Assembly (NCBI GenBank): GCA_951406725.2
Contig: OX597822.1
Coordinates: 19,034,001 to 19,098,000 of the forward strand
Direction of reading: 5' to 3'
From: Octopus vulgaris
Lineage: Eukaryota
Length of the DNA stretch: 64,000 bases
Under the pieces are notes generated by a model. It did no database searches, had not been told where the DNA came from, and worked only from the letters and a program-made list of their open reading frames with translations. This document shows, one piece after another, positions 1 to 64,000 of the stretch; within the stretch, counting starts at the first letter, position 1, and every line of letters starts with the position of its first letter. The position numbers and the translations under genes are program-made.

Positions 1-194
1 TCTTCACTTACTACACTAATTTCTACCTCCACCTGTTTATTTCCTTCTCATCAAATTTACATGAAAACTTAGAAATACTAGTTTTCTAACAAAACTGATG
101 TAGACTCTCAAACTTCCAATCTATTTGATGCACACTTCACCCGTTACCCCAATTCAGTCACATCATTACAAATGCCAGTTACTCAACTCAAAAA

Positions 195-1400
195 GTCTTG
201 TCACTTTGAAATGCAGTTAGGTCTTGTACTTGGGAGAAGCATCACTGATGTTCTCTTCCTTCTAAAGCAACTACAAGAGAAGCATTTAACCAAAAATAAA
301 CCTCTGTACTTGGCTTTTGCTGTTATGAAGAAAGCCTTTGATAGGGTCCCCCAGACCCTTATCTGGTATGCAATGTGGTAGTTATGGATAGATGAGTGGT
401 TGATGAGAGCTGTACAAGCCATGTACAGGGAAGCAATCAGAAAGGCAAAAGTTGGCAATGAGTGTAGTAAGGAATTTAGGGTACAGGTAGGAATTCACAA
501 AGGATTGATTCTCAGCCCCACCCCATTGTTCATGATAGTTCCCCTAGTCATAACAGAGGAATTTATGACTGGCTGCATTTGGGAGTTGTTCTATGCTGAT
601 GACCTTGTTCTTATTGCTGAACCACAAGAACAAGAGAAGAAATTTCAGGTCTGGAAGCAACATCTGGAATCAAAGGGCTCTAGAGTTAATTTAGCAAAGG
701 CTAAAGTCTTCATAAGCAGGAAAACAGACAAATTACACATCCTTTCAGGGAGATGGCCCTACTTTATATGTAGGAAAGGTGTAGGTAGAAATATGGTGTA
801 CCCAATAAACACAAAGAATGTACAGGAAATAGACTTCCTCAAATTGTCCAGGATTATCCTTAGAAGTAGTTGATAGCTTCCATTACCTCAACAGCCAAAT
901 TATCAATAGAGGAGGATGCTCTGAAAGCAGAATTGCTAGAATAAGAATGAACAGGGCAAAGTTCAGAGAGTTATAACCTTTGTTGGTAACAAAGGTTATA
1001 ACCCTTAGTGTGAAAGGCAGATTGTATGATGTCTGTGTATGAACAGGTATGCTACATAGCAGTGAAACACAGCTACAGAGAATATGCAAAGGCTTGAAAG
1101 AAACGAAGCCAGCATGCACGACTGGGTAGGCAATATCAGTGTGCATGTAGAACAGAGTGTAAATGATTTAAGAGAAAAATTGGGTATAAGAAGCATCGGG
1201 TGTAGTGTGTAAGAAAGAAGTTTGTGATGCATGTGAATGAGGACAGCTGCATTAGGTGCCAATATCTAATTGTAGATGGAACCCACGGAAGTAGATGTGG
1301 TATGAAGCGGTGACAAATGATCTTCAGATGTTGAGCCTCACAGAGAAATGGCAAGGAACCTGAGATCTCTGGTGATTTGCCATGCTTGAATCAAGCTAAG
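195..1400 (+). mobile_element. Degenerate RTE-clade LINE, RT and 3' region
   Basis: ORFs 172-381 (LYLAFAVMKKAFDRVP) and 400-873 (VGIHKGLILSP, LFYADDLVLIAE, VNLAKAKV) carry RT motifs; multiple stops and frameshifts follow. Confidence 0.85.
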
Positions 1401-1959
1401 TAAGATCATGGCCATCCATACATAGAGGCTTTTCCTTTGCAATCATGCCTTCCACTCATACACACATAATCTGTCTTCTATCAAAACACCCCTACAACCC
1501 ATCTTCCCAACATCCCCCATTCTACTCTCCACTGTACCCCTCCCCCGCCACTCTTCCCCATGTGGTTATCTGTACTCTCTCCATACCCCACCCCACTTCC
1601 ATATTCCCCCTCTCCCAGCCACCCTGTTTTCTCTCTCCTTTACTTGCTATGTCTTTCCTATCTCTAAACTTCTCCCCTTACATTCTTATGAACATTCCCT
1701 CTGTACCACTTACAGACCCCTTCACTGTTCTTTGTGGGTAGGTCCTGATGCATCTCCAACACTCTCTATCTTTCTCCCTAACACTCTCTCTCTCTTTCCT
1801 CTCCTTCCTGTCCTACTGGGATGTTCAAGTGTCCCCTCTATAGTAAAACAGCCATCTCTGTCCCTCTAAAATCTCTCACCTGGCACAAAGCCATATCCCT
1901 CACTTTGAATCCCTCTTCCACCTGAGTGGTGTCTTTGTCTTACAACCTACTTGGTGAAC

Positions 1960-2215
1960 CTGTTGGTGTCACATAAGAAGCACTTTTACTATAAAGTGCC
2001 TATGTCGGCGCCATGTACAAAGCACCCGTGTTGGTGCCACACAAAAAGCATCCAATTTACTCTGTAAAGTGGTTGGCATAAAGAAGGGCATCCAGCCATA
2101 GAAACTATTCCAAAACAGAGAAATAATGCCTGGTGTAGCTCTTTGGCTTGTTAGCTCTGGTCAAACCGTGCAACCCATAGAAAATGGATATTAAATGATG
2201 ATGATGATGATGATA
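1960..2215 (+). mobile_element. RTE-tailed SINE or RTE 3' end
   Basis: Degenerate ggtgccac..aaaagca repeats, gtggttggcataaagaagggcatccagc core and ggatattaaa(tga)n tail, homologous to the copy at 30730-31485. Confidence 0.75.
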
Positions 2216-3442
2216 TCTAAAGTTGATGGTTAAACCCATCACTGCTTAGAGTTTCACACCTGTATGTTAACATGCAAGTGATTTGCATAAGTCAAGGTTC
2301 TACTACATGTATTGACTTTCTTATTCCTTTCCTGCATTTCTAAATGTAACAATTTCTGTAGACATAATTTTAAAAATAAGAATTTTTTTGACCTTTAAAT
2401 ATTTCTGTTTGATTAGCTGACTTTTAATTTTCATCTCTCCTTTCTTTGTATTGGTTTGTCTTCACCAGTAATTACTAAAAAATTGTCAATATTCTAAAAT
2501 TGCCTCAGCTGGCAGAGAAGAAAACTTAAAAGATTAATTTTCCAAATTAGCTGCATCTGACAATTAACAAAACAACACTGTTCCAAAAACAAAACAAAAA
2601 AACTAATGATAAATACACAGAAAATAGAGAAAAAAAAAAGAGCTAAAACTTCCTGTTTAAAATGAAAATTCTGTGGTTGACAATTGCAAGTTAAGTGTAT
2701 TTCGTAAGGGCTGTGTGTTCATGTGTTTAAACATGAAATAATTCTGTGTTTGACGACCACAAACAAATGTTGTTAGCATAGGGAAATATCAGAGCTAAAA
2801 GATTCTACTGAAACTATCCAAAGAAGAATTCTATTTGGCAATAGTAGTAAACTGACTGGCTTTTTTATCTGAAATAGGCAACTATTGTTAGAAAAAGACC
2901 ATCTAAGTGCAGCTTTTTTTCCAGCAAAGAAAGCTTGTGGGATTAGCTGAGTATGAAATGAGAGAACTGTGTTGAAACTTCCTTTGGATTAAGAATTCTG
3001 CTGCTTACTTCTATGTGAATTCAGCTGGCATTTTTTAATGTAAATTCTTGTTTATTTATTTATTGTTTTTTTTCTCTTAAAGAATGTAAATTGATAAATG
3101 TTGGATGGATATGAATAAGTACTAACTTCAGAAAGATGAGGATGAATCTTACCTTGTATACACATACATAGATACATGCACATACACATTTCCATGCACT
3201 CTCTCATGTTCACACACATAAACACACACACAATATAAAAATGTAGGTAAAGAAAATTTTATAAAATCTAACATTCTGTGGATATTCAAGCTCCACATCT
3301 CTTAAAGTATGAGTCAAATGTTTACATATGTTACTATTTGTATATGTATGTATTATTATTATTATCGTTGTTGTTATTGTTATTGTTATTATCACTATTA
3401 AAGTAAGGTGATGAGCTAGTGGAATTGTTTACACATTGGGCT

Positions 3443-3935
3443 CATATGATGCATGTGGACGAGGACAGTTGTGTAAAGATGTGCCAATCTTTGTGGAGGA
3501 AACCTGTGGTAGAGGTAGGCCTAAGAAGACATGGGATGAAGTGGTGAAGCATGATCTTTGAACTTTGAGCCTCACAAAGGCAATGACTGGTGACCGAGAC
3601 CTTTGGCGATGTGCTGTGCTTTAGAGGACCCGACAAGCCAAGTGCACCCATGCTGGTGGCATATAAATAACATCTTTTGAACATTGAGCCTCACAGAAGC
3701 AAAGTGGCTGAGTTCCTTTAAAGCACTGGGCCTCACAGAGGCAAAGTGGCTGAGTTCCTTTTGAGTGTTGGGCCTCACGGAGGCAAGGTGGCTGAGTTCT
3801 TTTCACGTTTTGGACCTCACAGAAGCAATGACCAAAACCTTTGGCATATATTGTGCTTGAGAAGAAAACCTATCAAGCCAAGCAGAATCGCAGTCATGAC
3901 AGATACCAGTGTCACACAAATTGGTACCCATGCCT
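3443..3935 (+). mobile_element. RTE LINE 3' fragment with about four 37-38 bp tandem units
   Basis: Homologous to 1225-1400 (ggtagaggtaggcctaagaagacatgggatgaagtggtg, GRGRPKKTWDEVV). Unit gggcctcacagaggcaaagtggctgagttcc repeats over 3683-3830. Confidence 0.75.
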
Positions 3936-3959
3936 AAGGGACAAACTTTAGAAGTTTTA

Positions 3960-4540
3960 CTGGGCATTTTATTTCAGTCTCCTTCAGACACTTGTCTATA
4001 TCTTTGCTGACTGTTCCCAATGCACCAATTATTATAGGCTCAACCTTTAACTGTTCGCTTGCTCCAAATTCTTCTTATTTCAAATTTTAAGCGATAGCAT
4101 TTTTTGGTTTTTGTTTTTCTTTCTTTTTCTTTATGATCCTGGAATCGAATGGGCATGATGAGTCAATAAGTAAGCAACTTCACTTTTCCCTATCTATAAT
4201 TGTTATGTCTAGCTTTTCTAACATTTTATCTGCTTGAATAGGAAAGTCCCACAAAAATCTTACATTTCTCCAGCTCCAATATTCTTTTAACTCGATGATT
4301 GTACCATTTCCAGCTTCAAATCACCATTTCTGGCACAGTTTGCAGTGCAAAATTCTTACAGCCTCGTTGTGTCTCCATTTCTTATATTCTTCCTGTGCTA
4401 ACTTAGGGCATTCTGTCACAATGTGTGCCACTGTCTCATTCCAAGTTTCACAGGCTTTACATTTTTCAGACACATATTTTTTTTCAAGTTGTTTGTTTTT
4501 ATTGACTTGTAATATTTTGTGTCCTGAGTTTCTGCAGTCA
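3960..4540 (-). mobile_element. Degenerate R4/Dong-like RLE domain fragment
   Basis: Minus strand gives a decayed CCHC-RHN-WDF-(P)DI restriction-like endonuclease region, similar in layout to 11387-11960. Confidence 0.65.
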
Positions 4541-4547
4541 TTGTCAT

Positions 4548-4976
4548 GATACTACTGCTACTACAACTACTACTAATAATAATAATGATGGTGATGGTGT
4601 CGGTTTTTGTCTTAGATGCCATACTCCAACTTTCAGAGGAGAGGGAAAACCACTGGCTTTGAATGATACTTTATTTTCTCAACTCTGGAAGAATGACAGA
4701 TGAAGAGTGACCTTGCTGGAATTCAAATTCAGAATTTAAAGTAATGAAACATAATCCCAAGATACTACAACTACTACTACTAATAATAATAATGATGATG
4801 ATGGTGATGGTGTCGGTTTTTGTCTTAGATGCCATACTCCAACTTTCAGAGGAGAGGGAAAACCACTGGCTTTGAATGATACTTTATTTTCTCAACTCTG
4901 GAAGAATGACAGATGAAGAGTGACCTTGCTGGAATTCAAATTCAGAATTTAAAGTAATGAAACATAATCCCAAGAT
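4548..4976. repeat. Tandem duplication of about 213 bp containing a degenerate tRNA-SINE fragment
   Basis: 4548-4760 and 4761-4976 are near-identical (ggtgatggtgtcggtttttgtcttagatgccatactcc ... aacataatcccaagata). Confidence 0.95.
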
Positions 4977-5164
4977 AATTCTAGTTTGTGCGCATGTGTG
5001 TTTCCCAGTTTCACTCAGATCACTTCCATCCTCTCTTCTAAATTGTGAGTTGTCAGAACTGTGTTGGTCTAGCCCCTTCTCACATACTTTTACCCCTCAT
5101 CCTCTTGCATAAATCAGCTCCCTTAGGATTTGTTGTCTTGCAAGCTATGTGACAACTTCATTAA

Positions 5165-5345
5165 TGTTGGTGGCATCAAGAAAGCACCCAGAACATGCTG
5201 TAAAGAGGTTGGGTTTAAGAAGGGCGTCCATCCATAGAAACTGTGTCAAAGCAGACACTGGAGCACAATACAGCACTTGGACCCATTGGATCCTGTCAAA
5301 GTGTCCAACCCTTGTCACCATGGTAAATGAATGATGATAATGATA
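5165..5345 (+). mobile_element. RTE-tailed SINE fragment
   Basis: aagcacc..gaggttgggtttaagaagggcgtccatccatagaaac core and (tga)n tail. Confidence 0.7.
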
Positions 5346-5947
5346 ACTCCACTGGTTCCTATGCTCACTGGGAGCCAATCAACATGGGTTGCAAAGTGGA
5401 CCTTTGGTGTAATCTCTTGACAAAGATATAACTGGGCATGGAATTATTGGTGCAACAAAGAACTGCAGAGAAAGCTACTAGATAATAAGCTACTACTGTA
5501 GAAAGAGCATGGATTATTGCTTCTGGGATGTAAACCAGGATTTGATCAAGCCCAGCTCAGTTAACTGAATAACTGAGGTAATGTTGAAAGAAGTAGAAGG
5601 CCCTGTCAAACCTCAACAACTCCAAGAACATAATTGTTTATACAGGATAATGTGAAACACACACACACACATGCATGCATGCTCACACATACACACATAC
5701 ATATGAGTAGATAGATAGAATTTCCCTACTTCACACACAAGGAGGAAAGGCACATGCATAACCCCAAGCCCAAGCCAGATAAATATACACAACACATACA
5801 GAGTATTATCTGGCAGGCACAACACAGAAAGAGTAATTCCACTACAATAGAAAATGCAAAACCAAAACTGCACATATCCAAAGTACACACAGCATTGCTC
5901 ACTATGAAAGCATGCAATGAAAATAAGACAACAGTATATTCATTTTA

Positions 5948-6155
5948 AAATTTGGCACAAGGCCAGCAACTTCGGGGAGAGTTAAGTTAATTACATCAAC
6001 CTCAGTACTCAACTGGTACTTATTTATTGACCTTGAAAGGATGAAAGGTAAAGTCAACCCTGGTGGCACCTGAACTCAGAGTGTAAGGTTCGAAGAAATA
6101 CCACTAAATGTTTTTTTTCCAGCAGAGTAACAATTCCACCAGCTCACTTCCTTAA
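5948..6155 (-). mobile_element. tRNA-derived SINE, family 2 (gagctggcagaa head; gcctttcatcctttc..gataaaataagtacc body)
   Basis: Reverse complement of the family seen at 37934-38352 and 38968-39180. A more decayed copy follows at about 6170-6365. Confidence 0.8.
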
Positions 6156-6435
6156 TAATAATAATAATTTTTCTAAAATAAGTACACAACCAAACATTTG
6201 TGATTAGTTGAATTAATTGATCCTAGTACTTGAGTAGTTCTTTATGTTATTGACCCCTAATGAACGAAATGTAAAGTTGATTTCAGTCAGATTTGAACCC
6301 AAAATGTTACGAGCTAGAACAAATGCCACAAAGCATTTTCTTTGATGCTCTAAAGATTCTCCCTGTCTCTAAAAATGAAATCTTTGCCAAGGAGAAATAC
6401 ATATTTGCTAATCTATAATAATTATCACACGTGTG

Positions 6436-6499
<64 letters not shown>

Positions 6500-6967
6500 A
6501 AACGTGCTTATACTGTCTCCTCTCATAAGCTCGTCTTCATAGCATTCATAATAATTTTTCCATTGTCTTGGCTTAACAGCTCTCACCGTTTGTTTTTACT
6601 GTTTTGTTCTCACTGTCCTGTTCTTGTTACCACTTTCACCCTCTGCAAAAAATCCCAAATTTTATTTAATTTGCTTTGTAGGAAGGACTGTCTCAATGAA
6701 GTTGCGTATTGTCCTTGCTTTTGAACGCGGAGTAGATGAAACAGAGACAACTGAAGAAGAGGAATATTCTTTATGTTGCATGTCTCATTTCTCTGTTTGT
6801 TTTTTTCCGTTGTTCCCCCAAAAAGTTTGTTTCTATGTTTTTGTTTTTATGTTTTCATTTCTCATTTTGTTCAACATATTTTTGATGTCCTGTACCCATA
6901 TATGCATGTAAGTATATATACATATATATGTAGGTATGTACAATAAATATATGCATATATTTATATA

Positions 6968-8408
6968 CTAGCATTATGACCCGTCGTTGCTGGGTCATAG
7001 TGCTAGTGCATGTATATATGTGTACATATTACAAGTACATCTATATATATACATCTACACATAAAGTACAAAATACAAAGTTATATCTTGATATCGCTAG
7101 TGATAACAATACTCAAAATATATAACAGACTGGAATTGTAAGCCTGTCTCTTGCAATTCCGATCAATTGTATCTTGTCCTCCCTCTTGTATAGAAGTGTG
7201 GCTACAATCCAGCCTACCTCTACTTCTGGGGGGACATTTTTAATTTTTATCCAGGACGTCCTACGTCCCAGATATAAAGGTGAAAACAAAATATTTCCAC
7301 TTTGCAAGGTTCGAGTTGAGTACTCCCTTGCACGCTCCGTTGACTCGAACCTTGCTTCTACTGTGGCGAATTTACCACCTCTGGTTAGATATCTTTCATA
7401 GTCGCATCAAGACACTTTTCGATGGTGCTTTCCTCCAGGTGTTCAAATCTTCTTTTTTTCTCTACATTGTATACTTTATAGACAATAGTCTTTTCTTTAA
7501 TTTAATTTTTTATTTCATTTGGTGGTCTTATCCTCACCGTCTTTGTTGGTGATCAATCCGAAATAGGTTTGTATTTCTTCCATTTTAATTTTAATGAGTT
7601 CGCGCCCGCCAATGGCTGCAGCGAAATTCATTTTTGGACTTTCTTCTATCAAAGGCATTCTAACAAAAATGCTTCCGTGTAAACGGTGAAAATATTGTCA
7701 ATTTCCCCCAACAGAGACACAATTCAATTTTTAAACAATAACCAAAGCTCCTTCTCCCAAAGGGGGAGAGTTACAGTTTACAATTATTTAACAAATGCAA
7801 CACAACGTTTCCCTTACAAGGAACCAACAAACGTGATAACAATAGTTAAACAGTAATAATAATAACAACAAACCTTACAGTGAATCAAAAAGCAGTACAC
7901 AGTTGAAGCTTTAGTCCTTTATGTATAATAGTCCATCTGGACTATTCCATTTCTTGCACGCTAATTTTATTTTTAATTTATTCCCATTCATGTGAAAGCA
8001 CTTATTCAAGTTCAAGTCATTGATGCAATTTTATACCAATTGCTATTTTTATTTTTGTTATGTTACTATTATATTATACTTTAGTTTGATTTTAATTATT
8101 ACTTACTACATATAATTCAATTGTTATTATTATCTCTAATTTTTATTGTTAAAGTGAAAGTATCTGACATAAAATACAGAAATGTTTTTGTTTCACTTTT
8201 AACACGTAATACTGAAATAGTGAAGAAGATATGATATTGCTATGGGCTCGCCCTAGGCAAGCAGTTGAACATTTTTTTGCCCATGAAACTACATGGACCC
8301 TAAGTAAGGCATGTGTAAATTTTGAATGGAATTGGTTGTGTAGTTCTCAAGTTTTAGGGAAACACACAGACAGACAGACAGACACACATTCTCAGTTTTA
8401 TATATAGA
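6968..8408 (-). mobile_element. Non-autonomous Helitron-like element carrying a LINE 5'/ORF1 fragment
   Basis: On the minus strand it begins TCTATATATAAAACTGAGAATGTGTGTCTGTCTGTC (about 8408) and ends in a GACCC..GGGTC hairpin followed by CTAG (6968-7000). TC...hairpin-CTAG are canonical Helitron termini. Confidence 0.7.
7110..7900 (-). mobile_element. 5' UTR and ORF1 fragment of an L1/Tx1-like LINE
   Basis: Minus-strand peptide FATVEARFESTERAREYSTRTLQSGNILFSPLYLGRRTSWIKIKNVPPEVEVGWIVATLL resembles RRM-type ORF1 proteins (I-x-I-x-N-V-P-P-E-V). Frameshifted. Confidence 0.5.
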
Positions 8409-8558
8409 GAGATTATGATATATATATATAGAGAGAGAGATTATGATATATATATATATATATATTCTCTTTCAACCAAAACTGTCCGATGAATAATAGA
8501 GAGAGAGAGAGAGAGAGAGTAATAGTTTTTGAGATGTATTTGCAGCTTTATTAATAAA

Positions 8559-8603
<45 letters not shown>

Positions 8604-8905
8604 TGAAAGAGAGTTTCTGTCTGTTTGTCCCACAAAACATAATTGAGACACCATCTCATTTATAAGCATGGGTGTTTTGTCTACTTTCACAGTAAACATG
8701 GTTATGATAATGATGAGGAAGTTGTGACCAGAGCTAAAGTGCCAAAATTTGCAAGAAATTGACACGTTTCAATCTCCACCCCCTTGCTTTCTGTCTTTAT
8801 TTATCTTCCTGTTTTTCTATTTGGCCAAGAATGGTCAGCATTCAAGACAATGACAGCCACCACATTTATTTATTCAAAGATCTGTTCTGAACAATTAAAC
8901 ACTGT

Positions 8906-9016
<111 letters not shown>

Positions 9017-9294
9017 GCCACAAGTAGAAATAACAAAAAGACATTCTGGGGTCAGTACGTCCAACTAAAACTTCTTCAAGGTGGTGCCCCAGCATGGTCA
9101 CAATCTAATGGCTGAACAAGTAAAAGGTGAAAAGAAAGAAAAGATAAAGGAAAATTATAAAAGTGAGTGTTTTGTCCACTTTCTCCAGCAGAGCAGCATT
9201 CTAAAGAAATGGCGCTGCTATTTTTTTACCTGTCTCTCTCTCTAAAAGAATACACACACACACACACACACATGTATATTCATTCATGTTTCAT

Positions 9295-9640
9295 AGCACA
9301 TGACCGTACCAGCGCAGTCGTCTCTCTTGCACACCACGTCTGATGCTTCTTATATCCAACATTTCTGTCAGGGCACTTACACTTTGTCATGTGTGCACAC
9401 TGACATAACACATCCAGAACATCATACTAGCTTCATTTCTTTCAAACATACGCATGTCTTCAGCAATCATGGCTCCTGTTTCACTGCCATGTAGCATGGC
9501 TGTTCGCACACAGGCATCGTACTATCTACCTTTCACTCTGAGCTAGAGACCCTTTGTCACCTGTAGAGGTAGAAGCTTTCTGAACTTTGCCCAGGCTATT
9601 CTTATTCTAGTGACAATGCTCTCTGAGCATCCACCCCCAC
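9295..9640 (-). mobile_element. RTE LINE fragment
   Basis: Reverse complement of the RTE region at 910-1230 (ggatgctcagagagcattgtcactagaataagaatagcctgggcaaagttcag). Confidence 0.8.
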
Positions 9641-9693
9641 TACAGACTCTCAATAAACGTAATTACCTGATCAACGACAGGTTTTACTGCTAG

Positions 9694-9750
<57 letters not shown>

Positions 9751-10253
9751 CAAATACCTAATGTATGTGTGTGTTGTTAAACACTTGTGGCTGTGGTATT
9801 TTGTGTAAGGGAGGCTTCTTTAAAGATATGTGCTGTTACAAAACACAGTATACTTCAAAGCAAGACAACACATAAGTGAACAAGAACAACTAATATAAAA
9901 TATTTCACAGTTTTTGTTATTCATTGGTGTTGTATACTTGACCCTCTTTTGAAACTAAATCAAAATAGCCAGCTAGAGGTATATGCATATATAATAAAAT
10001 ATATTTACTGATGTGCAATAGCACTGCACAAGGAGAGCAAAGTTCAAGTTTTGTGTTAGGAGCAAATCAATAATGTAATTATCAGTTTCACATACTTAAT
10101 TTATGTGTGTTATTAAACACTAGTAGCTGTGGTATTTTGTGTAAGGAAGGTCCCTTTAAAAAATATAATATACTTGAAAGCTAGGCAAAATGAAATCACC
10201 CCAGAACTAAACAAAAATAACAGATTTTGAAGTTTTCTGCTACTTTTTCATTG

Positions 10254-10368
<115 letters not shown>

Positions 10369-10982
10369 GTAAATATACACACACACACGTCTCCCTGGTT
10401 TTTATGTGCTAGGCCACTTGGTGTTAAACTGATGGTATTATTAAATTAATATCTAATTTTTCACCCTCATTTATGAATTTATATATATATATACATATAT
10501 ATATATGCCCTTGTATGTATATGTATGTGCATGTGTATATATCTATATATATGTATATAAATATATTATACATTTGTGTTTAAGAAATGTTTTATTAATT
10601 CTACTGGATGTATTATCTAAGTAAATGTCCTATAAATAATCTGTCCATTTATTTATATTCTATGCCAATAACTATTGCTGTCCAGAGCAGGAACTATTAT
10701 TAATCTATAACCCTTTCAATGGCAGTTGAAATGATTCTTTAACCCGAATGCAGTTTGACTTTATTCTACACTCAGTATCATTCTTCCATAGTATTATATT
10801 TTATCCTCCATTTCAGATGGTATATTATTAAATCATCTTCATGTGCTCCATTTGACTGCAATATCATATACAGTTACTATTTCTAACATATAGGTACAAC
10901 CTCCCATTTTTGGAGAAAATTGTAGTTAACTATATCAATTTCAGTATTTTGTTAGTATTCTATTTTATCAGCATCTAAGCCA

Positions 10983-11175
10983 ATGAGCTAGTAGAAATGT
11001 TTGAGTGTTGCAGTATTTGTTCCAGCTGTTTACATTCTGAGTTCAAATCCCACTGAAATCAACTTTGCCTTTCATCCTTTCAAAGTCAATAAAATAAAGG
11101 ACCATTCAAGTATTGCAGTCAATTTAATCAACTAGCCACAAATTTCTGGCCTTGTGACTATATTTGTAACAATTG
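10983..11175 (+). mobile_element. tRNA-derived SINE, family 2
   Basis: gagctagtagaa head, ctgagttcaaatccc B-box and aactttgcctttcatcctttcaaagtcaataaaataaaggacc body. Confidence 0.75.
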
Positions 11176-11209
11176 TTATTTTTGTTATTATTATTATTGT
11201 TATTATTAC

Positions 11210-14200
11210 TTTTTTTTTTCTTCTTTCAAATTTGCTTCCATTTCTTGCCGAGTGTCTTCCCGACTCCTAGGGCAAAGAAACTCATAGCATACATTGGTAG
11301 GCCATTAAACCAAACTCAGTAGTTCGTTCATTTTTTTTTTTTTTTTTTTTTAAAGTTAAATTAAAATACATGAGCAGCAACAGTTCTCACATCGACAATG
11401 CTCTTCTCAATACGTGTGATGTACCAGTTAAGACAATCTTTTGCACTTCTTGCAGGGATGGTAAGCCAGGGATCATTCTCATATAATTTTCGGTTCCCTT
11501 CTTGATCATTCCTAGTGCTCCTACGATCACTGGTATTGTAACCGCCTTGAGATGCCACATTTTCTCAATTTCAATGAGTAGGTCTTTATATTTTCTGAGC
11601 TTGTCAAACTCTTTCGCTGAAATATTATGATCACAGGGGATGCTCATGTCGATCAATAAGCAAACTTTATTGTTTTGGTCTTTCACAACAATATCTGGTT
11701 TATTGGCCTTGATGGTTCAGTCTGTATGTACTGGAACGTCCCACAGAATGGTTACATTTTCTCCTTCAGTTACAGCCTCAGGGTGGTGATTATACCACTT
11801 GGCAGTTTTGATATTGTAATGCCGACTTATTAGCCAGTGGAGATATTAGCCAACTCTGTCATGTCTTAATTTATACTCCACTGGTGCTAAGACTTTACAT
11901 CCAGAGATTAGGTGGTCCACTGTTTCAATCATGTCGTTGCAGAATCGGCATTTTGGGTCTGCTCCATTTTTCATCACCTTGGCCTGGTAGTTCTGGGTTA
12001 ATAGGCTTTGATCTTGAGCAGCCAGGATGAAACCTTCGCTCTCTGCTTTTAGCCCTGAGCTCCGTAGCCACTGATGGGTTTGCTTCTGGTCAACATCAGC
12101 TTGTTTGCTGCGGGTCACATATTTGCCGTGCAGAGGTTTCTCCTCCCACCTATCAGCCAATTGCTCGTGCGCTTTCTTCATTGCCATCATTTTCACCTTC
12201 TTTGCAACAATAGTTGCCGTACTTCCCTCGGGTTGTTCAGTTTGGGTATCCTGCACGAGATCAATAGCAAATTTTTTGCTTTCCTTTATGATAGAATGAA
12301 GCTTCTTTTGTCTCTCGTGATTTTCCACGAGCTTTAGCATCCAGGCATTCGATATTTCGAGATATTTGACCAGTCCAATTGTGGTTGTTTTGTAAGCTAG
12401 TTCAAATTGGATCAGGCCTCGACCTCCTTGGGCTCTGGGAAGGTAAAGGCGATCTACGTCTGCCTTTGGGTGGTGCATCCTATTACAACTCAGCAGCTTG
12501 CGTATTTTTCTATCTATATTCTTTACTTCACTCATATTCCAGTTCAACACATTGTAGCTATAAGTAACAACTGGAACTGCTAAGGAATTTATAGCTAACA
12601 CCTTGTTACGTGCATTTAGTTCAGATTTCAGGACTGCACGAACTCTCCTATAACATTCCTTCCTGATTTTCTCTTTCATGCTTGCATGCTGAATACCAGA
12701 GCCTTCATTTATCCCTAAATATTTGTATGTTTGTTCTTGCTCAAGCTCTCTTATGACTGTGTCAACATCTAACACGACTGAATTTGTGGTCTTCACTTTC
12801 CCTTTCTGGAAAGTGGCCTTGGCACACTTCTCAAGTCCAAACTCCATCCCGATGTCATCGCTGAATGCTTTCACGGTGCGCAATAGGCCTTCAAGTTCAT
12901 TATTGTCTTTACCATAAAGTTTTAAGTCATCCATATAAAATAGATGGCTTATTTTTTTATTGGCAATTTTATACCCATACCCTGTTCTGTTTAATTCACT
13001 TGTAAGGGGTATTAGGGCTATGCAGAATATTAAAGGTGAAAGTGAGTCACCTTGAAAAATTCCACAGTTGATGTTTATATTTTCTGAGGCAAGTACTCCA
13101 TTGGAGATTCGTATTCCACAACGACATATTGTGCTTCAGGAAGTTTGAAATCACAGGGGAAATTTTGAAGATGTCCAGCGATCTCAAGATCCATGGATGC
13201 GGTATACTGTCGAAGGCCTTTTTGTAGTCAATCCATGCGGTACTGAGATTTCTGCACTTGTTGTGACAGTTCTCAAGGATCATACGATTGATTAGCAGTT
13301 GATCTTTGCATCCATAAGAGCCTTGGCGGCACCCTTTTTGTTCAATGGGGAAAATATCATTCTCCTCCATGAATGCATATGTTTTCTCCGCCAGGATAGA
13401 TGTTAGGATTTTATACGTGGTGGATAGACAGGTTATAGGCCGATAGTTTTTTGGAAGGTTGGTTTCGTTATTCTTTGGGAGTAGGTAAGTAATGCCACTT
13501 GCTAACCATTCAGGTGTTTTCTTTGGGTCTCTCATAATTCCATTAAGCAGCTGAACTAGCTTACCGTGTGCGCATGGGAGCGATGCGAGCCAGAAATTCG
13601 GCACCCTATCTTTACCGGGGGATTTCCAATTATGGGCCTTCGTGAGTGCCTTTTTTAGGTCTGCTATTGTGATGTCTTCCCATGCTTGTTGTTGTAAATT
13701 TTGGTAGGATCCTTCAGTTTGTATAATCCAGTCTGCATTTATGTTGTACGTCTTCTTGTCACTCCAAATCCTTTTCCAAAAGTTTTGAACTTCTTCCATG
13801 GGAGGGGGTCTTTAACGGTTACTTTCTCCTTCCCTATTTCTCTGTAGAATTTTTTGGCATTGGATGTGAACAGCTTATTTTGCTTGTAAAACTTGTTTCT
13901 CTTCTCAAATCTTCGTATTCTCTGGGCTTTTGCTTGGACTTTTTGTTTCAGCGTTTCTTTTATTGATATCAGTTCTTCTCTTGGTGAGGATCCAAATTTT
14001 CTCTTCATCTTTCTTCCTGTTCTGGATCTTACATCATTTCCACATATTAGTTCATTTTCAATTTTACTTCTCCAGGTTTGATTTCTTCCCAGGTTTTGTT
14101 TTCTTTGATTTTTCGGGGGCATACAGCTGGTTTCAATTGCCCTAGCAGAAGCGTAAATAATTTCATTTAACTCAGTAAAATCAGGTTTTAATTCTCGTAT

Positions 14201-15130
14201 TATTTCATTTGTTACATAGTTGCCAATTTGGATTTGTTTTTTATTTTGGTTTGTATTTGAGAGTTTATGAAGTGGTTCTCTATCATTCATACTTGTATGT
14301 CTTACAACTTCAAGCGTATTCAGGATTTTCTGCCTCATTTCTGCCATAGACTCTCTGTGTTCTTCAGCAAATGCGAGATCTTCAGTTACTGTTGTTTTTT
14401 CGTTTTCCTGGCTATCTTTAACAGGTACAATAGAATTTCTTGTATCTTCAGGCCTTTGCGTACTTTGGTCAGATGGCAGTCTTTCAATTAAGCCTCGTGG
14501 CGGGCTATACTGTTCATCTGATTCTTCATTTCCTTTGTGTCTTATATTTATGTCATTTTCCGTTGCGTGCTTGATCGCGCTTATTTCACTGTCTGTGAGT
14601 CTGTTATTTCTAAGGATATCCCTCCTCACATTTGCTAATTTGTTCTCGTCCAAATAGGGCCTACTGTCTTGATTCCGTGTTCTCCATATACTGTAAGAGT
14701 TTGCGGTGTGTCTCTCTTGAGATGGCCTACCTAATGCATAGTAATAAGCGTATATTACTTCTTTATACTCTTCTCGGGTCCATTTGTTCCGCTTACATTT
14801 TTCTTTCTGTGGTGGTTGTGGTGGTGAACTTGGAGGGCTCGAGTTGGGGGATTTCCCGTTCAAGTGACCATCCATGTCCGTATTCGGAGAAGAGTTTGTG
14901 CCAGTTGATGACTTTTCGATCCCAGGCTGGCTCTTCCCTGGGGGACGCGCTTCCAGATTAACCATAGGACAAGCGATTTGGTATACTGATTTAGTTTTCC
15001 TTTTAGTTTCCAAAAACATTTTGGTGCTACGATAATGTTATCATTTTTTAGCTTTGATTGGCTCATGGGGAGACGGCCATCATTGCCGTTACAATTATAA
15101 TCGTACCATTATAGCAGCCGTAGTCGGCTT
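11210..15130 (-). mobile_element. Near full-length R4/Dong-clade non-LTR retrotransposon (single ORF: RT, CCHC finger, restriction-like endonuclease), broken by a few frameshifts and stops
   Basis: ORFs 13739-15019 (N-terminal KWTREEYKEVIYAYY), 13047-13799 (KSPGKD, NYRPITCL, QKGC, WIDYKKAFDSIPH), 11846-12934 (YMDDLKLY, CRFC..ETVDHLISGC, RHD) and 11387-11686 (PDIV..LIDMSIP..K..KY). 3' UTR and A-tail run into (TAA)n at 11180-11220. Confidence 0.93.
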
Positions 15131-15590
15131 ATTATTGTTATTATCATCACCATTACCATCACTATCATCATTATCACCACCATTACCATCATCATTATCA
15201 TCATCACCATCACCATCACCACCATCATCATCAATGATATTGTTTTATGTGTAGTCACAGCAGTATCTTATTATTGTTATTTTTGTTTTTTATCATTATC
15301 ACCATCACAGTAGTGTCTGTCTGTCTCGTTGGCTGGCTGGCTGACTGTCTTCAACACCAGAGTTCTTGCCTGTCAAATAATACTTTCTTTGTGTTTGTTG
15401 AACTCTTTGAGTGTGTGTGTGTGTAGATAGATAGATAGATTATCAGCACTATTACTATCATTATTATCATCATCACCATCATCACCATCACCATCAGTGA
15501 TATTTTTTTTTTTTTTTTTTTTTTAGGTGGGGTCCTATCAGTCAAAAAATGTTCAGATGTTTACTACTATTAGGCTTAAGAAAAATTAAG

Positions 15591-16500
15591 GAAGGGCTGT
15601 TCTGTATTGTTTGTGAATAGAGAAGTTGTGTTCACCAGAGAGAATCTTAGCATCATCATTTTTTTTTGTTTTTTTCCATGTGCGTTTGTGTTATTGCAAT
15701 AAAAAGTGTTTGTATATTTCCTGTAAGGTAATATTGTGGAGGTTGAAGTTGACCCCTCTAGAGATGTTTGTATGTCCAGTTAGAAGAACAGGTGTGTTTT
15801 TACAATAAAAAGTATATGTTTACATTTATATTTGAATATTCAGGGAGGAAGCAAAGAAAAGTCAGATTTTCATAGAAAGTTTTAGGGTTTTGTAAGTCCA
15901 CAAAAAGAGAAGCGTGATGTTTTTAGAGAGAAGAAAAAAAAAAAAAGGATGTTTACAGAGGCAATTGTGGGTATCAAAGTTTTTAAAGCTGGTCGAATGT
16001 ATGATTGAAAACTGTAGACATGTAAATTTGTAAATTTTCTTAACTTATTTTGAAGGGCTGTTCTGTATTATTTGTGAATAGAGAAGCTGTGTTCGACCAG
16101 AGAGAATCTTAGCATCATTATTTTTTCCATGTGCGTTTGTGTTATTGCAATAAAAAGTGTTTGTATATTTCATGCAAGGTAATATTGTGGAGGTTGAAGT
16201 TGACCCCTCTAGAGATGTTTGTATGTCCAGTTAGAAGAACAGGTGTGTTTTTGCAATAAAAAGTATATGTTTACATTTATATTTGAATATTCTGGGAGGA
16301 AGCAAAGAAAAGTCAGATTTTCATAGAAAGTTTTAGGGTTTTGCAAGTCCACAAAAAGAAAAGCGTGATGTTTTTAGAGAGAAGGAAAAAAAAAAAGGGT
16401 GCTTACAGAGGCAGTTGGGGGTATTAAAGTTTTTAAAGCCGATCGGATGTATGTTTGAAAGCTGCAGATATGTAAATTTGTAAATTTCTTAACCCACTTT
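15591..16500. repeat. Tandem duplication with a period of about 461 bp
   Basis: 15591-16051 and 16052-16500 both start gaagggctgttctgtatt and are highly similar throughout. Confidence 0.95.
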
Positions 16501-16661
16501 GAAGAGAATTTCAAATACTCACGAGGTATTGTAGATGTTCCAGTCTTTGAGAGTTATTTTTCCCCGTTGCTAAACTGGCCCATATTAGTGTTTCTATGGC
16601 TTTCGGCCACCGAACTGTCAGAGCAGTGAGGAACACGTCCAGCCGCTGTCAAGGCTGGTGC

Positions 16662-16671
16662 TCTTCTTCTT

Positions 16672-16748
<77 letters not shown>

Positions 16749-16749
16749 C
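16662..16749. repeat. Compound (CTT)n(TTA)n microsatellite
   Basis: Seen directly; lies at the 3' junction of the Dong-like element. Confidence 0.98.
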
Positions 16750-18802
16750 ATTCAGTAGTATATTTTTTATATCGTGCTTTCACTTCACTACCGAGCACAG
16801 CTCTGTGTGCCTTGGGTATGTGCTGTGATTTGTTGTGATGCTCTGATGGTTATTGTATGGAAAGTGTTCTGTGTAGGATGTGTGCAGTGCCTAGTAGTAC
16901 AATTTTCTGTATGTTATATGTGTTTGTAAGTCCTGGTGTTTTTGTTATGTAGTTGTCTGAATATTTTTTTATCGTGCCTAATGCACCTATTATGATAGGA
17001 ATTGTTTCTGTTTTTAGATTCCACATTCTGGTTACCTCTATTTCCAGGTATTTTGAAAGTTTCTCCATTTCTTTTAGAGACACATTGTCATCCTCTAGTA
17101 TTGATACATCAATTAGAAAACATTTTTTTTCTTCATGATCTCTAACAACTATATCTAGTCTGTTGACCTTAATTTCTCTATCTGTGTGTATTGGCATATC
17201 CCAGAGTATGGTTGCTTTCTCGTTTTCTGTGACCTTTTCTAGGGTGTGCCTATACCATCTTTTTTCTATTGTTATTCCATAATGTTGGCATAGTTTCCAG
17301 TGTATATAGGTCCCAACTCTGTCGTGTCTGTGAATATATTCCTTCTTGGTCAGGACTGGGCAGCCAGAGATAATATGATTTATTGTTTCTTGTCCATCTC
17401 CACATATTCTGCAGTTACTTGTTATATTTCATTTCATTACATGTTTTTGGTAATTTCTGGTGGGGAGGCTTTGGTCTTGTGCTGCAATTAAAAATCCTTC
17501 TGTCTCTGCTTTGAGTCCTGAGCTTCTCAACCATTGTTGGGATTTTTCTTTGTCTATTTTTTTTGCATTTAGTTTAGTCCAGTATTTGCCATGAAGGGGC
17601 TTTTCTTGCCATCGTTTTATCATGGTTTGTTGCTGTTCTATTTTTAATTTGGATTTCATTTGTTTTATAGCTTTTGTTGTTTCTTCATCTTCTTCTTCTT
17701 CTTCATATTTGTTAGATGGTATGATTTCTTGTTTGTATTTGTCAGCTTCCTTAAATACTGAGAACAGTTTTTTGCTTTGCTCGTGTTTTGCCACTATTTG
17801 TATCAGTTTTCCTTCCTTCTGAAGTAGATATTTTTGCAGTCCTATAGTGGTTATTTTATAGTAGTTTTCCAGCTGTATAAGGCCTCTACCACCATCTATA
17901 CGTTGTATATATAGCCTTTCTATGTCAGATTTTGGGTGATGCATCCTAGATCCTGTCATTATTTTTCTTGTTTTCCTATCTATTTTGGTCAGTTCATTTA
18001 GCATCCAGTTAAGAATATTGTAGCTGTAACTTATAACTGGGATGGCTAAAGTGTTGATACCTATTATCTTGTTTTTAGCATTGAGCTCTGTTTTCAGTAT
18101 TGATCTAACTCGTCTATAATATTCTTTCTTTATTTTCTCTTTCATTTGTGTGTGTTGTGTCTTATCTAGTTCATGGATTCCTAAGTATTTGTAAGTTTGG
18201 CTTTGGTCTAATTCTTTTATTTCATTGGTTTTATCTTGTGTAATGTTGCTACTCTTAATTAGTTTCCCCCTTTTCAGGGTTACTTTGATGCATTTCTCTT
18301 ATCCAAATTTCATATCTATTTCTTTGGTAAATCCATGAACTGTCTTTAGTAGTGTTTCCAGCTGTTTGTCATTTGTAGCGTATAGTTTTAGGTCATCCAT
18401 ATATAAAAGGTGGCTGATCTTTTTGCCGTAACATTTATATCCACATCCAGTTCTGCTTAGCATATCCGATAGAGGTGACAGTGCCAAGCAGAAAAGGAGT
18501 GGAGAGAGCGTATCTCCCTGGAATATTCCTCTTCTAATGGAGATGGCTTTGGTTTTCACAAGTCCCTCTTTTGTTTGGAGCTGCAGCACTGTTTGCCATT
18601 TATTCATAGAGTGTCCTATGTATTTTATAATTGTTGGTGCAACTTTGTTCATGGCTAGTGTTTCGAGGATCTATATGTGGGAGATGCTATCAAACACCTT
18701 TTTGTAGTCGATCCAGGCCATACTGAGACCTTTCTTCTTTCTGTGGCTGTCTTCAGTTATGGCTGTATTGATCATTAGTTGATCTTTACAGCCATATGAG
18801 CC

Positions 18803-18804
<2 letters not shown>
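16750..18804 (-). mobile_element. 5'-truncated R4/Dong-clade element (second family) inserted in (TAA)n
   Basis: KGSYGCKDQLMIN..WIDYKKVFDS, RGIFQGDTLSPLLF, LYMDDLKLY, PLHGKY, AETEGFLIAAQDQSL, and RLDIVVRD..LIDVSI endonuclease. (TTA)n lies on both flanks. Confidence 0.92.
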
Positions 18805-18835
<31 letters not shown>

Positions 18836-18859
18836 TCCATTTTGTTTCTCAGAGCTCTT

Positions 18860-21115
18860 GATTTCACTTGCTCCACCTAATTCAAGAGCGGACAACAAGT
18901 TGTTGCCAAGAACCTCACAGGGTCTCTTTCCATGCTATTTAACAGTTCCAATCTCAAAGTCCTCAGGGTCCCCAGTAGAGCAGTTTTCTGAGCATGTTCT
19001 ATCCTCATATCAATCCCAGTTTCTCCAACAAATTTCTCAAATCTGCTTGTTAATACTCCTCCCAGTGCCCCTACAACTCCTGGGATGGCAGTTACCTTCT
19101 TCACTGTCCACATTCAAGCAATCTCATCTTTTGATGGCTTGTACTTTTCAATATTTTCTTTGTCATCCACTCATACTTCCTCAGGAATGGCAATATCTCT
19201 AATCTTGGTTTCTTTCATCATTTTGTCAACTACAATAATGTTTGGTCTCTGAGCATCAATCACTGAATCACATTGGATTGTAAAATCCTACAAAATCTTA
19301 TACTCATTGTTCTCAGTGATTCCTTCTTGTTTATTCTCATATTATTTCAATGTCCCTTCAAGGCTGTACTTCTCACACAATGTTCAATGGACATGCTTAG
19401 CTACATTATCATGCCTCATTTTGTGTTCTTTTTGAGCCAGTTAGCTACACTCACAATATGTGAGATTGTTTCGTTTCTACTGCCACACATTCTACAAAGG
19501 GGCAATTCACTATTCTTATCTGTTTGGAACTTGGTGTAATTAGTTCACAGAGCTTGTTCCTCAGTGCATCCTTTCGTTCACTTTTCATTAGCCACCTTCA
19601 GGTGTTTGTTCTTGTCTTTCCCTTCCATTTCTCTGAGGTATTTGCCCATGCGTTGCTTTCATTTTCCAGTTGTTCAATCATTGTCCTCCATCTTGTTTCT
19701 TATTTGTTTTTTGAGTGTGTCACATATTCATTCTCTATCATGTTGCTATTTCTAACAGCAACAACCAAAGGTTCAACCTGAAATTTGACATACCATCCCA
19801 GACTGTTTTCCTAATTGGCACCACAGGTCTTGCTTTCTCCATTGTTTTGAGGCACATACAGTCTATCGACATCACTTCCAGGGTGCAGTGCTTTGTTCAT
19901 TGTCATCACTTTCCTAGTTTTTCTATCTATACTTTCAAGCTCATTCTTTATCCATCAATCAACATCTGTGCCATATCACATTAAGGAGACATCCTATGTA
20001 TTCATTGCCCTGATCTTGTTCTTTCCACTGAGTCTACTCATAATTATTTTGGTTCTCCTGAAGTATTATCGCCTAAAGCTTAACTTTATCTCTCTCTCTT
20101 TAATTTTGTCACTCCAAAATACACAGATACTTATATCCAGTCACCTCTACATCCTTAAATCTCTTTACATTGGGTAGTTCTACATCATCAGATGACCAAA
20201 CTTTGCTCTTTTTTTATAAGTGTACCACACTATTTAATTCCAAATTCTATTCCAGTATCCTTACTGAATATCTGCGCTGTTCAAACCAGACCATTTATTT
20301 CATGCTCACTCTTACTGATGATCTTTAAGTCATCCATATATAATGATTCAACTTTCCTTCACTATTCAGGGTGTACCCTCACATCACTTTCCATAATATC
20401 TGCATGAGGGGTATCACACAAATCACAAACAGTGACAGTGACAGACTATCTCCCTGAAATATGCCTCTCCTAATGTTAACCTTCAACAGAAATTCTCTGT
20501 ATGATGTTAACTCTGTACTCCAGTTCTTCAGTGATTTGATAAAATTCAAAATGTTGTCAGACACCTGTACCAAAACTAAAATCCAAGAATGGGGGATCAT
20601 GTCATAAACTTTATTATAATCAATCCATGTCCATACCCAGATTAGTAGGGTTTTTTTTTTTTCTTCTTATAGCCAGTCAGCATCCTTCTGTCTATCAGAA
20701 GTTGATCTTTTCTCCGTCCCTTTTGTTCTAATGGCAACTTGTCATTAATTACACAATTAGATATTATTCCTGTCATCCACTTTCACATCAAGGGTAGGCA
20801 GGAGATTGGGCAGTAATTTATCCACTGTGTTATTGTTACTGGGGTCCTTTTGGAAAAGAACCAGTTTCCCCATGGTCAGCCACTTCATGATTTCCACCTC
20901 GTTGTTGATCATTTCATCCATTTGCACAGCTGTTCTTTTATGCAATGCTGGGAAATTTCTCAGCCAGTTCCTCTGTTTACAATTTGCAACCTTTGTCGTC
21001 TACTTGGTCACCATTTAAGTTGTTATCTTTATATTGTTCTGTTTCACTTCATTTTTCTCCAGTCTTAGCTCCTTCAACCATTCAGCATCTTTCTTATCAT
21101 TCTTTTCATTATTAT
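18860..21115 (-). mobile_element. Older, degenerate R4/Dong-clade element (third family)
   Basis: Fragments RRGIFQGDSLSL, YMDDLK, RPNIIV and VGALG..AQKTALLGT with many disablements; tta repeats at both ends. Confidence 0.85.
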
Positions 21116-21124
21116 TATTTTCAT

Positions 21125-21940
21125 TAACATCTTTCAATTCTGTTTCCATTTTTGCTAAGTGTCTTCCTGATACCTAGAGCATAGAAACAAACTGTATACA
21201 TTGGTAGGGCATTAAAATAAACATACTAGATTCTTAATTTATAAAGTTATGTGATAGAGAAAAAGGGGAATAAAGACAGAGAGAAAGGAAAAATGGTAAA
21301 CAAAGAAAATATAGGAGAAAAATAGAAAGAAAATTCACAGCAACAATGTTCTTCTCAGTACATATGATATACCAGTTAAAACAATCTTTTGCACTTCCTG
21401 CATAGATGGTAAGCCAGGGATCATTCTTATATAATTTTCAGTTTCTTTTTTGATCATTCCAAGAGCTCCTGGTATTGCAACTGTCTTGAGATGTCACATC
21501 TTTTTGATTTCAATTAACCAATCTTTATATTCTCTGAACTTATCAAATTCTTTTGTCGATATATTATGGTCACAGGGTATGCTCATGTCAATCAAAACAC
21601 AGACTTTATTGCTTTTGTCTTTCACAACAATATCTGGTTTATTTGCCTTGACAGTTCAATCTGTACATACTGGAAAGTCCCAAAGAATTGTTATATTTTT
21701 CTCCCTCAGAGTGGTGCTAGTACCATTTTTCAGCAGTTTTGATTTTATAATGCCGACACATTGCTTAATGTAGATATTAGCCAACTCTGTCATGTCTTAC
21801 ATCCAGAGATTAGGGGTCGACTGTTTCTATCCCATCATTGCAATATCAGCACTTTGGGTCTACACCATTTTGCATCACATTGGCTTGATAGTTCCAGGTC
21901 AATAAGCTCTGATCTTGGGCAACCAAGATAAAGCCTTCAC
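21125..21940 (-). mobile_element. 3' fragment related to the 11.2-15.1 kb Dong family
   Basis: Nucleotide similarity to 11215-12035 (acaatcttttgcacttc..gatggtaagccagggatcattc; ccaactctgtcatgtctt). Confidence 0.88.
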
Positions 21941-22654
21941 AGTAGTGTTGTGTGGAATTAGGTCAGATAGCGATATCAAAGAGGATGTTGTTTGTTGCTG
22001 GCTAATGGGTCGTTGAAGTGACCCCTGACCTGCTGGCATTGGGTCAGTTGGTGCACTACATCCGTTGTATGGCTTCTAGTGTTGCCATGTGCATGTGTAA
22101 AGTATGAAATGATCTGGTGATTTATTTTGTTTTTGATCTGTTTTACAGATCTGTAAAAGGATTGTAACGCTAATTTTTCTGCGAGATTTTACCATAGACA
22201 TTAGCTTTTACACAATCGTTATGGTGATTGTACCAAGAGTTTATCAGTGCACTGATTTCGTTTTCTACCCAGTGGCACTTTGGAATATTATTGGCCATAT
22301 TCAGTGGGACAGTATTATACACTATACGTCAGTTATTGATGACTTGATGTATAATCGTGAATGCACCGTTAAAAAGTTTGTGCCAATATATTCAGAAATG
22401 CATGGCTATATCTGGGTGTGTGTGAGAGAATTCAGTGTATTTAGTAGAAATCAGAATGAGTGGTGTGTTTAATACAAATCAAGAGAAAATACTTGTACTC
22501 ACTGGTCTAGGTTTAGAACTAATCTTTGGTTTAGCTTTGGTTTATATTTGTTTCCCCAGATTGTATATAAATTCAGTTTTATATTTAAGAGATGAGGAAT
22601 TATGTACATTATTTACAATTGACTGGTATTTGTCCTCATCTTGTTTGTTGTTAA

Positions 22655-22695
22655 CACGGATTGGCTGATATACCCTCCAGCCTTCATCAGGTGTC
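22655..22695 (-). ncRNA. Degenerate minimal type-I hammerhead ribozyme (left arm)
   Basis: Minus strand gacac-CTGATGA-aggctg-gagggtatat-cagcc-aatcc-gtgtt: CUGAUGA box, stem II and stem I (gacac/gtgtt) are intact, but the GAAAC box is damaged. Confidence 0.65.
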
Positions 22696-22749
22696 TTGGG
22701 GAAATTTTGAACCTGGGTTCTCGTTCTTAAGGTATTTTTGATGTTGTTG

Positions 22750-22784
<35 letters not shown>

Positions 22785-22956
22785 ATCACTGACTGAAATC
22801 AAACTCGGAATCTTGGGGTTAGTAGCCTCCGCTCTTAGCCCCAAGATTCTGAGTTCGATTCCAGGCAGTGACCTGAATAATAATAATAATAATAATAACA
22901 ACAACAACATCGAAAATTATCTTAGGAATGAGAACCCAGGTTCGAAATTTCCCCCA

Positions 22957-23003
22957 GACACCTGATCAAGGCTAGAAGGTATATCAGCTGAAACATTGTG
23001 GTA
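22957..23003 (+). ncRNA. Degenerate minimal type-I hammerhead ribozyme (right arm)
   Basis: gacac-CTGATcA-aggct-agaaggtatatc-agct-GAAAC-att-gtggt: GAAAC is intact, G8 is mutated. Confidence 0.65.
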
Positions 23004-23251
23004 ACAACAAACAAGATGAGAACAAATATCCGTCAATTGTAAATAATGTAAACAACATGTATATAAAAACGTGTATGTAAATTTGTGTAAATTTACCTTC
23101 CGATGATAGTAAAATAGTGGAATAGTAGAATTCAAGGGTTCTGGGACTAAAAACAAGGAAACTTACTGGTGATTTGAGTTGAAATCTGTTTCTTTAGCTA
23201 CTGACTGGGTGGAGCTATGAGAAGTAAGATCAGCTGATATATATATATATA

Positions 23252-23636
23252 GGCGTAGGAGTGGCTGTTTGGTAAGTAGCTTGCTTACGAACCACATGGT
23301 TCCGGGTTCAGTCCCACTGCGTGGCACCTTGGGCAAGAGTCTTCTATAGCCTCGAGCCAGTCAAAGCCTTGTGAGTGGATTTGGTAGACGGAAACTGAAA
23401 GAAGCCCATCGTATATATGTATGCATGCGTGTATATGTTTGTGTGTCTGTATTTGTCCCCCCAACATCACTTGACAACCGATGCTGGTGTGTTTACGTCC
23501 CTGTAACTTAGTGGTCCAACGAGACCGATAAAATAAGTACTAGGCTTACAAAGAATAAGTCCTGGGGTCAATTTGCTTGATGAAAGGTGGTGCTCCAGAA
23601 TGGCCACAGTCAAATGACTGAAACAAGTAAAAGAGA

Positions 23637-23638
<2 letters not shown>
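23252..23638 (+). mobile_element. Full-length tRNA-derived SINE, family 1 (octopus OR-type), inserted in (TA)n
   Basis: A-box-like gtggctgtttggtaag, B-box gggttcagtccc, caccttgggcaag central domain, internal TA/TG tract, and tail ggtgctccagaatggccacagtcaaatgactgaaacaagtaaaagag. Confidence 0.9.
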
Positions 23639-23679
<41 letters not shown>

Positions 23680-24019
23680 TACATACATATATAATTGTAT
23701 GTACATATATATATATGTACATACATACATACATAATTTAAAGAGAGCTAGAGATTGTGAATCCAACCAACTATCTATCCAATATACTCAATTATTAATA
23801 TACATAGACTAGCTCATCTTTCATAACACCAAACAATTAAATTACACCTTACAATTATACTGAGTAATAACAATATTTAGTACTATCCATTAGATTTGAT
23901 CATGAATTTGCTAACATGGAAAACGGACGCTAAACGATGATGATGATGATGATATACGTTTAAATATTTGTTGTGCAAGATTTATTGGCTAAACTAGCAA
24001 TATGACCATTCCGAAATAT

Positions 24020-24058
<39 letters not shown>

Positions 24059-24942
24059 CATATACATATGTATATGTATGTATGTATATTTGTGTATGTG
24101 TATGTGCATATATATGTATATGGATGCAAGCATTTATATGCAACCCCAATACAGAACCAATTAATTGATTAATAGATTGATTAATTGATTGGCTAATTGG
24201 TTGATTTGTTAACTATTTGATTGTTTAATCATTTTATTATCTAATTTTTAGATATAAATCCCAGAGTTACTCCCTTTCAATTATGCACAATCTTACTGAT
24301 AAAACATCTGTGCATATTTACATATCAACATAAACATTCTACTTCTAGCTAAACCACACCCCCACTCATATAAAACACTAAACTTAAATAATTGAATAAA
24401 TAGATGGATAAATGTATTAATTGACTGAATGATGGATTGGTTGATTAATCAAATAATTCAACACTATTGCATAGCACCATGCATTTAATGTCTTGTATCT
24501 AATATAATATATATTTTAAACATAGTTTTAGCAATGGATAATGACAACTTAGAAAAACAATTTATCCGGTCCATTCAGTTTGTTGTCCCTTGTTAGGAAT
24601 GTTTCCTTATATCTTCCGACATATATTTTCCCCCTGTATTGCCCCTATATTTTGGTTAAAAATATACAGTTGATTCCCCGAATTAGACAGATACATATGT
24701 TACATTTATTGTATGCAGTTTTATACCTTTATATTAACTTATTTTTCATATGCAGTCTACTAAGATCACATCCCCTTAGTCATATCACTCTAACCTATGG
24801 TACTCACTAACTTATCCATTTATCCACAATTTACTTATCTTAATTTAATTTAATCTAATCTAATCATATCTAGTTTCAATATTAATTTTTACTCTTCTAC
24901 CTGCCCATAGTTGACTTTGGCTTGTGTGTTTTTATGCATTTA

Positions 24943-26678
24943 TAGAGGCGGCGACGATAGATTACATCGATGTAAAGGAAGACGATGTAATCAAGGCTAT
25001 AGATGAAATGAAAACAGACTCAGCTACTGGCCCCGATGGATTCCCGGCAATCCTCCTAAAAGCATGTAAGAGAGTCCTAGCAAGACCACTGCAGTTCCTC
25101 TTTCAGAGCTTCCTTGCAGCTGGCAAACTCCCAAGAAAACTGAAGGAAGGTAAAATATGCCCCATTCATAAAGGAGGTAGCAGAGCGGAAGCCAAGAACT
25201 ATAGACCTATCTCTCTGACCTCACACATCAGCAAGATCATGGAACGAATAGTCAGAAGGAAGCTGATCACCTTCCTTGAAGAGAATGACTTGCTGCCCGA
25301 CACCCAACATGGTTTCCGACCAGGGAGAAGCTGTTTAACTCAGCTCCTACAACACTATGACTGGGTGCTGAAACGGCTGCTCAACCACTCAAATGTGGAA
25401 GTGATATATCTCGACTTTGCAAAGGCCTTTGATAAAGTCGATCATGGAATGATATGTCACAAACTGCGTGATCTCAACATAGTTGGAAAACTGGGAGAAT
25501 GGCTTCATGACTTTCTGAAAGATAGAAGTCAGGTGGTAGTGGCCAATGGGGCCACTTCCATTAACACGCAAATAGTGAGCGGTGTTCCGCAGGGCACTGT
25601 TCTGGGACCACTACTGTTCATAATGGCCCTCTCAGACATGCCCTCAGCCACGCAGAGAGCCACGATCACAAGTTATGCAGATGATACAAAAGTTTCACAG
25701 GCAATACAGAACCCTGAGGACACTAAACACCTGCAATGTGAGCTAGACAAAATATACAAGTGGGCCGAAAAGAATAGCATGCAGTTCAATGCTGAAAAGT
25801 TTCAAGCTCTATACTATCAGCATGCAAAACTAAATGCAATACCCAATGAATACACTGGACCCGGAGGAATAGCAATCCCAGAGGCACAATCAGTGCGTGA
25901 CCTAGGTATTTACATGAGTGATGACGCGACCTTTCGTGTACATGTTGCTAAATTGGCAATGAAATGTAGACGACTGGCCGGATGGATCCTCAGAACCTTT
26001 AGAACAAGAGAACAAGAAACCATGATGGTCCTCTGGAGGACACTTGTCCTAAGCCACTTTGACTACTGCTCTCAGTTATGGTCACCATCCAGTGTCAAGT
26101 TGATCACAGAGCTCGAGGCGATCCAACGTAGCTACACGAAGAAGATAGCCTCTATGCAGAATGTAAGCTACTGGGAAAGACTCGAGATTAAAACTATATT
26201 CCCTGGAGCGTAGGCGGGAAAGATATGCCATAATATACATCTGGAAAATCCTGGAGGGACGTGACCTGAACTTTGGCATCGAGAGTTACGCAAATGCCAG
26301 AACTGGGTGCCACTGCGTGGTGCCTAGGACTCCAAACTTGCCATCAAGATGTAGGACAAGATTCTGTGATAGCCTGGGCTTCCGAGGCCCACAGCTCTTC
26401 AATATCCTCCCGAAGAACCTGAGAGACCTGCATGGGGTGGATGCAGATGTCTTTAAAATGAAGCTGGATTTCTTCCTGTCAGGTGTCCCAGATGAACCAA
26501 CGTCACGGCAGGAGGGGCAGATGAGGGCAGCTGCATCAAACTCTCTCATGCACCAAATGGCAGTTGCTAGAAAGCTTTCGTGAAGTGAAACCAAGTAGCA
26601 ACACCAAATGGCGGTGCCCCAGCATGGCCACAGCTCATAAGCTGAAACTAGAATCAATCAATCAATCAATCAATCAAT
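24943..26678 (+). mobile_element. Young 5'-truncated CR1-group LINE (RT and C-terminal domain, 3' UTR, (AATC)n tail)
   Basis: 429-aa ORF with GPDG, NYRPISLTS, QHGFRPGRSC, YLDFAKAFDKVDH, SGVPQGTVLGP and YADDTK. One frameshift near 26190; coding continues to 26583 (..KLDFFLSGVPDEP..). Tail aatc x7. Confidence 0.93.
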
Positions 26679-27040
26679 TATGTTTATCTAGCTTGTTTTT
26701 GTGTTATCTGTTAATCATTAACCAACCATAACAGCATCATGGTCTTTCAAAAAATTAGCTGACCAATTAGGTTACTGCACACTTCAGTAATTTGTTGCCC
26801 AAAACATAAAGGAAACTTATACAGTATCCAGTACCTGGAGATTTACTAGCTTTAGTGCCAACTGCTATCCTAACTATCAATATAAACTTTCACCCCATAA
26901 TGTGGACCATACTCTCAAACCCTCAACTGTAAACATATCGTATGTTTACATCTATATGTATATTTATATGTAAGGAAAATATGAACCACCACAGGAATCC
27001 ACCCTTCTTAACGCATGAAATATGTGTGTCTATGTATGTG

Positions 27041-27078
<38 letters not shown>

Positions 27079-27158
27079 GGAAAACAGAAAAAACAACAAC
27101 ACGTGGAACAATTACAGTATTATTATTATTAGGCGCTCAGGAAAATGGAAGAAGGAGA

Positions 27159-27193
27159 GTATGACGTTTCGAGCGGAGCTCTTCGTCGGAAAC
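27159..27193 (-). ncRNA. Minimal type-I hammerhead motif
   Basis: Minus strand gttt-CCGACGA-a-gagc-tcc-gctc-GAAA-CG-TC-atac: 4-bp stem II, palindromic ACGT stem III, GUC cleavage triplet, U4C variant, stem I with one mismatch. Confidence 0.75.
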
Positions 27194-27371
27194 ATAAGAG
27201 AAAGAAAGAAAGATCCCGAGACGGGAGGACAGAGGAAAAAAAATTGCAGGTCGTCTTCATGAGGTCACATACTGAAAAGACGGAAGTAGTAAAAAAGGAG
27301 GAAAATGTTTTTTAAAAACAGGAGAGCTGAATCAATGAGGGAATGGTAAAAAAAGGTGTCGCGAGATGACA

Positions 27372-27722
27372 GTGTATGTGTGTGAGTGTGCGTGTGTGTG
27401 TATGTGTGTGTATGGTGGACAATGGCTAGTAGCAAGCAGTAGTAGAATTAAAGGAGTGGTGTGGGGGTACCCTAGCAGGTCAGAAAGGCAGATCAGAAGC
27501 AGGGAGGTATGTGTGTGTGCGTGTGTATGTATGTGTGAGTGTGTGCGTGTGTGTATGTGTGTGTATGGTGGACAATGGCTAGTAGCAAGCAGTAGTAGAA
27601 TTAAAGGAGTGGTGTGGGGGTACCCTAGCAAGTCAGAAAGGCAGATCAGAAACAGGGAGGTATGTGTGTGTGCGTGTGTATGTATGTGTGAGTGTGTGCG
27701 TGTGCGTGTGTGTATGTGTGTG
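27372..27722. repeat. Tandem duplication with a period of 153 bp
   Basis: ggtggacaatggctagtagcaagcagtagtagaattaaaggagtgg occurs at 27414 and 27567. Confidence 0.95.
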
Positions 27723-28084
27723 TGAGGCGTGATAAAAAAACAGAAAATATGTATATGTTAGTGCGTGCGGGAAAGGGTGGGGGGGCGTATGTGGGGGCGT
27801 GTTGAGTGGTAGTGTGTGTATATGTCCAGCGTGCGTAGTTGTGTGTGTGGCAAGTCAATTTGAAGTGTGTGTAAGTGTAATGTGTATATATATGCAAATG
27901 TGTGTGGGTGTGTACAAAAGGGGGGGGGTTTAAGGGAAAAAGAACTGCAGCGAAGGGGGGGGGGAGAGGAGGGGGAAGATGGAAGAGTGGTCCCGTGGCG
28001 ACAGGCGTGGGAGAACCCAAAGACAAAGCGCCGGCCCCAGATACGGACAGGAGATCCGGTCGGTCAACCATGAGCGTAGTGCAA

Positions 28085-29885
28085 GCGTGCGTGTATGCGT
28101 GCGCGAACGCGCACAAGCGAGCATGTGCGCGCGCCTGCGATTGCATGTGTGAGTATGTATGTGTGTGGATGTGTGAGTGTGTCTGTGTGTGAGTCTGAGT
28201 GTCAGTGTGTCCGATGAATGTAAGTATGTGTGTGTGTATAGATGTATGTCCGTGTGTGTGTGTGTGTGTATGAGTGTGTATGTATGTACGTGTGTGTGTG
28301 TGTATGTGCATATGTGTGCGCGTACATGCAGGTGTGTGAGTGAGTGTGTGTGTGTGTGTGTGTGTGAGTGTATGTGTACGTGCGTGTGTGTGTGGGTGCA
28401 TGTATGCGTGTGTGTGTGGGTGCATTTATGCGTACATGCGTGTAGGTGTGCGTGCATGCATGCGTGTGCGTATGTGTGTGTGTGTGCATGTGTGTAGGTA
28501 TATATGTATGTGCGTATATGTGTGTGTATGTGCGTATGTGTGTGTGTGTATGCATGTGTGTGTATGTAGGTGTGTAGGGGTGTGTGTATATGTGTATGTA
28601 TGTAAGTATGTATGGGTGTGTCCGTGTATGTGTGTGTATGCATGTGTGTGTATGTAGGTGTGTGTGTGTGCGTGTGCATGTATATGTTGGTGTGTGTGTA
28701 TGTGAGTGAGTGTATGGGTGTTTGTCATGCATGTGTGTGCGCGTGCAGGCGAGTGTGTGTGTAAGTATGTGAGTGTGTATGTCTGTGTGTATGTATGTGC
28801 GTATAGGAGTATGTAAGTATGTGTGTGGGTGTATGTATGTATGTGTGTGTGTGTGCATGTGTGTGTGTATATGTATGTGTGTAGGCGTGTGTCTAGGTGT
28901 ATGCATGTATGGGTGTGTGTCTGAGTGTTTGTGTGTGTGTGTAGGTATGTGTGTATGTATGAGTGAAGGTATGGCTGTGTAGGTGTGTGTGTGTATGAAT
29001 GTAAGTGTGTGTGTGTACAAGTGTAATGTATGTATTTAGGTGTGTGTGTATGTGTGCGTGTGTATGTGTGTGTGTGTGTATGCATGTGGGTGTGAGTGTA
29101 TGGGTGTATGTCTGTGTGTGTGTGTGTATGTCTGAAGTAGGTATGTGTGTGTATGTATGTGTGTATGTGCGCAGGTATGTGTGTGTGTGTATGTGTGTGT
29201 GTGTAAGTGTGTGTGTGAGTAGGTGTGCGTGTATGTGTGTGGGTAGGGATGTGTGTGTGGGTATGTATGTATACTTACGCACGCACACAACCGAAGCACG
29301 CCCACACACACGAAGCGCCCACACAAGCAATACAACGCAAGCCCATGGGGCCGACCAACCCCCGTCACGCGCCAAGGCAGTGCGCGCGCGGGGGCCCCCG
29401 AACAACCCGCTCCACGGGAACCGAGGATCCATCACCCAAAACTAGAAAGCAGAAAAAAGGGGAGGGCTGCCTGGGTGCGAATAGGTGTATGTGTGTGTGC
29501 ATTCGTGTGAAGGTGTACATGTGTGGGTATGTGTGTGTGCGTACATGTATGTGTGCATGTGTGTGTGTGTATGTAAGTATAGGTGTGTGAAGTATGTATG
29601 TGCGATGTGTGTGTGTGTGTACGTATGTATGTGTGTGTATGTATGTATGTATGTCTGTGTGTGTGTGTGTAAGTATGTATGTGTGTGTGTGTGTTGTGTG
29701 TACGTATGTATGTGTGTGTGTATGTATGTCTGTGTGTATGTATGTGCGTGTTGGTTTGTATGTTAGTGTGTGCATGTGTGTCTGTAAGTATGTGTGATTA
29801 GATGTATGAATGTGTGTACGTAGATGTGTATCCGTATGTGTGTGTTTGAACAGGCGTGTGGGATGTAGGTAGGTGTGTGTGTGTG
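28085..29885. repeat. Degenerate (TG/TA)n low-complexity field with an embedded GC-rich island
   Basis: About 1.8 kb of alternating purine-pyrimidine sequence; source of the spurious HT/CV-rich ORFs. Confidence 0.97.
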
Positions 29886-30137
29886 GGGGGGTGTTTATCC
29901 GAGAAAAAAAAAAAACCTAGGAGGAGGGGGCTGTGTTAAGTCCGTGTGGGGTAGTGGTTTGTAGGGTGAAGATGTAGCGTTGCTCCGAGTGGAGCCTAGA
30001 AAGAGGATGGCCATTGTGGGGGGCGAGACCAAACACTGAGATGTCATCTAGGGAATGGCTGGCCGAGCGGAAGTGGCGTGCGATAGGAGAAAGGGAGTGT
30101 AGGCGAACGTCCCTCAAATGTTCTGTGAATCGATCGG

Positions 30138-30170
<33 letters not shown>

Positions 30171-30729
30171 AGAAAGTTGGTTTGTGAAAGCACATGGTTG
30201 AATATATAGAAAATAGTAAAAAGTGAAAAAACTACAGAAGGCTTAAGGGTTAAAAAATATATATATTTGCGTCAATATGTCTGAAGGATATTAAAATTTT
30301 TTTCTTACAATGATATAGTTTAGAAGAAAGACCAGTTTAGCTTTTCAAATTTCTTACGACATTATGTTTATCTTGAACAGAGTTATCGTTATGTTTATGT
30401 TTAAAAGAGTTCTAAATATGGGGAGGTAATGAGTGATTTCTTCCGGTGTATCTTCATTGCTTTTACTTTCCCGGGCGAGTAGGTTTGATTCCTCGATTTT
30501 GTTGTTCAGAGTAATGAGTTGTGTATTAATACTTTTCAGTTCTTTGAGTATGTCCTCATTTGTAGTTTAATCCGAGGTGTTGGTCTTCTGTGGCATTTTC
30601 GGTCTCACGTGTTTAATATATAGATAAGAAAGTTGGTTTGTGAAAGCACGTGGTTGAATATATAGAAAATAGTAAAAAGTGAAAAAACTATGTCTGAAGA
30701 ATATTAAAAATTTTTTTCTTACAATGACA

Positions 30730-31485
30730 GCTCTGCCTGGCCCCGTGTCGGTGGCACGTAAAAGCACCATCCGTTCGTGTTCGTTGCCAGCCTCGCCTGG
30801 CCCCGTGCCGGTGACACGTAAAAGCACCGTCCGTTCGTGGCCGTTTGCCAGCTCTGTCTGGTCCCGTGTCGGTGGCACGTAAAAGCACCATCCGTTCGTG
30901 GCCGTTTGCCAGCTCTGTCTGGCCCCGTGTCGGTGGCACGTAAAAGCACCATCCGTTTGTGTCCATTGCCAGCCTTGGCTGGCCCCCGTGCCGGTGACAC
31001 GTAAAAGCACCGTCCGCTCGTGGCCGTTTGCCAGCTCTGTCTGGCAACTGTGTCGGTGGCACGTAAAAGCACCATCCGTTCGCGTCTGTTGCCAGCCTCG
31101 GCTGGCCCTCGTGCCGGTGACATGTAAAAGCACCGTCCGTTCGTGGCCGTTTGCCAGCTCTGTCTGGCCCCGTGTCGGTGGCACGTAAAAGCACCATCCG
31201 TTCGTGTCCGTTGCCAGCATCGCCTGGCCCCGTGCCGGTGACACGTAAAAGCACCATCCGTTCATGGCCGTTTGCCAGCTCTGTCTGGTTCCTGTGCAGG
31301 TGGCACGTAAAAAACACCCACTACACTCGCGGAGTGGTTGGTGTTAGGAAGGGCATCCAGCCGTAGAAACACTGCCAGATCTGACTGGGCCTGACGAAGC
31401 CTTCCAGCTTCACAGACCCCAGTTGACCCGTCCAACCCATGCTAGCATGGAAAGCGGACGCTAAACGATGATGATGATGATGACA
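30730..31485 (+). mobile_element. Young RTE-tailed SINE with ten tandem units of about 61 bp, inserted into the Penelope terminal repeat
   Basis: Unit core ggtgRcacgtaaaagcaccRtccgttcgtg x10 (30730-31320), then ggagtggttggtgttaggaagggcatccagc and ggacgctaaac(gat)n. The 6-bp target duplication atgaca sits at 30724-30729 and 31480-31485; the empty site is visible at about 30310. Confidence 0.92.
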
Positions 31486-31493
31486 TAGTTTAG

Positions 31494-31532
31494 AAGAAAG
31501 ACCGGTTTCGCGTTTAGCTTTTCAAATTTCTT
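31494..31532 (-). ncRNA. Variant minimal type-I hammerhead motif (U3:A8 core)
   Basis: Minus strand aagaaa-t-TTGAAAA-gc-taaac-gc-GAAA-CCGG-TC-tttctt, about 110 nt downstream of the GIY-YIG stop codon. Confidence 0.65.
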
Positions 31533-32477
31533 ACGACGTTATGTTTATCTTGAACAGAGTTATCGTTATGTTTATGTTTAAAAGAGTTCTAAATAATGGG
31601 AGGTAATGAGTGATTTCTTCCGGTGTAAGGGAGATAATCACTTAAAATTTTTTTCCTTTCCCTTGGTGTGAATTTCTCTGTATCAGTATGTTGGCATGGT
31701 TAAGTCTGGGCTTGTACTTTTCAATGAAGAATGTTTCCTTGTTTAGTCTAATTTGTGTTGATGATCCGATAGCACATTGGTAAAATGGAAAGATTAAAAA
31801 TTGTGGTAGTAGTTGCTTTGCGCATTTCTCAATGTGCTCACTAAAAGGTATCATTCTGTATTCTGGGAATGCAATCTGTTGTCGATGCAGTGTGCATCTA
31901 CGTCTGGGTGATAGTCCCGTGGATCCCACGTAGTCTTGGTGGCAGCCCGAGCATTTTATGACATAAATTATGTTTTCAGAGGCACAAGTAAAGTTAGATT
32001 TGATCTTGAATTTCTGTCCCTCTTTAAAGAGGAATTCTGATCCTTCTAGCAGGTTTGGACATGTTGCACAGTTCGATCTACCACATTTTTTTACTTTTGC
32101 ATCCGTAATTTCAGAAAACAATTTTGCCTTTGTGAGAATCTTTTTAAGTGATTTAGGTTGTTTGTAGCTTTTAATGATTTGGTGTATGTTTAGAATTTCC
32201 TTTAATTTGGGGTCCTTATGAAGTATTGGTAAATTCTGGGTGATGATGGTGAAGGTTTCTTTGTTTCTGGGGTTGTATGTAGATATGTAAGGTAGTATTT
32301 TCGGGGAAGGTGTGTTGTTGTGTTGAACTTTTCTTAAAGTTTCTATGTTGATTTCTGTTGCACGTCTGATCCCATCCTCTATGAGTTGAGCTGGGTAATG
32401 TCTGTCAATTAGGGTGTTTTTGAGTTCTTGCAGTCTAAAGTTCCTGGTATTTTGTTCTGACACTATTGTGCATATCC

Positions 32478-32891
32478 TACTCTTTTTACTCTTTTACTCT
32501 TTTACTTGTTTCAGTCATTTGACTGTGGCCATGCTGGAGCACCGCCTTTTAATCGAGCAACTCGATCCCGGGACTTATTCTTTTGTAAGCCCAGTACTTA
32601 TTCTATCGGTGTCTTTTGCCGAACCGCTAAGTAACGGGGACATAAACACACCAGCATCGGTTGTCAAGCAATGCTAGGGGGACAAACACAGACACACAAA
32701 CACACACATACATATATATATATACATATATACGACGGGCTTCTTTCAGTTTCCGTCAACCAAATCCACTCACAAGGCTTTGGTCGGCCCGAGGCTATAG
32801 TAGAAGACACTTGCCCAAGATGCCACACAGTGGGACTGAACCTGGAACCATGTGGTTGGTAAACAAGCTACTTACCACATAGCCACTCCTG

Positions 32892-32892
<1 letters not shown>
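32478..32892 (-). mobile_element. tRNA-derived SINE, family 1 (full length)
   Basis: Reverse complement of 23252-23638, with a (aaaagagt)n tail; it truncates the Penelope ORF. Confidence 0.92.
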
Positions 32893-32928
<36 letters not shown>

Positions 32929-32931
<3 letters not shown>

Positions 32932-33267
32932 CATAGGAGTCGCTGAGTGGTAAGTAGCTTGCTTTCGAACCACCTGGTTCCGGGTTCAGTCCCACTGTGT
33001 GGCACCTTGGGCAAATGTCTTCTACTATAGCTTTGGGCCGACCAAAGCCTTGTGAGTGGATTTGGTAGACGGAAACTGAAAGAAACCCATCATGTATATG
33101 TATATATATACATATGTATGAGTGTGTGTCTGTGTTTGCCCTCCAACATCGCTCAACTGATGCTGGTGTGTTTACATCCCTGTAACTTAGCAGTTCGGCA
33201 AAAAGACTGATAGAATAAGTGCTAGGCTTACAAAGAATAAGTCTTGGGGTTGATGTGCTCAACTAAA

Positions 33268-33268
<1 letters not shown>
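32929..33268 (+). mobile_element. tRNA-derived SINE, family 1 (3' tail missing)
   Basis: Same head and body as 23252; head-to-head with the previous copy across (TA)n. Confidence 0.9.
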
Positions 33269-33300
<32 letters not shown>

Positions 33301-33301
<1 letters not shown>

Positions 33302-33630
33302 TCTTTTACTTGTTTCAGTTATTTGACTGTGGCCATGCTGGAGCACTGCCTTTAGTCGAAGAAATCGACCCCAGGACTTATTCTTTGTAAGCCTAGTACT
33401 TATTCTATCGGTCTCTTTTGCCAAACTGCTAAGTTACAGGGATGTAAACACACCAGCATCAGTTGTCAAGCGATGTTGGGAGACACAAACACACATACAT
33501 ACATATATATATATAAACATATATCCACTCACAAGGCTTTGGTCGGCCCGAGGCTATAGTAGAAGACACTTGCCCAAGGTGCCACACTGTGGGACTGAAC
33601 CCTGAACCATGTGGTTGGCAAGCAAGCTAT
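33301..33630 (-). mobile_element. tRNA-derived SINE, family 1 (internal deletion)
   Basis: Reverse complement of the family; tail-to-tail with 32929-33268. Confidence 0.9.
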
Positions 33631-34225
33631 AATTTAGAGAAAAACCACTATTAAATGATTCAATAAAGAAAGATATTATTCCCACCATATAGTAAACATA
33701 TACTATAAAAAAACCTTATTTTAAATCAATAAAGTACAATAAATAGTAAATAGAAATATTTCTTATATTTCTTATAAACGCTAAGTTCGACGTTTTACGT
33801 TTAAATTGTTAGTTAACGAAAATACTTTGATAAGATAAGTTATTTTTTTATTTTAAGAAATATTGTTAAATGCTTTTCGATTATTTATAGTTAATACATG
33901 TATTTTTTTATATATTTATTTGATAATTAGTATAAGTTAAGATAAGTACATTTATTCTATTATTATTTCTTATCTCAGACTTGATGAGTGACTATATTTT
34001 TAAATAGAATTAATTTTAGTTTGATTTAATTTAAATCGAATTGATTTTATTATTATCTATTTGAAAATATAGCCATGAAACATGTTTAGCCTTTTTACTA
34101 CTATTTACTATTTATTGTACTTTATTGATTTAAAATTAATTTTTTTTTTATAGTATATGTTTTCTATATGCTGTGAATAACATCTTTCTTTATTGAATTG
34201 TTTAATAGTATTTTTTCTCTAAATT
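33631..34225. mobile_element. AT-rich element with inverted arms of about 125 bp and an internal hammerhead-like motif (Penelope pLTR-type)
   Basis: 33631-33753 is the reverse complement of 34101-34225; hammerhead-like core at 33976-34092. Confidence 0.75.
33976..34092 (+). ncRNA. Hammerhead-like motif with a long stem II
   Basis: tTGATGA-gtgactatatttttaaataga ... tctatttgaaaatatagccat-GAAAC-AT-GTT: about 20-bp stem II, palindromic AAACATGTTT stem III, C3 changed to T. Confidence 0.6.
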
Positions 34226-34507
34226 ATATACATATATTATATATTGATTTAAAATTGTTAAATTGAATTTTTCCCTGTAACTTTTGGAGTTATATTCCCT
34301 ACAATTATATATATATATGTATATATATATGTGTGTATGTATATATGTATATTTCTCCTTTCATATACCTTTTCCTTTCTACAAAGCTGTACTCCTCTCA
34401 AACTCTATTGCTTACTTCAACTTTACTCTTATTATTTCTCCTCTTATACACTCTTTACTAGGAATATTGTACTATACCTGCTAATAACTGATTCTTTTGT
34501 ATGTATG

Positions 34508-34565
<58 letters not shown>

Positions 34566-34630
34566 TGTATGTGTGTGTATTTATATATATACATGCATTA
34601 GCCCTCTGAACTCTTTAGACCCTCTTCTAA

Positions 34631-34757
34631 ACTCTCTGATGAAGCCTAGAGGCACACCCAAGTACCCTAATTTTATCTACCAATCACTACAGTACACTGA
34701 AAAGATGGAAATAACATGTGGGCTACTGTGACCTCTTGGCAGAAACAGCTGTAAGAA
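34631..34757 (+). ncRNA. Hammerhead-like motif with extended stem II
   Basis: tct-CTGATGA-a-gcctagaggcaca ... tgtgacctcttggc-a-GAAAC-AGCT-GTA-aga: both core boxes are intact, stem III is the palindrome ACAGCTGT, the triplet is GUA, and stem I is only 3 bp. Confidence 0.65.
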
Positions 34758-34925
34758 ACTGTCCTTTTTCTATTCTAGAAATTACTGGTACTTATGTATG
34801 TAAAACACAATCTTTACATATGTATATATGGTCTCATAATTGATTAATATAAATAAATAGACATAATATAATGTTTAACAGTTGATGCATACTATCTCTG
34901 GATCCCCTCTATTTTCTTCTTGCCG

Positions 34926-34973
34926 TACATACATACATACATACATACATACATACATACATACATACATACA

Positions 34974-35033
<60 letters not shown>
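34926..35033. repeat. (TACA)n(TA)n microsatellite
   Basis: Seen directly. Confidence 0.98.
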
Positions 35034-35036
<3 letters not shown>

Positions 35037-35544
35037 TTACTTCTATATATGCACAGAATGTTATGTTCAGTTGCATGTGCATTGGAAACATGTATATCAT
35101 CATAACCATAAAAATATGCTCTATGAAATGTAAAATAAAAGGAAATATATTCTGAGGATGTACCAATCTCCATATTCTCTATTATCATAGTTATTGCTAA
35201 TGTGTGTTTGTGTGTGTGTGTGTGTGTGTAAGTTGTATAAGAACCCATAAATCAGGAAAAAATGCACTGATATATCAGTCAATAGAGTGGGTATATTAAT
35301 CAAAGTGTACAGTATTATATATCCATTATGGTCGATCTTACCAATCATTTTCTCACTAGGTTTTTAACAGAGTGTTAGGTAACAGGCTGATTATGTAACC
35401 CTGTGCTCATCAGAGGTTGCTGTTACAGAATGAAATATGGCAACTGCACTATGTTTCTTTACAGGCCATTTAAATAAACACACCAAATTGTTCATTTACA
35501 AAATCAGATAAAGTTTTAAAAAATTACATGGCTGGTAATCATTC

Positions 35545-35982
35545 CCATAGCAACAACGCTTTTCTCAATATGTGTGATGTACCACTTAAAACAATCTTTT
35601 ACATGTCTTGCATGGATGGTAACCCAGGAATCACTCCCAAATCATTTTCAGCTCCTTTTTTAATCATTCCAAGTGCTCCTACACTCACTGTTATTGTCAT
35701 CATCTTGAAATGCCACATTTTTTTCGATTTCAATGAGCAAATCTTTATACTTTCTGAGCTTGTCAAATTCTTTTACTGAGATATTATGATCTCAAGAAAT
35801 GCTCATGTCGATTAATAAACAGACTTTAATGGTTTTGGTCTTTCACAACAATATCCAGTTTATTAGCTTTGTTGACTTTGTATGTATTGGAAAATCCCAA
35901 AGATTTCTCCCTGTTACAGCCTCAGGGTGGTGCTTTTACTACTTGTTCTGATTTTATAATGCCAACATATTAATCAGTGTAT
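35545..35982 (-). mobile_element. R4/Dong endonuclease-region fragment
   Basis: Homologous to 11400-11840 (gtgatgtaccacttaaaacaatctttt; gttacagcctcagggtggtg). Confidence 0.85.
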
Positions 35983-36508
35983 TATTATTATTGGTTGAAA
36001 GAGCAGTGCATGCCATCAAAGTGACACTGGGGTAAAATATACAAAGCCTAGTAGATCAATCATGACTACCCGTCCTATAAGAGTACACCAAGCACATGCA
36101 TCACATCCATATGTGTGCGACATGGTGACCTCATTTCAAGATTAACAGCAGGTGGAACCCAGTTAAAATTTTCTTCAGGTTGGGTAGCCCATCCTGCTCC
36201 AAAGGTCCGTGAATAAGGGTTGTTTAAGGATGTTGAAGGAAACACCCATATATATCCAGAGGTGAATTATCCAAATCCCAAAGAATTTCTCTCATGGCTG
36301 TGATGCTCCCCCTCTATTTCAGCTCGAGAACAGAGATGCACATATCATCAGCCATTAAGGGATGCTCAACTGGTTAAGGTCAAGCAACTGACAAGCAAAT
36401 CTCTGGTATTGAGCAGAATATTTGCTTATACCAAGACAAAACAATGTATATAACACTTCCAATCAGTTGTTGTTCTTCTTCTTCCTCTTCTAATCATTAT
36501 TATTATTA

Positions 36509-37092
36509 TTACCCTGTGCGCATAAGCAAATGCAAGGTATTGCAATCAGTCATCATTCTGCTTGTCTGTGTGTCTGCGAAATTACTGGAAAATGGCTGAA
36601 TGAATTTCCACCATGTTTGACAGAAATACTCATCAGATGAGTAGCTCGAAATGATGAAAATTTGGTTTATCTTTAAAAATAAAAGAATTTTTTTAATTTA
36701 AAAAAATCAAACTTACAAATTTCCCAATAAGCAAGTGGTCATGTTATTTTGTTCACTTTCTTTTTCATATGTATCGACCCTTGTCTGCGTATGTATAGAT
36801 CACAGTGTACCTATGCACATAGACACATGTGTACATACATACATAAATACATACATAGATATGCGACTGTGTGTGTGTGCACAGTGATGGATTCAAGGGT
36901 TTCGTTTATTTATGAGTTGATTTCTTAATTTCACCAGAGTATAAATACCTATAATGGTGATATGAAAAAAAGACAACAAATTTATTCAGTTCAATTAAAA
37001 AACATGTATAAGCAATGCACTATTATCCACAATTTGTGAAAAAATATATCTGCACACAGGGTATGCATTGCCCCTCCGGTGCCTTTTTTTTT
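36509..37092 (+). mobile_element. Helentron-associated (HINE/DINE-1-like) non-autonomous element
   Basis: Asymmetric subterminal inverted repeat accctgtgcgca (36511) and tgcacacagggt (about 37051), internal tctg microsatellite, 3' GC hairpin gcattg..cggtgc followed by a T run. Confidence 0.55.
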
Positions 37093-37107
37093 CTCATTAT
37101 TATTAAT

Positions 37108-38352
37108 AAGGTGGTGAGCTGGCAGAATCATTAGTATGATCATCATCATCGTTTAACATCCGCTTTCCATGCTGGCAAGTGTTGGACGGTTTGACTGAAG
37201 ACTGGTGAGCCAGAGGCTGCACCAGGCTCAATCTGATCTGGCAAAGTTTCTACAGCTGGATGCCCTTCTTAACGCCAACCACTCCGAGAGGAGAAATGCT
37301 CAGTACCATTTCATCCATCTTTACATTCAATGTTCAAATTCCACTGAGGCTGATTTTGCTTTTTATCCTTTCAGGGTTGATAAATTAAGTAGCAGTGAAA
37401 ATCAAAATCAAATCAAGATTGAAATCAAAATGGAAATTGTAGTTGTGGCCAATGCCAGTGCCGCCTGACTGGTACCTGTGCTGGTTGCACATAATAAGCA
37501 CTATTCAAGCATGGGTCGATGCCAGTGCCACCTGACTGGCTCCCTGTGCCAGTGGCACATAAAAAGCACAATCTGAATGTGGTCGATGCCAATACCACCC
37601 CTCCTGACTGGCTCCTGTACCAGTGGTACATAAAAGGCACAATCCAAACATGGTAGATGCCGGTGCTGCTTGACTGGTTCCCATGCCAGTGGCATGTAAA
37701 AAGCACCCATTACACTCTTGGAGTGGTTGGTATTGGGAAGGGTATCCAGCTGTAGAAACCTTGCCAGATCAGATTGGAGCCTGACGCAGCCTACTGGCTT
37801 GCCAATCCCCAGTCAACTCATGCCAGCATGGAAAGCAGACGTTAAACGATGATGATGATGATGATGAAATCGATTAGTCCCCTCCCCCAAAATTTCAGAC
37901 CCAGTAGAAAGAATTATTATTATTAATAATAACATGGCAAGCTGGCAGAATTGTTAGCATACTGGACAAAATGCTATGCAGTATTTTGCCCATCACCACA
38001 GAGTTCAAATCCTGCTGAGGTCAACTTTGCCTTTCATCCTTTCAGAGTCAATAAATTAAGTACCAGTGAATCACTGGGTTCATGTAATTGACTAGTTTCC
38101 TCTCCTCAAACATCAGGCCTTGTTCCTATAGTAGAAAGGATTATTGGTGGCAGAATCATTAGCGCCCTGGGCAAAATGCTTAGCAGCATTTGGTCCATCT
38201 TTACGATCTGAGTTCAAATTCCGCCAAGGTCGACTTTGCCTTTCATCCTTTTGGAGTCAATAAATTAAGTGCCAATGAAACTCTAGGTTTCGTGTAATCA
38301 AGTGGCCCCCCTCCCCCAAAATTTCAAGCCTTGTGCCTTTAGTAGAAAGGAT
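37108..38352 (+). mobile_element. Nested SINE cluster: three family-2 tRNA SINEs, the first interrupted by RTE-tailed SINE pieces (37137-37290 minus; 37440-37866 plus, with about 60-bp tandem units)
   Basis: Heads gagctggcagaa/ggcagaatc at about 37116, 37940 and 38148; shared gcctttcatcctt body; the RTE-tailed copy has ggcacataaaaagcac units and a (gat)n tail. Confidence 0.85.
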
Positions 38353-38423
38353 TATTATTATTAATATTACTATTATCATCATCTCAGTATCTTTTCTCTT
38401 TCTTTTACTTTTATTTTGTTTAG

Positions 38424-38547
38424 AAGTGGCTCAAAGAAAAACAACTGGAAATTATATCCAGCAGTAATGCATGAAATGGCACGGGTTGCTAAGCTGAACA
38501 CTGGTCGGGCCTGTCTTCTTACCCAGGACAAAAAGTGCATGTTTAAG
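38424..38547 (+). CDS. THUMPD3: Internal coding exon of THUMP domain-containing protein 3 (tRNA guanine-N2 methyltransferase, C-terminal part of the methyltransferase domain)
   Basis: Polypyrimidine tract and ttag acceptor at 38390-38423, then 1 nt plus 41 open codons (SGSKKNNWKLYPAVMHEMARVAKLNTGRACLLTQDKKCMFK), then an AAG/gtaaga donor. The peptide closely matches my recollection of vertebrate THUMPD3 (MGSKKRNWNLYPACLREMSRVCTPTTGRAVLLTQDTKCFTK). It is absent from the ORF track because it is short. No neighbouring exons were found in the window. Confidence 0.92.
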
Positions 38548-38916
38548 GTAAGATTTTTGCTCTTTGCATAAATTAAAAAAATATAATTACATTACAATTG
38601 TCATAGAAACTATGTGCCATTCTGTTCATCTTGGTTTTACTATTTTATATTGTTGAATATCAGTCTTTCATCATACATCTATTGACCTGATCACTGACAT
38701 TCTTCTCCATCTTGCATAGAAGTTATATTTTCTTTTGTTTGTAGAATTGTTAGAGCATTGGAAATAACTTGTAATATTTCTCCTAACACTTGACATTATG
38801 AGTTCAAATCAAACTCAGCTCAGCTTTACCTTTGATTTTTTTGTGGGGTTAATAGCAGCGACTAATTCATCCCCCACCACACCAAAAATCAGTGACTCAC
38901 TGCTTAAATTAGAAAC

Positions 38917-38967
<51 letters not shown>

Positions 38968-39182
38968 AGATGGGGAGCTGGCAGAATCATTAGCACACCA
39001 GGCAAAATGCTTAGTGGCAGTTTGTCCATCTTTAGGTACTGAGTTCAAATTCTGCCAAGGTTGACCTTACCTGTCATCTTTTTGGCGTCGATAAAATAAG
39101 TACCGGTTGAACACTGGGGTCAATGTAATGAAGTCATCCCCTCCTCCAAAATTACTGCCCTTGCGGAAAAATTTGAAACCAT
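38968..39182 (+). mobile_element. tRNA-derived SINE, family 2, next to (ATT)n
   Basis: ggggagctggcagaatcattagcac..ctgagttcaaattctgcc..gataaaataagtacc; a decayed copy precedes it at about 38735-38917. Confidence 0.85.
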
Positions 39183-39525
39183 TATCATTCTTTTTATTAT
39201 TCAAATCTTTGTATTTCATTCTTCTAGAGTCTATGAACTAAAATACAAGTCAAGTGGTTTATTAAACTGATTAACACTCTAGCCATTAATTTCAGGCCTT
39301 TGGCCAATGTTAGAAGCAATGATCATTGTTGCTGTCAGCAATAACAATGGTGACAACAATGACCATTGCCTCCAACATTGGTGCCAGCGGCAGCAGTGAA
39401 CTCAGCTTTTCCATTACACTCCCATCAGACAGATCATAATAACTTGATTCTTTACTCTAAACGTTCAAGTTTATATAACTAGCATATGATGTCAAGACAA
39501 GGGGCTATGAACGCATACATACTCA

Positions 39526-39573
<48 letters not shown>

Positions 39574-39673
39574 TACACACATATACACATACACATCTAT
39601 ATCTTTCTCTCTTTTTCTCGCCCTCTCTCTCTCTATATAAAAACATATTAATACACACACACATATAAAATAT

Positions 39674-39979
39674 TCTATAATTATATACATAATAATAATC
39701 AGGGGTCAGCTAAGTGCCTCGCCATGTACTGAATTAGAAATAGACGCTAATGTCTTTTCAACTACCATAAAAATCTCTGAGACAATAACACACTTTTTTT
39801 ATGTAGGTAAAAAGAAAAATGATGAATCCACACAGCTTCGGTTAATCACAGATGCATTTCGAACTTAAAGTCTTGGAGATTTTTATGGTAGTTGAAAAGA
39901 CATTAGTGTGTATTTCTAATTCAGTACATGGCAAGGCACTTAGCTGACCCCTGATTATAATTATGTATATAATTATAGA
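39674..39979. repeat. Long inverted repeat (arms about 110 bp, spacer about 86 bp)
   Basis: 39674-39783 is the near-perfect reverse complement of 39870-39979 (aatcaggggtcagctaagtgcc / ggcacttagctgacccctgatt). Confidence 0.93.
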
Positions 39980-40119
39980 TTATTTTGTATAATTTACCTA
40001 AAAAACGTACTGACTACTTGGTAAAATTATTAATTGATTAATTTTACCTTATATTATTATTATATATATATGTACCCCACTCTGGTGGTTTCTAAGGAAG
40101 CTAGAAGGAGAGGAGTGGG

Positions 40120-41030
40120 CATACAAGCCATGTACAGTGGTGCTGTCAGTAAGGTGAGAGTCAGCCATGAATACAGGTAGGGCTTCACCAGGGTTCAGTT
40201 CTTAGTCCACTCCTATTCATCATAGTCCTCCAGGCCATATCAAAGGAATTCAATAGTGGATGTCCATGGGAATTACTATACATTGGCAACCTCGTACTTA
40301 TTGCAGAACCTGTAGCAGAATTGGAGAAGAACTTCCAGGTACAGAAGCAAAACCTAGAATCAAAGGGCCTAGCAAAGACCAAAGTTGTTAACCTAGTTAA
40401 CCTAGCAAAGACCAAAGTTGTTGTGGGCAAGAAAACAGTTAAGACTCTCTATCAGGTAAATGGCCCTATTCAGTATGCAGGAAAGGAGTGGGACATAATT
40501 CCATTCACTGCATCCAATGTAAGCTACGGACACATAAGAGATGCAGTGGAATCACAGGTAGATTAATAGATGTCATCTTTGTGTGTGGCAGTTGTTCAGG
40601 AACAATAAGCACATGGGACTTAGACTCTCTGAAATGTCCAGGAGGCTGTCTTGAGGTAGTAGATAGTTTCTGTTACCTAGGTGACCAAATTAGCAAGAAG
40701 AGTGGATGCTCTGAAAGTATTGTTTCTACAATAAGAATTGGGTGGAGGAAGTTCAGAGAGCTAATACCTCTGTTGGTAACAAAAGGACTCTCTCTCAGAG
40801 GTGAAGGGCAGGTTGCATGATGCTTGTGTACAAACGGCTATACTCCATGGGCTCTGAATGCAGAAGACATGTGTAGACTAGAGAGGAATGAAAGCAGTAT
40901 GCTGCAGTGGATGAGCAGCATCAGTGTGCATGAACAAAGTGCAAATGCAATGATAGTGCCTGGCCAGCTCCTGTCAAAGCATCCAACCCATGCCAGCATG
41001 GAAGGTGGATATTAAACGATGATGATGATA
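40120..41030 (+). mobile_element. Degenerate RTE LINE fragment with (GAT)n tail
   Basis: HQGSVLSPLLFIIVL, NSIHCIQC..HKRCSGI..C..C, LEVVDSFCYLGD; homologous to 400-1200. Confidence 0.88.
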
Positions 41031-41479
41031 TATATATTACTTATGTTCATATATATATATCATTTGGAGTTGATGAAGTTCTGTGTGTTTCTATCTCTAA
41101 CACTATTTTGATACATATGAATTAATTATTGAGAGTTATTCAATTTAATATCCTTAATTTGAATGTCTCATTCCCATGGCACTGAAATTGATATTCCCTA
41201 ATTATTCTAATAATGTCACATGACAGTATATTTTGCATCTAACACACCTAAAAGGAAAGGTGACACAACTGAGTGAACATGTTTATTTATAACCAAGGTA
41301 CTCCAAATTTAAACTATCTGGTGGGAGATGGAACAGGAGTCGTTTGTAAGTAGTCCAGTGGCTAAAATTTAGGTTGTTAGCTGTGTGGCTTCCTCATGAT
41401 AAGTGGCACAATGAATTTTGCGTGTCTGAATAGTTATTTGTGAATGTATTCTGTTAAAGTTTCTTAAGTCTTGGTTTGT

Positions 41480-42005
41480 ACTTTTGTATCTAAGTATTTT
41501 CTTTGTTTATCCATGTTTCATCTGTGGTATTTGCTGAACATAGGTAGAGTGGGAAGACCTGGAATTTAGGGGACTTAGTTTTGCATATATGACCACTCAG
41601 TGAAATCTGTCTAGTATTGGGGTCTCATATTTGTTGTCAGTGAATGATCAGTCGGTTTCTTAGAGTAGGCTTTGTTTGGCCTATGTTTGACCTTCATTAC
41701 ATCCTTGACATTTGATAGTGTATATTAAATTCCATGAAGAACATGTAAAGTGATTTTTTAAAGTAAACATCTGTCCTGATTTGAATTTGTATGTTGAATT
41801 TGTAAATTCAAATCAGGACAGACTTTTGCTGTAAAATTTCATTTTATATGTTCTTCAAGGAATTTAATATATCCTATCAAATGTCAAGGATGTAATGAAG
41901 ATTACATAGGTCAAACAAAGCTTACTCTAAGAAATAGACTAACTATTGACCGACAATAAATACAAAACCCAAGAACTAGACAAATTCCACTGAGTAGTCA
42001 CATAG
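41480..42005. mobile_element. Two Penelope GIY-YIG fragments in head-to-head inverted orientation
   Basis: Plus strand 41807-41960 reads FKSGQTFAVKFHFICSSRNLIYPIKCQGCNEDYIGQTKLTLRNR; 41588-41790 is a diverged reverse complement of 41803-42004. Confidence 0.85.
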
Positions 42006-42247
42006 ACATCATCATCATCATCATCGTTTAACATCCGCTTTCCATGCTAGAGGGCTGGTGGTCTGGACGTGTGTATGTATGTATGATGTGATGTGTAATG
42101 TCGTATGGTGTAGTGTAGTGTGGTGTGATGTTGTGGAGAGGTGGGGGGCGAGAGTGGGGAAAGCCCATGTGGGGTGTGGGTTTAGCTGGGGGGTTGTGGT
42201 GAGAGGGGGAGAGAGGAGGGGAGGGGAGGATATATGTATATATATAT

Positions 42248-42495
42248 GCCAGTTCTGCTGGACTGGCTCCCATGCCGGTGGCACATAAAAAGCACCATTC
42301 AAGAGTGGTTGATGCCAGTACCGCATGACTGGCTCCTGTACCGGTGGCATGTAAAAAGCAACTACTACACTCTCAGAGCTGTAGAAACCTTGCCAGATCA
42401 GATTTGAAACTGGTGCAGTCTCCTGACTTGCCAATCCTCAGTCAAACTGTTCATCTCATGCCAGATGGAAAGTGGACATTAAATGATGATGATAT
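42248..42495 (+). mobile_element. RTE-tailed SINE
   Basis: Two ggtggcac/ggtggcat..aaaaagca units, gctgtagaaaccttgccagatcag core and (gat)n tail. Confidence 0.8.
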
Positions 42496-43379
42496 ATGTA
42501 TGTATGTGTACATATATATATACCCTGGGTATGACTTTCAACAGCATCTGGTAGTGGGACTCTGGTTCAAGAGTTCCAGGATGTTGAGCAGTGTGGAACC
42601 ACCCTTTAGCTACTATTGTTCTTTGGTCCACTGTGACTGTAGTGACACTTGTAAGGATACCAGTTATAGCTTAACTAACATATGAGCAGCGGGACATAAA
42701 AATAGTCGGGTTGGTGTCCCAGTGTCCCAATAATTACAAGTAACAAACCTGAACTTGCAGCCTGGGTTGAGTAACTATAGATCATTTAATAGTTCAGTGT
42801 AGGTATCTTCTTTTTCACTGATCTTTAGTTTTATGTTAACATCTGCTGGTCAGCTGATTTCCACAATTATACACAGTTTCTTTTCTCAATCCCAAATCAC
42901 TATCTCAGGTCATTTATGTTTACATTTTATTGAGATCTTCACTGGAACATTCCACCAGTTTGTCTTTTTATTATGAGTGGCTATGACTTGTACCATACTG
43001 TGGGTTCTTATTTCTTTGGCTTTGTAGTTATCCTTCTGATGAATCTCATTATAGAGAATTTTTACTACAATATCATGTCTTATCAACAATTTTGGACAAC
43101 TACTTGTGATGTGGGTGATCTCTTTGGTGCTAACTCTACAAATTCTGCATTGATTATCACATTTTGCTGCTTTTCCTTATCACATTTTGCTGCTTTCATG
43201 CATCAGGTATTTTGTTGATATTTTCTGTTAATGGATTGCAAACACATACCCTTCAAAGTGGGAGTTGGTAATCCGGTTGTTGGTCCATGATGGACTGTGC
43301 CAATGATCAATGTTACTATCATTCCAGAGCCTTTCACTAACATAGCCATGCATGATCTTCTGCTGGCATTTGCTTATCT

Positions 43380-44830
43380 TTTCATCTGATGGTTCATTGT
43401 GGTAGAATCATGCAACTTCTTTGGGCATGTATTTGAAGTTATCAGACAAAGAATGCTGCTCAAAGGGCTGCTTTCCAAGTTTCATGAGGTTATCAGCCTC
43501 ATATATGCAAACTTGGTCAAGGGATGTACTTGAACACTTGAAAGGCATTTTGGATCGATGTTAAGCTTCTGCCATCTTGTTTTGTTTTAGGTGGAGGCAG
43601 TTTACGTCACTGTTTATACAGAAATTGTGTGTACTAGTTAGTTTCTTCTGAGTTTTCGTATCAATGGCTCAGATCTCATCAAGCATCCAATCAAGCACCC
43701 CAAATGTTAGTATGAGTACTGGCACTGCAAACACAATGTGGGCCACTGTTTTATTGAAGAGAGTTCCAAGGTCCATATTTTCTTTATTTGGCTGTAATAT
43801 TCTTTAGTGGCACATGTTTTACAGTTGCCATTGTAAGATAGGTTTTCATCCACCCCTAGATACCTGTAGCATTCCTCATCAGATATAGGGAAAACAGTCA
43901 AGTCATTGATGGAGTTGTTGCTAGTCTGGTTTACAGTTTTCCCTCTCCTCACAACCATATAGCAACATTTATCCTCACCAAACTCCAACCCTATATCCTC
44001 TGATAATCCTGTAACCAGATCCAGGCTCCTTTTCATCTCATACATTCTTCGCATATAGTTTCAAGTGTGTAATTTTGTTATTTCTGTTTCCTAGTGAACC
44101 AGTGAGATACCCTCCAAACTTCCTTAACGTTAATGACAAAAGTTAATTACAGAAAGTAAACAGCATCAGAGAAAGGCTGTCCCCTTGGAATATTCCTCTT
44201 GTATTCTATCAGTGATAATACAATCACTCCGTGTATTTAACTTCAAGATGGTGGTCCACGATGAATTGCAGTCAGGTATGACTTTGGCTGTGCCCGCTGG
44301 AACGTTAACAAGTTGAAGGGTTTCTAGCATCCATAAGCGGGGAACAGAGTCAAAGACTTTCTTGCAGTCTAGCCACATTGAAACTTGCTTCTTCCTATGC
44401 TCTCACACCTCTGACATTACAGTTTTGCTCAACACATCCCCAGACTCCCTTCTTCTCAGCTGTTTGTTATGATGTTATTACTTTCACAGTGGTCTTCGAG
44501 GAAGAGTTTTAAACATGCTGTATATATATATATTTATACATTAAGTTCCTGCAATTGGCTGGTATTTTTTCACCATGTGGGTGGTTCTGCATTTAGGGAT
44601 CAGTTTTGTCTCTGTCAGAGCTAACCAGTGTGGTATGCTACTATTCCCATTGTGAGCTTGCTGATACAGATTGGTAGACATGGTCACTAGAAGGTTAGCT
44701 TCTTGTACTAGTATCCAGTTATCAAGTCTTTTCCAGGTGCTTTTCCACCCTGAAGTTTCTGGATTACAGTTACCATCAATGTTGTATCTCTTGGGTGAAA
44801 TGCAGGGACAATAACTTCTTCGAATTTTTG
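43380..44830 (-). mobile_element. Highly degenerate RLE-type (R4-like) LINE RT fragment
   Basis: YQPIA, WLDCKKVFDSVP, rgifqgdslS, DIGLEFGEDKC and YRYLGVDE fragments. Confidence 0.75.
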
Positions 44831-46869
44831 GTTTGTTAGTATGAATGTGTGTGTACGTGTGTGTGTCTATGTGTGTGCATGCATGTGCCTGCATGTATGT
44901 ATGTATGTAAAGCATTTGAAAAAAAGACACTTGATACTGTCACAATATTTGAAGAAATATTTTCTTAATATAAAAGTTGTTAATTAAATAAAAATTTTAG
45001 AAAAACAGGATGACACAAACCTTTTTCAAGGAAGTTTTTGTATTACAAATGCTTTCATTGCTAAGTTTCTCAAACACTCTTGTTATGGGATAATCTATAT
45101 ACGGGAAGTTGTTTATATTAATACTGTTCATTATTTCTCATTTGGTTTTGGATTTAGAATTCTTATGAAGTATTCTTCTTTTGGTTTTCATAGTGGATCA
45201 TTTTCTTTTATTTTGAAAAAGGGTAAGATTTTAAATTTACCATTTGCACAGATATGTGAATGATCCCTACATGGAATATCTCAAAGGAATAGTTATCTGG
45301 TTTGTTGTTTTATACACACAGGTTTCTTTCGGTTTTCATCTACCAAATCCAGTCCCAAGTTTTTGATCGGACTTTGGCTATAGTGGAAAACACTTGCACC
45401 AAGTTGTATTGCAGTGGGACTGAACCTGAAACCATTATAACTGGGAAATGAACTTCTAAATCACATGCCTATATCTTCCATATAATGATTATATGTTGTA
45501 TATAAATTCTACATTGCATGTAATGCAGAAATTAAGGAGGAAACCGATATATTATTATATATATTGATATTTCTGTGGATTTATTGATCATTAGCAGAAG
45601 TTTCAAGAAAGGTTCCATTTAAATATATTTTTAAAAAAACACAAAAAAGCAAAAGTAAATTAAAATGATAAAATAATTGAAAATAAAAAGGTGCAATTAT
45701 GATTTATTACAGCTATTTCCGCTCAATTTATCTAAGGTTATTATTAAAAGGGGATATATTATCCTTTATTTTCAACTTAATACTGTAACAGAGATGTCAG
45801 TGTTGTCTATTAAATAGCAATAAGCTTAAAGCAACCAATAAAGAGAGAGATTTTGTATTTGTTCAGGATACTTTATTAAATTAATGAAAACAAATTGAAG
45901 ATTGTTTCTTATTTTTAATTGCTCTCTGCCTAACTTTTTGTATTTATTCATTTATTTATTTAATTATCGAAAGTAAGTAAGCAAATATTTGGATTAGAAT
46001 TATGAAAATTTAGAAATAAAAACATTTCAAAATTATGCAACAAGGAATATCATTTGGTTGTTAATTTAATTGAAATAAATATTCATTATTTTTACATTTC
46101 CTATCATTAGTTCTAAGTATTTTGGGGTGGTTCTTTTTTCTGTTTACTTTCCTCTGTACATATGATTTATTTTTCTAATTTATTGGTTCCAAGTCAGTAG
46201 TTTATATGTTTTATGCTGTATAATGTTCTGGCAGAGTTTTGTGGGCTGAAGAGAAAGAGGAGAGTGTAGTGGGGTTCACAGTTACTTCTCATATTTAGCC
46301 TCTCATTAGTTGTATTGAAATGGTTCTTTATAAAGCTATTAGACATCACGACATTACCTACAACATATACTGAGATTTATAATTCTAGTCAAAGTTTTAA
46401 TAATACATATTTTCATAAAACATCTATTAGGACCTTAATGATACAAAAATATTTAATAAAAATAATGAATATCTCAAATAACTGAGATATGCTAGTTTAC
46501 AAAACCTAAACTAACAACATCACCTCATGTTAAATCAAAGTATATTTTTCACTCAAGGATTTATTAATTTCTTTTCCATAGTTATGAGAAGTTATTAGCA
46601 TGTCATTTATTTTATTTTATTTTGTTTTTTTACCAAATTAAGTTTTGGTTTCAGTATGCTGATAAAAAAAACAACATATTTTTGGTCTACATAATTGATT
46701 TTGGCCTCCTTTCTAATGTAATTAACTAGAATAGTAGTCATTGAGAGTCTGAACTAATGAGAGAAGAGTTTATGGACAATCTTTGTATACTGTTCATAAA
46801 GTAAATTTAAACATTGTAGGTGGCTGGAGTCCTCAGACTGTTGAATGCTCTTGTTGCTGTATTTCTCTT

Positions 46870-47057
46870 GAAATACACTGCTTTTGTCTCAATTAATTTT
46901 GAAAATCATGAAGAATTTTGTGAAATTACTTTGCCATAATAAATCTGGTGTTTGGAACATAATTTAAAATAAAAATTTTAATTTGGATTACTTTAAAGCA
47001 TGACATTTGTATCATGCATCCACAGTAGTCTAGGGTGGGCTAGTAATAAAAGGGTTA
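46870..47057 (+). mobile_element. Probable end of a piggyBac-like MITE
   Basis: Terminates in aaaagggTTAA, a piggyBac-type terminus; no partner end found. Confidence 0.3.
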
Positions 47058-47445
47058 AAAATATAATTCATTTCCTGTCTCTAGTACTATGTAGCATTGA
47101 GGGCCAGATTATTTAACACTGACTGGCTCAATCCATCTGGCTGTAAATCAGCAAACTTTATTTGGCAGAGCTTATTCCTTTCTAATCATATCAGGAAAAT
47201 TTTATCTCAACTCTGCAGGCTGAGAAAACATTACAGCACTAAACTGTGTACTGTTTCAGGTATCTATTTATTATCAGTTACCTGGGTACATTGAGAAATA
47301 AGCGTCTCCTTTTTAAATTAAAATTTTATGTCCTGAATTTTGTGAATCATAGTTATAGATTTCTGTTTAACCATTCATTGATTCATTCCATTTCTAATGG
47401 TGAGACTGACAGAATGTGTCTGTCCAACTTGACAAAATAAATACC

Positions 47446-47680
47446 ATCATCATTTAATGTCTGTTTTCCATGCTGGCATAAGTTGGACAGCTTGACAGGA
47501 GCTGGCAAGGCAAGGGGCCACATCAGGTTCCAGAGTCTATTTTGGCTTCATTTCTACAGCTGGACTCCCTTCTTAATGCCAACCACTTCACTGATTGTAC
47601 TAGGTGCATTTTATATGGCACCATTAATCAGTGCTTCTTACATGGTGCTAGCACCAGCACTTTTTATGTGGCACCTTGAT
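47446..47680 (-). mobile_element. RTE-tailed SINE
   Basis: catcatcatttaatgtctgttttccatgctggc ... ctacagctggactcccttcttaatgccaaccac is the reverse complement of the family core. Confidence 0.8.
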
Positions 47681-48095
47681 TTTAGGATATGAACAAGGCA
47701 TTTTTTTAATGTACCAGTTTATGTTTTTGCTCTTCAAAGTACACATCTTTTGGCGGTTCACTTTCTCATATTTGCATGGGTTAGATGAGTATTCTCCCAC
47801 ATTGCATCTTACTGCACTTTGCAGTCATTTTATTATATCCTTTTAGAGGTTCATTATTGAGTCTGTGATCAAATAGCATTGATTTTTACCCCACATCTTC
47901 CTCTCCTTCATGTCCCATCTAGTTGGTTTATCTGGCATTTCTTTACCCGCCTGTCACCCTTTACTGTTAATTTGGTCACTTAAGTAACATATTAACTACT
48001 TCTAAGAGTCCTCCAAACAATTAAAAGAATATAATTTATTAGTGCTCGTACTGCTAAATACTTCTTCTCATCTATTATATATGAAGTCACACACA

Positions 48096-48136
<41 letters not shown>

Positions 48137-48140
48137 TAGA

Positions 48141-51100
48141 TATGTTTCTTTATTAGCCACACAGGGCTGCACACAGACGGGACAAATTACAAGGTAGAGC
48201 TTTTCTTTAAGGGATAAAAAAAGGGGGGGTTGGTTTTCGATCAAAAGGGATCGTAAAAGGAAAGAAAGAGGAAAGCATAAGAAAAACAAAGGGGGGAGGG
48301 TAAATAAAAATAAAAGGAAAAAGAAAAAAATCGATCAATAGGGATCGTTATCACAGAAATGTCAATATAAAGTGTAAAAGGAAAGACAGGTGAGGTTTAC
48401 CTGTGGAAAGAAAAGCCTACGGAAAAGACCACAGTAACCTCGGTCAATGAAGTCACATGTTACATTTTTTTTTTACAAATAAGTAACTATCTGTATTAAA
48501 TTCTTACCGTTCATAGGATCATACTCAAGGTGGCTTCGTCATTCATACGTGCCATCCTTGCTACATTCACCCATCTTTTTTTAAAACATTCACTAGACAA
48601 AACTTGCCTCTCTACTCTCACTTTCCTTTTCAAGTGATACTTGAAGAAGTTGATGAGAGATTGACCAGAGAGGAAAGTGTTTGTCTCTAATCCTTTCAGG
48701 CGTGTCCACCAGATACATTCTTTCGCCATAGCCACAAGTATGATAAAAATAGCTCTTCCTTCCCGTTTGAAGGAAGGAGGCATAACTATATTAACGATAG
48801 ACTCAGCTGATAAACCGACACATCCCACACGTGACAGCAGTCGTTCGACATAAGTCCACAGGTCGGAGATTGTTGGACACTGCACGATTGCATGCAGAAC
48901 AGTTTCGTCGCTCTGACCGCATCTCGGGTAGGTCAGCGTCATGTTTCTTGAGCCATGCCTATAAAGCTTATCCCGAACAGGTAGCACTGCCAGGCCAGGG
49001 ATCTCTGAAAGTTGTCCATAGGTCCCAGCCCAAAAGTCGTCTCAAAAAGGCAGGTCAGGTATTCCTCATCAACGCCCAGGTTCGCCCCCAAGATCATCGT
49101 CGTACCTCCCCTCCACTAATCCCCTATAGAATGCTTTGGTTGTGTTGAAGTCACTCAAGGTCGACCCAGGACGGCATAGTTGCTTCAGAGCAACGCAACA
49201 CTCGCGATGCCATTCGCCCTTCCTCGGTCTCTTTTTAATCCACAACTGCAGTTCAGTCATGGAGACAAGCTGCAGGAAAGCGTGCCTCACAAATGGCGAT
49301 CATACCTGTTCACCGTCGTCTACATAGAGCTGGAGATGTTGCAGTCTCAGCGTGTGTCTGCACATCATCAACCACAGCATGCCCAGCCCTCCTTTTAACG
49401 GATGTTGACAGCAAATGGATCACCTGAACATCGGGACACATCCTTTCCACAAGAAGCAGAAGAGAATGCGTTCTAGTTTGGTGATGGTAAGGTCAGGACA
49501 AGGTACGACGGTCAGGCGGTAGTAAATGATGGACCAGATGTACGTGTTCAAGATAGATCGATAGATAGATAACTTTCTTTATTGGCCATACAGGGTTGGA
49601 CACAGAGGGGACAATTACAAATGTAGAGCTTTTCTTTTCGAAGGTGGAAAAGGAAAAAGAAGAAAATAAAGGAAACAAATGTAAAATTTCGATCAAAAGG
49701 AATCGGAAGAAAAAAAAACGATCAAAAGGGATCGTGTATCTCAGAAAGAAAAAAAATTTTTTTTTTTTCAAAGTAACAAACAAGATTAGGTTCATCCATG
49801 GAAAGAAAAGCCTACAGAAAAGACCACGGTAACCTCAGGCAGGGAGAAAAAAGAACACATGAGAGCAAAGTGCTCTCTCTCTCTTTTAAGAATTACAGGA
49901 TCATGCTCAAAGTGGTTTCGTCACTTGCACACACCATCTTTGCTACATTCACCCACCTTTTTTTTGAAACTTTCATGAGACAAAACCTGCCTTTCCATTC
50001 TCAACTTTCTTTTTCAAGTGGTACTTGAAAAAGTTGATGAGCGATTGGCCAGAGAGGTAAGTGTTTGTCTCTAATCCTTTCGCTCGAGTTCACCACACAC
50101 ATTCTTTCACCATAGCCACCAGTACGATGACGACTGCCTTGCCTTCCCAGTTGAGGGAAGGGGGCGGTGCAATTCACAAGATAGACTCGGCCGACAGGCG
50201 GACTCGTCCCACACGTGACAGCAGCCATTTGGCATAAGCCTACAGGTCTGAAATGGATGGACACTGCACGAGTACGTGTAGAACAGTTTAGTCCCTCTGA
50301 CCACATCTCAGGCAAGTCGGTCCAGTGTGTCTCGAACCGTGCCTATAGAGCTTATCCCGAACAGGTAATGCTTCTCGATAGCACTGCCAGGCCAGATATC
50401 TTTGGTGATTGTCCATAGGTCCCAGCCCGAAAGCTGTCCTGAAAAGGCGGGTCAGGTGTCTCTCGTCAACACCCAGATTCTGCCCAAGAACGTCGTCGCA
50501 CCTCCCCTCCACTAATCCTCTATAGAACACCTTTGTCGTAATGAAGTCGCACAAATTTGGTCTCGGATGACAGAGTTGCTTGAGAGCAACGCGACACTCG
50601 CAGTGCCATTCGCCCAGCCTCAGTCTCTGTTTGATCCACGATTGTAGTTCGGCCAAGGAGACGAGCTGCTGGAAAGCACGTCGCACAAAAGGCGACCACA
50701 CCTGTTCACCATCGTCTATGAAGCGCCGGGGATGTCGCAGTCTCAGCGCATGTCTGCGCATCATCAACCGCAGCATGCCTAGCCCTCAATTTAGCGGGTG
50801 TTGACAGCAAATGGATCACCTAACCATCAGAATGCTTCCCTTCCACAGGAAGCAGAAGAGTATACTTCCAGTTTGGTGATGGTAGAGTTGGGACAAGGCA
50901 CGACGGTCAGGCGGTACTCGATGACAGATGCGATGTACATGTTCGCCACCTCCGCCCAACCTTTTAGGGATAGCTTCTTCTCAGCCCATTGCTGGGTGAG
51001 AGTGGCTACCCTAGTCAAAATTTCGCCCCAGTTCTTCTCCATTTGGTGGTCCGGACCGAACCAGACTCCGAGCAATTTAACCGGTCTGTCGGTCCAGTGT

Positions 51101-52892
51101 CCCACGATGGAGACGCTGTTGGACGGCATGGGCTTGCTTCTCCAGGTGCCGAGCCACAAGCCCTTTGACATTTCCCGGTTAATTTTTGCTCCGTTACCGC
51201 TTCATATGTTTTTAGTGTCTCGCCGACCAGGTCGATATGCTTGTGGCTCGACACTATGATGGTGACGTTGTCCGTGTATGCAGACAGGCTCCTCCTGCAT
51301 CCCAGCTCTCGTGGGATGCCCCTCAGCATTGCCAGTTTCCTCAGTAGTGGCTCAAGAGTCAATACATACAGAAGCGATGAGAGCGGGCATCCTTGACAAA
51401 CCAAACACATGATGTTAAAAGGTCTGGAAAGATGACCATTTACGCGAACTACCGAGCGGATGCCGCTGTATAAGGCAGCAATCCAACCGTGGAAGATGGG
51501 ACCGAAACCAGCCGCTTTAAGGATAGCCTCCAAGTAGTGATGGTCTACCCTATCGAAGGCTTTTGATTGATCCAAATTGATCAGCGCCCCACCCATGCCA
51601 GGATCCTTGACTACCCTGTCTATGATGTAGCGCATCAGATGGAGGTTGTCATGGATACTCCTACCCAGCATGGCGCACATTTTCGCCTTGTCGACTATAG
51701 ATAGATAACTTTCTTTATTGGCCATACAGGGTTGGACACAGAGGGGACAATTACAACTGTAGAGCTTTTCTTTTCGGAGGTGGAAAAGGAAAAAGAAGAA
51801 AATAAAGGAAACAAATGTAAAATTTCGATCAAAAGAAATCGGAAGAAAAAAAAACGATCAAAAGGGATCGTGTATCTCAGAAAGAAAAAAAAAAATTTTT
51901 TTTTCCAAGTAACAAACAAGATTAGGTTCATCCATGGAAAGAAAAGCCTACAGAAACCTCAGGCAGGAAGGAAAAAGAACACATGAGAGCAAAGTGCTCT
52001 CTCTCTCTTTTAAGAATTACAGGATTATGCTCAAAGTGGTTTCGTCACTCATACGCACCATCTTTGCTACATTCACCCACCTTTTTTTGAAACTTTCACA
52101 AGACAAAACCTGCCTTTCCAAGTGGTACTTGAAAAAGTTGATGAGCAATTGGCCAGAGAGGTAAGTGTTTGTCTCTAATCCTTTTGCTCGAGTCCACCAC
52201 ACACATAAGCCCACAGGTCCGAAATGGATGGACACTGCACAAGTGCGTGCAGAACGGTTTAGTCCCTCTGACCACATCTCAGGCAAGTCGGTCCAGTGTG
52301 TCTCGAACCGTGCCTGTAGAGCTTATCCCGAACAGGTAATGCTTCTCGATAGCACTGCCAGGCCAGAGATCTTTGGTGATTGTCCATAGATCCCGGCCCG
52401 AAAGTTGTCCTGAACAGGCGGGTCAGGTGTCTCTCATCGACGCCCAGATTCTGCCCGAGAACGTCGTCGCACCTCCCCTCCACTAATCCTCTATAGAACG
52501 CTTTTGTTGTAATGAAGCCGCACAGACAGACAGACAGATATGTTTCTTTATTACCCACACAGGGCTGAACACAGATGGGACAAATTACAAGGTAGAGCTT
52601 TTCTTTTGGGGATAAAAAAAAGGGGGGTTGGTTTTCGATCAAAAGAGATCATAAAAGGAAAGAAAGAGGAAAGCAAAAGAAAAAAAAGGGGGTGAAAAAT
52701 AGAAATAAAATGAAAAAGAAAAAATCGATCAATAGGGATCGTTATCACAGAAATGTCAATATAAAGTGTAAAGGGGAAGACAGGTGAGGTTTACCCATGG
52801 AAAGAAAAGCCTACGGAAAAGACCACGGTAACCTCGGTCAATGAAGTCACATGTTACATTTTTTTTACAAATAAGTAACTCTCTGTATTAAA
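48141..52892 (-). mobile_element. Head-to-tail array of four 5'-truncated Tx1/L1-clade LINE ends (A1 48141-49550, B1 49570-51696, B2 51706-52523, A2 52538-52892)
   Basis: RT motifs LDQSKAFDRVDH, QGCPLS and AYTDNV (decayed YADD), LLGVWFG, and C-terminal C-x2-C..ET..H...C. Each unit ends in AATAAAGAAA followed by a TATC/TCTG/TA microsatellite. Confidence 0.9.
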
Positions 52893-53039
52893 TTGTTGGT
52901 TGAACAGTCTCATACTATGAGTGTGATGAATGCTGCCCAGTTTGTGTCTCAAGAGCTGACCTTACATGTCACCTACGTAAATGTACTAAAAGACCTCAAT
53001 TCGAATATAACCAGTTTCTAGTAGTTAATCCATAATGCA

Positions 53040-54404
53040 ATATATGTTGTAGAGAATTTTCCAGCCAATCCGGCTGCACAAAGCACATGAAAGTACACAA
53101 TCAAGATGTTGTACAAAATGAGCTCATAATTACAACACAAAGAAATGAATGCAACCTCTGCAACAAAAAATGCAACTCACATTTTGGTGCATCAGAAAAG
53201 AACTTAAGGAAAAATTTTCTTAATTCCCACAATGCCTCATTTGTGCTTTTTACAAAAAAAATTATGGGGAGGTCCCATAAGTTAAATATTTCCATTCAAT
53301 CTGTTCCAAATAAATTTGTTATATTATTCAGTACAAAATGTAACATCACTTATCATTTCACCCTTAAAGTGCAATCTTTTTCTTGAAACACCACATGCAA
53401 TAATTGAAGATTTTTTCAACTTAGGTTTTCCAATTTCCCTCCACGTAACTGTTATCATGATATTACTGCCCAGATCCAATTGTAACTTGATATTAACATT
53501 ATTCATTTTTATGAACACATATTTTCTTTTCTGAGACTCGGTTAGATCTTTTGTTGACAATACTTTCTTGCCAGGAATTTTTTTGTTTGACCTTCTTTTT
53601 TGTTGTTTTGCTCTACAATGTGAGCTTTTATGTTTGATTTTTCCACACTCAAAATATAAGCCTCCACACCCATAGCATGGCTTGGATCTCGACATATGTT
53701 TTTCTTTTTTCTTATCCATTGTAGGTTGACACATTCACAAACATGAGCTCAACCCTTTCTTCAGCTTTATCTCTGTCATGTCTTAAATTTTTAATCCTCT
53801 GCCACTGCTTGTAGAGTTAATTTTTTGGTCCTGGGAAAGTGTAACTGCATCTTTGCTAGCAGCTAGCGCTTGAACAAAAATTAGACATTTGAACATGTCT
53901 GGGGTTAATTCATTTAATTTAAATTTTTCACATTCTCTGTTTTCCACCCACGTATGGTAACAAAATCTTCATCATCTTTTTTTATTTTTAACCAAATTTA
54001 AGCAATGCCAGCAAGTATTGAACAGGAAACTTCTTTCACTGGAAATCTTCGATAAAATGTTGTTTCATGAAAACAAATCTCACCTGATTTCTTTGGCAAA
54101 ATATAATTACAATATCCTTCAGGTTCGGCAGGGGGAACTTTCTTAAAAGTAGCCACACTTTTTTCTCATTAGTCCAATTGTTGCATTCTTCTTTGAAGAT
54201 TTCTTTGTATCTTCAAAAATATGCAAAGAAAGTAATACCTTCTTCTGGATTATAAGTGGCTGTGTGGTAAGTAGCTTTCTTAGCAACCACATGGTTCCTG
54301 GTTCAATCCCACTGCATGGCACCTTGGGGAAGTGTCTTCTACTATAGCCTCAGGCTGACCAAAATTTTGTGAGTGGATTTGGTCAACAGAAACTGAAAGA
54401 AGCT

Positions 54405-54444
<40 letters not shown>

Positions 54445-55020
54445 TTATCCCCCCAACATTGCTTGACAACTGATGCTGGTGTGTTTATATCCCCATAACT
54501 TAGCAGTTCAGGAAAAAAGACAGATAGAATAAGTACTAGATTTACAAACAACAAGTCCTGGGGTCAATTTCCTCAACTAAAGGCGGTGCTCCAGCATGGC
54601 TGCAGTCAAATGACTGAAGAAGTAAAAGAATAAACTCTCCAATCAAATAAGTCATGGCATGAACAACCCAGAAGTACTTTCAGCTTTCTTCAACATTAAT
54701 TCCAGTAACTGTTGCAGCTGCACCATACAGGCCAATAAATCCTCTATGCAAACAATTCTTTTCTTTGGTTTCGTAACAAAAAGTTCAACAATCCAATGCA
54801 AGCTTCAAATATCTTGTCACCACTTTTATATCTTTGGTTGCGGATGTATGATTTTAAGTAAGCAGGGGGTAAAGCAATGCAGTCACAAATGTAACTTCTG
54901 ACTACCAACATGCAAGACTCCAATACTTTCTTCTCTATTTCAACAAGACACGTTACTCTTTATAAAAGTTCAACGAGTCACCTTCTAATCGCATAGGGGT
55001 ATTAATATCTATCATCAAAA
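53040..55020 (-). mobile_element. Decayed Ty3/gypsy LTR retrotransposon 5' part (probable LTR, PBS, gag, protease), interrupted by a SINE
   Basis: ORF 53324-53734 has zinc-knuckle remnants (CYGCGG, CGKIKHKSSHC) and an aspartic protease motif (KLQLDLGSNIMIT). PBS-like agTGGTGACAAG on the minus strand at about 54813-54824. Confidence 0.75.
54256..54633 (+). mobile_element. tRNA-derived SINE, family 1
   Basis: gtggctgtgtggtaagtagc head through ggcggtgctccagcatggctgcagtcaaatgactgaa tail. Confidence 0.92.
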
Positions 55021-55054
55021 CACATTTCAAGCACAATGAATCACCAATCATCTT

Positions 55055-55485
55055 CTTCCTTTGTTATCTCAAATGAGAGGCTCAACATTTGAAGGTCGTT
55101 TTTCACCACTTCATCCCATGTCTTCCTGGCTCTTCCATTTCCACAGACTCCATCCACATTTAGGGATTGATACATTTTATATGGCTGTTCTCATTCATAT
55201 GCATCACATGACCATACCAATGCATTTTCTTTCAAGCACACTGCATCTGATACCTCTTATGCCCAGTTTTTCTCTCAGCACATTTACACTGACATTGCAC
55301 TTCCAGCTGAGCATACTAGTTTCATTTCTTTAAAATCTTTGCATGTCCTCTGCATTCACAGTCCATGTCTCACTACCATGTAGTATTACACTTTGTACAC
55401 AAGCATTATACAACCTACCTTTCACTCTGAGGGAGAGGCCCATTATTACCAGCAAAGGTAAATAGCTCTCTGAACTATTTCTTAT
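55055..55485 (-). mobile_element. RTE LINE fragment
   Basis: Reverse complement of the RTE 3' coding region seen at 960-1340 and 40740-40940. Confidence 0.8.
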
Positions 55486-57418
55486 GTCAAAGTATGCCTA
55501 CATCCCACATGATATCACAGCTGCCTTCCCAGCAAATTTTATTCCTTTGTTCTTTGCCTGTGAGGAAACTGACTGAGGTTTCTGCCCACCTTATTTCATG
55601 CACACAGCACACTTCTCTACACACCTCCATTCTAGCAGTTCAAAAGTCTCACCAGACCTACATTCTAATGTACTTACATTGACTGTGCCTGCTGTAAGGA
55701 AGTTGATGGGGTGACAAGAGTGAAATGGGAAAAGAATTCAACACCTGTAAAGGAAAAATTTTGCAGTGACATTTACCAGCAGGTATATCAATCCACCGAT
55801 TGGCCAGATCTGTAACTAGTTGCATTCAAAGCCAACTGGTTACAGAAAGGGCTGAAAGAGAGAAAGTTAAAAATAAAAAAGAGGATACAATTAGTGAATG
55901 ACAAAAGAAGAGAAGTTACATAACCACCTTCATTAACTTACAACTGTTTCTGCTATGAAAAAACATTGCACTCATAACAAAGTGCTTGTGCTAGTTTGGA
56001 GTGATGAAAATTGTGTGTATGTATATATGCATGTATAATATACATACATATATCTATATACATGTACTATATATATACAAACACACACGTGTGTGTGCCT
56101 ATTTCATGAAACATTAGGTCAATTGATGAACAAAAAGATCTTATTTCTTTGCTTCAGTGTTCATAGTTGTAAATAAGTGACATAAGGAGACACTGCTCAC
56201 TGCTGTAAGCATCAATGCCACTTCATAACTGTTTTAAGGTTTTGTCAGTGCTTAATACAAATACTGTTTATAAATACTGAAAGAGTCTACGGATGCCTTC
56301 AAAAGTAATATTGTTCATTCTACAAGACATACTAAGTACATTGTTAAACTATTAAGCATTATTTTTTTTAGATTGAAATTAGTTAAGTAGGAAGAAAATA
56401 GCCTTGAGAAAGGCAGTGTCAGACTTGCTAGAATGCATCTTGTATTCAAATGATACTCCTGGCATTTTCTTTAAATTCTGCTCTAAAACTGTATTTTATG
56501 ATTAAGCAGACGGTTCAGTCTACTGCATTGTTATGGGCTTTCTTTTTGAAGAATATTATTTGCAACAGACTTGTACACTGTGCATGAAGAACATTTTATC
56601 TCTCATCTACTTAATGCTGCAAAAACGAAAATTTAATATGAATCTTTGTAACTCATAGAAAGATTAAGAAGATTTCTTTCTTGCTCCCTCGTTTTTATTT
56701 TTTTTTCTTCTCTTCAAATATATAGTTTCTAGCATCTGAAAGAATGATTTGATGCCAAATGGCAGAACTTTCTGATGAGGAATAACGAGCTGTTAGAATA
56801 ATGTTTTAACCTTTAAACCTGCACACATCTTGATATTTAACTTACAGCTATTATATATAAAGTTTAAAAGAATACAGTGCCAAAGAATCAAAGCATAGGA
56901 GATTATTTCATTGAAATTTTTCTCTTACATAAACAGATACTCCTTTAATATCTCTCGTTTTTTTCTCAACACTAACTCTGTTTGAATGTCTCCAAGATAT
57001 TGTTGATATTTGCACCGTTTTACATCATGTCTTTAAAAGTCATGTATGTAATATATATAAAAAAAGAACTAGTTTCATGTTTAAGCATGTTATTATACAC
57101 GACAACAGTCAGACAAGTTAATAAAGTAACCAATGTTCCCAGAAAATCTCTTCAGGTTATTTATTTGCTCCACATATAGAAACACATTTCGATGCTTGGC
57201 TCTATTTCAAGCAAAAGATTTGAGAAACTTTACATCCAGTATGCCATCAACTTCCATCTTACACATTCAAATTTCATGATCAACTTTTACCAATTGAACT
57301 GGCTTCTTATCCTCTAATAGTCATAAAGTTATAATTTACATACATTAGGATTAACAAAATATACATTAGGATGTATACAGTCATTGGCTAAACTGGCAAA
57401 ATGACCATTCCGAAATAT

Positions 57419-57459
<41 letters not shown>

Positions 57460-57479
57460 TTATAAAAAAAGAAGTTTGA

Positions 57480-57909
57480 AAACGCCACTATATAAGATAA
57501 ATTTTAATTTTCTTAGAAATTTTACATGTTTCGGTTGTTCTTGAAAAAACGAACATTATTAAAAATATTTTTAAAATTTAAGTGTAATAAAAAAGTTCAT
57601 AAGTTTCTTACTAGTCTCAACAGAATCCACGTGGTGGTTTTTTGATTTGGAGTGCATAATAGCTGTCTTGTGTGTTGACTAAAGTTGGGAAATGACCAAT
57701 GGCCAAAATAGCAGTAACAGTAGTGACTGTTGGTCGTAGTAGTACTAACCATGGTGGTGGTGGTGGTTGGAGTTGCAGCAGTTCATTGGCTGTAGTAGTA
57801 GCAGCAGCAGTGGATGGAGTTGTGGTAGCAGTTCATTGGCTGTAGTGGTAGCAGTAGCAGCAGTGGAAGACCATTGATCGTAGTAGTAATAGTAGTGACC
57901 GTGGTGGTT

Positions 57910-57949
<40 letters not shown>

Positions 57950-58620
57950 AGGTGGTGATGGTGGTGGTGATCGTAGTGGTAGTGGTAGAATACCATTTAT
58001 CTTTTCGGAAGACCAATATATTGTTTTAATGTTCCTGGCCCAGGGTGTTTAAACTTGGTCCGAAGTTTATAATGAAATAGAGTTCTTTATTTTGAAATTG
58101 AGTGAAGGTTATGTCGTTACTGAATTGGTAAAGAGGGAAAGTTGTGAATTTGGGATTTTTATTTGAAGCGCATCTATTTATGTGGCCACTGACAGGTATT
58201 TTCCTGTATTCAGGATTCCTAATTTGGGAATTATGTACTGCCATCCTTTTTCGTAGGCTATTTTTTGTATGGCCTATATATTGCCTATTGCACCCTGCGC
58301 ATGTTAACACATAAATTAACTTTTCTGATGCACAGGTGAAGTTTGTTCTGATGGTAAAATGATGGCCTTGTTTTAATGTGTATTCTGAACCTTCTACTAA
58401 GATGACACAGATTCCGTAGTTGGGCTTTCCACACTTTTTAACTGCTGATTTTGTGGTTGTTGTTGGGTGCAGTTTAGCTTGGGTTCTTCTTCTGGTTCTT
58501 CCAGGATGGGTTTTATTTGTAATTTGCGAGGTGCGATTAGGGGTGTTGAGTTAAGCCACTTTTGGTAAATCTCTGCTGTATTCTGATTTTGTATCATTTT
58601 CCAAAATGCGAATTTTCTGT
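57480..58620 (-). mobile_element. Penelope-like element fragment (GIY-YIG, (CTA)n-rich 3' region, degenerate hammerhead)
   Basis: NFTCASEKLIYVLTCAGCNRQYIGHTKNSLRKRMAVHNSQIRNPEYRKIPVSGHINRC..ELYFIINFGPSLN ending at 58026, similar to the 31642 ORF. Downstream on the minus strand ggatt-CTGtTGA ... GAAAC-AT-GTA-aaatt (57518-57628). Confidence 0.85.
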
Positions 58621-58687
58621 GTACACATATGCATATATATATGTATATATACATACATGTATGTATGTATATATATATATACATACA

Positions 58688-58858
58688 TTATCATTATCGT
58701 TTAACGTCCGCTTTCCATGCTAGCATGGATTGGACAATATTGACTGAGGGCTGGCGAACTAGATGGCTGCACCAGGCTCCAATCTTGATCTGGTTGAGTT
58801 TCTACAGCTCGAAGCCCTTCCTAATGCCACCCACTCCGAGAGTGTAGTGGGTGCTTTT
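58688..58858 (-). mobile_element. RTE-tailed SINE 3' part
   Basis: cgtttaacgtccgctttccatgctagcatgg .. ccactccgagagtgtagtgggtgcttttta. Confidence 0.85.
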
Positions 58859-58859
58859 T

Positions 58860-58909
<50 letters not shown>

Positions 58910-59085
58910 AGTGAATTGAATTTATCCGCACCAAATTCAATTATCCGCACCAACGCACGGTTGCAACACCATATGGTTGTACCTCCAACCGTGCTGTCTT
59001 CTGCTGTGATTTTTGCTACCAAGGTATCAGTTAAACTTTTGATTAATCTGCCACAAGATTATTCATCTTTCTATTTCACCAAATA

Positions 59086-59086
<1 letters not shown>

Positions 59087-59129
<43 letters not shown>

Positions 59130-59500
59130 TCAACTTGTGTGTCTGTGTGTGTATCTGTATGTGTGTCTGTGTGTTTAACTTCCTGGCACATCTCCTCCTA
59201 GCCAACAAATCATAGAACCACCAAAAATGGGCCACTTAAAGTTTAGGCGAATGAAAATTGAACTGCGCTATTCTGTTCCGAAATTTGTCTTGCAAGTGCA
59301 AAACTCGATAATGTATTTGTTTAGGCCTTATCCCATGCATTGAATAGTGAACTTTACTCAGTCAGCTGTTTGACGTGAACTGTGTTCACCACGCATGCAT
59401 AAATTGCATGAAAATTAAAAAATCAAGATATAAAAACGAATCGCCGTAAACATTGTAGAAATTAGGCAAAGAAATGAATTTTCGGGTTGTAGCCTCGAGG
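59087..59500 (+). mobile_element. 5' part of a Helitron-like non-autonomous element
   Basis: a-TC(TA)n-aaactcaacttgtgtgtctgtgtg start resembles the 5' ends at 8408 (minus) and 8590; no CTAG end found. Confidence 0.45.
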
Positions 59501-59528
59501 GTTTTTTCGTATTAATATATATATATAT

Positions 59529-60427
59529 TGTTATGGTTCGGCTGGTGCAGTATTTCTTGACCCACTTTGTTGGGAGTGGCGCCTGCAAGTCTGGAATAAA
59601 AAGCTACAGCCCTTTGTTTACTGGAAGGAGGGACCTTTGGCCTTGTGCCGGTCGATTAGGAGTCAGAAAGATGTGAGGGCCGAGGAAGATAGAGTAAGGA
59701 AGAATCTAGTGACAGTGAAGAAGAGGAAGAAGGAAGTAGTGAGAAAGACAGAGTAAGGGATCTGAGAGCTGTCATGAGAGAATGACAGCAGCAGCACCGA
59801 TAGAGATAGGCAGATAGGGCTGAGAGCAGATAGAGAGGATATTAGTGTGCAGAGACAGATTGAGGGTAGTGATAAAGAACAGTCGGTATTCGGTCGTCAA
59901 AGCGAGCAGTCGGTTTTTGGGAGTCGAGGCGAGCAGTTGGAATTTAAGGATTCGGCGGTCTTGGAGTATTGGGACAGAGAGAGATATGTACAGAGGAATA
60001 GGTGGCGATGGAGATGAAGTACAATATGAGGCGTTGGCTAATGTAAGGTACGTGAATTGTGTATTGATATGTGAAGAAAAAGAAGGACAAGGAATTGATG
60101 TATTGAACAGTGAAAAGAACTATGTGAATTGTGTAAAGACATTGTGTACAGTGTTGTGATTTGAACATTGTATAATGAACATTGAACTGTTAGGCCTGTA
60201 ATGTCCTTTGAACTGTATATGACTTGTTGATGTGTTTTGAAAAAGAACTGTGTCTTCGGACGTGTACCTTTGAAATGCTGATGTATTGAACTTGATGTGT
60301 TGTATACCTGTATTGATTTGTTGTTTCCTTTAAATGCTTTGATCTGTGGTATACCTGTATGATGTATTGAGTTATCACGTGCATGTCCTCTTTTAAATGT
60401 ATCTGAAATGTATTTGATGTTGTAACA
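59529..60427. mobile_element. Putative solo LTR
   Basis: Begins TGTTA and ends TAACA (TG..CA with a 5-bp inverted repeat). Composition differs from the flanks. No clean target duplication. Confidence 0.4.
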
Positions 60428-60679
60428 ATTGATTGTCATATAAACTAGTTGTTAAATGTAAGCCAGTTGTGCCGTGCCTCTCGGTTGCCTCTCTATCTCT
60501 CTGTGCTGCTGCTGCTGTTGTTGATGTTGTAGTAGTGCCTTTTTTCAATGAAAATCCGTATTTTTTAGGATGTTCTGACTGCTGTGTCGCCATTTTTCGG
60601 TGTATTTCACTTAAAGAGAATAACAAACTACATACTGCCAAATTTTTACTTTTCAAAAATTCCAATTCTAAAGGGTCTA

Positions 60680-60859
60680 AACATACATACATATGCACAC
60701 ACACATACATAAACATACATACACATACACACAGATACACACACACATACACACACACACACACACAGACATAAACACATACATACACACACATACAAAG
60801 ACATACACAAACACACATACACACAGACACACACATACACATACACACACATATACACA

Positions 60860-60900
<41 letters not shown>

Positions 60901-63266
60901 ACATACAAACACACACCACATACACACACAGACACACACACATACAGATATACAAACAAATACACAGATATGCACACACACACACAGACATACACATGCA
61001 TACACACACACATACACACAGAGAGACACACATTACATACACACACCGCATACACACACACAGACACTCACACATACACAGATATACACACACATACAAA
61101 CACACACATACACACACAGACACACAGATACACACACCACATACACACATACACACACACATACACACACACATACACACACACACACACACACAGATAC
61201 ACAGACATACAGATGCACACACACACACCACATACACAGACATACACACACACATGCACACGCATCACACATGCATGCACACACATACATAGACAAACAC
61301 ACACATACATAGACAAATACACACATACATGTACATACACCACACACACACACACACATGCACACACTCATACATAGACACACATGCATGCACACACACA
61401 CATACATACACATGCACACACACACAGACATGCACATATACACACTCCACATACACATATATACACACACGCACACAGACACACACACATGCACACACAT
61501 ACACGCACACATAGACAGACACACACACATACATATACACACACATACACACACCACATACGCACACACATTCACACACATACACACACATGCACAGACA
61601 TACACACATACACATACACACACTCATACACACATACATGCACACACACACATACATGCACACACACAGACATACACAAACACATAGACACATGCACACA
61701 CACATGAGCAGCACACACACACATACACAAACACACACACACATGCACAGACACATAGACACACACATGCACACACACACATATACACACACACATAGAC
61801 ACACACACACAAACATAGACATACACACATACACACACACACACATAGACATAGACATACACACATGCATGCACAAACACATACTCAAACACACATACTT
61901 ACACACACTCACACACATACACACACACACAGACATACTCATACATACACACACATATACACACACTCACATACACACAAATACATGCATACATACACAC
62001 AAACACATGCACACATACACACATACACAGACACACACACACAAACATAGACATACACACATACACACACAAACATAGACACATACACATACATGCACAA
62101 ACACACATATACATAGACAAACACATACACAAACACACACATGCATACATATACACACACACACACATGCACACAAACTCACATACACATACTCAAACAC
62201 ACATACTTACACATACACACATGCACACACACAGACATACACACACATATACACACACTCATATACACAAACACATGCATACATACACACAGACACATGC
62301 ACACATACACAGACACACACATGCACACACATACACACACACACAAACATAGACATACACGCACGCATACACAAACACACACATACATACATATACACAC
62401 ACACATAGACCCACTCACATACTCAAACACACATACTTACACACACTCACACACATACACACATGCACACACACAGACATACATACACATATACACACAC
62501 ACACTCACATACACACAAACACATAGACACATGCACACACACACAAACACACATACATACATATACACACACGCACATAGACCCACTCACATACTCACAT
62601 ACATACACACACATATACACACACTCACATACATACATATACACATACACACACACACACACACATACACATACACACACACATGCACAAACACATACGC
62701 ACACACATAGACATACACATGCACACAGACATAGACACACACATAGACATACACATGCACACAGACATAGACACACACAGACATACACACATATATAGAC
62801 AAACACACATACACAAACACACATACTCACATGCACACACATACATACACATACACACACACAGACACACACATACATAGACAAACACACATACTCAAAC
62901 ACACACATACATGCACACACATACACAAACACACATACATACACACACACACATGCAGACACATACACACACATACACACACACACACACAGACACACAC
63001 ACATACCCATAGACATACACACAGACATATACACATATACACACACAAAAAATAACAACATACACACATATGTGTTACTGTGTGTCTATGTGTATGTTTG
63101 TATGTGTATGTATGTGTCTATGTGTGTGTGTATGTGTGTATGTGCATGTGTGTGTCTATGTGTGTGTATATGCGTCTATATGTGTGTGTATATGCGTCTA
63201 TGTGTGTGTGTATGTGTGTGTCTGTGAGTGTGTGTATGTTTGTGTGTCTATGTGAATGTGTGTGTA

Positions 63267-63297
<31 letters not shown>

Positions 63298-63890
63298 ATT
63301 TATATGTGTGGGTATGTGTGTCTGTATCTGTGTGTGTGTCTGTTTGTCTATGTGTGTGTGTATGTATGTCTGTATCTGTGTGTGTATCTTTTTCATGTGT
63401 GTGTGTCTGTTTGTCTATGTGTGTGTGTCTATGTGTGTGTATGTGTGTGTGTCTATGTGTGTGTTTGTGTGTGTATGTGTGTCTATGTGTGTGTGTAAAA
63501 AAACTTATAACCTACCTTTATAAAATACACACAGACATACACACATACACATGCACACACATACATAGACACATACACATAGACACACATTTATACATAT
63601 ACAGACACATATATAGACACACGCCCATACACACACATGCACACACACACACATAGACACACACACATGCACACAGACACACATAGACACATACATACAC
63701 ACACATAACAGACTCATACATACACAGACACACACACATGCACACACGCATACACACACACATGTGCGTATGTGTGAGTGTGTGTGTGTGTTTCTGTGTA
63801 TGTATGTGTCTATGTGTATGTGTGTCTATGTGTGTCTTTGTTCATGTATGTGCACGCATGTGCCTATGTATGTGTGTATATGTGTGTATA
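60680..63890. repeat. Degenerate (CA)n/(TG)n field of about 3.2 kb with three strand switches
   Basis: CA-rich 60680-63068, TG-rich 63069-63496, CA-rich 63526-63762, TG-rich 63763-63890. Confidence 0.97.
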
Positions 63891-64000
63891 AAAACATTAT
63901 AAATTCATATTTAACAATCAATATTTATAAAGAGTACAATAATTTTTTTTAAATAAAAAAGTTTACTTATCTCTCCAAAAGGCTATTAACTGAAAAAATT

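What the first reader, a model, noticed from the sequence alone, without database searches (positions are those of the whole stretch)
22574..23050. tRNA-Ile-like Pol III head fused to a hammerhead ribozyme, in a head-to-head palindrome: candidate cephalopod ribozyme-SINE (retrozyme-like) system
Seen: each arm reads tRNA-like head (taagagcggaggctactaaccccaagattccgagttcgattcc, B-box at 22851-22862), then (AAT)n, about 45 nt of linker, a hammerhead core and about 80 nt of tail. The two arms are damaged at different positions: the left keeps CTGATGA and stems I and II, the right keeps GAAAC. Together they reconstruct gacac-CTGATGA-aggctg..cagcc-GAAAC-rTT-gtgtt, a minimal type-I hammerhead with almost no stem III. 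Established: the head resembles eukaryotic tRNA-Ile(AAT) from the D-arm to the T-arm; minimal dimer-dependent hammerheads and inverted 5' copies are hallmarks of Penelope-like elements; Schistosoma SM-alpha is a precedent for a tRNA-promoter plus hammerhead repeat. Inference: this is a non-coding, Pol III-driven, self-cleaving element mobilised by Penelope RT/GIY-YIG rather than by a LINE. I know of no description of this in octopus, but cannot check the literature.
Basis: partly seen in the sequence, partly recalled or inferred. Interest (0 to 1): 0.85.

Follow-up and report, generated by a model that had tools for sequence, protein, structure and literature searches.

The report
Penelope retrotransposon with tRNA-derived promoter
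The palindrome is two shortened, head-to-head end pieces of a protein-coding Penelope-type retrotransposon, not a separate SINE, but this family carries a tRNA-derived segment right where about half of the sampled head-bearing copies begin, and that segment likely acts as an RNA polymerase III promoter for the element.

Summary
The palindrome, tRNA-like head, (AAT)n and damaged hammerheads are real. They are not a separate non-coding SINE. The unit is the pseudo-LTR of an autonomous Penelope/Poseidon element: the RT-GIY-YIG ORF stops about 30 nt before the head, and the hammerhead and tail are the first ~150 nt of the next ORF. Short and ORF-linked copies differ in 0 of 246 majority columns. 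Inverted truncated pairs are routine (57 of 94 arms); the window's arms lack the A box. The head best matches tRNA-Arg(ACG) or a resident SINE head, not Ile. What is unusual: consensus A and B boxes are kept while the cloverleaf is lost; 71 of 137 arms start within 8 nt of tRNA +1 (6.7%/nt versus 0.3%/nt upstream); and the 2.5-kb sense strand nearly lacks TTTT terminators (modest significance). Likely a captured Pol III promoter replacing the usual Pol II one, possibly driving even the coding RNA. One unrelated tandem element (L252) looks similar. Polymerase and cleavage are untested; RNA reads were uninformative.

The parts
22574..22604 (-). Optional ~30-nt Penelope 'tail', present on the left arm only
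   Evidence: Left arm aligns to reference column 169, right arm only to 143; family 3' ends are bimodal, 26 of 94 at columns 144-155 and 50 of 94 at 174-179
22574..22739 (-). Left arm: linker, hammerhead and first codons of the RT-GIY-YIG ORF (start codon mutated to ACG)
22653..22695 (-). Left hammerhead: stem I, CUGAUGA and stem II kept, GAAAC lost
22742..22781 (-). (AAT/AAC)n tract of the left arm
   Evidence: sequence
22782..22840 (-). Left tRNA-like head, positions ~+17 to +75, no A box, B box with two substitutions
22817..22840 (.). Inversion junction at the head's internal imperfect hairpin (D loop to anticodon arm)
   Evidence: same junction type in L003, L028 and L123
22831..22875 (+). 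Right tRNA-like head, 3' part, with B box at 22851-22862; no A box
22876..22910 (+). (AAT/AAC)n tract of the right arm
   Evidence: sequence
22913..23055 (+). Right arm: linker, likely start ATG at 22928-22930, hammerhead and first ORF codons; no tail
22957..23002 (+). Right hammerhead: CUGAUCA (core damaged), GAAAC kept

Best explanation
[quoted passage not shown] SHOWN: the unit is ORF stop, ~30 nt, tRNA-like head (75 nt), (AAT)n, linker, ATG, minimal type I hammerhead inside the first ORF codons, tail, then the rest of an ~2.5-kb RT-GIY-YIG ORF. SHOWN: about half of head-bearing arms begin at tRNA +1 +/- 8 nt. INFERRED mechanism: TFIIIC binds the A and B boxes, Pol III starts about 7 nt upstream of +1 and, meeting no TTTT, reads through the hammerhead and into the ORF. 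The element's protein nicks AT-rich DNA and starts reverse transcription internally at one of two tail sites (by analogy to the anole Poseidon, PMC11167929). It therefore copies only the ~270-nt head-to-tail stretch from RNAs that start at the head, and the whole element from tandem read-through RNAs. The cDNA end then snaps back at a short palindrome (TGCCC-AC-GGGCA at -7 to +5, or a second hairpin at +17 to +39) to make the inverted arm. The window copy folded back at the second hairpin, lost its A box and is dead. The hammerhead would need a second direct copy or protein help; it does not set the copy ends.
For: Element structure: 27 of 30 loci picked by the endonuclease stretch (two are the same locus) have the head and/or hammerhead just downstream on the same strand. 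L247 is pLTR-ORF-pLTR with an open frame running through the hammerhead. 25 of 30 loci picked by the ORF's 5' part have the hammerhead/tail block directly upstream, 8 of them with the head too. RVT_1 at E 1e-9; the C-terminal region aligns to an Anolis carolinensis homologue at 31%, E 3e-26. No separate lineage: 0 of 75 head and 0 of 171 downstream columns differ in majority between 71 short and 48 ORF-linked arms. Start site: 71 of 137 arms (111 of 145 loci) start at -8 to +8; hazard 6.7%/nt versus 1.4%/nt inside the head and 0.31%/nt upstream of -40. All 15 arms starting at -7 are preceded by A, the fold-back letter. A second hammerhead family in the same genome also piles up (24 of 30 within 65-79 nt of the anchor), at an Initiator-like motif with a T-rich leader, so pile-ups likely mark start sites. 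Pol III signs: A box TGGCGTAGTGG and B box AGTTCGATTCC fit the recalled type 2 consensus while the fold is lost (z +1.63; no ARAGORN call). No TTTT in the 2,522-column majority and 0.36/kb in 94 copy segments. 0-1 observed versus 2.7-3.8 expected under synonymous shuffles in four long copies (P 0.012-0.057), against a median observed/expected of 1.0 in 77 other Penelope-like ORFs. Several relatives show CCAAT/TATA-like motifs at the same place instead (read by eye).
Against: No transcript evidence: RNA reads fell about equally on both strands and tracked copy number. The pile-up marks a start or a fold-back site, not a polymerase, and the control family piles up without any tRNA. A TATA-like TTTATAAG lies ~27 nt upstream of -7, so Pol II is possible. 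Fold-back also happens at the internal hairpin, so it does not need an RNA end. The TTTT deficit is modest: P 0.0095, 0.069 and 0.19 under order-0, -1 and -2 nulls. The copies share one ancestor and are not independent, L217 shows no deficit (2 versus 1.95), 5 of 77 controls are as depleted, and the 5'-ORF copies hold 15 T4 and 3 T5 runs in 26.7 kb. Uncapped Pol III RNA is a poor mRNA (own knowledge). Only 9 of 30 ORF-linked arms keep the whole hammerhead core, so present-day activity is unlikely.
Confidence: 0.65

Rival explanations
1. Ordinary Penelope/Poseidon element with a Pol II promoter. A SINE or tRNA fragment with an (AAT)n tail once inserted into the pseudo-LTR and rides along. The 5' pile-up comes from a Pol II start (TATA-like motif ~27 nt upstream) or from fold-back at the palindrome.
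For: TATA-like motif at a fitting distance. A second family piles up at an Initiator-like site with no tRNA. The head resembles a resident SINE head. The TTTT deficit weakens under higher-order nulls. Known Penelope promoters are internal and lie in the pseudo-LTR (PMC8557442, passages).
Against: The start coincides with tRNA +1 and both boxes match consensus while the stems have decayed. The stronger internal hairpin captures about 7 of 137 arms, the weak 5-bp palindrome region 71. Phe codons are 115 TTT to 396 TTC although other NNY codons are 51% T, a skew beyond the controls' 5th percentile.
Confidence: 0.27
2. One reading: an independent non-coding Pol III SINE/retrozyme (tRNA head plus hammerhead), mobilised in trans by a Penelope element and processed by self-cleavage.
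For: Short head-to-tail copies outnumber ORF-bearing ones (6 of 94 hammerhead-anchored arms are ORF-linked). Short copies with both boxes could in principle be re-transcribed. L407 and L416 share one chimeric junction, hinting at some re-amplification or duplication.
Against: 0 of 246 diagnostic columns. The block is part of the autonomous element and its 'tail' is coding. Almost no direct tandems (4 of 94). No ends at the cleavage site.
Confidence: 0.08

Closest known systems
Penelope/Poseidon clade, e.g. Poseidon of Anolis carolinensis (PAc; PMC11167929, parts 1-2 of 4 read)
   Same: Single RT plus C-terminal GIY-YIG ORF, pLTR-ORF-pLTR tandems, hammerhead overlapping the ORF start, two 3' ends ~30 nt apart (tail), inverted 5'-truncated copies (the last from PMC8557442, passages).
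   Different: A tRNA-derived A/B-box head and (AAT)n occupy the pseudo-LTR at the copy start; near absence of TTTT on the sense strand. No such head is mentioned in the passages I read.
Minimal type I hammerheads of metazoan Penelope-like elements (PMC4209133, passages)
   Same: No helix III, palindromic C-G at 15.2/16.2, extra base between positions 9 and 10.1, G10.1-C11.1 pair, 6-bp helix II.
   Different: Nothing notable; cleavage not tested here.
Schistosoma SINE-like hammerhead repeats (SM-alpha/Sj-alpha; review PMC6765202, passages)
   Same: Pol III-type promoter followed by a hammerhead in a high-copy repeat.
   Different: Those are described as non-coding tandem repeats released by cleavage. 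Here the block is the pseudo-LTR of a coding element, copies are dispersed and inverted, and ends are not at the cleavage site.
Non-LTR retrozymes (PMC7229834, passages; bioRxiv 10.64898/2026.07.22.740005, part 1 of 5 and passages)
   Same: Type I hammerhead, ~300-nt size, Penelope ancestry.
   Different: Not head-to-tail tandem arrays, minimal rather than canonical ribozyme, no separate lineage.
tRNA-derived SINEs, including octopus SINEs (Ohshima and Okada 1994 seen only as a reference line)
   Same: Degenerate tRNA head with A and B boxes; many copies start at tRNA +1.
   Different: Head fused into an autonomous element; 3' end is a Penelope tail, not a LINE tail.

Membership tests
Penelope-like element, Penelope/Poseidon clade | Single ORF with RT followed by C-terminal GIY-YIG endonuclease | tested here: met
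   RVT_1 E 1e-9; YSIPCSCG..Y.GET motif and 31% identity to an Anolis homologue. Pfam gave no GIY-YIG hit on our copies; all copies seen are broken.
Penelope-like element, Penelope/Poseidon clade | No CX2-5CxxC zinc finger in the RT-EN linker (separates it from Neptune/Nematis) | tested here: met
   Translations show none, read by eye; criterion from PMC8557442
Penelope-like element, Penelope/Poseidon clade | Phylogenetic placement among reference clades | not tested
   No named reference set was at hand; no tree built
Penelope-like element, Penelope/Poseidon clade | Partial tandems forming pseudo-LTRs with a minimal hammerhead | tested here: met
   L247, L423 and others; 848 exact cores
Penelope-like element, Penelope/Poseidon clade | Inverted 5'-truncated copy and optional 30-40 nt tail at one end | tested here: met
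   57 of 94 arms have an inverted partner; bimodal 3' ends; window has the tail on one arm only
tRNA-derived SINE | tRNA-derived head with A and B boxes | tested here: met
   Score 66 versus shuffled maximum 45; boxes are the column majority. The window's own arms lack the A box.
tRNA-derived SINE | Independent non-autonomous lineage distinct from its partner | tested here: not met
   0 of 246 majority columns differ; head is part of the autonomous element
tRNA-derived SINE | Transcribed by RNA polymerase III | not testable with these tools
   Indirect only; RNA lay uninformative
Non-LTR retrozyme | Head-to-tail tandem units each with a hammerhead | tested here: not met
   4 of 94 arms have a second direct hammerhead part within 1.4 kb
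Non-LTR retrozyme | Units delimited by the cleavage site; circular RNAs | tested here: inconclusive
   No DNA copy ends pile up at the site (2 of 80); circular RNA not assessable in the runs laid
Minimal type I hammerhead | CUGANGA / GAAA / NUH core with stems I and II | tested here: met
   Family majority and 848 exact copies; both window arms are damaged
Minimal type I hammerhead | Self-cleavage | not testable with these tools
   Needs in vitro assay

The most novel reading that the evidence does not exclude
An autonomous, protein-coding Penelope retrotransposon has swapped its Pol II promoter for a tRNA-derived Pol III promoter and purged TTTT terminators from its whole 2.5-kb ORF, so that its mRNA is an uncapped Pol III transcript. 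Short head-to-tail copies are then a SINE being born directly from its own parent. L252, an unrelated tandem Penelope-like element with A/B-box-like motifs and AATAAT between ORF stop and hammerhead and a low TTTT count, would be a second, independent case.
Probability: 0.33. Interest if true: 0.82.

Novelty: new variant of a known kind. Interest (0 to 1): 0.55.

Why it matters
If Pol III drives this element, it would be an autonomous eukaryotic retrotransposon whose coding RNA comes from a tRNA promoter. That raises a testable question: how an uncapped RNA with a hammerhead inside its first codons is translated, which bears on the open role of Penelope hammerheads. It also gives a concrete route by which Pol III-plus-hammerhead repeats like SM-alpha could arise from Penelope elements. 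For annotation, thousands of 'tRNA-SINE-like' palindromes in this genome are Penelope ends. If Pol II drives it, the finding is an ordinary Penelope family with a passenger tRNA fragment.

Tried and rejected
Rfam scans found neither tRNA nor hammerhead; ARAGORN found no tRNA in the window or in four family loci. Pfam gave no hit on the thumb-EN stretch and no GIY-YIG hit. tRNA-Ile origin rejected as best match; only 13 tRNA types were sampled, so the donor is not settled. Separate SINE lineage rejected. Deletion derivative joining the ORF's 5' part to the head as the cause of the pile-up rejected: 0 of 84 such starters have that upstream. Cleavage-defined ends rejected. Palindrome as the hammerhead dimer rejected: opposite strands. 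Sequencing runs: no RNA holder listed on record; three raw RNA runs gave equal strands and depth following copy number, no start-site signal, so no evidence either way. Viral contigs gave no relatives; genome contigs gave 11 loci, four used as controls. Younger-looking short copies (6.4% versus 8.8% divergence) were not used, because they were picked by exact-match patterns. Ten paper searches listed no description of a tRNA-headed or Pol III-driven Penelope element. Lunse 2017, the 1994 octopus SINE paper, Repbase/Dfam entries and paper supplements were not seen, so a prior database annotation cannot be excluded.

Full report
Observation. The stretch 22605-23050 matches itself inverted at 84% over 456 nt. 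Aligned to a natural intact copy (L068), the left arm covers head positions ~17-75 (22840-22782) and the downstream block to column 169 (22739-22574); the right arm covers the same head part (to 22875) and the block to column 143 (22913-23055). The B box is at 22851-22862 as stated. The left hammerhead keeps CUGAUGA and both stems and has lost GAAAC; the right keeps GAAAC and reads CUGAUCA. Neither arm has the A box. Rfam and ARAGORN call nothing relevant.

Family. A search with the right arm gave 4,756 first-look candidates, 40 scored. The intact 46-nt hammerhead occurs exactly 848 times and a 33-nt head stretch 1,394 times, controls 0. A hand estimate from column conservation puts the family near 10^4 arms. 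The fold of an intact copy has a 5-bp stem I, a 6-bp stem II and no stem III, matching the minimal Penelope hammerhead of PMC4209133 (passages). All 30 head-anchored arms are followed by (AAT)n and 25 by the hammerhead block. Five organism labels hold the stretch in public runs.

It is the end of an autonomous element. L010 carries, upstream of the head, a GIY-YIG-type coding stretch and is itself a 1.3-kb inverted pair. Of 30 loci picked by that stretch (two are one locus), 27 have the head and/or hammerhead directly downstream, and their open frames show RT motifs, linker and endonuclease ending about 30 nt before the head. The RT scores RVT_1 at 1e-9; 161 homologues were found; the C-terminal part aligns to an Anolis carolinensis protein at 31%. 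L247 is pLTR-ORF-pLTR, and its frame runs from an ATG in the linker through the hammerhead and tail into the N-terminal domain. Of 30 loci picked by the ORF's 5' part, 25 have the hammerhead/tail block directly upstream and 8 of those the head too. This is the layout of the anole Poseidon, where the ORF starts in the hammerhead and two internal reverse-transcription starts define the optional tail (PMC11167929, parts 1-2 of 4). Here 3' ends are bimodal (26 and 50 of 94) and the window has the tail on one arm only. Inverted partners occur for 57 of 94 arms, a known trait (PMC8557442, passages).

Not a separate SINE or retrozyme. Between 71 short and 48 ORF-linked arms no majority letter differs in 75 head and 171 downstream columns. 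Direct second hammerhead parts are rare (4 of 94) and 5' ends do not collect at the cleavage site (2 of 80 non-anchor hits in that bin).

The head. Against 56 host tRNA sequences of 13 types the head scores 66 with Arg(ACG), 61 with Arg(TCG) and 59 with Ile(AAT); shuffled queries reach at most 45. A resident SINE head scores 71 against 63-64 for Arg(ACG) in a second comparison, so the donor is a tRNA-Arg-like gene or SINE head. The A box (TGGCGTAGTGG) and B box (AGTTCGATTCC) fit the type 2 consensus as I recall it, while the cloverleaf is gone.

Where copies start. Among 137 head-bearing arms from 111 of 145 loci (four overlapping loci dropped; loci picked by ORF sequence left out), 71 start at -8 to +8 of tRNA +1, 13 at -20 to -9 (most look like fold-backs extended by chance), 40 inside the head and 13 upstream of -40. 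The hazard is 6.7%/nt at the boundary, 1.4%/nt inside the head, 2.5%/nt at -41 to -9 and 0.31%/nt further up. All 15 arms at -7 are preceded by A, as expected if the cDNA ended there and folded back on TGCCC-AC-GGGCA. A second hairpin at about +17 explains the window's own junction. A control hammerhead family (3,170 exact matches; likely Penelope-like, ORF not shown) also piles up, 24 of 30 within 65-79 nt of its anchor, at an Initiator-like motif followed by T-rich sequence. So a pile-up likely marks a start site but does not name the polymerase.

Terminator test. Of 62 host tRNA genes, 55 have a T run of 4 or more within 40 nt, and in 19 the first such run is exactly 4. The element's 2,522-column majority has no TTTT; 94 copy segments have 0.36/kb and no T5; P is 0.0095, 0.069 and 0.19 under order-0, -1 and -2 nulls. 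Under synonymous shuffles four long copies have 0-1 against 2.7-3.8 expected (P 0.012-0.057), one (L217) shows no deficit, and 77 control ORFs have a median ratio of 1.0 with 5 at or below 0.25. Phe codons are 115 TTT to 396 TTC. Thirty 5'-ORF copies hold 15 T4 and 3 T5 in 26.7 kb. The copies are not independent, so this is suggestive, at roughly the 5% tail.

A possible second case. Of 75 metagenomic relatives scanned, an A/B-box pattern hit L252 (just after the ORF stop) and L272 (upstream, probably a SINE). L252 is a tandem with a 2,791-nt unit: ORF stop, A-box-like and B-box-like motifs, AATAAT, then an ATG at the hammerhead. Its tRNA score is 50, the highest of 39 control flanks (next 44; shuffled maximum 49), and its ORF has 1 TTTT per unit against 3.5 expected. 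This is a lead, not a demonstration. Several other relatives show CCAAT/TATA-like motifs there (by eye).

RNA. No holder was on record as RNA. Three raw RNA runs laid on L248 gave equal strands and a depth profile like genomic copy number, which says nothing about the promoter.

Mechanism and verdict. Shown: a Penelope/Poseidon pseudo-LTR with a tRNA-derived head at the dominant copy start (about 0.95). Inferred: the head is a Pol III promoter for at least the short RNAs (about 0.6) and perhaps for the coding RNA (about 0.33). The rival is a Pol II start with a passenger tRNA fragment; a TATA-like motif lies ~27 nt upstream of -7. Pol III plus hammerhead has a precedent in schistosome repeats (PMC6765202, passages), and Penelope-derived retrozymes are described (PMC7229834 passages; bioRxiv 10.64898/2026.07.22.740005). 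Ten searches listed no tRNA-headed Penelope element, but repeat databases, supplements and subscription papers were not seen. The window copy itself is a dead fragment; the family is a new variant of a known kind. Interest 0.55.

Noticed in passing
L252:2811-2990 (repeat at +2791): Unrelated tandem Penelope-like element with an intact-looking ~900-codon frame, A/B-box-like motifs and AATAAT between ORF stop and hammerhead, and few TTTT runs; best tRNA match an intron-containing tRNA-Tyr.
   Followed up: partly
L330-L359 (G000): Second hammerhead repeat family, 3,170 exact 27-nt matches; 24 of 30 copies start 65-79 nt upstream at an Initiator-like motif, mostly next to (TA)n.
   Followed up: partly
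window 41586-42004: Another inverted pair; one arm reads like a GIY-YIG remnant of a different Penelope-like family (by eye).
   Followed up: partly
window 39663-39990: AT-rich inverted pair, 80% identity, unrelated to the family studied.
   Followed up: no
window 23237-23635, 32493-33629, 54255-54634: Common tRNA-related SINE-like repeat with several copies in the window, including an inverted pair at 32548-33267.
   Followed up: no
L407:1730 and L416:1731 (oriented coordinates): Two loci share the same junction from ORF position ~238 to head position -6; L404 and L421 have similar jumps. Possible template jumps at the RNA 5' end, or a small sub-lineage.
   Followed up: partly
G000:C2:211887720-211907118 and C1:141250000-141290000: Clusters of tRNA-Arg(ACG) and tRNA-Thr(AGT) genes, the former partly in ~206-nt tandem spacing.
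   Followed up: no
L360-L363: Penelope-like ORFs in bacterial metagenome-assembled genomes, two with hammerhead motifs (L360, L362); probably host contamination.
   Followed up: no
window 48124-52897: Tandem duplications of about 1.4 kb with internal rearrangement.
   Followed up: no
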